From the IMG/VR virus record IMGVR_UViG_3300027506_000001, positions 1-41,668 of that record: 41,668 nucleotides of DNA; one strand, given 5' to 3'. The position numbers were made by a program, and so were the translations under genes. Position 1 is the first letter of the stretch. Each line of letters starts with the position of its first letter. The notes beneath the pieces were generated by a model. That model saw nothing but the letters and a program-made list of their open reading frames with translations. It ran no database searches and was not told the origin of the DNA. The stretch is from a virus. Lineage: Duplodnaviria; Caudoviricetes. This document shows positions 1 through 41,668 of this stretch, one piece after another.

Positions 1-99
1 TTTTTTCCTCAAGAGTTTATCGAAATTAGAATCAGAATTGTAAAGTATCTTTAAGAATTAAAAATACTTTACATCTTAATTTGAAAAAACAACACCAAG
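1..99. repeat. Terminal direct repeat (assembly overlap), identical to 41570-41668
   Basis: The first 99 nt (ttttttcctc...aacaccaag) are identical to the last 99 nt, as expected for a circular contig with a k-mer overlap. Confidence 0.95.
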
Positions 100-143
100 C
101 TAGACGCAGTAACTCAGTTATTAACGTCTAGCGTTTTTTTTTA
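87..143 (+). mobile_element. Degenerate attC-like site G upstream of thyA
   Basis: AAACAAC, then the gctagacg...cgtctagc hairpin, near-identical to the copies at 40914 and 41207. The right-hand GTTATTT core is replaced by a T run. Confidence 0.6.
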
Positions 144-160
144 AAAACAAAACTAAAAAA

Positions 161-946
161 ATGGAAAAACAGTATAAAAAACTATTAAAAGACATTCTCG
201 AAAACGGAGAAAAAAAATCGGATAGAACAGGTACAGGTACTATCTCTGTTTTTGGTCGCACAATCAGGCACAATATGAAAAACGGTTTTCCTCTTTTGAC
301 CACAAAAAAGATGCATATGAAGTCTATAATGACTGAGTTGAAGTGGTTTCTAAAAGGTGATACAAATATAAAATATCTTGTAGATAATGATTGTAATATT
401 TGGAACGGGGACTATGAGAAGTCAGGAAGAACAGATGGTGATCTTGGAGCAATTTACGGTAAGCAATGGAGGGACTGTAACGGAATAGACCAAATCGCAG
501 AATTGATAAATGGTTTAAAAAAAAATCCTGATTCAAGAAGGCATATTGTATCAGCTTGGAATGTAGGAGAACTTGACCAAATGACGCTCCCACCTTGCCA
601 CTACGCTTTTCAATGCTATGTTAACAACGGAAAATTATCTCTAATGTGGAATCAGCGTTCCGTTGATACTTTTCTAGGTTTGCCATATAATATTGCATCA
701 TACGGTATGCTGCTATTGTTATTGTGCGAAGAAACGGGATATTTGCCTAGCGAACTAATAGGAAGTCTAGGAGATGTACACTTGTACAGCAATCACATTG
801 AGCAAGCAAAATTGCAATTGACAAGAGAACCATACGATTTGCCAACCGTAAAACTATCTAATGTAGATGTACTACGAGGTGATTTTGATTATGAATTAAT
901 GAATTATAAATCACACCCAAAAATTAAGGCATTATTAAGCAATTAA
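161..946 (+). CDS. thyA: Thymidylate synthase
   Basis: [15 protein letters not shown], catalytic [22 protein letters not shown] and GDVHLY motifs. Confidence 0.97.
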
Positions 947-963
947 ATTATAAAATCAATAAT

Positions 964-1509
964 ATGAAAAATATTTTAACAGCAATAATTTTATTTATTA
1001 GTTTAGTTACTAATTCTGCTCAAAATTATTATCCAAGAATTGATGCAACATACATAGAAAATTATGATGGTGATACTTTTAAATGCAGCTATTTAAAACT
1101 AACTGATAAAGAGAGTAAAGATTTTGAAAAAGTGATCATTAGTGTAAGACTTTTAAATGTAGATACTTATGAAATAAGTAGAAGAAGTCAAACTGATGAA
1201 GAAAATCAAAAAGCAAAAATTGCAAAAAAGTTAGTTAGCAAATTATTGCAAAAGGGTTTAATAGAAATATATCCTTTATATAAAGATAGGTATGGTCGTT
1301 ATGTATGTGAAGTTTATCCTTATAGATCACTAAAATCATTAGGTAAAATTTTAAAAGAAAATAATTTAGTATCTGGCAAATATGAAAATAAAAAGATAAA
1401 TAAACCTAGAATTTTTATTTCTAAAGAAGTAGATGAAGGAGCAATAAAATGTAGTAAATATGAAAATGGAGAATTAAAAAAACCTAAACCAATTTACTAT
1501 AAAAAATAA
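964..1509 (+). CDS. Thermonuclease (SNase-like) with a predicted signal peptide
   Basis: YDGDT, VRLLNVDTYE and DRYGR motifs. Hydrophobic N-terminus ending ...NSA|Q. Confidence 0.82.
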   Translation: MKNILTAIILFISLVTNSAQNYYPRIDATYIENYDGDTFKCSYLKLTDKESKDFEKVIISVRLLNVDTYEISRRSQTDEENQKAKIAKKLVSKLLQKGLIEIYPLYKDRYGRYVCEVYPYRSLKSLGKILKENNLVSGKYENKKINKPRIFISKEVDEGAIKCSKYENGELKKPKPIYYKK

Positions 1510-1548
1510 AAATGTAAATACAAATTAGGAATATAGATTTATTATTAC

Positions 1549-1556
1549 TAAATTTG
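1549..1556 (+). promoter_or_regulatory. Bacteroidota-type -7 promoter element
   Basis: TAAATTTG matches TAnnTTTG, intergenic, 30 nt before the ATG at 1586. Confidence 0.6.
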
Positions 1557-1585
1557 CATATTGTTAATTTATAAAACTAAAAAAT

Positions 1586-2071
1586 ATGTCTACACATTGG
1601 AAGAAAAATTTTAATTATGAATATCTAGGTACTTATAGTTTAGAATCAGGGAAAGACTTGATTCTTACCATAAAAGGTACTTCTCAAAAAGAAGTAACAG
1701 GTGCAAATGGTAGAAAAGAAATTTGTTTTGCAGCAAGTTTTGTTGAAGATTATAAACCAATGATCTTAAATAGAACAAATTGTAAGATTATTGAAAAACT
1801 TTACAAAAGTGCATTTGTAGAAGATTGGGTAGGTAAAAAGATTCAACTTTACAGTAAGAAAGTTGATGCTTTTGGTACTACTACTGATGGTCTAAGAATT
1901 AGAGAATTTTTGCCAAAAGAAGAAACAGAATCAGATAAATTAAAATCTGCACTAAGAGAAATTATCTTAAATTACAATGGCATTGACAAAGAAGATATTG
2001 TAAAATCAGTAGTTTCAGCAGGAGATGATGTGAAGAAATTAAAAATTCAACTTAAAAAACTTAAAAAATAA
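1586..2071 (+). CDS. Phage protein, possible ssDNA-annealing/recombination partner of the exonuclease
   Basis: Clean 161-aa ORF directly upstream of a lambda-exonuclease-family gene. Function is inferred from position only. Confidence 0.45.
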   Translation: MSTHWKKNFNYEYLGTYSLESGKDLILTIKGTSQKEVTGANGRKEICFAASFVEDYKPMILNRTNCKIIEKLYKSAFVEDWVGKKIQLYSKKVDAFGTTTDGLRIREFLPKEETESDKLKSALREIILNYNGIDKEDIVKSVVSAGDDVKKLKIQLKKLKK

Positions 2072-2074
2072 ATT

Positions 2075-2758
2075 ATGAAATATCCATTTTTTCATTTCGA
2101 CATTGAACAAAATACAGATGAATGGAATGAAATGCGATTAGGGAAAATTACTGCTTCTGCTGCATCTTGTCTATTAGTAGGTAAAGAAGATGAATTAAGT
2201 GTAGGAGCATTAACTTATGCGCTTGAAAAAGCAGCAGAAAGGATTACAAATGAAAGTACCAAACCTTTTTTTACAACGGTAGATACTGAAAGAGGACATG
2301 AATATGAAATTCTTGCTAGAAAAAAGTATGAGCAAGATTATTACTGCTCAATTGAGCAAGTAGGATTTATTCAGTTAAATGACTATGTTGGTTGCAGTCC
2401 AGATGGGATTTTAATAAAAGAAAAAAAGGGTACAGAGTTTAAATGTTTTAGGTCAGATAATCATTTGCATTATATTGATTTACTAGACAAATATAGTAAA
2501 GGTGAAATTCCAATATATTCTTCTAAAAGAGGAGAAAAAGGATTATTGGATAAAGCAAAATGGGCGCAACTCCAATTTAGTATGATGGTTAGTGGTTATG
2601 ATTCTTGGTCAATTGGATTTTACAATCCTTGCAATTTTGACAAAAAAGAATTAGTTAAAATTGATATACCTAGAGATGAAAAAACTATTAACTTACTTGA
2701 AAAGCAAGTTGATATGTTAATTAACGAGATAAAAAGGTTAGTTAACTTAGTTAAATAA
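2075..2758 (+). CDS. YqaJ / lambda-exonuclease family protein
   Basis: EQNTDEWNEMRLGKITAS, GHEYE, GCSPDG, EFKC and QLQFSM motifs. Confidence 0.9.
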   Translation: MKYPFFHFDIEQNTDEWNEMRLGKITASAASCLLVGKEDELSVGALTYALEKAAERITNESTKPFFTTVDTERGHEYEILARKKYEQDYYCSIEQVGFIQLNDYVGCSPDGILIKEKKGTEFKCFRSDNHLHYIDLLDKYSKGEIPIYSSKRGEKGLLDKAKWAQLQFSMMVSGYDSWSIGFYNPCNFDKKELVKIDIPRDEKTINLLEKQVDMLINEIKRLVNLVK

Positions 2759-2861
2759 AAAAAATAATTAATAAAACTTGAATCCGCAGAAGGGTTCCGT
2801 ATGCTAAGTTTCTTCCATAGCGAATTTATAGGCATTTTTTTTTAATCATAAAAAAATTAAT

Positions 2862-3191
2862 ATGTCGCAAGAAGTTCAAGGAAAAATTCATGTTATTATG
2901 GATATTCAGCAAGTAACAGATTCTTTTAAAAAAAGAGAATTTGTTATAGAAATAGTTGATGGTGCATACACGCAACTAGTAAAATTCCAATCTGTTCAAG
3001 ATAATTGTGAAAAACTTGATGGATTTAAGGTTGGAGATGATGTAAAAGTAAATTATAATTTACGTGGTAGGGAGTGGACAAATAAAGAAGGACTTAAAAA
3101 TTATTTTACTAATCTTGATGCTTGGAAAGTTGAACATTTTGGAGAAAGTAATAATAATAAAAAAGGAGCAGAAGATGATCTGCCATTTTAA
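2862..3191 (+). CDS. DUF3127-type single-stranded DNA-binding protein
   Basis: FKKREFVI, VNYNLRGREW, YFTNLDAWK and an acidic DDLPF C-terminus. Confidence 0.85.
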   Translation: MSQEVQGKIHVIMDIQQVTDSFKKREFVIEIVDGAYTQLVKFQSVQDNCEKLDGFKVGDDVKVNYNLRGREWTNKEGLKNYFTNLDAWKVEHFGESNNNKKGAEDDLPF

Positions 3192-3220
3192 AAATAAATA
3201 AGAAGTATCAGTTTGTATTT

Positions 3221-3275
3221 GGTTGATTATTATTAGTTGCTTAAAATCTTCTAATAAATAATCAGCCATTTTTTT
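3221..3275 (+). terminator. Probable intrinsic terminator
   Basis: ggttgattatt...aataatcagcc stem followed by a T run. Confidence 0.55.
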
Positions 3276-3287
3276 AATTAATATACT

Positions 3288-3527
3288 ATGAAAATAAAAG
3301 AAAAATTTACAACCTTAGATGCTTTTAAAAGAGGGAGCGCAATAAAAAGAAATTGCTTTAAAAGATGTTCTCTTTGTAAAACTGAATGGATAAAATCTAC
3401 TAGTAGTTATGTCCATTATTCTACAATAATGAAACGAAATTTTGTAGAAGCGATTTTCTTTTGTGATAATTGTTTAAAAGTAAAAAAGTTAGATGAAAAA
3501 ATTAGTGATAACAGAGGATCGAAATAA
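3288..3527 (+). CDS. Small hypothetical protein, possible Zn finger
   Basis: CSLC and CDNC cysteine pairs. Confidence 0.55.
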   Translation: MKIKEKFTTLDAFKRGSAIKRNCFKRCSLCKTEWIKSTSSYVHYSTIMKRNFVEAIFFCDNCLKVKKLDEKISDNRGSK

Positions 3528-3912
3528 AACTGATTTTCTTTTTAGAGAATTAAAAAAATTTGTTGATTCATGGGGAGATTTTAAAAATCTTAAAACAATA
3601 GATGACAAAGTTTACTATTCTTTGTTTTCTTCGTTCTATGAAAATGGAATCAATAAAACTATTATTAGTTGTTCTTATCCAGAAGGACACGCAATTTACC
3701 GTTTATTAAAAGTGATTCTTCAAAAGGAATCAAATGATAATTTTGAAAAGTTTGCAGAAAAAGAAGGATTAGAAATTAATAATGGAACTTGGTGCTATAA
3801 AGAATCAGGTCAAGAATTTGACTTTGATTCAGATTTTAAAATTGAAAAAAATAAAAAAGAAAAAATTTTATTATATTTCTTAAATCAATTTCAAGATTTT
3901 TTAATAAAATAA
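3493..3912 (+). CDS. Hypothetical protein
   Basis: 139-aa ORF, tightly packed in the operon. Confidence 0.6.
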   Translation: MKKLVITEDRNKTDFLFRELKKFVDSWGDFKNLKTIDDKVYYSLFSSFYENGINKTIISCSYPEGHAIYRLLKVILQKESNDNFEKFAEKEGLEINNGTWCYKESGQEFDFDSDFKIEKNKKEKILLYFLNQFQDFLIK

Positions 3913-3918
3913 TAAAAA

Positions 3919-4332
3919 ATGAGTGAAATAGCTAAAACTAAAACTAAAAAACCTCATGGCAATTTAAAATGGACAGTTGAAACTGTATCTAATAAAGTTG
4001 ATGAAATGATGGTCATTTTAAAAAATAATCCTGATGACTATAATTTTCTAGGTACTCTTTTAATTGATTTAGGATTATATAGGGAAATTTGGGGGATATG
4101 GAAAAGGAAATTTTCTAATGAAGTAGATTTATTTTCTAAAATGAAACTTATTGATTCAGTTTTTGAAGCTAAAATAGTTGAAGCAGGAATGAAAGGTAAA
4201 CTAAATCCAACTTTAGTTATCTTTGCTCTTAAAAATAATTATGGTTGGAGAGATAAAAAAGAAATTGATTTATCTGGTTCAATGTCAATAAGTAATATGA
4301 GTAGTTTTGTTGAAGGAGAAGAAGATGAATAA
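3919..4332 (+). CDS. Terminase small subunit / DNA-packaging protein
   Basis: LNPTLVIFALKNNYGWRDKKE motif, directly upstream of the large terminase. Confidence 0.8.
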   Translation: MSEIAKTKTKKPHGNLKWTVETVSNKVDEMMVILKNNPDDYNFLGTLLIDLGLYREIWGIWKRKFSNEVDLFSKMKLIDSVFEAKIVEAGMKGKLNPTLVIFALKNNYGWRDKKEIDLSGSMSISNMSSFVEGEEDE

Positions 4333-4340
4333 AAATCACT

Positions 4341-5660
4341 ATGAAAAATATAGAAATTCCATCAAGATTAAAAGTTAAAAAAAATGATCCTTTCTTACCT
4401 CTTTACACCTCTAAAAAAAGATACTTTTTTCTTACAGGTGGTAGAGGATCATTAAAATCATCATCAGTACATAAATTTGTTGCTTTGTTGACATTTCAAA
4501 AAGGTCATGGAATTTTATTCACGAGATATACAATGTCATCAGCAGAAGCAAGTATTATTCCAGAATTTAAAATTGTTACTGATCGGTTAAAAATTACAGA
4601 TGATTTTCATTTCACAAAAACTAAAGTAATCAATAAGCATACGGGAAGTTTTATTTTTTTTAGTGGAATAAAAACTTCACAAGGTAATCAAACTGCAAAA
4701 TTAAAATCTATTGCAGGTATTTCAACTTGGGTAATTGAAGAAGGAGAAGATTTTGATGATCCAATTGCTTTTGATACAATTGATAATTCAATTAGAACAA
4801 CAGCAGTACAAAATAGGGTAATCTGGATTCAAAATCCTACTACCAAAGAACATTTTATTTACGAAAAATTTATTGAAGGAAATTCAAAAAAAATAAAAGT
4901 TGAAAATTATGATGTAACAGTTTCAAATCATAATGAAGTAGAACACATACATACAACTTACAGAATTGCAGAAAAAGAAGGTTATCTTGATGCAACATGG
5001 TTACAAAAAGCAGCAAATCTTAAATTAAAAGCATTAGAAGATGAAAAAAATGCAAAGAAAAAAGATAAAAACCATGTAAAACATACTAGTAAATATTACT
5101 ATGTGTATATCGGTGGATGGTTAGAAATGTCAGAAGGTGCGATTTATACAGATTGGATTCAAGGCAAATTTAATACAAAAGTTCCTTCTGTACATGGAAT
5201 GGATTATGGTTACTTTCCTGATCCTTTGGCATTAATTGAAGTAGCAGTAGTAAAAAAAGAAATGAAAATTTATGTCAGAGAAAAAATATTTGCTTTAAAA
5301 TTATCTGAAAGTGAAATAATTGAAGCAATTAGAAAAAAAATAGGTAATAAAAATAATCTAATTGTAGCTGATACAAATGAACCAAGAACGACATCAGCAA
5401 TAAGAAAAGCAGGATTTAATATTGTAAGTGCAAAAAAAGAAAAAGGTTCAGTAAAAGCAGATATTATTGAAATACAAGATTATCAAATTATTGTTGATCC
5501 AAAATCTGAAAATATAAAAAGAGAATTAAGGAATTATTCGTGGAATAATAAAAAAGCTAGTATTCCGATTGGTGAATATAATCATACCATGGATGCAATT
5601 CGTTATTCATTTAGAAGGCAAATAAAGAAAAAAAGAAGAGGGATAAAAAGAAGAAATTAA
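4341..5660 (+). CDS. Terminase large subunit (PBSX-like)
   Basis: Walker A GGRGSLKS, Walker B WVIEEGE, QNP motif, nuclease GMDYGYFPDP and NHTMDAIRY. Confidence 0.93.
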   Translation: MKNIEIPSRLKVKKNDPFLPLYTSKKRYFFLTGGRGSLKSSSVHKFVALLTFQKGHGILFTRYTMSSAEASIIPEFKIVTDRLKITDDFHFTKTKVINKHTGSFIFFSGIKTSQGNQTAKLKSIAGISTWVIEEGEDFDDPIAFDTIDNSIRTTAVQNRVIWIQNPTTKEHFIYEKFIEGNSKKIKVENYDVTVSNHNEVEHIHTTYRIAEKEGYLDATWLQKAANLKLKALEDEKNAKKKDKNHVKHTSKYYYVYIGGWLEMSEGAIYTDWIQGKFNTKVPSVHGMDYGYFPDPLALIEVAVVKKEMKIYVREKIFALKLSESEIIEAIRKKIGNKNNLIVADTNEPRTTSAIRKAGFNIVSAKKEKGSVKADIIEIQDYQIIVDPKSENIKRELRNYSWNNKKASIPIGEYNHTMDAIRYSFRRQIKKKRRGIKRRN

Positions 5661-5670
5661 AAAAAAAAAA

Positions 5671-5889
5671 ATGGTTGAAAAAATACAGAAAGAAATATTG
5701 AATAGATTAAATACTGAATGTTTTTTTAATTATTCACTTGAAATAACCATTTTAAAAGATCAAGCAATAGGATATGAAGCTTTTGGAGATTTAGAAAGTA
5801 GTTCAGATTTTTGGGTTCTAATTAATTGGTTAGAAAATGAAAGAATTATTAGATTATCTTCTAATGTTTTTTCTCATAGAGAAAACTAA
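5671..5889 (+). CDS. Hypothetical protein
   Basis: 72-aa ORF following terL. Confidence 0.55.
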   Translation: MVEKIQKEILNRLNTECFFNYSLEITILKDQAIGYEAFGDLESSSDFWVLINWLENERIIRLSSNVFSHREN

Positions 5890-5929
5890 AAAATAAGCAC
5901 GAATTTTTAAATCAAAAAATTAATAAATT

Positions 5930-6217
5930 ATGGCAAGCAGGATCCAGATAGGTAAAACCGTAAAAGTTAAAGGAAAACAGTACAAAATATCAAAAGGTAC
6001 TGCAAAAGGAAAAAAGTACAAAGCTACTCCCGTAAATGGAGAAGGTTCTAGTATTAATTTTGGAGCAAAAGGATATACAATCAAATCAGGAACAAAAGCA
6101 GGAGATAGTTATTGTGCAAGATCAAGTGGAATTAAATCAAGTAAAAAAGGTGCTACTGCAAATGATTTTTCAAGATTAGCTTGGAATTGTGAAGGTAAAA
6201 AATCCAGAAAAAAATAA
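5930..6217 (+). CDS. Small, highly basic phage protein (FG..G / SYCARS / W.C pattern)
   Basis: Lys-rich 95 aa with INFGAKGY, DSYCARSSG and SRLAWNC. I recall this pattern from phage hypothetical proteins; function unknown. Confidence 0.7.
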   Translation: MASRIQIGKTVKVKGKQYKISKGTAKGKKYKATPVNGEGSSINFGAKGYTIKSGTKAGDSYCARSSGIKSSKKGATANDFSRLAWNCEGKKSRKK

Positions 6218-6250
6218 TAAAACATTGGCACGAATTTTTGATTTTTAAGA

Positions 6251-6285
6251 AAAAAAAAGCACCATTTTTTAGTGATGCTTTTTTT
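6251..6285. terminator. Bidirectional terminator between convergent genes
   Basis: A8-gcacc...gatgc-T7 hairpin between the + gene ending at 6217 and the - gene ending at 6293. Confidence 0.55.
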
Positions 6286-6292
6286 AATTGTT

Positions 6293-6511
6293 TTAAGATA
6301 TTTGATTCCATATAAATTTAACATCTTCAACCCATTCTTCCAAAGATTGTTGGTTAAGATGACAAACATAAATTGATGTGCTATATAGTTGTGCCAACTT
6401 TAATCCAATTTCTTTATCCTCACTTGTAACATAGAAATATCCTACTGATTTTACTAAGCATACATTACCTAGTTTTTTATTTAATTCCTTGTTGATTTTT
6501 TTAATTGTCAT
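6293..6511 (-). CDS. Hypothetical protein (leftward early-type cluster)
   Basis: 72-aa ORF, last of three tandem minus-strand ORFs. Confidence 0.65.
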   Translation of the reverse strand: MTIKKINKELNKKLGNVCLVKSVGYFYVTSEDKEIGLKLAQLYSTSIYVCHLNQQSLEEWVEDVKFIWNQIS

Positions 6512-6512
6512 G

Positions 6513-6662
6513 TTAAAAATATTTAAAAAATTTAACTGAATCTAATCTGAATCGTTCTATGTTTTCTTTTCCCCAACTTACTGCATCTTCGTAAGTTTTA
6601 AATTCTTTCCGATCTAAACGAAAAGAATTTTTACAATTTAAAAATTCAATATAACATTCCAT
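6513..6662 (-). CDS. Small hypothetical protein, 49 aa (not in ORF track)
   Basis: Manual translation MECYIEFLNCKNSFRLDRKEFKTYEDAVSWGKENIERFRLDSVKFFKYF. Preceded by an AACTTAAAAAACTTAAAAAAC leader. Confidence 0.65.
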   Translation of the reverse strand: MECYIEFLNCKNSFRLDRKEFKTYEDAVSWGKENIERFRLDSVKFFKYF

Positions 6663-6694
6663 GTTTTTTAAGTTTTTTAAGTTATTTAATTTAT

Positions 6695-6904
6695 TTAATT
6701 TTCCTTACTGTATGTGAATTTAATTCTTGAAATAACACCAAATGAGAATTTAACTTCATTAAAATTATGATATTCTAATTTTTTGTAATGAGTATTGTAA
6801 TTACTTAACTCACCGTTATACTCTAAACATTTTTTTAATGTTGTGAAATATAGGTCTGGCGTATCTTCGCCTAAATATTGTTTTTGTTTTATAAATCGTT
6901 TCAT
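6695..6904 (-). CDS. Hypothetical protein
   Basis: 69-aa ORF, first gene of the leftward cluster. Confidence 0.55.
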   Translation of the reverse strand: MKRFIKQKQYLGEDTPDLYFTTLKKCLEYNGELSNYNTHYKKLEYHNFNEVKFSFGVISRIKFTYSKEN

Positions 6905-6959
6905 AATGTTAAAAAAATAAAAGTCTTTTAGTTAAACAATACTGCAATTTATAACATAT

Positions 6960-7280
<321 letters not shown>

Positions 7281-7656
7281 ATTGAAAATAGATTCTTAGC
7301 TGAAATAATAACATATATACACTCTTCGCACTTAACACTAACAAAAATTGCTTATAATCGCTTAGAATCGCTTAGAATTGCAAATAAGACTATATTAATC
7401 CGATTTATTTTTTTTTGAAGTGATCTAATTAGTAGTTAATTAGTTGTCCCAAAATCCAAAGGGAATCTATTTTTTTAGGTTCCCTTTCCTTCTTTCTTTC
7501 TTCTTACAAATAAGATTCAGCTTATCTTCACAAAATTATTTAATTAATTTTAGTTCGTACTATTCGTACCTAGTACGAGCGATACGAATTTAATTTTTGT
7601 CACCATTTTTTCTTTTGAAAATAAGAAAGCACTAGTATTTTTATTTGAGTTTTTTC

Positions 7657-7860
7657 TGCCACGAATTTTGAAGAAAAAAAGCACGAATTTTCTGCCACGA
7701 ATTTTCTGCCACGAGTTTTTAGGCACGAATTTTTAGGCACGAATTTTTAAAATAGAAAAAATAGGCACGAGTTTTCTGCCATCAAAAAAATAGGCACGAA
7801 TTTTTAGTTACCATAAAATAGGCACGAATTTTCTAATATGAAAAAAAGCACGAATTTTCA
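7657..7860 (+). repeat. Array of 10 direct repeats (G/C)CACGA(A/G)TTTT
   Basis: CACG starts at 7660, 7682, 7696, 7710, 7724, 7738, 7766, 7795, 7823 and 7849. Two isolated copies lie at 5898 and 6229. Confidence 0.92.
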
Positions 7861-8066
7861 TATTAGAAAGGTCTATATATAGTAAAAATATCTATATATG
7901 GCTGTATAGATATTATAATATTTTTAAATATGTTTTTATTTGCATACGTTTTTTTTGGTGAATAATTACAAAGCTATATTAATATATTTGTAATAACAAA
8001 AAAAAAGAACTAAAAAATAAATATAAAAAAGTTATCCTAAAAATAGGAATATACAAAAATACTTTT

Positions 8067-8074
8067 TAATTTTG
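8067..8074 (+). promoter_or_regulatory. TAnnTTTG promoter element for the rightward small-gene cluster
   Basis: TAATTTTG upstream of the ATG at 8121. The upstream TAGGAATATA is shared with the promoter near 1549. Confidence 0.6.
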
Positions 8075-8120
8075 TGTATCTCAATATTGAGAATATTAAA
8101 AAACTTAAAAAATTATAATT

Positions 8121-8297
8121 ATGCAAAAATATAAAATCAAATTATCAGAAATAGAAACAATATATAAGCAATCATTTATTAAATGCAAATATGTTGCTAG
8201 AGATGGAAGTATTATAACTAAAAAATACTATTCCTTTTCACTAACGGAAGCTAAAAGGAATTTTAAGGAATATATTAATTCTAACGGATTAACTTAA
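8121..8297 (+). CDS. Small hypothetical protein, 58 aa (not in ORF track)
   Basis: Manual translation MQKYKIKLSEIETIYKQSFIKCKYVARDGSIITKKYYSFSLTEAKRNFKEYINSNGLT. Has a promoter and an AAAACTTAAAAA leader. Confidence 0.65.
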   Translation: MQKYKIKLSEIETIYKQSFIKCKYVARDGSIITKKYYSFSLTEAKRNFKEYINSNGLT

Positions 8298-8346
8298 TTA
8301 CTTTTTACAAAAAACAAATATTAAAAAACTTTAAAAATTAAAAAAC

Positions 8347-8538
8347 ATGAAAAAATATAACGTACTTTTTAAGGATCTTTTTACTCATTCTATTGATAGT
8401 AAAATTGTATGTATTAATACAAAACAAAAAAAAGCTATTTTAGGATCTATTCAGTGGAAAACAGAATTTGCTTTTTTTGATAAAAAAACAAATATAAAAT
8501 ATAATTATATATTGTTAAAAATTGAAGAAGAAAAATAA
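8347..8538 (+). CDS. Hypothetical protein
   Basis: 63-aa ORF with the same type of A-rich leader. Confidence 0.6.
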   Translation: MKKYNVLFKDLFTHSIDSKIVCINTKQKKAILGSIQWKTEFAFFDKKTNIKYNYILLKIEEEK

Positions 8539-8595
8539 ATTAATATTTTTTTAATTAAAATATGCAAAATATTTGCATTTTAAATAAATTAATAT

Positions 8596-8603
8596 TAATT
8601 TTG
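8596..8603 (+). promoter_or_regulatory. TAnnTTTG promoter element
   Basis: TAATTTTG with an upstream TTTG, before the ATG at 8649. Confidence 0.6.
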
Positions 8604-8648
8604 TATCGAAAGGAAAACAAATATTTAAAAACTTAAAAAATTAAAAAA

Positions 8649-9449
8649 ATGAAAAAAGTATTCACAAACTCTGAAATTTGCCACGTTTTTAATATGCAAC
8701 ATCAAAACGATGGAAGAAACACAAACAATAGTTTATATTTTTTAAATAACAAATTATATTCTTATGGTAGACATTATCTATTGTGTGAATTTATTAATCC
8801 TCAAACGGTCATTATTAATGACACAGGATATAGTAATACGACATCTAAACACATATCTTTAATATTAAACGCAACTAGAAACCGAAAACAATACTTTAAA
8901 ACGTGTATTGATCCAATAATAGTTAATAATAGTATTAAAAAATATTTAAAAAAAATTACTAGAGCCAGAGAAAGAAAAACCTTTTATTTTAGAGAAATAA
9001 GAAATATATTTAATATGTATTTTAATTATATTGAAGAAACAAAACAAAAAACTTCTTTTTTGAAAATTAAAGAACATAGAGAAAATTTAAAAATGTTTTC
9101 TTTATTTCAAAATAACTCTTCAAGTTTAGAAGAGGACATTAAAAAAGACCAAATTTTACGAGAACAAGTAAAAGTCAAAAAATGGAAAAATGGCGAAATT
9201 GATTTTTTTAAAAATAACACAAAAAGCGATTTTTTAAGAATAAAAAACGGATTTGTTGAAACTTCGCAAAATGTAAAAATTACAATTGATGAAGCAAAAA
9301 GATTATTAATCTTGATTGATCAAAATAATATAATAGGTCAAAAAGTTTCAAATTTATATACTGTTTTAAGTTGGTATAAATTTTTAAAAATTGGATGTCA
9401 TAATATTTCTTTGGAAGAAATTAACTACATAAAAAAAATATTAAACTAA
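8649..9449 (+). CDS. Hypothetical protein (early-type)
   Basis: 266-aa ORF with LYSYGRHY, YSNTTSKH, VETSQ and IGCH segments. No function recognised. Confidence 0.8.
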   Translation: MKKVFTNSEICHVFNMQHQNDGRNTNNSLYFLNNKLYSYGRHYLLCEFINPQTVIINDTGYSNTTSKHISLILNATRNRKQYFKTCIDPIIVNNSIKKYLKKITRARERKTFYFREIRNIFNMYFNYIEETKQKTSFLKIKEHRENLKMFSLFQNNSSSLEEDIKKDQILREQVKVKKWKNGEIDFFKNNTKSDFLRIKNGFVETSQNVKITIDEAKRLLILIDQNNIIGQKVSNLYTVLSWYKFLKIGCHNISLEEINYIKKILN

Positions 9450-9484
9450 TAACAAATTTTTTAAAAACTTAAAAATTATTAAAC

Positions 9485-9829
9485 ATGAAAAATTCAATCA
9501 AATTAGAATTGACTAACCACATCTTAGACCTAATTAACGACCGAGTAATAACTAATGAAAATATAGACGATGCGCACTATCACGCATTCAACGAGGATTA
9601 CTACTTGATAGGTTATTATCAATGTTCGCAATGGTTGAAGAACCACGGCATAGATACTTTTGAAGCAATTGAAATTTGCCAAACCTACGAAAAGGATAAT
9701 TTTGGGGAAAGTAATATTTACGATAATTCAGAGCAAACAGTCAATATGCTCGCATACATTTTCGGGGAAGAATTGTTAAATAGTTTAAATTTTGATTCAA
9801 TAGAGGAATTAAAAGAAAGTTTAAAATAA
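9485..9829 (+). CDS. Acidic small protein, possible Ocr-like DNA-mimic anti-restriction protein
   Basis: 114 aa, D/E-rich, with HAFNEDYYLIGYY, YEKDNFGE and NMLAYIFGEE. The functional call rests on composition, position and recollection only. Confidence 0.45.
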   Translation: MKNSIKLELTNHILDLINDRVITNENIDDAHYHAFNEDYYLIGYYQCSQWLKNHGIDTFEAIEICQTYEKDNFGESNIYDNSEQTVNMLAYIFGEELLNSLNFDSIEELKESLK

Positions 9830-9899
9830 ACAACAAAAGCGGAGCAATAAAAATAAAAATATTGATTCGCTTATTTTCAAAACTTAAAAACTTAAAAAA

Positions 9900-10190
9900 A
9901 TGATTTATTATAAAATTATAGAAAAAAATAATACATTATTTGCACAATCAATAAAAGATAATTCAACTTTTGCCATTCATCAAATACATTGTTGTGAAAA
10001 TTTAGAGGATTTAAAGCAAGATGTTGCAAATATTTATTTAGTTGCTGAGGAATTTACAAATTCACCTTTTATTCATTTAATTACTGCCTTTTCAGAAGAT
10101 GAAGCATTGCAACAAATTGATGAATATCTAAGGGAAAACAACGATGAATATCAAAATCACTTAATAGGTGTTTTTAAATGTAGTTTGTAA
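9900..10190 (+). CDS. Hypothetical acidic protein
   Basis: 96-aa ORF with an AAAACTTAAAAACTTAAAAAA leader. Confidence 0.65.
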   Translation: MIYYKIIEKNNTLFAQSIKDNSTFAIHQIHCCENLEDLKQDVANIYLVAEEFTNSPFIHLITAFSEDEALQQIDEYLRENNDEYQNHLIGVFKCSL

Positions 10191-10318
10191 AAAAATTACA
10201 TAGATAAAATGTTTTTAATTCTATCTAATAAAATAAACCTTTTTAAAAACCTTTTTAAAGCCTTTTTAATGCTGTTTTAAGCTGTTTTAAAGAGGTTTTT
10301 TATATAAACTACCATACT

Positions 10319-10543
10319 ATGGTCAACGAGTTACACAACAGCAAAGAACTATCTTTGTTATTAAGGGAGTTAATATATAACTATCCAATTACTAGGAAAG
10401 AACTAGTATTAAAAAGCGGAGTAAAGAGAAGGAGTTTAGATAGCGCACTAACAACGGGTAAAGTATCTGCCAAAACATGGCAAATGTTATTCGATGCGGT
10501 GAAATATGATTTTCACTTAATCGGATTATCAGACAAGAGGTAA
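10319..10543 (+). CDS. Probable XRE-like HTH DNA-binding protein
   Basis: ITRKELVLKSGVKRRSLDSALTTG..SAKTWQMLFDAV fits the HTH_3 pattern. Confidence 0.6.
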   Translation: MVNELHNSKELSLLLRELIYNYPITRKELVLKSGVKRRSLDSALTTGKVSAKTWQMLFDAVKYDFHLIGLSDKR

Positions 10544-10548
10544 AGCGA

Positions 10549-10882
10549 GTAATAAAAGAGATAATAAAAGAGATAATAAAAGCGATCTAATTAATTTTAG
10601 GTTGCTTTTTTTTTGTCGTTTTATGTTTCTTTTGTTTAGTCCTGAATACTGAAATATATTTTTGCTTTATTACTTCGCTTTATTACTTCATTTTATTACT
10701 TCGCTTTATTACTTCGCTTTTCTTTTGTTCGCTTTTGTTCGCTTTTGTTCTTCGCTTTTATTTTCTTCGCTTTTCTTCGCTTTTATTGGTTCATTTTGTT
10801 CTGTTTTGGTTCATTTTGCGCAGATTTTAAAGAATTTAAGCCGTTTTAACTCGCTTTAGATCGTTATTACTTCGCTTTTCTT
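10549..10882. repeat. T-rich low-complexity tract with about ten TCGCTTT units, preceded by TAATAAAAG x3
   Basis: ttacttcgcttt and gttcgctttt repeats are directly visible. Confidence 0.85.
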
Positions 10883-11496
10883 TGTTGGTGCTGGTACCCC
10901 TCTTTTTTTTGAAAAAGCGTTAATATCCACGACACAAATTTTACCAATTCTAAACAGCGTATAAGCAAGCAGTCAGAATATTAACATATAGGTTTTATGA
11001 TAATTGGTTCTAAATTAGTATCTTTACAGAGTAGATAGTTTTACATAAACTAGTTAGAAGTGACTAGTGTTTTTTTGAAAGTAAGTTTAAACTCTGTTCC
11101 TCTTTTTTTGAGAATCTAAGTTTTTGTATTCAAGAATATGATTTTGGTTAGGAAGAACTAAACAGATGCGACTTGTTGAAATTTTATGAGAGAAATTTTG
11201 CTCTAGCCTTAGCGTGCGATTAATAAGAGCCATTAGAATTGACTAATGCCGATAGTTTGGTTAAGAAATTAGAACCAAATGAACAATCATCTTTTTCTAT
11301 AAAATTACTTTTAAAAGAATTAAATTTAGAAAATAAACCAAAATGCTTTTTGGTTGTTATAACCTTTCTATGTTTAATATAGAATACTAGTTAAAGCTAC
11401 TAAGATAAAAATTATTGGAATCTGGGGAATCTCTGCCTGCTCCAATCTAAGATAGATAGTTAAGTGTTTTCTTTTTGTTTAATTACGTTTTGTTTT

Positions 11497-11526
11497 AACC
11501 CATTACAATAGTATTGGGTTTTTTTT
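11497..11526 (+). terminator. Probable intrinsic terminator
   Basis: aacccattac-aata-gtattgggtt followed by a T run. Confidence 0.6.
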
Positions 11527-11535
11527 ATATATTAG

Positions 11536-11982
11536 ATGATGAACCCTAGAACCTTTAGCCAATCATCGTATGATAAAAATGATAATTATGCAAAAACCAA
11601 GATTATTCCTTTTTTAGAAAAACGAGGTCATCAAGTAGTTTGTGATGAGGAAACTTACAAGCATGATTTAATAACAATCAAAGATGGCAAAGAATATTAT
11701 TTTGAATTTGAGGTAAAGAGAAATTATCCTTTTACATCAGTACAAGATTATAAATTTCCAACTGTTTCATTTACAGGTCGAAAACAAAGGCTGCATAATA
11801 TTGAACCTTTCTTCTATATGATTTTATGTTTTGAAACTAATACAATAGTTTTTTGTCATTCATCAGAGATATACAAGGATAACAATATTGTAGTATTAAA
11901 TTTAAAAAAGCGAGATCGGAAAGGTATTGATACTTTTTATAGAGTAGATAAGTACAAGTGTACTTTTGTTAATCTTGATTAA
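11536..11982 (+). CDS. PD-(D/E)XK-fold putative endonuclease
   Basis: HDLITIKDGKEYYFEFEVKR gives the D...ExK spacing. Confidence 0.6.
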   Translation: MMNPRTFSQSSYDKNDNYAKTKIIPFLEKRGHQVVCDEETYKHDLITIKDGKEYYFEFEVKRNYPFTSVQDYKFPTVSFTGRKQRLHNIEPFFYMILCFETNTIVFCHSSEIYKDNNIVVLNLKKRDRKGIDTFYRVDKYKCTFVNLD

Positions 11983-12059
11983 ATTTGATAAATCTGTAAC
12001 AAAAAGTTTATTTTTTTAAACGAAAGGCAAAAAAAGAGTATATTTATTGTAAAATAGAT

Positions 12060-12067
12060 TATATTTG
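12060..12067 (+). promoter_or_regulatory. TAnnTTTG promoter element at the start of the structural operon
   Basis: TATATTTG, intergenic, upstream of 12145. Confidence 0.55.
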
Positions 12068-12144
12068 TGTATATATTCAATCTAATTGATAATTTACGGG
12101 CAAATTATCTTAATTTATATAATTAATCATAAAATAAAAATAAG

Positions 12145-12807
12145 ATGGCTAAATTTGGTATTAATACATTTAATTTGCTTTGTCAAAACGCAGCATTATC
12201 AGTTTTAGAAGTTCTCCCAATTGATGTTTGTCAAAATATCGGTCAAATTCAAAAGATTATTGTTCAATTTACCTATGCGTCAACAGGAGTTTTAAATAAA
12301 TTTGTTATTGCTTCTGCTGATCCAACTTTGAAAGCAACTTGGGATGCAGCAAAAGCAGCGACAGATACAACAAAAGTTGTAATTACTCCATTTATTGCGG
12401 AGCCAGAGAATGAAGCAGGTGAATTAAGAAGATATGGAGGTGGAAATGCAACTCCGGGCGGTGTAGAAATTATCCTTGGTACTGATGCAGCACCTTTTAC
12501 TGCTAAGTTTTTACACAAGGATCAAGCTGCTATCAAAAAAATGAAAGAATGGAATAGTTTAGATATTTCAGTATTCTTAGTAAATGAAGCAGGTCAAATT
12601 ATTGGTTTATCACAAGATTCATCAGTAGCAGCAACAGAATTTAGAGGTATTCCATTATATCCAAATACATTTTTTGTAGGAGATAAAGTGTTAGGAGGAT
12701 ATGAGGGAGTAGATTACAACCCAATTGAATTTCAATTCCCACCGAATTGGAGTGATAATTTAACAGTAGTTACTCCTGCTGATTTTTCAGCATTATCAGA
12801 AATTTAA
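12145..12807 (+). CDS. Major structural protein, probable major tail (tube) protein
   Basis: GQIQK, YGGGNATPGG, FFVGDKVLGG and FPPNWSD recall a major structural protein of Bacteroides B40-8-like phages (from memory). Confidence 0.65.
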   Translation: MAKFGINTFNLLCQNAALSVLEVLPIDVCQNIGQIQKIIVQFTYASTGVLNKFVIASADPTLKATWDAAKAATDTTKVVITPFIAEPENEAGELRRYGGGNATPGGVEIILGTDAAPFTAKFLHKDQAAIKKMKEWNSLDISVFLVNEAGQIIGLSQDSSVAATEFRGIPLYPNTFFVGDKVLGGYEGVDYNPIEFQFPPNWSDNLTVVTPADFSALSEI

Positions 12808-12816
12808 AATCTAATT

Positions 12817-13023
12817 ATGTATTTAAAGCATAAAGGAAAGGATTACTCAACTATTAAATTTTTTAGCGAAGATCATGGGAAAAATTTGCTACAAAACTTT
12901 AATAGTTGGGAAAGACCTTCTAAATCAGAAGTCAAAAAATTTGAAAAGTTAGGCAATGTCGTTAACCTTAAATCAAATAAAGGAGATTTTACTCAATCCA
13001 ACGGAGAACAAGCAAGCGATTAG
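12817..13023 (+). CDS. Small hypothetical protein
   Basis: 68-aa ORF overlapping the portal start. Confidence 0.5.
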   Translation: MYLKHKGKDYSTIKFFSEDHGKNLLQNFNSWERPSKSEVKKFEKLGNVVNLKSNKGDFTQSNGEQASD

Positions 13024-14683
13024 CAATGCAGTTATTCACGAGGAAAGAGTTAAGTTTCATACAGAGCAAACGATAAACGGGAAATATCGTAAGCGAGGTG
13101 CATTAAATGATTATTTGAATTGGGTTCGAGGTTTGTTGCCATCGGATAAATTTACTTTGTTTTTACATTTATTTAGATACCCTGTAAAAACTACTATTTT
13201 AACTGATAAAATCTTCAACTCTTTTAGCAGAGTTTTTGATTCAAATAACAAAATTGAACAGGTAGATTTTGTTAATCCTGATTTAAAAGTAGATTATGAA
13301 GAATTTAATGCTAATTTTTTAAGAAAGTGGGAAACGGAAGGAATTGAAGTATTAAAATCTAGGGTTAATTCAATAATGGTAATTGATTTACCTAAATTAC
13401 AGACTACGGATAAGCCAGAACCTTATTTAAGTTTTGTTAATATTGATTCAGTCATAGATATTTCTATGATAGATGAATCATCTATTGAATGGATTATTTA
13501 TAGAGGTGTGGATGATGAGGTAATAGTTCTTTGTGATACATATTATAGAGTATTAGAAATGAAAAATGGTTCTATTACTGAAATTAAAAGTGTTAAACTA
13601 GAAGAATATCACGATTTAGGAAGTACACCTGCAAAGTTTTTCTGGTCAACTCCTTTAAGTTATGATAACCCAATACTTAAAAAAAGTCCAATTAGTTCAC
13701 ATTTAGGTAGTCTTGATTGGACATTATTCTTTTCAATGTCAAAAAGGCATTTAGATACTTATGCTCCATTTCCTATATTAAGTGGTTTTCAAGAAGATTG
13801 TGATTTTAGTGCTGAAAATGGTGATACTTGTGATAATGGATTTGTAAAAGATCAAAATGGATTTTATTATCCTAATAGAGCAGATGGCGATAGTTCATTA
13901 AAAAAATGTCCTATCTGTTCAGAACGTAATTCATTGGCAGGTGCAGGATCATATATTGAAGTACCCGTTCCTGATGAATCTAATGGTAATGTAGATTTAC
14001 GTAATCCTGTTTCTATAACGACTGTACCTAGAGAAAACTTAAATTTTGTTACTGATGAAGCTATGCGATTAGATTTAGAAATATACCAAGATGTAACAGG
14101 TGATTTAGGTACAACGATAAATACACAAGCTATAAATAGCGATCAAGTATTTAGTTTTTTTGAAAGTCAACGTCAGAAGTTGATGCCTATAAAAATCAAT
14201 TTTGAAATAGCAATAAAATGGGTAAATGAATCTATTTGTAAGTTAAGATATGGGGATGATTTTATTGGATATAGTATTGATTTAGGTAATGAATTATATT
14301 TAATTGACCAGAAAGTTTTACTAAATGTTTATACTAATTCTAAGAAAGATGGTTTATCAAGTATAATTTTAGATGAATTAGAGGATCAATTTAATCAAAC
14401 TAAGTACAAAAACAATTTAAGTAAATTATCTAGGATTAAAGTTTTAAATCATTTAGATCCTCTTAGACATAAAACATCAGAAGAAGCATCAAAAATGTAT
14501 TCAGAAGGGATAATTAATTATGAAACGTATTATTTAAAAAGTAATTTTTCATCATTAGTTATGCAGTTTGAAAGAGAGAATATGGATATATTGATGTTTG
14601 GTAGTTTATTAAATTTCAATCAAAAAGTAAACCGAATAAAAGATATTTTATTAAGTTATATACCTAGTAGAATACTAAATTAA
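12956..14683 (+). CDS. Portal protein
   Basis: 575 aa, upstream of the scaffold and capsid genes. HDLGSTPAKFFW segment and an internal Cys cluster (CPIC). Confidence 0.75.
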   Translation: MSLTLNQIKEILLNPTENKQAISNAVIHEERVKFHTEQTINGKYRKRGALNDYLNWVRGLLPSDKFTLFLHLFRYPVKTTILTDKIFNSFSRVFDSNNKIEQVDFVNPDLKVDYEEFNANFLRKWETEGIEVLKSRVNSIMVIDLPKLQTTDKPEPYLSFVNIDSVIDISMIDESSIEWIIYRGVDDEVIVLCDTYYRVLEMKNGSITEIKSVKLEEYHDLGSTPAKFFWSTPLSYDNPILKKSPISSHLGSLDWTLFFSMSKRHLDTYAPFPILSGFQEDCDFSAENGDTCDNGFVKDQNGFYYPNRADGDSSLKKCPICSERNSLAGAGSYIEVPVPDESNGNVDLRNPVSITTVPRENLNFVTDEAMRLDLEIYQDVTGDLGTTINTQAINSDQVFSFFESQRQKLMPIKINFEIAIKWVNESICKLRYGDDFIGYSIDLGNELYLIDQKVLLNVYTNSKKDGLSSIILDELEDQFNQTKYKNNLSKLSRIKVLNHLDPLRHKTSEEASKMYSEGIINYETYYLKSNFSSLVMQFERENMDILMFGSLLNFNQKVNRIKDILLSYIPSRILN

Positions 14684-14705
14684 TTCAATAAATAAAAATC
14701 ATACA

Positions 14706-15110
14706 ATGGAGAAAAAAGATTTAAAGGATCAAGTAAAAAAAGCAAGAGCGACTAAATTTTTACCAAAAAAAGGAGAATCTGAAACTGTTATTTTAAAGGT
14801 AAAGCGTTCTGGATTCTCACAATCAACAGGTAAAGCATTAGAAACACCTGTATCAATTAAAATTAGTTCAAGATTATTTAAAGGATGGTTAAAATCTCAT
14901 AAAAATCTTGGTTTTAACATAGTGGAGGTAGTATTTATGCCAGAATCAGCACAAAGTATAGTAAAGGAAATTATTGCAAAAGGTAAAAAAGAATTTGACC
15001 GAATTAAAGCAATGAAACCTAGTAATGCTGATGAAGTTGCAATGAAAGATGAAAGATTAGATGGCATTAAAGGTGGAATGGATTATTTAAAAGAAACTTT
15101 TTTAAAGTAA
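14706..15110 (+). CDS. Hypothetical protein, head module
   Basis: 134-aa basic ORF between portal and scaffold. Confidence 0.65.
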   Translation: MEKKDLKDQVKKARATKFLPKKGESETVILKVKRSGFSQSTGKALETPVSIKISSRLFKGWLKSHKNLGFNIVEVVFMPESAQSIVKEIIAKGKKEFDRIKAMKPSNADEVAMKDERLDGIKGGMDYLKETFLK

Positions 15111-15153
15111 TTATATTAAACATACTATTTTTTAACATAAAAACGGGTTATTT

Positions 15154-16074
15154 ATGCGTTTTGAAGAAGAACTATTAAAACATTTAGACAAGATTGAAGG
15201 TCTAACAGGAGATCAAAAAGAATCTATTAAAGATGGAGCCACAAATGTTTTCCAAAAGAAAACGGGCGATTTAAAAGGTTTATTTGATAAAGATGTATTA
15301 GATATGTCAGGTATCAAAAAAAATCAAGGAGAAAAGACTTTTGAATACATTAAAAGAGCCTTTCAAGATTCAAGAATTGATACAAGTGGATTAGAGAAAC
15401 AAATTACAGATTTAAAATCTGAAAGAGATAAATTAATTTCAGATGGATCAGGAGATCAACAATTAAAAACCAAAGTAAGCGAATTAGAGCAAAAATTACT
15501 AGATAGCACTAATTTGGTTACAGATTGGAAGTCAAAATACGAAACTAGTGAAAAAACCTTATTTGATAAAGGTATTGAGTTAAGGAAGTCAAAAGTTCGT
15601 TCGATGATGTATGGGGATGATAGTATTTCTTTCAATGAAACAATACCAGAATCATTAAGGAAAATGACTGTAAAAACAATTGATGAAGAAATATTATCAA
15701 TTGAAACTGATGAAATTGATGATGGAAAGGGTAATAAATTGACTGTTTTTAGAAGGGATGGTCAAATATTGCGTAATCCAGAAGATAATTTGAATCCTTA
15801 TTCAGCAAAATCTTTAAGAAAGCAAAAATTAAAGGAAGCAGGTTTATTAGCTGAAAAAAGAACTGCACAAGGAACAGGAACTACTAGAACTACTACTACT
15901 ACTACTATTGCAAATGATTTAGATTTATCAAATGTAAAAACTAGAGTAGAAGCGACAAAAGAAATTAACAATTTCTTGATGGCAAAAGGTTTTGAAAGAA
16001 ATTCAACAGAATTTATGACAGAACAAACGAAGATTTATAGTGAAAATAAGGTAAGTGAATTACCTTTAAGATAG
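15154..16074 (+). CDS. Probable head scaffolding protein
   Basis: Charged coiled-coil protein with a GTGT/Thr-rich linker near the C-terminus, immediately upstream of the capsid gene. Confidence 0.7.
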   Translation: MRFEEELLKHLDKIEGLTGDQKESIKDGATNVFQKKTGDLKGLFDKDVLDMSGIKKNQGEKTFEYIKRAFQDSRIDTSGLEKQITDLKSERDKLISDGSGDQQLKTKVSELEQKLLDSTNLVTDWKSKYETSEKTLFDKGIELRKSKVRSMMYGDDSISFNETIPESLRKMTVKTIDEEILSIETDEIDDGKGNKLTVFRRDGQILRNPEDNLNPYSAKSLRKQKLKEAGLLAEKRTAQGTGTTRTTTTTTIANDLDLSNVKTRVEATKEINNFLMAKGFERNSTEFMTEQTKIYSENKVSELPLR

Positions 16075-16187
16075 TTGAGATTATAGAAACGGGATTATCT
16101 ATAATTAATCAATCAAAAAACTTTTTTTAACCAATTTTTCTTAATCTCCATTGCTACGGGTAGCGAAGGACACAAAATTTAATAAAT

Positions 16188-17228
16188 ATGTCAGTTATCG
16201 CAACTCGGATGCTAGATATTAGAAGTCAGTCCGACATAGACAAAAATGAAATGAGAATGTCACAGTATGGGGCATTTGATAGATTCGTTCAAGATACTAA
16301 TAACCCAAATGGTATCATTTCAGAAGAATTAATCCAAGCTGCAATGGGTGCAAATGGTAGGGATATTCAAATTCCTGTTATTGATTATGATTCTGGTGTA
16401 TCAATCCTCAATACTCGTAATGTAGTTATTGGTGATTCTGAAAACACATCAAAATTATACAATGTTACATTTGCTACCTATGCTTTTGAATTTACGGTGG
16501 TTCCTACTGCTTTTGATAATAATGATATTTCTGTTCAAAGGGATTTTAGAAGAAAAATGAACAAGCATATCAAGGAGTTATTAGCAACACTTGATACTAC
16601 TGCAATTGCAGCTTTAGATTCAGCAAAAACACAAGTAGCACCTGATTTATTAGGTTTATATACTTTTGTTGCTGATACAGTTGTTTCTCCTTTATCATTA
16701 TATGACCAAGTAGTTGGTGACATTGATCCAATGATGGAATCAAATGATTTTTATGAAAATAAACATTTGATTGCTAATGTTGGAGTAAATGCAAGGATTA
16801 AAAAAATGGGAGAAGATTCTGTTTACAATGCTAAAAACAAAGATGGTCAGTTTGTTGGCAAATTCCTATCTCAATCAAACAGAATTACAAATGCTGCTAA
16901 CCAAGTAGGAACAGCATATAGTGTTGAAGATGGTTCGTTAGGATTATTGAAACGATTTGAAAGAGAAGCATTAGCAAGAACTAAATCAAGAACAGGTCAC
17001 GAATGGGATATTGTAAATATTCCAGAACTAGGTTTTGAAATGGGTTCTTACTACTATGAATCAGTAGGGAATTTTTCTACTGTTTATGGTGCGGCTACTG
17101 CTGATATGACTAGAGCATTAAAAGAACATTACGGTTTTGCAGTTGATTTAGCTTTTGTTACTCCATACAATTCAGATCAAGCAACTATTGCTAGTCCGAT
17201 TTTAAAGATTGCAATTGCAGATTCGTAA
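16188..17228 (+). CDS. Major capsid protein
   Basis: 346 aa after the scaffold and followed by a strong terminator. DSENTSK, TFATYA, GHEW and KEHYGFAVDLAF recall the B40-8/B124-14-like capsid (from memory). Confidence 0.85.
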   Translation: MSVIATRMLDIRSQSDIDKNEMRMSQYGAFDRFVQDTNNPNGIISEELIQAAMGANGRDIQIPVIDYDSGVSILNTRNVVIGDSENTSKLYNVTFATYAFEFTVVPTAFDNNDISVQRDFRRKMNKHIKELLATLDTTAIAALDSAKTQVAPDLLGLYTFVADTVVSPLSLYDQVVGDIDPMMESNDFYENKHLIANVGVNARIKKMGEDSVYNAKNKDGQFVGKFLSQSNRITNAANQVGTAYSVEDGSLGLLKRFEREALARTKSRTGHEWDIVNIPELGFEMGSYYYESVGNFSTVYGAATADMTRALKEHYGFAVDLAFVTPYNSDQATIASPILKIAIADS

Positions 17229-17271
17229 ATTGAACGAATTAAAATAGTAAGTTCTCATAGTATGTTTGATT

Positions 17272-17306
17272 AAAGGGGGGAAACTACCTTCGTTTCCTCC
17301 CTTTTT
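17272..17306 (+). terminator. Intrinsic terminator after the capsid gene
   Basis: aaaggggggaaac...gtttcctcccttttt hairpin. Confidence 0.75.
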
Positions 17307-17345
17307 ATCATAACTATTTTGCTAATTTTCTTAATCAAAAAATAT

Positions 17346-18482
17346 ATGTTTGATCCTAATTTAATTAAGACAATTTTCGATGGTGTAATAGGTTGGGATC
17401 AAAATTCTGATATAAATGGAGTTCAACTTGAATCAAGTTTAGTTTCTTCAAGTAGTGGAATTAAATATAATTCTTTTCACCCATTACTTACCTTTAATAA
17501 TTTATATTCTATTGCTCCTGATTATGAATCAATACATGGTTCATTATCTCCTTCTACTAAAGCATTAATAGAAGCAGATTTTAGTAATTGGTTGAGAGGT
17601 CAAACACAAGCAGCAACAATAAGAGCATTTGATATTTGGACAGGAATTAAATTAAAAAATCAAACTACTAGAAACTTATTAGAAAGGAACCAATTATTTG
17701 ATTTAGGTTCAGTAACGGGAGATGTAGAAAATCAATCAAATAAGACAAAAGGTATAGAGATTACGACATTAACTGCAAGAGGTCTAATTTATCCTTTAAA
17801 AAAGATAGGAGTTCAATTAGAACAAGCAGAAACATTTACTATTTATTTGTTCCATACAAGTTCAGTTGATCCAATAACAACACTATCTGTTACTTATACA
17901 GAAGTTGGTTCAGTCCAATGGTTTGATGTAGATTGGAAATTATCAAAAGGTTCTGGTTCATATTATATTTGTTATAATTCAGATGATTTAACAGGTGGTT
18001 CTATAAATGGAAACACAACATATAATTATAATGGAACCAATCAAAGTTATTCAATGGGTAGATACTTTTCTGCTTCGCCATTTACGATTGGTGGTAACAA
18101 TACCGTTATGTGGGACACATCTAAAAATATTTATGATGTAAATACTAATCATGGTTTAAATGTACAGTTATCTGCTGTATGTGATTTTTCAGAATTTATT
18201 ATAGAACAAAAAGATTTATTTAGGCAATTAGTTGGTGTGCAGTTGGCATCAGATTTACTACGTATGTTAGCATACAATGTAGAAGCGAGAGTAAATAGAT
18301 TTGAAACTAATATTGCACGTAGAGAAGTCTTGTATGAAGTTGATGGTGATACACAAGGAAGGGCAGGAGGATTAAAACAAAGATTAGATGAAATTATTGA
18401 AGGATTGCAATTAGATACACAAGGAATAGACAAACATTGTTTACCTTGTAGACGTAGAGGGATGAAATATAAATCTATTTAA
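17346..18482 (+). CDS. Virion structural protein (head-tail adaptor candidate)
   Basis: Position after the capsid gene. The ATG at 17346 is preferred to the TTG at 17319. Confidence 0.6.
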   Translation: MFDPNLIKTIFDGVIGWDQNSDINGVQLESSLVSSSSGIKYNSFHPLLTFNNLYSIAPDYESIHGSLSPSTKALIEADFSNWLRGQTQAATIRAFDIWTGIKLKNQTTRNLLERNQLFDLGSVTGDVENQSNKTKGIEITTLTARGLIYPLKKIGVQLEQAETFTIYLFHTSSVDPITTLSVTYTEVGSVQWFDVDWKLSKGSGSYYICYNSDDLTGGSINGNTTYNYNGTNQSYSMGRYFSASPFTIGGNNTVMWDTSKNIYDVNTNHGLNVQLSAVCDFSEFIIEQKDLFRQLVGVQLASDLLRMLAYNVEARVNRFETNIARREVLYEVDGDTQGRAGGLKQRLDEIIEGLQLDTQGIDKHCLPCRRRGMKYKSI

Positions 18483-18483
18483 A

Positions 18484-18924
18484 ATGCAAACAATAGCTGC
18501 TAAAATTGCTAAACTTGAAAAAGTACAAAGAGAAATTGAAACTTATCCTATTGAGTTATCAAAACAGCATGAAGCACAAATAATAGATTGGAATAAAGTT
18601 AATTTGTACGCAGGAATAGGATCAACAGGAGATGAGATTTATCCTGATTACACTAATTATACAAAGGATATAAAAGACCAATTGCGACAACCAAGTAACA
18701 GAGTTACTCTAAAAGATACAGGTAGATTTCATAATTCAATTGAGTTAAAATTTAATCTTAAAGACATTTTTTTTAATGCTACTGATTGGAAATATCCTAC
18801 ATTAAGAACTAAGTATGAAGAAGATGGAAATGTAATATTAGGTATAACGGATGAAAATATGATTGATTTAAGAGAATTGATAAAACCTGATTTGATTGAA
18901 TTAATTAGAAAAAAAACTAATTAA
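18484..18924 (+). CDS. Neck / tail-completion protein candidate
   Basis: VTLKDTGRFHNSI motif typical of phage morphogenesis proteins. Confidence 0.6.
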   Translation: MQTIAAKIAKLEKVQREIETYPIELSKQHEAQIIDWNKVNLYAGIGSTGDEIYPDYTNYTKDIKDQLRQPSNRVTLKDTGRFHNSIELKFNLKDIFFNATDWKYPTLRTKYEEDGNVILGITDENMIDLRELIKPDLIELIRKKTN

Positions 18925-18925
18925 A

Positions 18926-19174
18926 ATGATTGAGAAAGAAAAACCTTTTTTACTTTTTAGAAAATTAAGTAATTCAATTTATTGTTTTTTTTATCCAAAT
19001 GAAGAAGGTGGAAAGTCAATTGAATTATTAACTATTGATTTTGATTTTGTAATTTTTATAAATTTTCAAACTAATTCAATAGGTACTTTAGGTCAAGAAA
19101 TTTTTTTAGGAAAATCACAAATTGAACTGATACATAAGATTTATAAAGACTATAAAATAAATGATAGCAACTAG
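18926..19174 (+). CDS. Hypothetical protein
   Basis: 82-aa ORF filling the gap between structural genes. Confidence 0.5.
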   Translation: MIEKEKPFLLFRKLSNSIYCFFYPNEEGGKSIELLTIDFDFVIFINFQTNSIGTLGQEIFLGKSQIELIHKIYKDYKINDSN

Positions 19175-19748
19175 AACACCACAAACATTAATTGAACCAA
19201 TAGGAGTTGAAGCTGCAATTGAAGAAATAAATTCTATTTTGCTTGCAAGATTACCTTGGTTGGATAATGCTTATGGTAAATGCGAAAAATTATTAGAAAG
19301 CAAAGATAAGGGTAGTTTTCCTGCAATTTATTCTGGAAATAATGAATATATAGATTTATTTCCAGATCAAAATAAAGGTAATTTTTCTTTTTTTGATATA
19401 GCTGAAATGTCAACTATAAATTGGGTTCCAAATCAACTTAAAGGAGGTTCAGCAGAATTTGGATTAATCGTTTGGTTTAATTATGATCTTATATATCCTA
19501 CTGATTCTGATAATAGGTCAATTGAAAACGTAAAACATGAAGTAATTACAGTTTTAAATACTATGGGTTTGCTAAACTCTAATATAGTATGTGATAGAGT
19601 GCTAGAAAGAGTTGAAAATGTTTACAATGGTTACAACCTTGCACTTTATAGAGGGTTTTCGTATGGCAATATTAAAAGTCCCTATATGATGCGACCTTAT
19701 GGAGTTTTTAGGATAGAGGGTAAAATTAATTATATGAAAAATTGCTAA
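19161..19748 (+). CDS. Tail terminator / connector candidate
   Basis: Position, size and the C-terminal PYGVFRIEG strand. Confidence 0.5.
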   Translation: MIATRTPQTLIEPIGVEAAIEEINSILLARLPWLDNAYGKCEKLLESKDKGSFPAIYSGNNEYIDLFPDQNKGNFSFFDIAEMSTINWVPNQLKGGSAEFGLIVWFNYDLIYPTDSDNRSIENVKHEVITVLNTMGLLNSNIVCDRVLERVENVYNGYNLALYRGFSYGNIKSPYMMRPYGVFRIEGKINYMKNC

Positions 19749-19760
19749 AAATAAACTAAA

Positions 19761-20189
19761 ATGGCAACACCAATAAAAGTATTAACAGTTACACATTTAG
19801 GTAGAAATTTAGATACTAATAATGTTCCACAGCAATACACAATAACAATGGAACTAAGTGTTTATAATATCTTTTCACCAATTGCATCAAATTTAGGTTA
19901 TACTATCTTATTAGTATCTGATTCAACATATAACAATCCTATTAGTCCCCCTGATGGTAGTTCAACTTACAATGGAGGATCATTAGAAAATCAAACTTTA
20001 ACAGCTAATACACCAAAAACTTTTAATTCTAATGGAATTACTACTGTTTTAGGATGGTCATTTAAAGATTCTGATGGTAACTTTATAGATATGATTGCAG
20101 ATTCACAAAATGCAAATAACACATCAATTCAAGTTACTGCAATAGATGATTATACAGGTGTAACTATTTATTATCATGGTCTAATTTAA
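19761..20189 (+). CDS. Hypothetical virion protein
   Basis: 142 aa, T/N/S-rich. Confidence 0.6.
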   Translation: MATPIKVLTVTHLGRNLDTNNVPQQYTITMELSVYNIFSPIASNLGYTILLVSDSTYNNPISPPDGSSTYNGGSLENQTLTANTPKTFNSNGITTVLGWSFKDSDGNFIDMIADSQNANNTSIQVTAIDDYTGVTIYYHGLI

Positions 20190-20253
20190 TTAGTTCTATA
20201 TGTTATAAACATATATTAATTATATTTTTTGAACATTAATAGGATTAGAAATA

Positions 20254-20592
20254 ATGAATGAGTTATTAAATGCAATACCACCAAATGATTTTCAAAAATT
20301 CTTATTGTGGGGGATTGGTCTTTTAATTTCTGTTATTGGTTTCATGTATAGGCTTTATGCTACTGCAATGAATAAAATTGAACTAATTTCTCAAAGTCAA
20401 ATTAAAGATTTGAATGAAATGATGGAAATTAGAGTTAATGATAAGCAAGTTATTATTGATGGTTTACTAGAAGAAGTAAAAAGACTTCAACTTGATAAAG
20501 ATAGAATTATAGGTGAAATTAAACCTTCACTTGATGCTTCAAATTCAATTGCAAAATCAGTATTAAATATGTTGCAACATGGTAGTAAATAA
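20254..20592 (+). CDS. Single-TM coiled-coil protein, holin candidate
   Basis: FLLWGIGLLISVIGFMY transmembrane segment followed by a helical tail. Confidence 0.5.
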   Translation: MNELLNAIPPNDFQKFLLWGIGLLISVIGFMYRLYATAMNKIELISQSQIKDLNEMMEIRVNDKQVIIDGLLEEVKRLQLDKDRIIGEIKPSLDASNSIAKSVLNMLQHGSK

Positions 20593-20746
20593 TTTTGATG
20601 AATTAATGAAAGATTTTTTTGATTATAAATTTTATTCTGAATTGATTAAAATGCAAACAGAAAAAAATGGAAGATCATTAAAGAAAATTGGTAAAAGGAA
20701 AAATCACAATAATTTAGCATCTAAAAATAGAACTAAAAGCACTTGA
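20579..20746 (+). CDS. Possible small protein, 55 aa (not in ORF track)
   Basis: Manual translation MVVNNFDELMKDFFDYKFYSELIKMQTEKNGRSLKK..., overlapping the upstream stop and filling the gap. Confidence 0.35.
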   Translation: MVVNNFDELMKDFFDYKFYSELIKMQTEKNGRSLKKIGKRKNHNNLASKNRTKST

Positions 20747-20789
20747 ATTTTTAAAAAATTGTACTAGTTATTATATAAAAATAAATAAA

Positions 20790-23450
20790 ATGAAAAAATT
20801 ATTAATATTAAGTTTATTGCTTTCAATTACTTTTATTGCATTTTGTCAAACTTCACCAATTAAGAAAAAATCTTATGTTGATGAACAGAAAATTTTAAAT
20901 ATTCAATCAGCTACACCAAGAGCAGGTTACGTAGCAGGTTTATATCGTAAATCTGATGGCAATTGGTATGAAAAAGATGAAAATGGAGTAGAAAGAATAG
21001 TTACAGGTAATGGAAACATTTATACAGTAGATGATAGTTTAATTTCGGACAGATTAGTTGCTTTTCCAGATGATACAGAATTATATTTTGGAGTTACAAA
21101 TGATAATATTGGTATAAAATATAAAAGCGGTTTTACGGGTTTACCTACCGATGGAGATTATAATGTAAGAGGTGCAAGTTTATGGTTAAAATCTAGTTTA
21201 AATAAAAATGCAAGTATTGGTTGGGGAGATGGTGAGGAATTTCAAATAGCAACAAATGCAAGATTTTTTTTGAATAGTGGAAGGCAGAAATTTTCAAGTA
21301 CAGGGAGAATAGAATTTATAAATAGTACAGAAAATATAGAGTTTACATCAAGTACGGGTAATATAATTTTTGATGCGACTTCTGGATATTTCAATTTTAC
21401 AGGTGGAAATGTAGGTATTGGAATGACTTCACCAACTTATAAATTAGATGTAAATGGTACTATTGGTGCTACAAATTTTCAACAAGTAGGAGCAACAGAT
21501 AATATGTTTGTTGGCTATTCGGAGTTTGAAAATGGTATAAGTATGGTAAGTACAAAAATAGAAAACCTAGCAGACCCAACAAACTTACAAGATGCAGTAA
21601 CAAAAGCATATTGTGATGCAAGTGGTGGTGGTGGAAATTCAATTTATTCCGCAGATGATGTACTTGTTTCAGATAGAACAGTAGATCTATCATCAAATAC
21701 TTTGACATTTACAGGAGGTGAAGTAACAATAAAAGATAATATTAACAATACATTTCTTTCAAGAGGTGCATTAACAATGGCAACACCGACAAGCGGAGGT
21801 TATAATCTAGCAGTTGGATATAGTGCATTAAAATCAAATACAAGCGGTCAACAAAATATTGCACTTGGATATAAGGCATACGAAAATTCAACAACAGCAC
21901 AAAAACAAATTGCAATTGGTGGATTTTCGTTACAAGATAATAATGGTTCAGAAAATACAGCAATTGGATATTTTTCATTAGGCAACAATGTAAGTGGGAT
22001 TGGAAATACATCAGTTGGTTATTATTCTATGAGGGAAGGTAATGGAGGTAATTATAATAGTTGTTTCGGTAAAGAAAGTGGAAACAAAATAAATTCAACA
22101 GCAAATGGAAATTCATATTTTGGATTTAATGCAGGAAAAAATAATACAAGTGGGGACTATAATGTTGGGTTTGGTTATAGTGCATTAGGTTCATCAAATA
22201 TAACAGGTAATCAAAATGTTGCAATAGGTTATAGTACAGCAGCTTTTTTAACTTCAGGGGAAAAAAATATTGCGATTGGAAGTTATGCAGGTTATGGATT
22301 AGGCAATGGAGATGAAAATGTTATAATTGGTAATTTTGCAGGTTCGGGTTCATCATCAAGTGATGCAATTAAAATTGGTACATATTCAGGTAATCTTGCC
22401 GCAGGAACAGGAGGTATTTTTGTAGGGTTTGAAAGTGGAAGAGAAACAACTTCATCGTCAGGAAATACCGCAATTGGTTATAAAGCATTAAGGTCTAATA
22501 TTACAGGAATTAGCAATACAATTATAGGTCAAAATGCTGCATTAAATTTAAAAGGTACAGCAAACACATTTTTAGGAAATGCAACAGGATATTTTATGAC
22601 CAATGGAGATGAAAATATTATGATTGGAAATGGAGCAGGTTATGGTAGTACTTATACAGTTGGTTCTAATAATATTATAATTGGAAATTTATTAGCACCA
22701 GATTATTTTCATGTTGATAATGAATTAAATATTGGTGATTTAATAATTGGTGAATTAGAAAATAAGGTTTTGCAATTTGATGGATATGGAGCAGGAAATA
22801 AAAAAGTTGCAGATGTTACATCACGAGTGGTTTCAAATAACGCATTAATAATCACAAGTGAAACAGCAGCTACAAATACAATTGTTTTTTCTTCTGCACA
22901 TAGTTTAACAACAAATGATGTTATCACATTAGCAACTAATTCAACTAATACAGGGTTTGATTATACAGTAACAGTTGTGGATGCAACAACAGTAACAACG
23001 TCACCTTCATTAAATTTTGATGATACAAATACAGCAGGGTATAAAGTTACACAAGCAACAAAAACAGCATCAATATATGAATTAGGATTAACAACAGATG
23101 GTCATTTAATTGAAGTAGAAAAAAGGAATAAAAGTTTATTAGTAGCGTTATCATCACAAAGTAATAACCTTTCACCAACAAATCTTGCAACAGCCAATCA
23201 CATTGATTTTTCAATGACAAGTAATCAAGATATTACAGGTATTGATGCTACAAATGCAGTAAATGGTACAATAATAACATTTAATGTTTTTGCAAACAAT
23301 CTAACTTTTACCGATACAAATTCATCATCAAGTGCAAACAATCAATTTCAATTATCACAAGGTAATAATTTAGTTATCCATGCAGGAGGTGGTGGAACAT
23401 TGAGGTATAATACAACAGTAAATAAATGGATGCTAGTTGGAACACATTAA
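20790..23450 (+). CDS. Tail fibre / adhesin-like beta-repeat protein with an N-terminal signal-peptide-like segment
   Basis: GNVGIG..SPTYKLDVNG, LADPTNLQDAVTKAYCD and many ~14-aa N(T/I/V)A(I/V)G repeats. Confidence 0.75.
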   Translation: MKKLLILSLLLSITFIAFCQTSPIKKKSYVDEQKILNIQSATPRAGYVAGLYRKSDGNWYEKDENGVERIVTGNGNIYTVDDSLISDRLVAFPDDTELYFGVTNDNIGIKYKSGFTGLPTDGDYNVRGASLWLKSSLNKNASIGWGDGEEFQIATNARFFLNSGRQKFSSTGRIEFINSTENIEFTSSTGNIIFDATSGYFNFTGGNVGIGMTSPTYKLDVNGTIGATNFQQVGATDNMFVGYSEFENGISMVSTKIENLADPTNLQDAVTKAYCDASGGGGNSIYSADDVLVSDRTVDLSSNTLTFTGGEVTIKDNINNTFLSRGALTMATPTSGGYNLAVGYSALKSNTSGQQNIALGYKAYENSTTAQKQIAIGGFSLQDNNGSENTAIGYFSLGNNVSGIGNTSVGYYSMREGNGGNYNSCFGKESGNKINSTANGNSYFGFNAGKNNTSGDYNVGFGYSALGSSNITGNQNVAIGYSTAAFLTSGEKNIAIGSYAGYGLGNGDENVIIGNFAGSGSSSSDAIKIGTYSGNLAAGTGGIFVGFESGRETTSSSGNTAIGYKALRSNITGISNTIIGQNAALNLKGTANTFLGNATGYFMTNGDENIMIGNGAGYGSTYTVGSNNIIIGNLLAPDYFHVDNELNIGDLIIGELENKVLQFDGYGAGNKKVADVTSRVVSNNALIITSETAATNTIVFSSAHSLTTNDVITLATNSTNTGFDYTVTVVDATTVTTSPSLNFDDTNTAGYKVTQATKTASIYELGLTTDGHLIEVEKRNKSLLVALSSQSNNLSPTNLATANHIDFSMTSNQDITGIDATNAVNGTIITFNVFANNLTFTDTNSSSSANNQFQLSQGNNLVIHAGGGGTLRYNTTVNKWMLVGTH

Positions 23451-23460
23451 TAAAAAAATA

Positions 23461-23937
23461 ATGAGATACATAATTTTAACAATTACGATACTAGTTTTAT
23501 TTTCTAGTTGCTTAACACAAAAAAGAGCAGCGAAAAAATTAAATCAAATTGCAATACAATATCCAGAACTAATTACTGAAAAATCTGATACACTTATTGA
23601 TATTTGGGAAATAACTAAAGAAGTAATAATTGAAGCAGATACAACAGAACTTTTTGCTAAGTGGAATGATTTAAAAACAGATTCAATTGTATATGAAATT
23701 GTTGATTCTATTTATATGACAGAAGTTAAATTGATTCGAGATACATTTATTAATGTATCAATAAAAACAGAAGTTTTTGCAGATACTATATTTTTAACTG
23801 TTCGAGATACTATTGATAGAGTAATAAATAATAAAGAATTTGTAACAAAAATAGAAAATAAAATACCTTGGTGGATTTGGTTTATTCTTTTTGTTTTATC
23901 GTTATGTACTTTAATTTTATTGATTCATAAAAAATAA
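23461..23937 (+). CDS. Unimolecular spanin candidate
   Basis: From the ATG at 23461: lipoprotein signal MRYIILTITILVLFSS|C, a beta-rich middle, and a C-terminal TM (WWIWFILFVLSLCTLILLI) followed by HKK. Confidence 0.7.
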   Translation: MRYIILTITILVLFSSCLTQKRAAKKLNQIAIQYPELITEKSDTLIDIWEITKEVIIEADTTELFAKWNDLKTDSIVYEIVDSIYMTEVKLIRDTFINVSIKTEVFADTIFLTVRDTIDRVINNKEFVTKIENKIPWWIWFILFVLSLCTLILLIHKK

Positions 23938-23963
23938 TAACTTTGAAGAAATAAACATACAAT

Positions 23964-24407
23964 ATGAGATCAGAAAAAATTGGAGAACTTAATCTTCTTC
24001 TTTATGATGGCATTGAAGAAATGCCTGCTTACAATTTTAGTAGATACAATTTTTTTTTAATGTTAGATTCTGGAATAGGTGCAGACATAGATTCAATTGC
24101 TCAAAGATTAGGTAATATGTTTAGATTATCTAAATCAGGAAAACATGAAAAGTACGAGATTGAAAATAATAATCTTTTACAATCTTTTGTATTTATAATT
24201 GAAAATACTACACCAGAGCATTTATGTTTTGTACCTTGGATTCATTCAATTAATGGTGAAAGAATAGTTGATTTATCAGATAATGCAGTAAAAGAAACAT
24301 TATTAAGAATTAGTCAAGGTGGTTTGACAGTTGGTTTTATAAGGAAATTTTTAAAATCAATAAAAAAAAAGTTGCAAATGAAATGGACACATTCTTTCCA
24401 AAACTAA
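23964..24407 (+). CDS. Tail assembly chaperone (G-like)
   Basis: Two genes upstream of the tape measure gene, with a slippery A-AAA-AAG near its end. Confidence 0.7.
   Translation: MRSEKIGELNLLLYDGIEEMPAYNFSRYNFFLMLDSGIGADIDSIAQRLGNMFRLSKSGKHEKYEIENNNLLQSFVFIIENTTPEHLCFVPWIHSINGERIVDLSDNAVKETLLRISQGGLTVGFIRKFLKSIKKKLQMKWTHSFQN
24365..24371 (+). other. Programmed -1 ribosomal frameshift site
   Basis: A AAA AAG in frame. The -1 frame is open (GTT GCA AAT GAA ATG) into ORF 24383. Confidence 0.75.
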
Positions 24408-24730
24408 ATGAATCAGTTTTAGAGAAAGAATACCTTTCAAGATTAAAGAATAGGTCTTTATTATTGTTGGATGAAATAATTAGAGATAATGATAATAAAA
24501 TTGAAATAGAAAAAATTGATGATTTTATATTTAGTCAATATTCACCTAAAGTTTTTGGAGGTTCAGAAGGATTAGAGGTCAATAGTAAAAATATTTTTGA
24601 AGATACTTGCAGTATTTTAGAATCAAAAGGATATAGTAATCCTAAAAAATTAACTTACTATCAGTTTCTAAGGAAATTAGAATTTATAAAATCACAAATT
24701 CCTAAAAATAAAAAAAGGTTAAGAAAATAA
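24383..24730 (+). CDS. Tail assembly chaperone, frameshift extension (T-like)
   Basis: In the -1 frame relative to 23964 and immediately upstream of the tape measure gene. Confidence 0.7.
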   Translation: MDTFFPKLNESVLEKEYLSRLKNRSLLLLDEIIRDNDNKIEIEKIDDFIFSQYSPKVFGGSEGLEVNSKNIFEDTCSILESKGYSNPKKLTYYQFLRKLEFIKSQIPKNKKRLRK

Positions 24731-24760
24731 TTATATTATAAATATATAATTTTAAGAGAA

Positions 24761-24796
24761 GAAAGGGTATAGTGATTTGTTCGCTATGCCCTTTTC
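24761..24796 (+). terminator. Hairpin / terminator before the tape measure gene
   Basis: gaaagggtatagtga...tcgctatgcccttttc. Confidence 0.5.
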
Positions 24797-24832
24797 TAAA
24801 AAAACATTTAAAATTATACTAATACTTTATAT

Positions 24833-27800
24833 ATGTCAAATCCAATTAAGTCTAGTGATTTATTTATTGATGATGGTTCATTGCAAGTTTTTATTGATAA
24901 AGCAAAGCAATTACAAGCAGCAGTTGAAACATTAAAAAAAGAAGCAGCTAAATTAGAAGCGCAGATTCGTAAAAATAATTCTAGTAATACAACACAAAGT
25001 ACAGGATTAAAAAAATCTGCAAGTAGAGCAAATGAACTAAAAAGAGCATACGATAATTATAATAAATCTATTGCAAGAAATGCTACTAATATCCAAATTA
25101 TTAAAGCTGCAACTAGAGAACAGAACCAATTAAATAAACAATCAGCTAGATTGACTACTTATGTTGCAACTTCTTACAATGCTTTATCTGCTGAATATTC
25201 TAAGAATAAAATTAAGTTAAATGCAATGTCAGTTGCACAAAGAGAGAACACTAGAGAAGGTAGGATTTTACTTAAACAAACTAATAAGATATATACTGAA
25301 ATGAAGCGTTTACAAGCGCAGACAGGGAAAAACACATTGAATGTAGGTAATTATAAATCAGCAGTAAATGGATTATGGAAATCGTTTAAAAACCTAGCAG
25401 CAGTATATTTATCATTTACAGGTGTACAAACACTATTTACTAGTATTTTTGGCACTACTAAAGAACTAGATGCACTTAATTTGTCATATAGACAAGTTAT
25501 TACTTCTACTGTTGAACTAGCACAAACACAAGAATTTTTAAAAGGTGTATCAGATAGGTTAGGAATAGGAATAATAGATATTAGTAAATCATATCTTAAA
25601 TTTAGAGCAGCAGCAGGTTCTACAAATTTATCAGTAAAACAAACACAAAAAATATTTGAATCATTTTCAAAGGCAAGTGCAATTTTATCTTTATCTGGTG
25701 ATGATACTAGAGGTGTGTTTAAGGCATTGGAACAAATGATTAGTAAGGGAAAAGTTAGTTCAGAGGAATTACGATTGCAATTAGGGGAAAGATTGCCAGG
25801 AGCCTTTGCAATTATGGCAAGGTCTTTAGGTAAATCAGTACAAGAATTAGATGAAATGTTAAAAAAAGGTGAAGTATTAAGTGAAGATGCTTTACCTAAA
25901 TTTGCAAAAGCAGTAGAAAAAGCATTTGGAGTTGAAAACTTAGAGAAAGTAGAAACTTTAGTAGCTGCACAAGGTAGGTTTTCTTCATCATGGACATATC
26001 TAGTAGAAGAATTAGATGCAGCAGGTGTATTTTCTGATGTTATTGATTTTTTTAGAAAATTTATTGATCTTATAAAATTTGGTTTACCATTTATTATTAA
26101 CTTGGGTAAGGCAGTAGGAATAGCAGCAGTATCTTTCGCAACATACAGAACAGGATTATTATTAGCAGCAACAGCAGAAAGAATAAGTAAAAATGCAACA
26201 ATTGCAAATGCAATATCAAAGGGAACATTGACTACTGCAACTAGATTAGCTACTATTTCAGTTTATAAATTTACTAAAGCATTAAAAGCAAATCCATATA
26301 CTTTTGTTGCTACTGCAATAATTGCAATAGTTACTTCAATAATAGCTTTTAATAAAGAAGCTGAAACAACAAGAGATATACTAAACGATATTAAGGATAA
26401 ATCAATAGATACGGTTAGAGCAGAAAAAGTTGAAGCAGCAAGATTAACAAATATTTTAAAAGATGAAAATGCTACTAGAGATCAAAAAATAGTAGCACTT
26501 AAAATATTAAAAGGTATTAATAAAAAATATTTTGGTCAATTAGATTTAGAAAAATCTAAAATCAAAGATATTGAAGCTGCACAAGATTCTTATAATGAAA
26601 GTATTTTAAACAGAGAAAGATTAACTTTATTAAAAAAAGAATTAAAAGATATTGATAAGGAATTAGATAAAATAGATATAAAAATAAAAGAAACAACATC
26701 TTCTAAAGATAAAAACCAAGGAGGTGCAATAAGAGGAGGAGGATCAGGAAGAACGAAAGAATCTATATTAAGAGAACAAAATACAAAGAAAGAAATATTA
26801 AAAATACGAAAACAAACCACAGAGGACATTATAAATGAATTAGAATATAGAGAGGAACAATCTCAAAAAATTGGTGGAAAAGGTAAAGTAGAAACAGAAG
26901 AAGAAAAAGCAGAAAGATTAAAGAAAGCAGCAGCAGCAGAAAGAGCAGCAAAAAGAAAAAGAGATAAGGCACAAAATGAAATATTTGCAGAACGAAAAAG
27001 AAGGATTGATGAAATGGAAGATAGTGAAAAAAAAGAACTTGCATTGTTGCAATTATCATTAGATAAAAAATTATATATCTACAATGAAAGTGAAGAAAAT
27101 ACAGAAGCACTAATAAATTATTATAATAACAGAAAAAAAGAAATTCAAGATAAATATTTTAAAGAAGAACAAATAAAAATTCTTGATGCGGAAAAAGAGA
27201 AATTATCTTTAATGGAAGATGGTGAAAAAAAAGAAATTCTCTTAATCGAAAATGCCAAGAAAAGAAAATTACTTGATAATAAAAATCAAGTTTTAATAGA
27301 AGAAGAAGCAGCAAGAAAAATTGCAGCAGTTAAATCGAAATATTTTGACAAAGAACAAAAAGAAAGAGAAAGAATTACAAATATTTTTAAAGACATAGAG
27401 CAAGAAGAATTTGATTTAGAAGAAGCAAAAGCAAAAGCAAAATTTTTATCAGTTAAAAGAAATAAAGATGAAAGAGATGCTTATGAATTATTAGCAACAA
27501 AGAGAAGATTAAAGAAACAATTAGAATTAGAATTATTTTATAATAAAAACTTAACCGACCTTGAAAAACTACAAATAAAAAACAAGTTAAAAATACTAAA
27601 CGGTGAAATTGCATCTAGTAGGGATAGTCAAGGAGATAGTGGAAAATCTATTAAATCTATTTATGATTTACTTGGAATTAATGTAAGTGACGAAGAAGAA
27701 GATGCCATAAATAAATCTGTTACTTTTGCATTAAAGCAAATTAGCGATGTACAACAAGCTAAAGTAGATGCAGCAAACCAAAATGTGCAAACTGCAAATC

Positions 27801-28525
27801 AAGAAGTTGCAACAGCACAAAGAACATTAAATCAAGAAATTGCTAATAGAAATGCTGGTTTTGCAAATAGTGTAGATACTGCTCAAATGGAATTTGATTT
27901 AGCAAAAAAGAATCAAGAAAGAGCATTAAAGGAAAGAAGAAAAGCGGTACAAGATCAACAAAGATTAGATGCGATTACTCAAACTAGTTCATTAATTACA
28001 GCAGCATCAGGAATATGGAAAAACATTGGAACCGAAAATCCATTATTAGCACTTGCATCAATTGCTTTAATGTTTGGATCGTTTGCAGCAGCAAAAATAA
28101 AAGCAAATAATATTACTAAAAAGACATTAGGTAAAGGAGGTTATGAAACAATAGGTGGTGGTTCTCATGCAAGCGGAAATGATACATTTGTAGGGAGTAA
28201 TTCACAAGGAGAACAAGTATATGCTGAAAGAGGTGAAACAATGGGAGTATTTAAAAGAAAATCTGTTCGTAGATATGGTAATAGAATAAAAGATTTAGTA
28301 AATTCAATTAATGCAGGAACACTTGATAATCATTTAGGAACTTTGAATCAAGCTAGTGAGGGTATTCCATTATTTAATTTATCAAATTCAAATAATACCG
28401 ATATGAGTAGGACTGAAAGTGAATTAAGAAAAATAAGAATACAAGGAGAAATTAAAAACGGTATTGATTCAAATGGTAGAAGATTTACACAAAAGAAAAA
28501 TGTTTTAACAACATATATCCAATAA
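24833..28525 (+). CDS. Tail tape measure protein
   Basis: 1230 aa, helical. ALEQMISKGKVSSEELRLQLGERLPGA tape-measure motif and NVGNY. Confidence 0.92.
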   Translation: MSNPIKSSDLFIDDGSLQVFIDKAKQLQAAVETLKKEAAKLEAQIRKNNSSNTTQSTGLKKSASRANELKRAYDNYNKSIARNATNIQIIKAATREQNQLNKQSARLTTYVATSYNALSAEYSKNKIKLNAMSVAQRENTREGRILLKQTNKIYTEMKRLQAQTGKNTLNVGNYKSAVNGLWKSFKNLAAVYLSFTGVQTLFTSIFGTTKELDALNLSYRQVITSTVELAQTQEFLKGVSDRLGIGIIDISKSYLKFRAAAGSTNLSVKQTQKIFESFSKASAILSLSGDDTRGVFKALEQMISKGKVSSEELRLQLGERLPGAFAIMARSLGKSVQELDEMLKKGEVLSEDALPKFAKAVEKAFGVENLEKVETLVAAQGRFSSSWTYLVEELDAAGVFSDVIDFFRKFIDLIKFGLPFIINLGKAVGIAAVSFATYRTGLLLAATAERISKNATIANAISKGTLTTATRLATISVYKFTKALKANPYTFVATAIIAIVTSIIAFNKEAETTRDILNDIKDKSIDTVRAEKVEAARLTNILKDENATRDQKIVALKILKGINKKYFGQLDLEKSKIKDIEAAQDSYNESILNRERLTLLKKELKDIDKELDKIDIKIKETTSSKDKNQGGAIRGGGSGRTKESILREQNTKKEILKIRKQTTEDIINELEYREEQSQKIGGKGKVETEEEKAERLKKAAAAERAAKRKRDKAQNEIFAERKRRIDEMEDSEKKELALLQLSLDKKLYIYNESEENTEALINYYNNRKKEIQDKYFKEEQIKILDAEKEKLSLMEDGEKKEILLIENAKKRKLLDNKNQVLIEEEAARKIAAVKSKYFDKEQKERERITNIFKDIEQEEFDLEEAKAKAKFLSVKRNKDERDAYELLATKRRLKKQLELELFYNKNLTDLEKLQIKNKLKILNGEIASSRDSQGDSGKSIKSIYDLLGINVSDEEEDAINKSVTFALKQISDVQQAKVDAANQNVQTANQEVATAQRTLNQEIANRNAGFANSVDTAQMEFDLAKKNQERALKERRKAVQDQQRLDAITQTSSLITAASGIWKNIGTENPLLALASIALMFGSFAAAKIKANNITKKTLGKGGYETIGGGSHASGNDTFVGSNSQGEQVYAERGETMGVFKRKSVRRYGNRIKDLVNSINAGTLDNHLGTLNQASEGIPLFNLSNSNNTDMSRTESELRKIRIQGEIKNGIDSNGRRFTQKKNVLTTYIQ

Positions 28526-28526
28526 T

Positions 28527-31172
28527 ATGGCAGTAAAAGAATTTTATAAGTTTTATCTTAAAACAGATCAATCTATTTCAAATACAGTAAATGAAACCTT
28601 CCCTTTATCTGGTGCATCATTAACTCCTTCACCTTTTAGAAAAGGTTTTGGACAAGTTGTAGGTATTATAAATGCTTTTGATAAAGTAGATTTTTTTATT
28701 CAAGTTGATAATTTTTCACCGATAACTACACAATCAGTATTTTTTCAAGTAAGGGAAGAAAATTGCACAGGATTAAAATTAGCATCAAAATCAATTTCAT
28801 TTGAAACGTCAAACAATTTGGTTCCTATTTCTATTCATTTAGATGCTCCTGTTTTTTCAGAAAAACCATTATTTTTTTCAATTACTTGCACGACAGATAT
28901 ATACCCACATGGAAGGACACAAGCAAATAGTATTTTAACATCAACAACAGGTTCAATAGTTTCTTATGTATGTGATTCATTTTCTAGTAATTTGCAATAC
29001 TATTTTGCTTATTCATTAAATGATATAGTTGAATGTTATCCTAATTTTGGAAAGGGATTAGCTTTGCAACTAGAAAGAGAAACTGATAAGATTTTTTTAA
29101 GGAAGAAACTTAGTGGTAATTTTTTCTTTCAAAGAGATGATTATGATTTTGTTAGATTAGCAACAATAGAAGCTAGTTATACTTTAATTGTTATGTCCCA
29201 AATTAGCGGTGTTTTTTCAGAGTTTTACAGAGGGGAGTTTTCAAAAACAGATTGTTCATTTGATGATGATAATAAGATATTTTCAGTTTCACCTACACCA
29301 TTTGATAAGTATGCAAAGATACTAGCAGATATTGATAAAGAATTTGATATTATTGATTTAGGGATTAATAATACACCTGTACAATATGTAAAAAGACCGA
29401 TTTTTCAAGTAGTTACTTTAGGAACAGGAATTTTATCAAATCATATTGGAGGTTCTTTTTGGGAAGAAGAAATAAGCACAAGTCTTACAGGTAATGATTT
29501 AGTTAATACTTATGGATTTACAGCAGCAACAGAATTATATGGAGTATCAGGATATGGAGATGTTGATGTATCAGGTAAATATTTAGGTACTATTTCTACT
29601 GCTTCTTTTTTTCAAAGAGATGATAATGTCTATAAAATTGAAAAAAACTTTAATAGCAGTCAAATTGGTGAAAGTTTATTTGAAATAATAAGAGTATCAG
29701 ATAATGTTGTTTTATATGCTACATCTATTATTCAACTTGGAGATGAACCATTTACACCATTAAGTCAAAGAACTTTTTATGGTGTGGGTTCAATTAATGG
29801 TAAATTTAGTTTTTCTGTTTTTGCTCCATATACTAGAATATTAACAGATGTTCAAACTGTATCTGGATTTACAGTTATAAATATTCCTGATGTTGAAGAT
29901 GATATATTGCCATATAATTATAACTATAATTTTATTTTAACGGGTAATTATTTATCATTTGATATAACTTCTACATATACAAATACAGCTAATAAATATC
30001 CTGTTTCAATTGGATCCTATACTGATCCAAGTATAGATTTACCATTTTATCATATTCAACCTACACCACCACCACAAACTTATCCTACTTCTAAAAGTTC
30101 TTGGCATGGTTCAGCGTTTTGGTTATCATATACAGGTAATGCAATAGTTATAAATAATTTTGCAACAAAAGAGGTATTAAATAATTATTGCTATGAATTA
30201 AGTGATGTTATTGCAGGATTATTAAAAGAAATTGATCCTAGTTTAAGTTTTCAAAAAACAATAGGAACAAGTAATTTTTTACACAATGATACAGCAAATC
30301 CTGTTACAAGTGAATCAGGATTTAGATTATTTATTTCTCCCAAAACTAATGTAACTTCAAGTAAATATGATTTACCTGCATCAAAAGCAATAATAAAATT
30401 ATCTGAAATTTTTAATATGCTAAAGTATGGATTTAATTTAGATTGGTATATAAATGAAGGTGATGGAGGATTAAGAATAGAACATTCAGTTTATTTTGAA
30501 AATGGTAAAAATTATACTACTGAACAAATAGGATTAGATTTATCTTTGTTAAATGAAATATATACGGGAGTACCTTGGTCAACAGGATTTAATAAATTCA
30601 AATACAATAAATTTTCACTACCAGAAACGATTGAAAATAGTTGGATGGATGAAGTTTCTACTGTTTTTGAAGGTTACAAAATTGAAATAAAATCAAAATA
30701 TGTTACTAAAGGTCAAAATCAACAAAATTCATTATCTCCATTTACTTCTGATTTAGATTTTATGCAAACTTCACCAAGTAAAATTAATAAAAATGGTTTT
30801 GCTTTACTAGCTGCAAAAATTGATTTAAGCGATCTTATTTATAAAGTACCATTAATTGATATTGATATAAATGGTGTTACTGAAAGCATACAAAATGGTA
30901 ATGCTTCTTTAGTTTATATGCACGATAAATTTAAAAGACATTTATTACCTGCTAATCTAGTTAATTTGAATGGTGTAGATATAACAGCTATAAGTACAAT
31001 GCGATCTAAAGTACAAGAATTAGATACAGTTATTCCAGATGATTTTGATGAATTAAAGTTAATTAAAACAGATATAGGAAATGGTCAAATTGAGAAAGCA
31101 GAAATTTTATTAGAAACAGATGGAACAGGTAGAAGATCATTAAAAATAACAGTTAAATACGATACAGAATGA
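28527..31172 (+). CDS. Tail tip / minor tail protein
   Basis: 881 aa directly after the tape measure gene, with an LRIEH motif. Confidence 0.7.
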   Translation: MAVKEFYKFYLKTDQSISNTVNETFPLSGASLTPSPFRKGFGQVVGIINAFDKVDFFIQVDNFSPITTQSVFFQVREENCTGLKLASKSISFETSNNLVPISIHLDAPVFSEKPLFFSITCTTDIYPHGRTQANSILTSTTGSIVSYVCDSFSSNLQYYFAYSLNDIVECYPNFGKGLALQLERETDKIFLRKKLSGNFFFQRDDYDFVRLATIEASYTLIVMSQISGVFSEFYRGEFSKTDCSFDDDNKIFSVSPTPFDKYAKILADIDKEFDIIDLGINNTPVQYVKRPIFQVVTLGTGILSNHIGGSFWEEEISTSLTGNDLVNTYGFTAATELYGVSGYGDVDVSGKYLGTISTASFFQRDDNVYKIEKNFNSSQIGESLFEIIRVSDNVVLYATSIIQLGDEPFTPLSQRTFYGVGSINGKFSFSVFAPYTRILTDVQTVSGFTVINIPDVEDDILPYNYNYNFILTGNYLSFDITSTYTNTANKYPVSIGSYTDPSIDLPFYHIQPTPPPQTYPTSKSSWHGSAFWLSYTGNAIVINNFATKEVLNNYCYELSDVIAGLLKEIDPSLSFQKTIGTSNFLHNDTANPVTSESGFRLFISPKTNVTSSKYDLPASKAIIKLSEIFNMLKYGFNLDWYINEGDGGLRIEHSVYFENGKNYTTEQIGLDLSLLNEIYTGVPWSTGFNKFKYNKFSLPETIENSWMDEVSTVFEGYKIEIKSKYVTKGQNQQNSLSPFTSDLDFMQTSPSKINKNGFALLAAKIDLSDLIYKVPLIDIDINGVTESIQNGNASLVYMHDKFKRHLLPANLVNLNGVDITAISTMRSKVQELDTVIPDDFDELKLIKTDIGNGQIEKAEILLETDGTGRRSLKITVKYDTE

Positions 31173-32005
31173 GTTTAAAAAATTATTCACTATTACCTTT
31201 TTATGATTTAGCAAGTAAGCAGCATAGGTCATTATGGTATTCATTTGATAGAGTTTTCCCTATGCCTGTATTAGAAGGTTTTATTCCTCCTTTTCAATGG
31301 GATAAGTTTATTAATGTTGGGGAAAATATATCTACTTTTAAGATAAGAAACTTGCTAACTTCAACAGAGTATGATATTACTATTGCAATGCAATCAGGTG
31401 GACTAGTATTATCACAAGAAACAGGTTTTGATAAAATTACTTGGGATGGTTTAACTAGAATAGATAATCCTGATGGATTAAATGTTGTAGATGGTAGAGC
31501 CATTTTTGATAATGGTGATTATGAAGCACTTTTTAATTTAGGAGGTCAAAGACCTTATATATCAGAACCTTTTAGATTTGTTTCTGATATAGATTGTTTT
31601 TTAAAGATTGAATGGTATCACGATGAAAATTTTGAATATCCAAATGCTTTTATAAAATATACAACAGGTTTTAAGAATTTTGCTTATTTTCCTACTGAAT
31701 TTAGTAAACCTAGTTATCCATTTGAAAGAGAAGTATCTGAAAGACAAGGAAGGGTATATCCTAGAATACAAACAGTAGGTAAAACTCATAGGTGCAATGT
31801 ACTTGTTCCAGAATGGTTAGCAGATGTATTAATTTTGATACCTTTGCACCATTACGTAAAAATTACATATCAAGGAACTACTTATGATGTGAATGAAATT
31901 TTGGTAAGTGAACCAGAATGGCTAGAAAGAGGTGATTTAGGAACTATGGAATTAGAAGTAACTTTTGATAATTCAGTAGTAAAAACAGGAAAAGCTAAAC
32001 TTTAA
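31169..32005 (+). CDS. Minor tail protein
   Basis: ATGA overlap with the upstream tail gene, 278 aa. Confidence 0.6.
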   Translation: MSLKNYSLLPFYDLASKQHRSLWYSFDRVFPMPVLEGFIPPFQWDKFINVGENISTFKIRNLLTSTEYDITIAMQSGGLVLSQETGFDKITWDGLTRIDNPDGLNVVDGRAIFDNGDYEALFNLGGQRPYISEPFRFVSDIDCFLKIEWYHDENFEYPNAFIKYTTGFKNFAYFPTEFSKPSYPFEREVSERQGRVYPRIQTVGKTHRCNVLVPEWLADVLILIPLHHYVKITYQGTTYDVNEILVSEPEWLERGDLGTMELEVTFDNSVVKTGKAKL

Positions 32006-32039
32006 AATATTTATTTAATAATCAAAAAACATATATAAA

Positions 32040-32588
32040 ATGAAAAAGTATTTATTTTTATTTTTCTCTTTGTTTATTTTTTCAAATGCTATTGCACAAG
32101 AAGTAGAAACAGTAGAGTTAAAAGATACAGTAGAATCACTTACCATAACTTTAGCTGATGGGAAAAAATTTACTATTGATGGTGTAAAATCAAATAATGA
32201 TTTAAAAGAATTAGGTGAAATTTTATCTGCAAGAAAAGATGAATTAGAAGTAGTTTTAGAAGGAACCGAATTTCCACCAAAAGGAGTTCAAGGATGGCTT
32301 ACCTTATTATTATCATTATTAGCTTCTGGATTTTTAAATAAAATTATTGTATCAGGAACTAGAGCAATAAAACTAATCAAAAATATATTTGATGGCACTA
32401 GTACAAATGCAATTGTTTGGGGATCAGCAATGGCAATTGGGTTTTTAATTTCTTTTTGGCAAGTAAATTGGAATATATCTAATATTGATTTTGCAAATTG
32501 GGCAAGTATGACATTATTTGTTTCAGTTTTTTCAATGTTTGTGCATGAATCAATAAACAAAGTATCAAAAAAGAAAGAAGTTGAATAA
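32040..32588 (+). CDS. Membrane protein with a signal peptide and about 3 C-terminal TM segments
   Basis: MKKYLFLFFSLFIFSNAIA|Q. Hydrophobic segments WLTLLLSLLASGFL, AIVWGSAMAIGFLISFW and WASMTLFVSVFSMFV. Confidence 0.7.
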   Translation: MKKYLFLFFSLFIFSNAIAQEVETVELKDTVESLTITLADGKKFTIDGVKSNNDLKELGEILSARKDELEVVLEGTEFPPKGVQGWLTLLLSLLASGFLNKIIVSGTRAIKLIKNIFDGTSTNAIVWGSAMAIGFLISFWQVNWNISNIDFANWASMTLFVSVFSMFVHESINKVSKKKEVE

Positions 32589-32609
32589 TAACTAAAATCA
32601 TATTATTTT

Positions 32610-32647
32610 AAAAAACCTTTCTATAAAAATGTAGAAAGGTTTTTTTT
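32610..32647 (+). terminator. Terminator at the end of the structural operon
   Basis: aaaaaacctttcta...tagaaaggtttttttt. Confidence 0.75.
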
Positions 32648-32673
32648 ATTTTGAATTGTAATATATTTTACCC

Positions 32674-32681
32674 TATATTTG
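32674..32681 (+). promoter_or_regulatory. TAnnTTTG promoter element
   Basis: TATATTTG with an upstream TTTG, before the ATG at 32705. Confidence 0.6.
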
Positions 32682-32704
32682 TACCAACAAAATAACAATA
32701 TATT

Positions 32705-32887
32705 ATGAGCGATAAACAAATCTTAGATTTGTATAAACAATCTCCTAAACATGGAAAAATAACACTTTATTGTAAAGATAAAGTAGAAACAAAAAACATG
32801 ATTAAGAGTTTGGGAGTACATTACAAATTAAAAGACTATCAAGTAATTGATTATCTTTTAAGAAAAGAAATTAATAAATCAAGATAA
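32705..32887 (+). CDS. Small hypothetical protein (possible DNA-binding)
   Basis: 60-aa ORF with its own promoter element. Confidence 0.55.
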   Translation: MSDKQILDLYKQSPKHGKITLYCKDKVETKNMIKSLGVHYKLKDYQVIDYLLRKEINKSR

Positions 32888-32956
32888 CATACTATTAATA
32901 TTGGGGCAAATTATTATAATTTGCTTCAATTTTTTTCACAACTTAAAAAACTTAAA

Positions 32957-33325
32957 ATGACTAAAAAAGAAAAAGAATTATTCGATTCTGCTTTTGTAAG
33001 TGTAAAAGCAGATGTAGGAGATAATTTAGATACAATTGATTATTGTATTGAAACAAATCAAAGAATAGTAAATTATTCTGTATCTTTAAAAGATTACCTA
33101 TCAGGATTACAAAGATTTGGGGAAATTGATACTTTTACTGATGATTTAAAAAAAGTAAAAATTTATCTTCCATTACCAAAAGACTATGATTCAGCAAAGG
33201 ATGAAATGGGAGGTGGAACTTTAGTAGAATCATCAATTGATGTTATTAATGAAAGCATCAAAACTCATAGTCAAATGATATTAAAATGGTTACTTCGTAA
33301 GAAATCAAAGAACATCGTTTTTTAG
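32957..33325 (+). CDS. Hypothetical protein
   Basis: The ATG at 32957 follows an AACTTAAAAAACTTAAA leader and is preferred to the TTG at 32921. Confidence 0.7.
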   Translation: MTKKEKELFDSAFVSVKADVGDNLDTIDYCIETNQRIVNYSVSLKDYLSGLQRFGEIDTFTDDLKKVKIYLPLPKDYDSAKDEMGGGTLVESSIDVINESIKTHSQMILKWLLRKKSKNIVF

Positions 33326-33345
33326 TTTTTTAAGTTTTTGTTCAG

Positions 33346-33375
33346 TCGCTCCTATTAATATGGAGCGATTTTTTT
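33346..33375 (+). terminator. Intrinsic terminator
   Basis: tcgctcc...ggagcga followed by T7. Confidence 0.7.
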
Positions 33376-33669
33376 CAACTTTTTAAAAAAAATATAAATG
33401 AATATTTACTTAGTAAGTTATTTTTTATTTTCTTTATTAATAATTGTAGCTGATAATTATAATTGGATAAATATTTTATCTGGATATACTTGTAAAAGCA
33501 AGTCAATTTTAAATGAATATGAAAAAACGAATATGGATATAGATAAATAATATATTCATAAAGAATAGGTGTGCTATCAGCCATAAAGTGATGCTCATTA
33601 AATTAGATGGTTAGTAAAATATCTAGGAGGATTACAATTTTTGTAATCCTCTTCTTTTTTTTATTTTGT

Positions 33670-33855
33670 ATGAAATTAGAACAACAAATAAAACAATTTT
33701 TAAAAGATAATATTGATAGTGGATTACCAGAGATTTATAAAGAATTTAAGGTTTATTCTCGCAGAAGATTATTAAATACTTTGTTTACTTTAGTTAGTAA
33801 TCAAGAGATAATATTTGAAAACAATATTTTTTATTTAATTAAAGAAAATAAATAA
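33670..33855 (+). CDS. Small hypothetical protein, possible winged helix
   Basis: The ATG at 33670 is preferred because the longer ORF reads through a terminator-like hairpin at 33627-33662. Confidence 0.5.
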   Translation: MKLEQQIKQFLKDNIDSGLPEIYKEFKVYSRRRLLNTLFTLVSNQEIIFENNIFYLIKENK

Positions 33856-33961
33856 CTATGGTAGTATTTAATTTAATTATCATTCCAATGATAATTGCTT
33901 TTATTATCTCATTCCTTTTATACTTACTCCTTAATAGTATAGATAAAAAAAATAAAAGTAA

Positions 33962-34186
33962 ATGAAAAAGTATAAAAAAGAAAATCCTACCTTCATTGAA
34001 GGAATACCAGATAGTCTTTTACAAAAACTTATTTTAATAAAAGAAGATTCTAATTTGACCGATGTTGAAAAAGTAAGAAAGGTTTATGAAATGGGTAGTT
34101 TTATTCCTTTGGAAAGTTTGGCTTTAGTTTTTGGTATGACTATATCTTGGTTTGGAACTAGATTAAAAAAATCATATAAAATATAA
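33962..34186 (+). CDS. Small hypothetical protein, possible HTH
   Basis: PLESLALVFGMTISWFGTRLK resembles a helix-turn-helix. Confidence 0.55.
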   Translation: MKKYKKENPTFIEGIPDSLLQKLILIKEDSNLTDVEKVRKVYEMGSFIPLESLALVFGMTISWFGTRLKKSYKI

Positions 34187-34191
34187 ATAAA

Positions 34192-34626
34192 TTGAATAAA
34201 GTAAAAATTATATTAGATAGTGAGGTAGATTTTCCTAGATATGGAACCGAAGGATCATCAGGATTAGATTTAAAAGCAAATATAGATCATAGAGTAAGTT
34301 TAAAACCTTTACAACGAGTTTTAATACCTTCTGGCATAAGAATAGAACTACCTAAAGGATTTGAAGCGCAAATAAGACCTAGAAGCGGTAATGCGCTTAA
34401 AAAGGGTTTAGGTGTTTTAAATTCACCTGCAACAATTGATAGTGATTTTAGAGGTGAAATAGGTATAATTTTAGTAAACCTATCCAATGAAATTATATCA
34501 ATTGAACCAAAAGATAAAGTTGCACAAATTGTTTTTTCTAAATATGAAAAAATTGAATGGGAAAATGTTTCATATTTTACTGAAACTGAAAGAGGATCGA
34601 AAGGTTTTGGAAGTACAGGTAATTAA
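34192..34626 (+). CDS. dut: dUTPase (trimeric)
   Basis: SSGLDL, QIRPRSG, ATIDSDFRGEI, VAQIV and RGSKGFGSTG motifs. Confidence 0.96.
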   Translation: MNKVKIILDSEVDFPRYGTEGSSGLDLKANIDHRVSLKPLQRVLIPSGIRIELPKGFEAQIRPRSGNALKKGLGVLNSPATIDSDFRGEIGIILVNLSNEIISIEPKDKVAQIVFSKYEKIEWENVSYFTETERGSKGFGSTGN

Positions 34627-34675
34627 AAAAAATAATAAAAAGTTTTAGGTTATTTGATTTATACATTAATAAATA

Positions 34676-34789
34676 TATATTTGTATTTATAATTATTTAT
34701 TAGTTGGTGATGCACTACAAAATAATTATAATAACAATTTATTGTTTTGGTCAATCATGAAGCATCACTCATGGTTGACCTTTTTTTTT
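34676..34789 (+). promoter_or_regulatory. Promoter plus two-hairpin leader with complementary loops upstream of the replication initiator
   Basis: TATATTTG at 34676. Hairpin 1 loop GTGATGC (34707-34713) is complementary to hairpin 2 loop GCATCAC (34762-34768). Hairpin 2 is followed by T9. Confidence 0.6.
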
Positions 34790-34800
34790 AAAATTAGATT

Positions 34801-35742
34801 ATGATAAATTTAGATGACAGATTTATAACAGAAACAATGCCTATAATCGGAGCCAAGGCAACAGTAATTTTATTAGCTATTGCAAAGCATTTAGATGTTA
34901 ATAAGAAAGCATTTCCATCAAAATATACAATTCAAAAATATACGGGATTGGGTAGAGATGCAGTAACAAATGGAATAAATCTACTAGTAGAAAATGATAT
35001 TTTAGAAAAAAAACAAAGGAGGAATGGTGCAAGGCAATCTTCTAATCTTTATAGTGTTAAATGTAACTACTTGACAGTTTATGTTAAAGCTAATAAAAGT
35101 TTTCAGCCTACTGAAAGTCAGCCTACTGAAAGTCAGCCTACTGAAAGTCAGCCTACTGAAAATCCGCTACTAAGTATTAACAAGAAAGGAAGTATTAACA
35201 AAGAGAAAAGTATTAACAAAGAAGAAGTAAAGTTTTCTTTTGAAATTAATTCTAAGAAATGGAGTAAAGAACAAAGGGATAAAGGATTTGAATTATTTTG
35301 GGAAAAATATGATTTAAAACAATCAAAAGGAGTAGCAAAGGTATCTTGGTATAAAGTATGCAAAAATGGAAATGCAAAAAAAGCATTTGATGGAATAGAT
35401 GCTTATAAAAAACATTTATCAGTTGAAACTTGGAAAAGAACTAAAATGGTAAGTACATGGCTAAATCAAGAATCTTGGGATGATGAATACAAAGGAATTA
35501 TAAAAACTAATAATTTAGGGAAACAAAAATTTCAGCATTTTGGTATAAATCATCTTAATAATAATCTGGCTGATGATAGATATTATTTTATTAATAGATT
35601 ACAAGAGTTAAACAAATTTAGAAAAGAAAGCATAAAAAAAACTTTGGAAAATAAGGTTCTTGGATTGGGTATTGTAAGTGACCAAGAAAAGTACCTTTTT
35701 ATAATTAAAAACTTTTCAAAACAAGATTTTCACTTAAAATAA
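34801..35742 (+). CDS. Replication initiator (N-terminal wHTH)
   Basis: AFPSKYTIQKYTGLGRDAVTNGINLLVE...SNLY HTH, FELFWEKY and STWLNQESWDDE. Contains internal repeats and lies upstream of the helicase. Confidence 0.8.
   Translation: MINLDDRFITETMPIIGAKATVILLAIAKHLDVNKKAFPSKYTIQKYTGLGRDAVTNGINLLVENDILEKKQRRNGARQSSNLYSVKCNYLTVYVKANKSFQPTESQPTESQPTESQPTENPLLSINKKGSINKEKSINKEEVKFSFEINSKKWSKEQRDKGFELFWEKYDLKQSKGVAKVSWYKVCKNGNAKKAFDGIDAYKKHLSVETWKRTKMVSTWLNQESWDDEYKGIIKTNNLGKQKFQHFGINHLNNNLADDRYYFINRLQELNKFRKESIKKTLENKVLGLGIVSDQEKYLFIIKNFSKQDFHLK
35104..35219 (+). repeat. Iteron-like repeats within the initiator gene (candidate origin)
   Basis: CAGCCTACTGAAA(G/A)T x4 with a 15-nt period (35104-35163), then AAGTATTAACAA x3 with an 18-nt period (35172, 35190, 35208). 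Confidence 0.8.
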
Positions 35743-35751
35743 AAACTAAAA

Positions 35752-37611
35752 ATGAGTAATTATTCAAAAGGATTTGAAAAACTAGGTGTTGATTTAAGAA
35801 GTGTTAGGGGAAATGCGTCTATTTGTCCTTCTTGCAGCCATACAAGGAAGAAAAGCAAAGAAAGATGTATGAGTATCAATTTAGAATCAGGGTTCTATAA
35901 ATGTAACCATTGCGATTTTGCAGGTAGAGTAGATAGTAATGATTGGATTAGTAAAACATATTATTCTGATAACAATGTAAAATCTAATTCACTAAAAATT
36001 AACAAAAGTAAAACTTATGCTAATCCAAATAATAGTTTTCAAAAACTAAGTACCAATTCATTAGAGTTTTTAAAATCAAGAGGTATAACAGAACAAGTTG
36101 CAATAAGAAATAGAATTGGAGAGAATAAGAATGGTGATATTGCTTTTACTTACTATAATGATAAATCCTTAATTGCTTGTAAATTTAGGAAAGTTAGTGG
36201 CAAGTCATTTTATCAAATTCCTAATTGCAAACCAATTCTATACAAACTAAATGATATAAAAAAAATACCTTATGCAATTATATGTGAAGGTGAACTTGAT
36301 GCTTTAAGTTGGGAAGTTCTTGGATTAACAGGTGCAGTATCAATTGATAAAGGTGCGCCAAATAAAGGAGGTAAAATTGGAACAAAGTTAGATTGCCTAA
36401 GAACTTGTTATAACTTTTTAAAAGATAAGGAGGATATATATATATCAGTAGATAATGATGAAAATGGTAATTATCTAAAAGAAATTTTAATTAATAGGTT
36501 TGGTAGGGATAAGTGTTTTATTATTTCATATCCAGATGATTGTAAGGATGCAAATGATGTTTTAATTAAATATGGAATAGTTGGATTAGAAAAATGTTTT
36601 AATAATTGTAAAAAGGTTCCTGTTTCAGATATTCAAAAAGCAGAAGATGTATATGATGAAATTTTGGAAGATTTTGAAAATGGATATGATAAAGGTGAAC
36701 CATGTGGATTTGAAGCTATTGAAAGTGGATTCTCGTGGATAAAGCATTTTGTTTATTTATGGACAGGAATACCCAATCATGGAAAATCTGCTTTTGTTAG
36801 TTTCTTAATGATGTTAAAAAGCATAAATTCAAATACAAAATGGGCAATATTTTCACCAGAACACGCACCTGCAAAGGTTTTTTATAAAAATATGATTAGT
36901 TTATTTACGGGAAAAAGTCTTGATAAAAATAGTGCTAATGCCATTACTAGGGAAGAAATTATTTTATGTAAAAATTTTATAAGTGATAATTTTATTTTTA
37001 TATATCCAGAGGAACTTAATATTTCTACTGAAAATGATGCTATGCAAACTCCAAAATGGATATTAGATAAAATATCAGAATTAGCATTATGCGAGGGAAT
37101 AGGTGGTTTTCTTATTGATCCTTGGAACCAATTGGATCACATATACAAAGATATAAAAAGGGAAGATCAATATTTATCGCATTGGTTAAAGCAATTTAAA
37201 AAAGTATCACAAATGCACAATTTGTTTTGTAATATAGTTGTTCACCCAAAAAAGATGAATCCTGATATGCAAGGTATAGTTAGAAAACCTACTGCATACG
37301 ATATAAGTGGTGGTGCCATGTGGAGCAATAAAGCAGATGTAATTACAGTAATACACCGAGATAAGTTTTATACTGATAAAATGGATAATAGTGTTTTTGT
37401 TGATGTGCAAAAAGCAAAGGAACAGCATCGTTTTGGACAACCAAGATGTAATACTGTATTTTTTGAAGCATTGACAGGATGGTATAAAGGTGAATTTGGT
37501 AGTTCTCCAATGGAAGGAATATTTGAAAAAATGAAAAAATCTATAAATGGAGAAGAAATTGATCCAATTAAATCAGCTAGACCAAATAATTTAGAAGAAA
37601 TACCATTTTAA
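35752..37611 (+). CDS. Primase-helicase (T7 gp4/Twinkle-like)
   Basis: Zn finger CPSC...CNHC, TOPRIM CEGELDAL/DND/KDAND, Walker A TGIPNHGKS, LIDPWN, VVHPKK and YDISGG. Confidence 0.92.
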   Translation: MSNYSKGFEKLGVDLRSVRGNASICPSCSHTRKKSKERCMSINLESGFYKCNHCDFAGRVDSNDWISKTYYSDNNVKSNSLKINKSKTYANPNNSFQKLSTNSLEFLKSRGITEQVAIRNRIGENKNGDIAFTYYNDKSLIACKFRKVSGKSFYQIPNCKPILYKLNDIKKIPYAIICEGELDALSWEVLGLTGAVSIDKGAPNKGGKIGTKLDCLRTCYNFLKDKEDIYISVDNDENGNYLKEILINRFGRDKCFIISYPDDCKDANDVLIKYGIVGLEKCFNNCKKVPVSDIQKAEDVYDEILEDFENGYDKGEPCGFEAIESGFSWIKHFVYLWTGIPNHGKSAFVSFLMMLKSINSNTKWAIFSPEHAPAKVFYKNMISLFTGKSLDKNSANAITREEIILCKNFISDNFIFIYPEELNISTENDAMQTPKWILDKISELALCEGIGGFLIDPWNQLDHIYKDIKREDQYLSHWLKQFKKVSQMHNLFCNIVVHPKKMNPDMQGIVRKPTAYDISGGAMWSNKADVITVIHRDKFYTDKMDNSVFVDVQKAKEQHRFGQPRCNTVFFEALTGWYKGEFGSSPMEGIFEKMKKSINGEEIDPIKSARPNNLEEIPF

Positions 37612-37613
37612 TT

Positions 37614-37775
37614 ATGAAAAATTACGAAATTGAAAGGATTGAAAGGATGATTAGAGTATTAGAATTATTTATAAGTAAAGGCAAAAAAGGTAAACTAAAA
37701 AAATACTCAATTACAGAAGAAAAAGAAACTTTAAAAAAAATAGATCATTTAAAAAATCAAATAAATAATAAATAA
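37614..37775 (+). CDS. Small hypothetical protein, 53 aa (not in ORF track)
   Basis: Manual translation MKNYEIERIERMIRVLELFISKGKKG..., with a TAATG overlap to the next gene. Confidence 0.55.
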   Translation: MKNYEIERIERMIRVLELFISKGKKGKLKKYSITEEKETLKKIDHLKNQINNK

Positions 37776-38467
37776 TGAATTTAGTAAAACTAGTTTTAAT
37801 TCTTCTAACTTTTATTAGCTTAATCTTTTACAATTATAATTATTACGAAAAATTAAATTGTTCTTCTGCTGATATAGAATCAACTAGAGTAAGTCAAATT
37901 ATATTAGATAATATTGAATATAGAAAGATTATCAATGATAAAAATAATATAATTAAACTAGCAAATTTTAAAAAAATTAAAAAGATTCACCAGAGAAAGT
38001 CATTAAACAGAAAAAGAAAGTTTGCTTTAGAATATGGTAAATTTGCAATTGAAAGTGAAAAGATAAGTAATATACCTGCATCAATTATATTAGGTCAAGC
38101 AATTTTAGAAAGTGATGCAGGAGAATCAGAAATTGCAAAAAACGTAAACAATTTTTTTGGGCATAAATGCGGTAAAAATTTATGTAATCATAAAACTAAA
38201 TGCAAAAAATTTAAAACAACGGAACAAGATAAAGAAGGTAACATCATAAATAAATATGATTATTTTAGAGTATATGAAAACCCATATAACTGTTTTATAA
38301 GTCATGGTTTCTTCCTTAATAAAAAAAGGTATAAAAAAAGATGGGAGAAAATTAACAACAACAAAGACTATAAAAAATGGTCATCAGCAATAAAAAAAGG
38401 TGGTTACGCAACCGATATAAAATATACTCAAAAATTAATTAATTGTATTGAAAAATATGTTTTATGA
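37775..38467 (+). CDS. GH73 glucosaminidase (FlgJ-like) peptidoglycan hydrolase with an N-terminal TM
   Basis: QAILES, NNFFGHK, FRVYE and GGYATD..Y motifs. Confidence 0.88.
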   Translation: MNLVKLVLILLTFISLIFYNYNYYEKLNCSSADIESTRVSQIILDNIEYRKIINDKNNIIKLANFKKIKKIHQRKSLNRKRKFALEYGKFAIESEKISNIPASIILGQAILESDAGESEIAKNVNNFFGHKCGKNLCNHKTKCKKFKTTEQDKEGNIINKYDYFRVYENPYNCFISHGFFLNKKRYKKRWEKINNNKDYKKWSSAIKKGGYATDIKYTQKLINCIEKYVL

Positions 38468-38531
38468 TTTTTAACTTAATAATTGTAATCGGTTTATGTT
38501 TTATTTTGTCAGATAATAAAATTAATCCAGA

Positions 38532-38957
38532 ATGAAATTAGATTTTAATATATCAGAATTTGTTATTAGAGGTGCTATTGTGCCATCTTATATTGCAGAT
38601 AAAATATTGCATTATCATATTTTACCTATGCAAAAAGTAAGAGATATTATTGATATACCAATTTTTGCATCTCAAAGAAGTGGATATAGACCTGTTTCAT
38701 GGGAATTATCAAGAGGTAGAAAAGGTAATAGTCAACATACTTTTAAAGGTAAAGGTGCAGTAGATTGGACTTGTAAAAACTTTGTAGAAAACCAATATGA
38801 ATTTTTAAAATTAATTATTGAATATACTGATTATAAAAGAATTGCAGTATATAAATCATTTATCCATTGTGATTACAAGGAAACAAAAAATGGTAAAAGG
38901 CAATTATACAAATCAGGTGCAGATTCCAAATGGGTATTGATAAAAAATATAAATTGA
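38532..38957 (+). CDS. Peptidase M15A-type endolysin
   Basis: SGYRP, SQHTFKGKGAVD and FIHCD zinc-ligand motifs. Confidence 0.85.
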   Translation: MKLDFNISEFVIRGAIVPSYIADKILHYHILPMQKVRDIIDIPIFASQRSGYRPVSWELSRGRKGNSQHTFKGKGAVDWTCKNFVENQYEFLKLIIEYTDYKRIAVYKSFIHCDYKETKNGKRQLYKSGADSKWVLIKNIN

Positions 38958-39304
38958 GAGAATATAAATTAACTTATAAAGGTAAACTAATATCAACTAA
39001 TTCAGCTAAGAGTTTACATTGGAGAGCATTAAGATCAAAAGTATTAAAATTAGAAGTTGAATTTCTATCCATAATTTTAAAATCTAATCTACCAAAATTT
39101 AATAAATTTGAAGTTGATGTACAATATTGGAATAGGTTTGATTGTGATAATGTTGTTTTTTCTGTAAAAGTAATGATAGATCAACTTAATAGGCAAGGTA
39201 AATTTATAGATGATGATAAAAGATACTGGAAGAAATTAACTATAACTGCAAATGAAGAACTAGAAAATAATACTATTATTTTTAAGATTATAGAAATTAA
39301 ATAA
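38930..39304 (+). CDS. RusA-like Holliday junction resolvase
   Basis: STN, RFDCDN.....K...D and IDDD motifs. Confidence 0.7.
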   Translation: MGIDKKYKLREYKLTYKGKLISTNSAKSLHWRALRSKVLKLEVEFLSIILKSNLPKFNKFEVDVQYWNRFDCDNVVFSVKVMIDQLNRQGKFIDDDKRYWKKLTITANEELENNTIIFKIIEIK

Positions 39305-39324
39305 TACTTCTTTTAATTTTGATT

Positions 39325-39364
39325 AACCCAAAAAGCTATTTTAGTTTTTAGGGTTTTTGTTTTT
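39325..39364 (+). terminator. Terminator insulating the cassette array
   Basis: aacccaaaaagcta...tagtttttagggtt followed by a T-rich run. Confidence 0.55.
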
Positions 39365-39384
39365 AATAAATAGTTGTATATTTG
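39356..39384 (+). promoter_or_regulatory. Promoter at the head of the cassette array (Pc-like position)
   Basis: TTTG (39356) and TATATTTG (39377-39384), 17 nt upstream of the first attC-like site. Confidence 0.55.
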
Positions 39385-39401
39385 TAGGTGTATAAAGTTA
39401 T

Positions 39402-39457
39402 TTATAACGGACGTGGCTATGCGCTTGTACTTGTATGGCGTATAGGTGTTGTTGTGC
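39402..39457 (+). mobile_element. attC-like site A
   Basis: TTATAAC, ctatgcgc/gcgtatag stem, GTTGTGC. Confidence 0.7.
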
Positions 39458-39534
39458 TTATGTTCTTTTGCGGTTATGTAAAAATATATTTACTTTTATT
39501 TGGTAGATTGTAAATTTATGTTTACATTTGAATC

Positions 39535-39747
39535 ATGAAAGCAATTATAAAATATAAAAACGGTTGGATTTTAGAAATACCAACAATAGGAACTGCACCA
39601 ATGTTATTATTGGAATGGGTTTCAGAATTTAGAATGGGTAAAATGCCTATTGATAAAGTAATTAATACCGACAATTTTCACATTAGGTTTAATATTCCTA
39701 AAGCAGAAATTGAAAAGTGTGCTGAATACATAAACGCAAATTTATGA
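39535..39747 (+). CDS. Cassette 1 ORF a, hypothetical
   Basis: 70 aa, with its own TACATTTG element at 39523 just before the ATG. Confidence 0.65.
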   Translation: MKAIIKYKNGWILEIPTIGTAPMLLLEWVSEFRMGKMPIDKVINTDNFHIRFNIPKAEIEKCAEYINANL

Positions 39748-39923
39748 ATTGGCATAAAAGATACAAAGCAATGAAATTGGGGTTAGGATTGACTAACTCC
39801 GACATTGCTGATATAACAGGCAATAGTGCTGATTCTGTTAAATCAGTCACTCAACCAAATAAAGATATACCACGTTGGCTTAAACTTGCTATTGTTGTTT
39901 ATGAACGGATGCAAGCAAAATAA
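39744..39923 (+). CDS. Cassette 1 ORF b, HTH-like protein, 59 aa (not in ORF track)
   Basis: MNWHKRYKAMKLGLGLTNSDIADITGNSADSVKSVTQPNKDIPRWLKLAIVVYERMQAK, with an ATGA overlap to ORF a. Confidence 0.7.
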   Translation: MNWHKRYKAMKLGLGLTNSDIADITGNSADSVKSVTQPNKDIPRWLKLAIVVYERMQAK

Positions 39924-39927
39924 TTAA

Positions 39928-40058
39928 GCACAACTTTAAAGGCTATGCGTAGTTGCGTAGATAATAACTAAATAATACAGAAATGAAAATTAATACAGGA
40001 CAAACTATTAGACGATTAAAAGCAGAAAATAAGCAATTACGTATAGGTATTGTTAGCC
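39928..40058 (+). mobile_element. attC-like site B (long loop containing a translation start)
   Basis: GCACAAC, ctatgcgtagttgc (39943) / gcaattacgtatag (40033) stem, GTTAGCC. Confidence 0.72.
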
Positions 40059-40162
40059 AACAACGTGAACTGTTACAATGCTTTTGCAAATTAGCCAACA
40101 TAACACACGATACAGTTGATAAAGATATTGAAGATACGATATACAGATTTAACGCATTGTAA
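39983..40162 (+). CDS. 59-aa ORF spanning the site B crossover point (not in ORF track)
   Basis: MKINTGQTIRRLKAENKQLRIGI|VSQQRELLQCFCKLANITHDTVDKDIEDTIYRFNAL. The GTT core at 40052 is the Val codon. Confidence 0.65.
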   Translation: MKINTGQTIRRLKAENKQLRIGIVSQQRELLQCFCKLANITHDTVDKDIEDTIYRFNAL

Positions 40163-40166
40163 TTGT

Positions 40167-40205
40167 GGCTGACGATAGGAAGCTGACGTATAGGTGTTGT
40201 TAGGC
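40167..40205 (+). mobile_element. Truncated attC-like site C
   Basis: GGCTGAC...cgtataggtgttGTTAGGC. The right arm is identical to site A and the left stem arm is missing. Confidence 0.55.
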
Positions 40206-40241
40206 TTAGTACGATTTAATAATAACTAAAATAATTTAAAG

Positions 40242-40487
40242 ATGAAAATGTATAAAACAGGTGGTTGGAGAGAACTAATTGAAGTAGTAGAACCAACAAA
40301 AGTAACAGAAAAAAGTGTGTGGTTAGCAAACGGAAGAAGTGCTAAAAGAAGTAATTACGGAAATTACTGGGATACATTAGAAGAAGCAAAAGAACACCTT
40401 ACGGAAAAGTATAATAGAATGATAGAATCTTCTGAACGTAAAATAGAAAAGGCAAAAGCTGATTTAGAAGCACTAAGTAAGTATTAA
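40242..40487 (+). CDS. Cassette 3 hypothetical protein
   Basis: 81 aa. The stop codon abuts the site D left core. Confidence 0.75.
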   Translation: MKMYKTGGWRELIEVVEPTKVTEKSVWLANGRSAKRSNYGNYWDTLEEAKEHLTEKYNRMIESSERKIEKAKADLEALSKY

Positions 40488-40553
40488 GCCTAATGGTTTT
40501 GTATGCGCAGTAGATGCGCATAGTATCTATTGCCGTCATACACTTTGTTCGAC
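40488..40553 (+). mobile_element. attC-like site D
   Basis: GCCTAAT, tgtatg/cataca and gcagtagatgc/gtatctattgc stems, GTTCGAC. Confidence 0.7.
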
Positions 40554-40591
40554 ACAGGCTTTTTATTTTTTAATCTTTTAATCTTCCAATC

Positions 40592-40870
40592 ATGGACATA
40601 GATAAACTTATTAATGAAGAAAAGAAAAGGCACAATTCAAATATGTCTTTCCTTAAAAGACAAAAAACAATTTTTGAAAAAAGTAAATTAAGAACAGATA
40701 AAGAACGTGCTGTTTTGATGTACAAAAGACTATTTAAAGAAAACAATAAATTGTTTCAAGAACTTTTATTCAAAGCAAAAAATAATATTGTTTCACCACA
40801 TGATTATATTCATTCTAATATGATTCTTGAATCGGAAAGGCAATTGAAAGAAGAATGTAAAATTCTTTAA
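40592..40870 (+). CDS. Cassette 4 hypothetical protein
   Basis: 92-aa ORF inside the inverted ends gttcgacacaggc/gcttgtgtcgaac. Confidence 0.7.
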   Translation: MDIDKLINEEKKRHNSNMSFLKRQKTIFEKSKLRTDKERAVLMYKRLFKENNKLFQELLFKAKNNIVSPHDYIHSNMILESERQLKEECKIL

Positions 40871-40913
40871 TTTTTTTATCGGCACAATGTTTTGATTTTT
40901 TTTCATTGCTTGT

Positions 40914-40970
40914 GTCGAACGCAAAGCTAGACGTAGTAACTTAGTTATTAACGTCTAGCGTTTGTTATTT
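40914..40970 (+). mobile_element. attC-like site E
   Basis: GTCGAAC, gctagacgt/acgtctagc stem, GTTATTT. Confidence 0.72.
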
Positions 40971-40987
40971 AAAAACAAAACTTAAAT

Positions 40988-41200
40988 ATGGAACGAGAAA
41001 AAATAGATTTTACAGACAAAGAACTTTATTATGTAGCACTTGCCTTTGAGAGCCACTTAAATAGTAGAGATACTTGGATAAGTAAAGAAGGTGCAAAAGT
41101 GATAAATAACGCTATTAAAAAGATAACCGAAAATGGATTAAAAAGGAAGAACCCTAAATCTATTTTACACCCAATATACCAATTTGAAAGCGAAGATTAG
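40988..41200 (+). CDS. Cassette 5 hypothetical protein
   Basis: 70-aa ORF between sites E and F. Confidence 0.7.
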   Translation: MEREKIDFTDKELYYVALAFESHLNSRDTWISKEGAKVINNAIKKITENGLKRKNPKSILHPIYQFESED

Positions 41201-41206
41201 TATTAC

Positions 41207-41263
41207 TTATAACATCAAGCTAGACGTAGTAATTTAGTTATTAACGTCTAGCATTTGTTATTT
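41207..41263 (+). mobile_element. attC-like site F
   Basis: TTATAAC, gctagacgt/acgtctagc stem, GTTATTT. Confidence 0.72.
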
Positions 41264-41281
41264 AAAAACAAAACTTTTAAT

Positions 41282-41623
41282 ATGGATAAACAATATCAAA
41301 ACTTGTTAAAAGACATTATCGAAAACGGAGAAAAAAAATTTAAAATAGAAAGAACAGGTATTTATGATTTGATTTTTCGTGCAAAATGTACAAAAGAGGA
41401 TTTACATGAATGCTTAAAATATATTGATGCAAATGATAATTATAGAACACCACTTGAGTTGAATGTAGATGGTGTATTATTTAAGTTGGGTAAAAATGGA
41501 TTATCAGGGAGAGTTTTTCTTTATAGAAAGGAGGAAAATGAATGGAATATGAAACAATCTAATAGAAGTTTTTTTCCTCAAGAGTTTATCGAAATTAGAA
41601 TCAGAATTGTAAAGTATCTTTAA
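41282..41623 (+). CDS. Chimeric ORF: ThyA-like N-terminal 19 aa fused to an unrelated sequence
   Basis: MDKQYQNLLKDIIENGEKK versus Thy[20 protein letters not shown]. The ATG at 41282 is preferred. Confidence 0.7.
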   Translation: MDKQYQNLLKDIIENGEKKFKIERTGIYDLIFRAKCTKEDLHECLKYIDANDNYRTPLELNVDGVLFKLGKNGLSGRVFLYRKEENEWNMKQSNRSFFPQEFIEIRIRIVKYL

Positions 41624-41668
41624 GAATTAAAAATACTTTACATCTTAATTTGAAAAAACAACACCAAG
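41570..41668. repeat. Terminal direct repeat, identical to 1-99
   Basis: Direct sequence identity. Confidence 0.95.

Follow-up and report, generated by a model that had tools for sequence, protein, structure and literature searches.

A row of hairpin-linked genes in a marine phage genome, probably a mobile-cassette array belonging to an integron-like system that Bacteroidota and phages share

The DNA analysed here (the window) is 41,668 nt long and represents a marine phage of the Caudoviricetes, IMG/VR record IMGVR_UViG_3300027506_000001. Its right end carries a row of small genes, with one folding DNA hairpin joined to each. The phage genes also include a RecE/YqaJ-like exonuclease and an SSB. 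Features of the array are given below; the hairpin sites are named A to G, and the end match is the match between the two ends of a segment, beyond the core.

39377..39384, + strand: promoter-like TAnnTTTG motif, left end of the array (motif not enriched)
39406..39453, + strand (inferred bottom strand): site A hairpin, AAC-N9-TA...TA-N6-GTT
39408..39933, + strand: putative cassette 1, hairpin A and its segment, end match 8/11
39535-39747 and 39744-39923, + strand: ORFs of cassette 1, the second HTH-like, with an internal TAnnTTTG at 39523
39932..40054, + strand: site B, 123 nt, with a 14-pair stem and a start codon in the loop
39983..40162, + strand: 59-aa ORF of the V-S-Q-Q-R-E-L family, starting inside hairpin B, with GTT read through as Val
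40167..40201, + strand: remnant of site C, left arm and AAC core deleted between GGCT repeats
40199..40493, + strand: segment of putative cassette 3, with ORF 40242-40487, end match 10/11
40492..40549, + strand: site D hairpin, core AAT
40494..40919, + strand: putative cassette 4, hairpin D and its segment, with ORF 40592-40870, end match 9/11
40918..40966, + strand: site E hairpin; sites F and G are near-identical to it
40920..41212, + strand: unit 5, hairpin E and ORF 40988-41200, without the end signature
41211..41259, + strand: site F hairpin
41282..41623, + strand: ORF with a thymidylate synthase-like start
41660..41668, + strand: left arm of site G (the terminal site), which runs on over the circular join
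91..139, + strand: site G in the start copy of the 99-bp overlap, TTT in place of GTT, followed by the thymidylate synthase gene at 161-946

Sites E, F and G are 76-nt repeats with 74-82% identity. The circular join is genuine, as it is crossed by two other records, and the placing of site G across it in the preliminary description was correct; apparent joints from 41664/5 back to E or F were an artefact of the mapping of the G repeat. ORF 41282 opens with ~35 codons that duplicate the beginning of the thymidylate synthase gene, and its fusion to unrelated sequence falls near 41330-41339, outside any core. Two of the sites had to be redrawn. Site B had been taken for a short hairpin at 39928, while the actual site is the much longer one listed above, with the ATG of ORF 39983 in its loop. 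Site C had been read as carrying a mutated core (AAC to GAC); comparison with the intact hairpin, present in six other viral contigs, indicates that it is a deletion remnant.

Searches with the array returned little. We found no Pfam family among all seven array ORFs, PHROGs matches were limited to ORF 39744 (a family of unknown function) and the thyA-like start of ORF 41282, and PADLOC gave a single weak match (15 bits, ORF 40592). The Rfam comparison that had been proposed produced no match at the gathering score in the window and seven related loci, and by BLAST the array had nothing but chance matches to plasmids. The terminator at the head of the array, though visible by eye, was not called in the terminator scan. 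The count of TAnnTTTG motifs in the window was 97 compared to 84 +/- 8 expected.

The eight segment-end sequences quoted in the preliminary description were all located where it had placed them, and the end signature that it derived from them held for four segments, A-B, B-C (6/11), C-D and D-E, each cognate score being the maximum of its matrix row. Segments E-F and F-G, with matches of only 4/11 and 5/11, do not have it. Self-complementary ends were thus observed in 4/6 window segments, and the observed sum of end matches was reached in 2/720 permutations of the six segment ends. Flanks of the same site matched at a mean of 2.6/8, i.e., the complementarity is between cassette ends instead. 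A generic chain statistic for end complementarity was too permissive, with long chains everywhere, and the matrix and permutation test took over from it; at a stricter setting the chain statistic did beat the null, with 5/500 null runs reaching 4.

Compared to shuffled sequences, the + strand folding of sites D, E and F was stronger (z -2.8, -3.8 and -4.9, respectively), that of hairpin A was weaker (z -1.7) and that of the whole site B was at z ~0. The proposal of a distinct site family was supported. The contrast in core-to-stem spacing on which it was built ('8/5 vs 5/4') dissolves when the spacing is anchored on the TA pair, giving the single pattern AAC-N7..9-TA ... TA-N6-GTT. The family is, on the other hand, set apart from canonical attC sites by its core context and bulges. 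Among 177 unique phage hairpins, AAC was exact in 170, while the RYYYAAC consensus appeared in 10 and GTTRRRY in 14. Bulge calling, which allowed one bulge at most within 14 pairs, gave no bulge in 110 sites, a bulge on the AAC arm in 50 and on the opposite arm in 17. The covariation check that had been suggested for the stems was positive: with the right arm fixed independently, a score of at least 10 was reached by 43/67 cognate pairs of arms compared to 77/670 swapped pairs.

We observed a pronounced strand asymmetry. On the gene strand of the 177 phage hairpins there were 330 G-T mispairs and 29 C-A mispairs. With a parser that treats both strands alike, 316 sites were detected in this orientation and 33 in the opposite one; it returned none from the body of the window (37 kb). 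The segment ORFs lay on the G-T-rich (bottom) strand in 69/74 phage cases, and on the opposite strand, the canonical orientation, in 5/5 host cases. Host hairpins had 13 C-A and 0 G-T mispairs on the gene strand; the G-T-rich strand is therefore antisense to host genes, and the skew tracks the attI polarity rather than transcription. These patterns suggest that the + strand of the window behaves like an attC bottom strand.

Exchange of units was seen in relatives. A strain 99.8% identical to the window over 37807-39400 diverges at 39400, where different genes take the place of the array, and the two sequences meet again at the AAC of a hairpin of the E/G type. The D-E unit was found in two other records, from 40491/2 to 40920, with different neighbours, and cassette 4 appears to move as a single unit from core D to core E. 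In unit 5, a relative's contig departs at the AAC of F. The segment of cassette 3 also occurs elsewhere, downstream of an E-type hairpin, and one short hairpin with a constant right flank had 11 different left flanks. Freya phages are cultured Polaribacter phage isolates. The difference between Freya_10 and Freya_9 is one 307-bp unit, AAC to AAC, gained in Freya_10 at an attI-like site adjoining the integrase, and the gained cassette is headed by a hairpin of the site B type. Exact AAC joins were found in Freya_5, _6 and _9 at 4/4 internal junctions mapped.

From such joins it appears that a hairpin and the segment on its right move together, and that exchange takes place mainly at AA|C of the + strand, which is G|TT of the - strand. 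The opposite polarity, in which most crossovers would occur at G|TT of the + strand, had been proposed earlier; it was ruled out by the flank swaps and the Freya joins. The attI-like site of integrase-bearing phages is at the right end, so that the left-end promoter, likened earlier to Pc, lies at the far end of the array and is not its equivalent.

The preliminary description had called for a check of relatives for gain and loss at cores; unit exchange was indeed found, mainly at AA|C, although many block ends lay elsewhere. Among 118 distinct ends of shared blocks, 27 were at AAC, 14 at GTT and 77 at neither core; with single-sequence chance levels of 12% for AAC and 4.6% for GTT, the core enrichment is no more than two- to threefold. 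This strict recount replaced looser breakpoint classes, which were noisy (chance level of the AAC motif 43%). In the window, two rearrangements occurred away from cores, the deletion at site C and the fusion in the ORF after site F. A global-alignment linkage test had 0 informative hairpin pairs and 10 informative segment pairs, too few for use. Many of the viral records searched are fragments. No circle junctions of the window cassettes were seen in assembled contigs, and searches for relatives with the RusA-like gene or with the C-D segment led to no virus other than this one. The RNA run carries no information on strand or level and was set aside. Arrays with at least three sites were present in 36/117 dereplicated viral locus clusters, these clusters being chosen by motif.

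The absence of a recognisable integrase from the phage was borne out by a six-frame search of the window for tyrosine recombinases (best E 0.21); no recognisable attI-like site was present in the window either. Array-bearing records had a recombinase in 0/25 cases and, in a second set, in 1/40, that one being the query's own. Bacteroidia hosts and a few phages do encode an IntI-like enzyme without the IntI insertion, adjoining an attI-like motif, in agreement with the suggestion that the recombinase is supplied from elsewhere. Compared with IntI4, the neighbouring integrases of relatives are missing about 43 residues. A related integrase was found in 80/151 sampled genomes of the class; the unpublished genome G118 is among the 80, and its locus L157 was excluded from all scripts. 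The attI-like motif followed the integrase in 22/30 host loci compared to 0/5 Xer-like controls and, in a second count, in 15/20 loci compared to 28/680 control windows. Its reverse complement preceded 9/9 phage integrases (three of them near-identical) and 1/2 more. Locus L052 combines the integrase, an attI-like site and six hairpins. A strict cassette walk reached a hairpin in only 4/18 host loci (null 2/200), and parser chains were present in 3/20 host loci on the expected strand and in 2/20 on the other. There were 20 pattern matches in host genomes, seven of them passed over; three Bacteroidota pattern matches were chance matches in coding DNA. Similar integrases also adjoin IS91 transposases. 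The likely enzyme is an IntI relative without the IntI insertion rather than a canonical IntI, a predicted role that follows from gene neighbourhood.

We consider it highly probable that the row of genes is an integrase-less mobile-cassette array of an integron-like system shared by Bacteroidota and their phages, where a hairpin and the segment on its right form the unit that is exchanged at AAC; the enzyme at work is likely a tyrosine recombinase of the IntI-like kind that comes from the host or from a second phage in the same cell. The earlier reading as integron-like cassettes with folded single-strand sites is sustained; the reading given here builds on the end signature, the AAC exchange among relatives, the strand asymmetry, the reversed direction of phage genes, and the integrase with its attI-like motif in hosts and some phages. 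The + strand would fold and be cut between A and C, the unit would circularise, its two ends then extending the stem, and the circle would reinsert at an attI-like or a hairpin site. Since the bottom strand is the one along which phage genes run, the hairpin is upstream of the gene, and there it may supply a ribosome site and an N-terminus.

Homologous or microhomology recombination between the repeated hairpins, carried out by the phage exonuclease and annealing proteins without a site-specific enzyme, is an unlikely alternative. The phage encodes suitable proteins, E, F and G are similar enough to recombine by homology, site C was formed via a 4-nt repeat, the majority of block ends are off-core and most array-bearing phages have no integrase; the 24 nt common to the starts of VSQQREL segments could host a crossover. 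There is also a precedent, the promoter-stem-loop (PeSL) cassettes of T4-type phages (Arbiol et al. 2010, PMC2839356), likewise repeated stem-loops among small accessory genes with modular shuffling and circles. However, PeSLs recombine between similar repeats, while here the joins are at a 3-nt core with unrelated flanks, promoter-like matches are at chance level, and relatives have an integrase with a docking site, the one used in all Freya joins. Moreover, self-complementary ends and a fixed strand skew play no part in homologous recombination.

The array could also be an ordinary CALIN, in which the attC sites and the host IntI acting on them are both canonical; we regard this as very improbable. 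Similarity to integrons (Nivina et al. 2016, PMC5027507) is considerable: AAC/GTT cores, a longer R'-side spacer, one better-folding strand with the G-T skew, cassette ends that are self-complementary, units gained and lost at a site adjoining a tyrosine recombinase gene and a probable bottom-strand crossover at AA|C. Conversely, the RYYYAAC and GTTRRRY consensus is rare, canonical extrahelical bases are mostly absent and the 50 bulges on the AAC arm are on the arm opposite to that of such bases. Also, host integrases of this system are co-oriented with the array, and phage genes are antisense to the canonical polarity, with loops that hold start codons. The neighbouring integrases, which lack the IntI-specific insertion, score 194 and 97 bits against TIGR02249, under the cut-off of 265.

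Integrase-less hairpin arrays (CALINs) were described in virulent phages, among them the flavobacterial Polaribacter phage P12002L (Qi et al. 2023, PMC9892861), where two sites were treated as ordinary attC; the portions of that paper at hand mention neither a cognate integrase nor a reversed polarity nor loops with coding sequence. We found that attC1 of P12002L is a member of the present site family in the same strand orientation, that this phage carries a VSQQREL-type cassette and that the parser detects at least nine sites there, in two arrays. IntI1 did recombine one P12002L site; that site is at the array end and is read in the other direction, whereas for attC1, a typical site, those portions report no verified recombinant with IntI1. 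Least probable of all is that the hairpins act as RNA, be it as terminators, processing signals or translation signals, with a secondary exchange pattern, since, even though G-U pairs are possible in phages, where the G-T-rich strand is the message strand, hairpins precede start codons and one terminator-like call overlaps D, the G-T-rich strand is antisense to host genes, Rfam has no matching family and exact AAC joins are left unexplained; a secondary RNA role may exist in addition.

In our literature search, no description of this site and cassette family was found, the nearest being the two sites of Qi et al. 2023 in one such phage. Smyshlyaev et al. 2021 (PMC8138268) described an 'Integron-like' subgroup of simple tyrosine recombinases and called the insertion essential for integron function; the portions at hand tie no insertion-less member to cassette arrays, and the integrases here may belong to that subgroup. 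Integrons are counted as rare in Bacteroidota (PMC9024848), and their detection depends on the IntI-specific domain and attC models (PMC9668308). If the cassette reading is true, a large cassette system common to these bacteria and phages was overlooked, and single-strand hairpin recombination is possible without the IntI insertion, by machinery that phages can borrow. The cultured Freya phages, with their exact gains and losses, make this reading testable.

A minority of joins appear to be at GTT, and these fit chimeric proteins. The other strand would sometimes be used, a hairpin being joined to a new segment at GTT with in-frame chimeras as the result. A full two-core system in Bacteroidota phages, with N-halves coded in loops, C-halves coded in segments, GTT as the Val joint and an integrase that has no strand-selecting IntI domain and recombines both strands, would make new proteins combinatorially; we put it forward tentatively, as slightly less than an even prospect. 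Joining at GTT could also be a route by which new cassettes form, so that second-core joins bear on cassette origin, and it would be a natural case of protein-module shuffling. Synthetic attC sites in coding sequence (Nivina et al. 2020, PMC7439510) are likewise protein-coding recombination hairpins proposed for module shuffling; those are engineered and use IntI1, while here natural hairpins code N-termini in a fixed frame. Among long hairpins, 47/76 start an ORF that crosses GTT in the Val frame, with 2 and 8 in the other frames and 3 and 1 of 125 in the antisense control. VSQQREL ORFs start upstream of the joint in 72/73 cases. Seven shared hairpins separate from their segments at GTT, and one C-half was found with unrelated N-halves, and vice versa.

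The array near the right end of the window works like an integron cassette array but is not a canonical one, as four defining features failed. Very probably, integron-like hairpin units are exchanged here at the AAC core, likely by an IntI-like recombinase from elsewhere. The segment following site B was found in 71 distinct contexts, mostly with a different hairpin to the right of the closing AAC, and other samples hold the D-E unit of the window, spanning 40491/2 to 40920, next to several left neighbours. One short hairpin with a constant right flank, probably the end site of related arrays, had 11 different left flanks. A strain 99.8% identical to the window over 37807-39400 diverges five bases ahead of the site A core, carries other genes, and then rejoins at the AAC of an E/G-type hairpin; in another strain, a C-D-type end is joined directly to that hairpin. 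Among cultured Polaribacter phages, Freya_10 equals Freya_9 plus one 307-bp unit, AAC to AAC, which has a B-type hairpin at its head and adjoins the integrase. Exact AAC cores were present at 4/4 internal junctions mapped in Freya_5, _6 and _9, and Freya_6 carries a different unit. As these exchange joins fall at AAC, the unit consists of a hairpin with the segment to its right.

Still, the break-point picture is not clean: most of the 118 distinct shared-block ends (77) lay at neither core, with 27 at AAC and 14 at GTT, where chance would give 12% and 4.6%, respectively. We also observed that in a strain of the window phage (L276, 1595-2970) the array is replaced by an SspD-matching ORF (PADLOC, E 6e-9) and a second ORF, with an E/G-type hairpin within the apparent start of a third gene. 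Ten Freya isolates (L036, L330, L334-L336, L328-L329) range in size from 43,978 to 48,920 bp; those mapped have gained, lost or replaced cassettes at exact AAC cores next to the integrase, and the isolates make a ready experimental system.

Viral contigs scanned by motif gave 12, 17, 80 and 94 loci. A parser that allowed wobble pairs on both strands found 316 chained hairpins in gene orientation versus 33 in reverse (113 loci), and no hairpin chains in 37 kb of the window body. The form AAC-N6..9-TA ... TA-N6-GTT was fitted by 177 unique hairpins (209 loci, 117 clusters), 154 of them with N8 or N9 spacing, and their stems hold 330 G-T versus 29 C-A pairs; as the loci were picked by motif, such counts are not prevalence. 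G-T was invariant at two stem positions, with at least four pair types at several others. Since the pair-type count is shaped by the parser, a fairer covariation test was run, in which sequence alone determined the right arms: the score reached at least 10 in 43/67 cognate versus 77/670 swapped pairs. In one locus (L024, 7200-7995), a hairpin loop of ~780 nt contains, by eye, two complete ORFs.

The preliminary description had quoted segment-end sequences, all present where it placed them. The self-complementarity that it saw in these ends held for four segments, with 8, 6, 10 and 9 matches over the 11 positions beyond the cores, each the top of its row; segments E-F and F-G gave only 4 and 5. 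The observed total was attained by 2/720 permutations of segment ends. Individual sites proved to be as follows.

39454-39931: two-gene cassette with its own Bacteroidota-type promoter motif, coding for a small protein and an HTH-like protein; by eye it recalls a toxin-antitoxin or regulator pair, and L024 and L036 have similar units
39932-40054: site B, formerly read as a short hairpin; its stem has 14 pairs and its loop contains a start codon
Site C: formerly read as a site with an altered core, now a remnant whose left arm was deleted between two GGCT repeats; of the seven viral contigs found, the six others keep the entire hairpin
Sites E, F and G: copies of a single hairpin-plus-leader
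41282-41623: ORF F, whose start is a copy of the thyA start fused to other sequence, with the joint not at any core

The host-genome scan detected Bacteroidota loci with sites of the same family. One of them, L052, encodes a 398-aa tyrosine recombinase; next come an attI-like site and cassettes in canonical order, with six hairpins by the parser. In hosts, the gene strand is the one that carries C-A mismatches, as does the attC top strand (PMC5027507). Since host genes occupy this top-like strand, the + strand of the window is the bottom strand, and phage cassette genes run backwards relative to canonical polarity (69/74). Below 3420 of L024, directly after a GTT core and on the opposite strand, lies what we take, by eye, to be a type I restriction-modification specificity-like gene; it may be a cassette of the host type or belong to a host flank.

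With respect to the second core, 47/76 hairpins of at least 160 nt have a loop-started ORF in which GTT is read through as Val, compared to 2 and 8 in the other frames; the antisense control gave 3 and 1 of 125. The VSQQREL protein family of ORF 39983, which starts inside hairpin B, counts 73 distinct ORFs, 72 with an in-frame ATG upstream. Near-identical C-halves follow unrelated N-halves (L089/L101, L086/L099/L112, P12002L/L102, phi13:2/L107), and shared N-halves precede unrelated C-halves (L059/L113, L058/L071). The C-D segment of the window occurs elsewhere behind a different hairpin. In canonical attC, strand choice is relaxed by loss of extrahelical bases (PMC5027507). Such bases are mostly absent from the 177 family hairpins, hence a possible mechanism for GTT joins: weak strand choice at bulge-poor sites would lead to them, and hairpins would gain new segments. 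Protein shuffling at two cores, with joins at AAC and GTT and chimeric proteins as the product, is a tentative reading that we hold at slightly less than an even chance. Homology in 24 shared bases could have made the chimeric halves. Seven shared hairpins, however, diverge from each other only a few bases from GTT and run on into unrelated segments; all pairs come from different clusters, and in one pair the hairpins are 99% identical over 223 nt. Cassettes that were created independently with one hairpin would show this pattern too.

Neither PHROGs annotation of 56 ORFs, nor tblastn queries with two related integrases, nor a six-frame profile search (best E 0.21) found a tyrosine recombinase in the window. 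Array-bearing viral records had such an integrase in 0/25 cases (7 records at least 90% complete) and, in a second set, in 1/40 (22 at least 90% complete). Supply of the recombinase in trans would be the simplest reading. A relative of the L052 enzyme occurred in 80/151 genomes sampled from class Bacteroidia, a tally with one unpublished genome whose locus was left out of locus analyses. The attI-like motif was present downstream of the integrase in 22/30 host loci versus 0/5 Xer-like controls and, in a second count, in 15/20 loci versus 28/680 control windows; under strict rules, a hairpin was obtained in only 4/18 host loci versus a null of 2/200. Phage arrays have shorter integrase versions at the right end, with a reversed attI-like motif ahead of them.

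The array-linked integrases best match archaeal XerA and IntI4, are without ~43 residues of the IntI4 catalytic domain and score under the integron-integrase cut-off; that specific domain is the IntI-defining mark (PMC9668308). Similar enzymes also adjoin IS91 transposases, which places the family outside arrays as well. For example, insertion-less related integrases stand next to IS91-family transposases in L333 (5923-7946) and in Clostridium plasmids. In phages Ingeline_8 and Leef_1 (L331, L332), the annotated 'integrase' is a family member placed after the array end, and it may serve cassettes, not lysogeny.

A CALIN in Polaribacter phage P12002L was described by Qi et al. 2023, and two of its sites have been experimentally tested in print. 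In that paper, attC1 with IntI1 gave no verified product and attC2 recombined with IntI1 (PMC9892861). We found that attC1 belongs to the site family of the window, while attC2 is an array-end site, read in the opposite direction. P12002L (L057, 29200-32700 and 37250-40850) carries two arrays of this family. The parser detected at least 9 sites in them, further ones can be seen by eye, and several lie around genes for DNA methyltransferases. Literature at title and abstract level, with subscription papers mostly outside, nowhere described this family of sites, the integrase that goes with it or the coding loops.

The window covers a whole circular phage genome, its ends overlapping by 99 bp, and two further records continue with identical sequence across the circular join. 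The array is flanked by a RusA-like gene and a thymidylate synthase (PHROGs annotation). The portal shares ~40% identity with its counterparts in Croceibacter, Bacteroides and Flavobacterium phages; every host named among the portal matches listed belongs to Bacteroidota. The array was present in sequencing runs of marine, seawater, sediment or viral metagenomes. Elsewhere in the window we observed the following.

6920-7300: low-complexity stretch, long and rich in poly-A, that may be a replication origin or an artefact of assembly
7682-7832: short tandem repeats of a 14-nt unit with CACGA, flanking the early gene block
10661-10810: short tandem repeats of 10-13-nt TTCGCTTT units, also flanking that block
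8311, 8614 and 9449: 48-nt repeated leader ahead of three early ORFs, a second modular repeat type, without AAC/GTT cores

Follow-up and report, generated by a model that had tools for sequence, protein, structure and literature searches.

The window analyzed here, the whole 41,668-nt stretch of the virus record IMGVR_UViG_3300027506_000001, contains near its end a row of attC-like hairpins and small genes. One of these genes raises an unusual question, because it opens within the loop of a hairpin and is read out through the GTT of the putative crossover point into the cassette behind. Does recombination at such a site create new proteins, and which piece of DNA moves? The answer that we regard as probable, taken as a whole, is an inverted attC-like cassette which moves as a complete unit through breaks at AAC and undergoes a second, in-frame exchange near the GTT.

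The phage genome and its array of hairpin sites

The window is a circular marine phage genome with a 99-nt terminal repeat, encoding terminase, portal and head proteins, primase/helicase, endolysins, ThyA and a YqaJ exonuclease. Its host group is probably Bacteroidota/Flavobacteriaceae, since the linker motif of the gene described below matched six loci in bacterial genomes (four in Flavobacteriaceae records, one in a Flavobacteriales bin and one on a short contig assigned to another bin) and the best useful match of the array in a blastn search of cultured phages, which yielded short matches only, was Polaribacter phage Freya. An A-rich low-complexity tract (~6950–7350), poly-Phe if read on the minus strand, is non-coding, lies ahead of the early genes and is possibly an origin or an assembly feature. 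An iteron-like 15-nt tandem repeat is located within the replication-initiator gene (35103–35165).

The array runs from 39402 to the window end and then across the origin to thyA; the AAC of site A (39406) is its left edge. The relevant features are:

161–946, phage genome: intact thyA
2075–2758, phage genome: YqaJ exonuclease gene
39402–39459, plus strand: site A, a short hairpin (AAC 39406–39408, GTT 39451–39453)
39406–39931, plus strand: mobile unit 1 (site A body and cassette 1), missing from the relative L191
39535–39747 and 39744–39923, plus strand: ORFs of cassette 1
39926–40060, plus strand: site B, a 120-nt hairpin (inverse core 39926–39934, core GTT 40052–40054)
39943–39956, 39957–40032 and 40033–40046, plus strand: left arm, loop and right arm of site B
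39983–40162, plus strand: 59-aa read-through ORF (ATG 39983, TAA 40160–40162)
39983–40051, plus strand: N-module of 23 aa, coded by the loop and right arm of site B
40052–40075, plus strand: core and common 24-nt linker (VSQQRELL), with a second GTT at 40072–40074
40072–40163, plus strand: inner C-module, bordered by its own inverted repeat (40072–40081/40154–40163)
40166–40207, plus strand: remnant of site C (right arm and GTT 40199 kept, AAC and left arm gone)
40199–40494, plus strand: cassette 3 (ORF 40242–40487, closing AAT 40492–40494)
40486–40555, plus strand: site D (GTT 40547)
40547–40920, plus strand: cassette 4 (ORF 40592–40870, ends complementary over 9/9 nt)
40912–41276, plus strand: sites E and F flanking cassette 5 (60-nt direct repeats, 8-bp arms, spacer offset 1)

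Sites A and B have the attC layout, that is, an AAC inverse core, a GTT core, an imperfect inverted repeat and an unpaired central spacer. The cassette ends are complementary, as expected of attC cassettes, over 9/9 nt in cassettes 1 (39451/39926) and 4, and with AAT in cassette 3, while cassette 2 is damaged; in relatives, 203 closed cassettes were found. Two or more attC sites without an integrase make a CALIN, and the window has sites A, B, D, E, F and the remnant of C, as counted with a purpose-built structure caller and by inspection. The array thus works like an attC cassette system and qualifies as CALIN-like, with inverted, modular genes, but not as a complete integron.

Site C lacks ~24 nt (the AAC and left arm) relative to intact copies (L017, L032). 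The deletion falls between two GGCT copies, the same lesion is present in L191, and in run X6 a loose contig end at 40167 shows the left arm intact. Positions 40166–40175 (TGGCTGAC) were also considered as a point-mutated inverse core, a reading rejected in favor of a damaged site C by comparison with L017 and L032. The remnant is likely no longer a recombination substrate and, because site C is deleted, cassettes 2 and 3 are now likely joined into one unit with site B.

A third copy of the E/F-type repeat lies at ~97–160, spanning the terminal repeat, ahead of thyA; together with sites E and F it forms a sub-array of 60-nt repeats (40912–41668 and 1–946). The ORF from 41282, immediately before the intact thyA, has a thymidylate synthase-like start (PHROG match of residues 2–32) and then diverges. 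In a contig from run X4, 389 different letters stand between two 60-nt repeats.

On its sense strand site B forms a 14-bp stem enclosing a 76-nt loop, with a left spacer 3 nt longer than the right one. Its folding energy alone did not exceed that of shuffled sequences (z −0.28), so its standing rests on family evidence. The structure-based caller (left-arm profile plus arm pairing) found 382 sense versus 4 antisense sites in 213 anchor loci, calling both A and B; an earlier, stricter version gave 316 sense, 3 antisense and none in Markov-shuffled copies. Family arms differ in sequence yet keep their pairing, with a strand asymmetry in folding (95 G-T pairs versus 21 C-A combinations). In 49 well-paired anchor sites the left spacer is 2–3 nt longer; by ungapped scoring the arms of the site B family pair in register, the extra nucleotides sitting in the spacer. 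Site lengths are discrete, at about 45, 85, 120, 190 and 270 nt. An Rfam scan of the whole window gave 0 matches at E up to 1, and a loose right-arm pattern retrieved chiefly chance matches in unrelated genes of viral contigs. It should be added that the longest hairpin bodies (>230 nt; L064, L101, L133, L159, L166, L202, L253) enclose a whole gene in their loop; behind them there is often an empty unit of ~26 nt, from GTT to the next AAC.

The read-through gene and its exchangeable parts

The first-pass annotation had described an ORF that starts in the loop of site B and uses the GTT as a codon, and this description was borne out. The ATG at 39983 lies inside the loop, and the GTT at 40052 is codon 24 (Val), in frame and directly preceded by QLRIGI. 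Cassette 2 has no start of its own: neither ATG nor GTG occurs in frame in the 37-codon segment from 40052, whose sole alternative starts are one CTG and a terminal TTG. Site B thus supplies the start codon and the N-terminal 23 aa, as proposed, and both halves were found with many other partners. The region is not an assembly artefact, since an independent contig from run X4 spans 39614–40154 with 0 differences and L191 is identical at 282/283 positions from the AAC of site B on.

The 59-aa protein has no Pfam family, Pfam and PHROGs yielded no function, and its nearest ESM Atlas clusters share no common family; AlphaFold (mixed alignment, pTM 0.45) predicted a single long helix. With the contigs of 4 of 24 runs compared to the window, those of one metatranscriptome cover cassettes 1, 3 and 4 and not the ORF; such contigs decide neither absence nor transcription.

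A search with the 59-aa query returned 34 proteins, namely its own cluster, 17 sharing only the front and 16 sharing only the back; none of these 33 others carried both halves together, and the partner changes at V-SQQRELL. The back half occurs with about 15 front families (grouped by eye). A front-only search, free of bias toward the back half, gave 27 proteins, 21 of them with this front, which is joined to 17 back families including that of the window (again by eye). An in-frame upstream ATG precedes 69/70 distinct linker cores, the one miss being a contig end. Among 212 read-through genes (host loci L185 and L186 left out), at least two partners were found for 18/22 multi-member N families and 18/23 C families; these counts depend on the 80% thresholds used to define families, and at least one multi-partner family (L123/L302) has probably been split falsely. 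Most loci were gathered by motifs from this gene or its arm, so linker-type genes are favored in the collection. By these comparisons, front and back halves are re-paired among relatives, and the arrays likely constitute a natural mix-and-match library of tiny proteins.

Single-base codon changes were synonymous in 81/130 cases in N loops and 95/150 in inner C parts, against an expected fraction of 0.18–0.26. At the level of codon substitution this shows both halves to be under purifying selection and evolving as coding sequence in the predicted frame, and it is indirect evidence that both are translated. Many back halves carry CxxC...CxxC motifs, which suggests that zinc ribbons have been grafted onto helical fronts in many relatives.

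Is the junction always at the GTT, and always in one frame, as the first-pass annotation implied? With regard to the frame, the dominant Val phase was recovered, while a single frame was not. An ORF of at least 12 codons on either side of the GTT is present in 101/151 long sites and absent from 50/151; the GTT is Val in 71, its G is a third base in 12, and its GT are second and third bases in 21 (three sites counted twice). These 151 sites are not linker-selected, but adjoin motif-selected ones and are no random sample. Testing the loop alone, with stops in the arms disregarded, gave 86/19/26 of 165. The phase classes come with matching back halves: no N family was seen in two phases and only two C families were.

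A junction that lies exactly at the GTT in every case is not supported. The motif VxQQRE[LQ]L is kept by 14/17 partner families of this front, compared with 17/83 in the arm-selected background (Fisher p = 2e-6), and most swaps therefore fall in or behind the 24 common nucleotides. Core and linker together were matched by 78 viral and 121 metagenome loci. In the 16 pairs of like hairpin bodies with both neighbors different (see below), the sequence common from the G onward at the right breakpoint was 3, 4, 5, 6, 6, 7, 10, 11, 11, 16, 23, 23, 24, 28, 31 and 31 nt; the 23–31 group is mostly linker-motif-selected, and one 31 is an empty 26-nt unit. Thus 6/16 pairs break near the GTT, 3–7 nt into the core.

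The second GTT, at the linker end, occupies one codon phase in 97/97 genes having it, two of which have their first GTT in a different phase, and it opens the inner inverted repeat. Extended end-complementarity was found in 79/150 long-site cassettes, compared with ~6% when ends were paired at random. Inner modules are also present beneath unlike cores, the inverse cores having changed along with them (L124/L265). The gene is accordingly three-tiered, its tiers being the front, the core with its linker, and the inner back.

These junctions bear directly on the strongest competing explanation, according to which re-pairing is short-homology recombination only, carried out by a phage exonuclease and annealing protein in the repeated arm and linker; a site-specific enzyme would then act at AAC only, and in-frame reading would be a by-product of genes that grew into the hairpin. 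The linker kept by 14/17 partners and the YqaJ exonuclease gene fit this explanation. So do P0036, in which this loop is followed by another right arm, and the shared inner module of L124 and L265, which together mean that breaks occur at several conserved points. It is harder to reconcile with L045, L110 and L303, where cassettes with distinct cores stand behind bodies sharing 1 nt before the GTT, and with a zinc-ribbon-like C-module without the linker that has four different N-modules with unlike arms, including that of this gene. Both cases need a crossover at ~11 nt of homology or less, which is not decisive. We regard short homology alone as a serious contender, though a rather doubtful one, and prefer the reading with a second exchange at or near the GTT.

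The unit that moves and its polarity

Which piece moves can be seen in L191. This relative is identical to the window at 597/600 positions upstream of site A and at 282/283 from site B on, and lacks the 526 nt between (39406–39931), cut within AAC; the DNA upstream of the site A AAC is joined straight to site B and the 59-aa gene is kept whole. As the indel lies at AAC, the moving unit is the hairpin with the cassette behind it. The first-pass annotation had taken the hairpin as part of the upstream cassette; the loss of that cassette at AAC, with the gene intact, speaks against this.

The same was evident from 27 pairs sharing a hairpin body (at least 82% identity, among 304 long sites, ORF-less and whole-gene bodies included). 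Only the upstream neighbor differs in 5 pairs, both differ in 16, both are the same in 6, and in no pair is the upstream neighbor kept while the downstream one changes. Ordinary excision and integration of cassettes as the maker of the fusions is not supported. Hence, of the proposal that recombination gives new fusion proteins, the re-pairing of halves survives and the travel of the N-half with the upstream cassette does not. At the left breakpoints 15/21 share only 3–4 nt, 3 share 5–10 and 3 scored 0, one of these because a copy reads AAT. A mirror test on cassettes, with a small sample of 10 pairs, agreed with this and gave only the next body different in 1, both different in 5, both the same in 4 and only the previous body different in none.

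The frequency of changes on both sides could also be explained by complete two-strand exchange between two folded hairpins, which would swap the loops (body or inner module) in one step and change both neighbors at once. The class in which both neighbors differ is indeed the commonest in both tests (16/27 and 5/10), beyond the R box the cassette ends pair into a second stem, and in P0019, P0023, P0032 and P0034 the residues just before the Val change along with the core. However, frequent AAC moves combined with rarer GTT events yield the same table, and in several pairs the spacer before the GTT is kept while the core changes. We therefore hold this exchange unlikely.

The polarity of the sites was established by comparison with bacterial chromosomes, where arrays of this site family were found in Seonamhaeicola sediminis (L185) and in a bin assigned to Flavobacteriaceae (L186). 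Genes lie on the opposite strand in 9/9 closed cassettes of these host arrays, and on the sense strand in 48/55 closed viral and metagenome cassettes; the phage-sense strand folds better than its complement in 95/105 short sites. This opposite polarity of phage and host-array genes explains the movement bounded by AAC. In attC sites the folded strand is cut between the A and C of AAC (Nivina 2020, PMC7439510), and by analogy the strand cut at AAC here would be the phage coding strand. The host arrays fit the canonical attC arrangement, in which the site follows its gene and the G/TT crossover is on the gene-sense strand. The phage arrangement departs from it: the site lies ahead of its own gene and overlaps it, and breaks routinely occur at the AAC of the gene-sense strand. 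Among the host cassettes, inserted read-through cassettes of the phage type were found as well. In addition, a single AT-rich read-through cassette was found at ~537 of L183, in a GC-rich Maribacter sp. chromosome with no evident array or prophage, which suggests insertion at a secondary site.

If canonical polarity were nevertheless assumed, the hairpin and N-module would be the tail of the upstream cassette and each G/TT excision or insertion would make a new fusion. Extensive re-pairing and the 6/16 pairs breaking 3–7 nt into the core could be read in this way. Against it stand the empty class among the 27 pairs, the indel of L191, the host arrays and strand folding, which put the canonical crossover at the phage AAC, and the three phases, with which random GTT joins would mostly be out of frame; we consider it very improbable. 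Still less credible are metagenome-assembler chimeras at a common repeat: most records are metagenomic and arm plus linker offer up to ~45 common nt, but many C-sharing pairs have just 24–28 nt in common at the junction, an isolate-genome gene (L184) and a viral contig (L152) have a front in common and diverge after GTTA (by eye), and read-through genes are present in isolates and in the cultured phage Freya_10.

What enzyme could act at AAC? No phage recombinase was detected in the window (tblastn best E 0.28), no Pfam integrase among the 30 small and medium ORFs scanned there, and no recombinase in G001 (63% complete). IntI as a product of this phage was rejected, none being encoded, and the integrase in cis that marks a complete integron is absent from the window. 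A recombinase lies within the 1–3 kb flanks of only 1 of the phage and metagenome loci L001–L415, so the link to an enzyme rests on five neighborhoods. In a PF00589 search of five Flavobacteria genomes, 30 loci were examined. Host sites lie, in host polarity, behind a Xer-like recombinase of 391–393 aa (L423, L424), and in prophage L431 they lie before a 282-aa one. This phage layout, with the recombinase directly behind the sites, recurs in L450 and in cultured Polaribacter phage Freya_10 (L446, 3844–4962), where the read-through gene Freya10_10 stands immediately before a 271-aa integrase. The tyrosine recombinases next to sites in these five cases combine PF00589 with a SAM_4 domain. Their TIGR02249 (IntI) scores, each split over two stretches, fall below the cut-off of 265 bits (L423 196, L424 192, L431 106, Freya10_11 97). 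Two loci hold relatives of the L431 recombinase, one of them with sites, and site calls were also obtained near transposon-type integrases (L436, L443). For the phage studied here the recombinase would be supplied in trans.

The chromosomal arrays in Flavobacteriaceae (L185, L186, L423, L424) have ~120-nt attC-like sites, with which the recombinase of 391–393 aa, below the IntI cut-off, is co-oriented. By their sequences they appear to be an integron-like system of its own.

A proposed inverted cassette system and its known counterparts

We propose that the gene is part of a cassette in an integron-like array carried by a Bacteroidota-type phage, and that it is inverted with respect to its own attC-like site, so that it would start in the hairpin loop and be read out through the GTT box. 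The cassette would move whole when the AAC to the left of the hairpin is broken, the likely agent being a Xer-like tyrosine recombinase of the host or of a co-infecting phage acting on the sense strand, presumably folded as a single strand. A second exchange, at the GTT or shortly after it, would give the halves new partners in frame. This exchange is likely the less frequent one, a view derived from the missing class, as pairs with both neighbors different (16) outnumber whole-cassette moves (5). It may be a mix of opposite-strand crossover at the GTT, as in pairs sharing only 3–7 nt, and crossover anywhere in the common arm and 24-nt linker, which would account for most swaps of this family. 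The products would be diversified accessory proteins under host-driven selection.

Parts of this picture have precedents. CALINs are known from virulent phages, where IntI1 recombined five of the six sites assayed (Qi et al., 2023, PMC9892861); that set includes Polaribacter phage P12002L, with divergent sites. Like them, the present array brings attC-like sites together with small genes in a phage that encodes no integrase of its own, but the available portions of that paper describe no in-site starts, read-through, re-pairing or systematic gene inversion, unlike what is seen here.

With integron attC sites, as far as the accessible account goes (PMC7439510), the array shares AAC...GTT boxes, paired arms, an unpaired central spacer, a variable terminal loop, strand-biased folding and a break within the AAC of the folding strand. 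It differs in that (i) the folding strand is the gene-sense strand and the loop codes for protein; (ii) the spacers are asymmetric by 2–3 nt, with no arm bulge evident in ungapped scoring; and (iii) neighboring recombinases score below the IntI cut-off and a second stem extends beyond the R box.

A natural protein translated through attC into the next cassette is GCUF1-OXA-28 (Hocquet et al., 2012, PMC3375312), presented in the accessible text as a single accidental fusion of two whole cassettes with the second silenced; here, in contrast, hundreds of genes under selection have start-less backs that rely on hairpin-coded fronts. Embedding synthetic attC sites in proteins, so that the site likewise doubles as coding sequence, was put forward as an engineering proposal for module shuffling (Nivina et al., 2020, PMC7439510, in the part available), and the present arrays look like its natural counterpart.

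Intron-phase exon shuffling also sorts modules into phase classes. The phage arrays are alike in this respect, but shuffle at the DNA level and without splicing.

In the literature covered, which included few subscription papers, we did not find inverted loop-started genes, phase classes, or systematic re-pairing or read-through. Phage attC clusters, one natural fusion across attC and engineered embedding are already published; added here are the clean AAC indel for this gene, the polarity of host arrays, the linker with its second GTT, and the recombinase neighborhoods with a cultured test system. In Polaribacter phage Freya_10, whose read-through gene precedes its own recombinase, it is already possible to test which enzyme acts, on which strand and where the swap occurs.

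The findings would let a large group of small hypothetical proteins in phages be understood as mosaics instead of families, and they carry a warning that homology searches with such proteins join unrelated halves. They also point to a cassette system of Flavobacteriaceae barely detected by integron finders; for Bacteroidetes one complete integron is reported in the accessible part of Neron et al. (2022, PMC9024848). We tentatively suggest, at somewhat less than even confidence, that Bacteroidota phages have repurposed a non-IntI cassette system of their hosts as a dedicated protein-diversification machine, with the second, in-gene crossover also made by a recombinase. If so, genes would be inverted in their cassettes, one crossover would move whole genes, and a second, in-gene crossover would shuffle fronts, linkers and backs under phase rules. 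The result would be thousands of microproteins in a combinatorial library, amounting to natural exon shuffling at the level of DNA.
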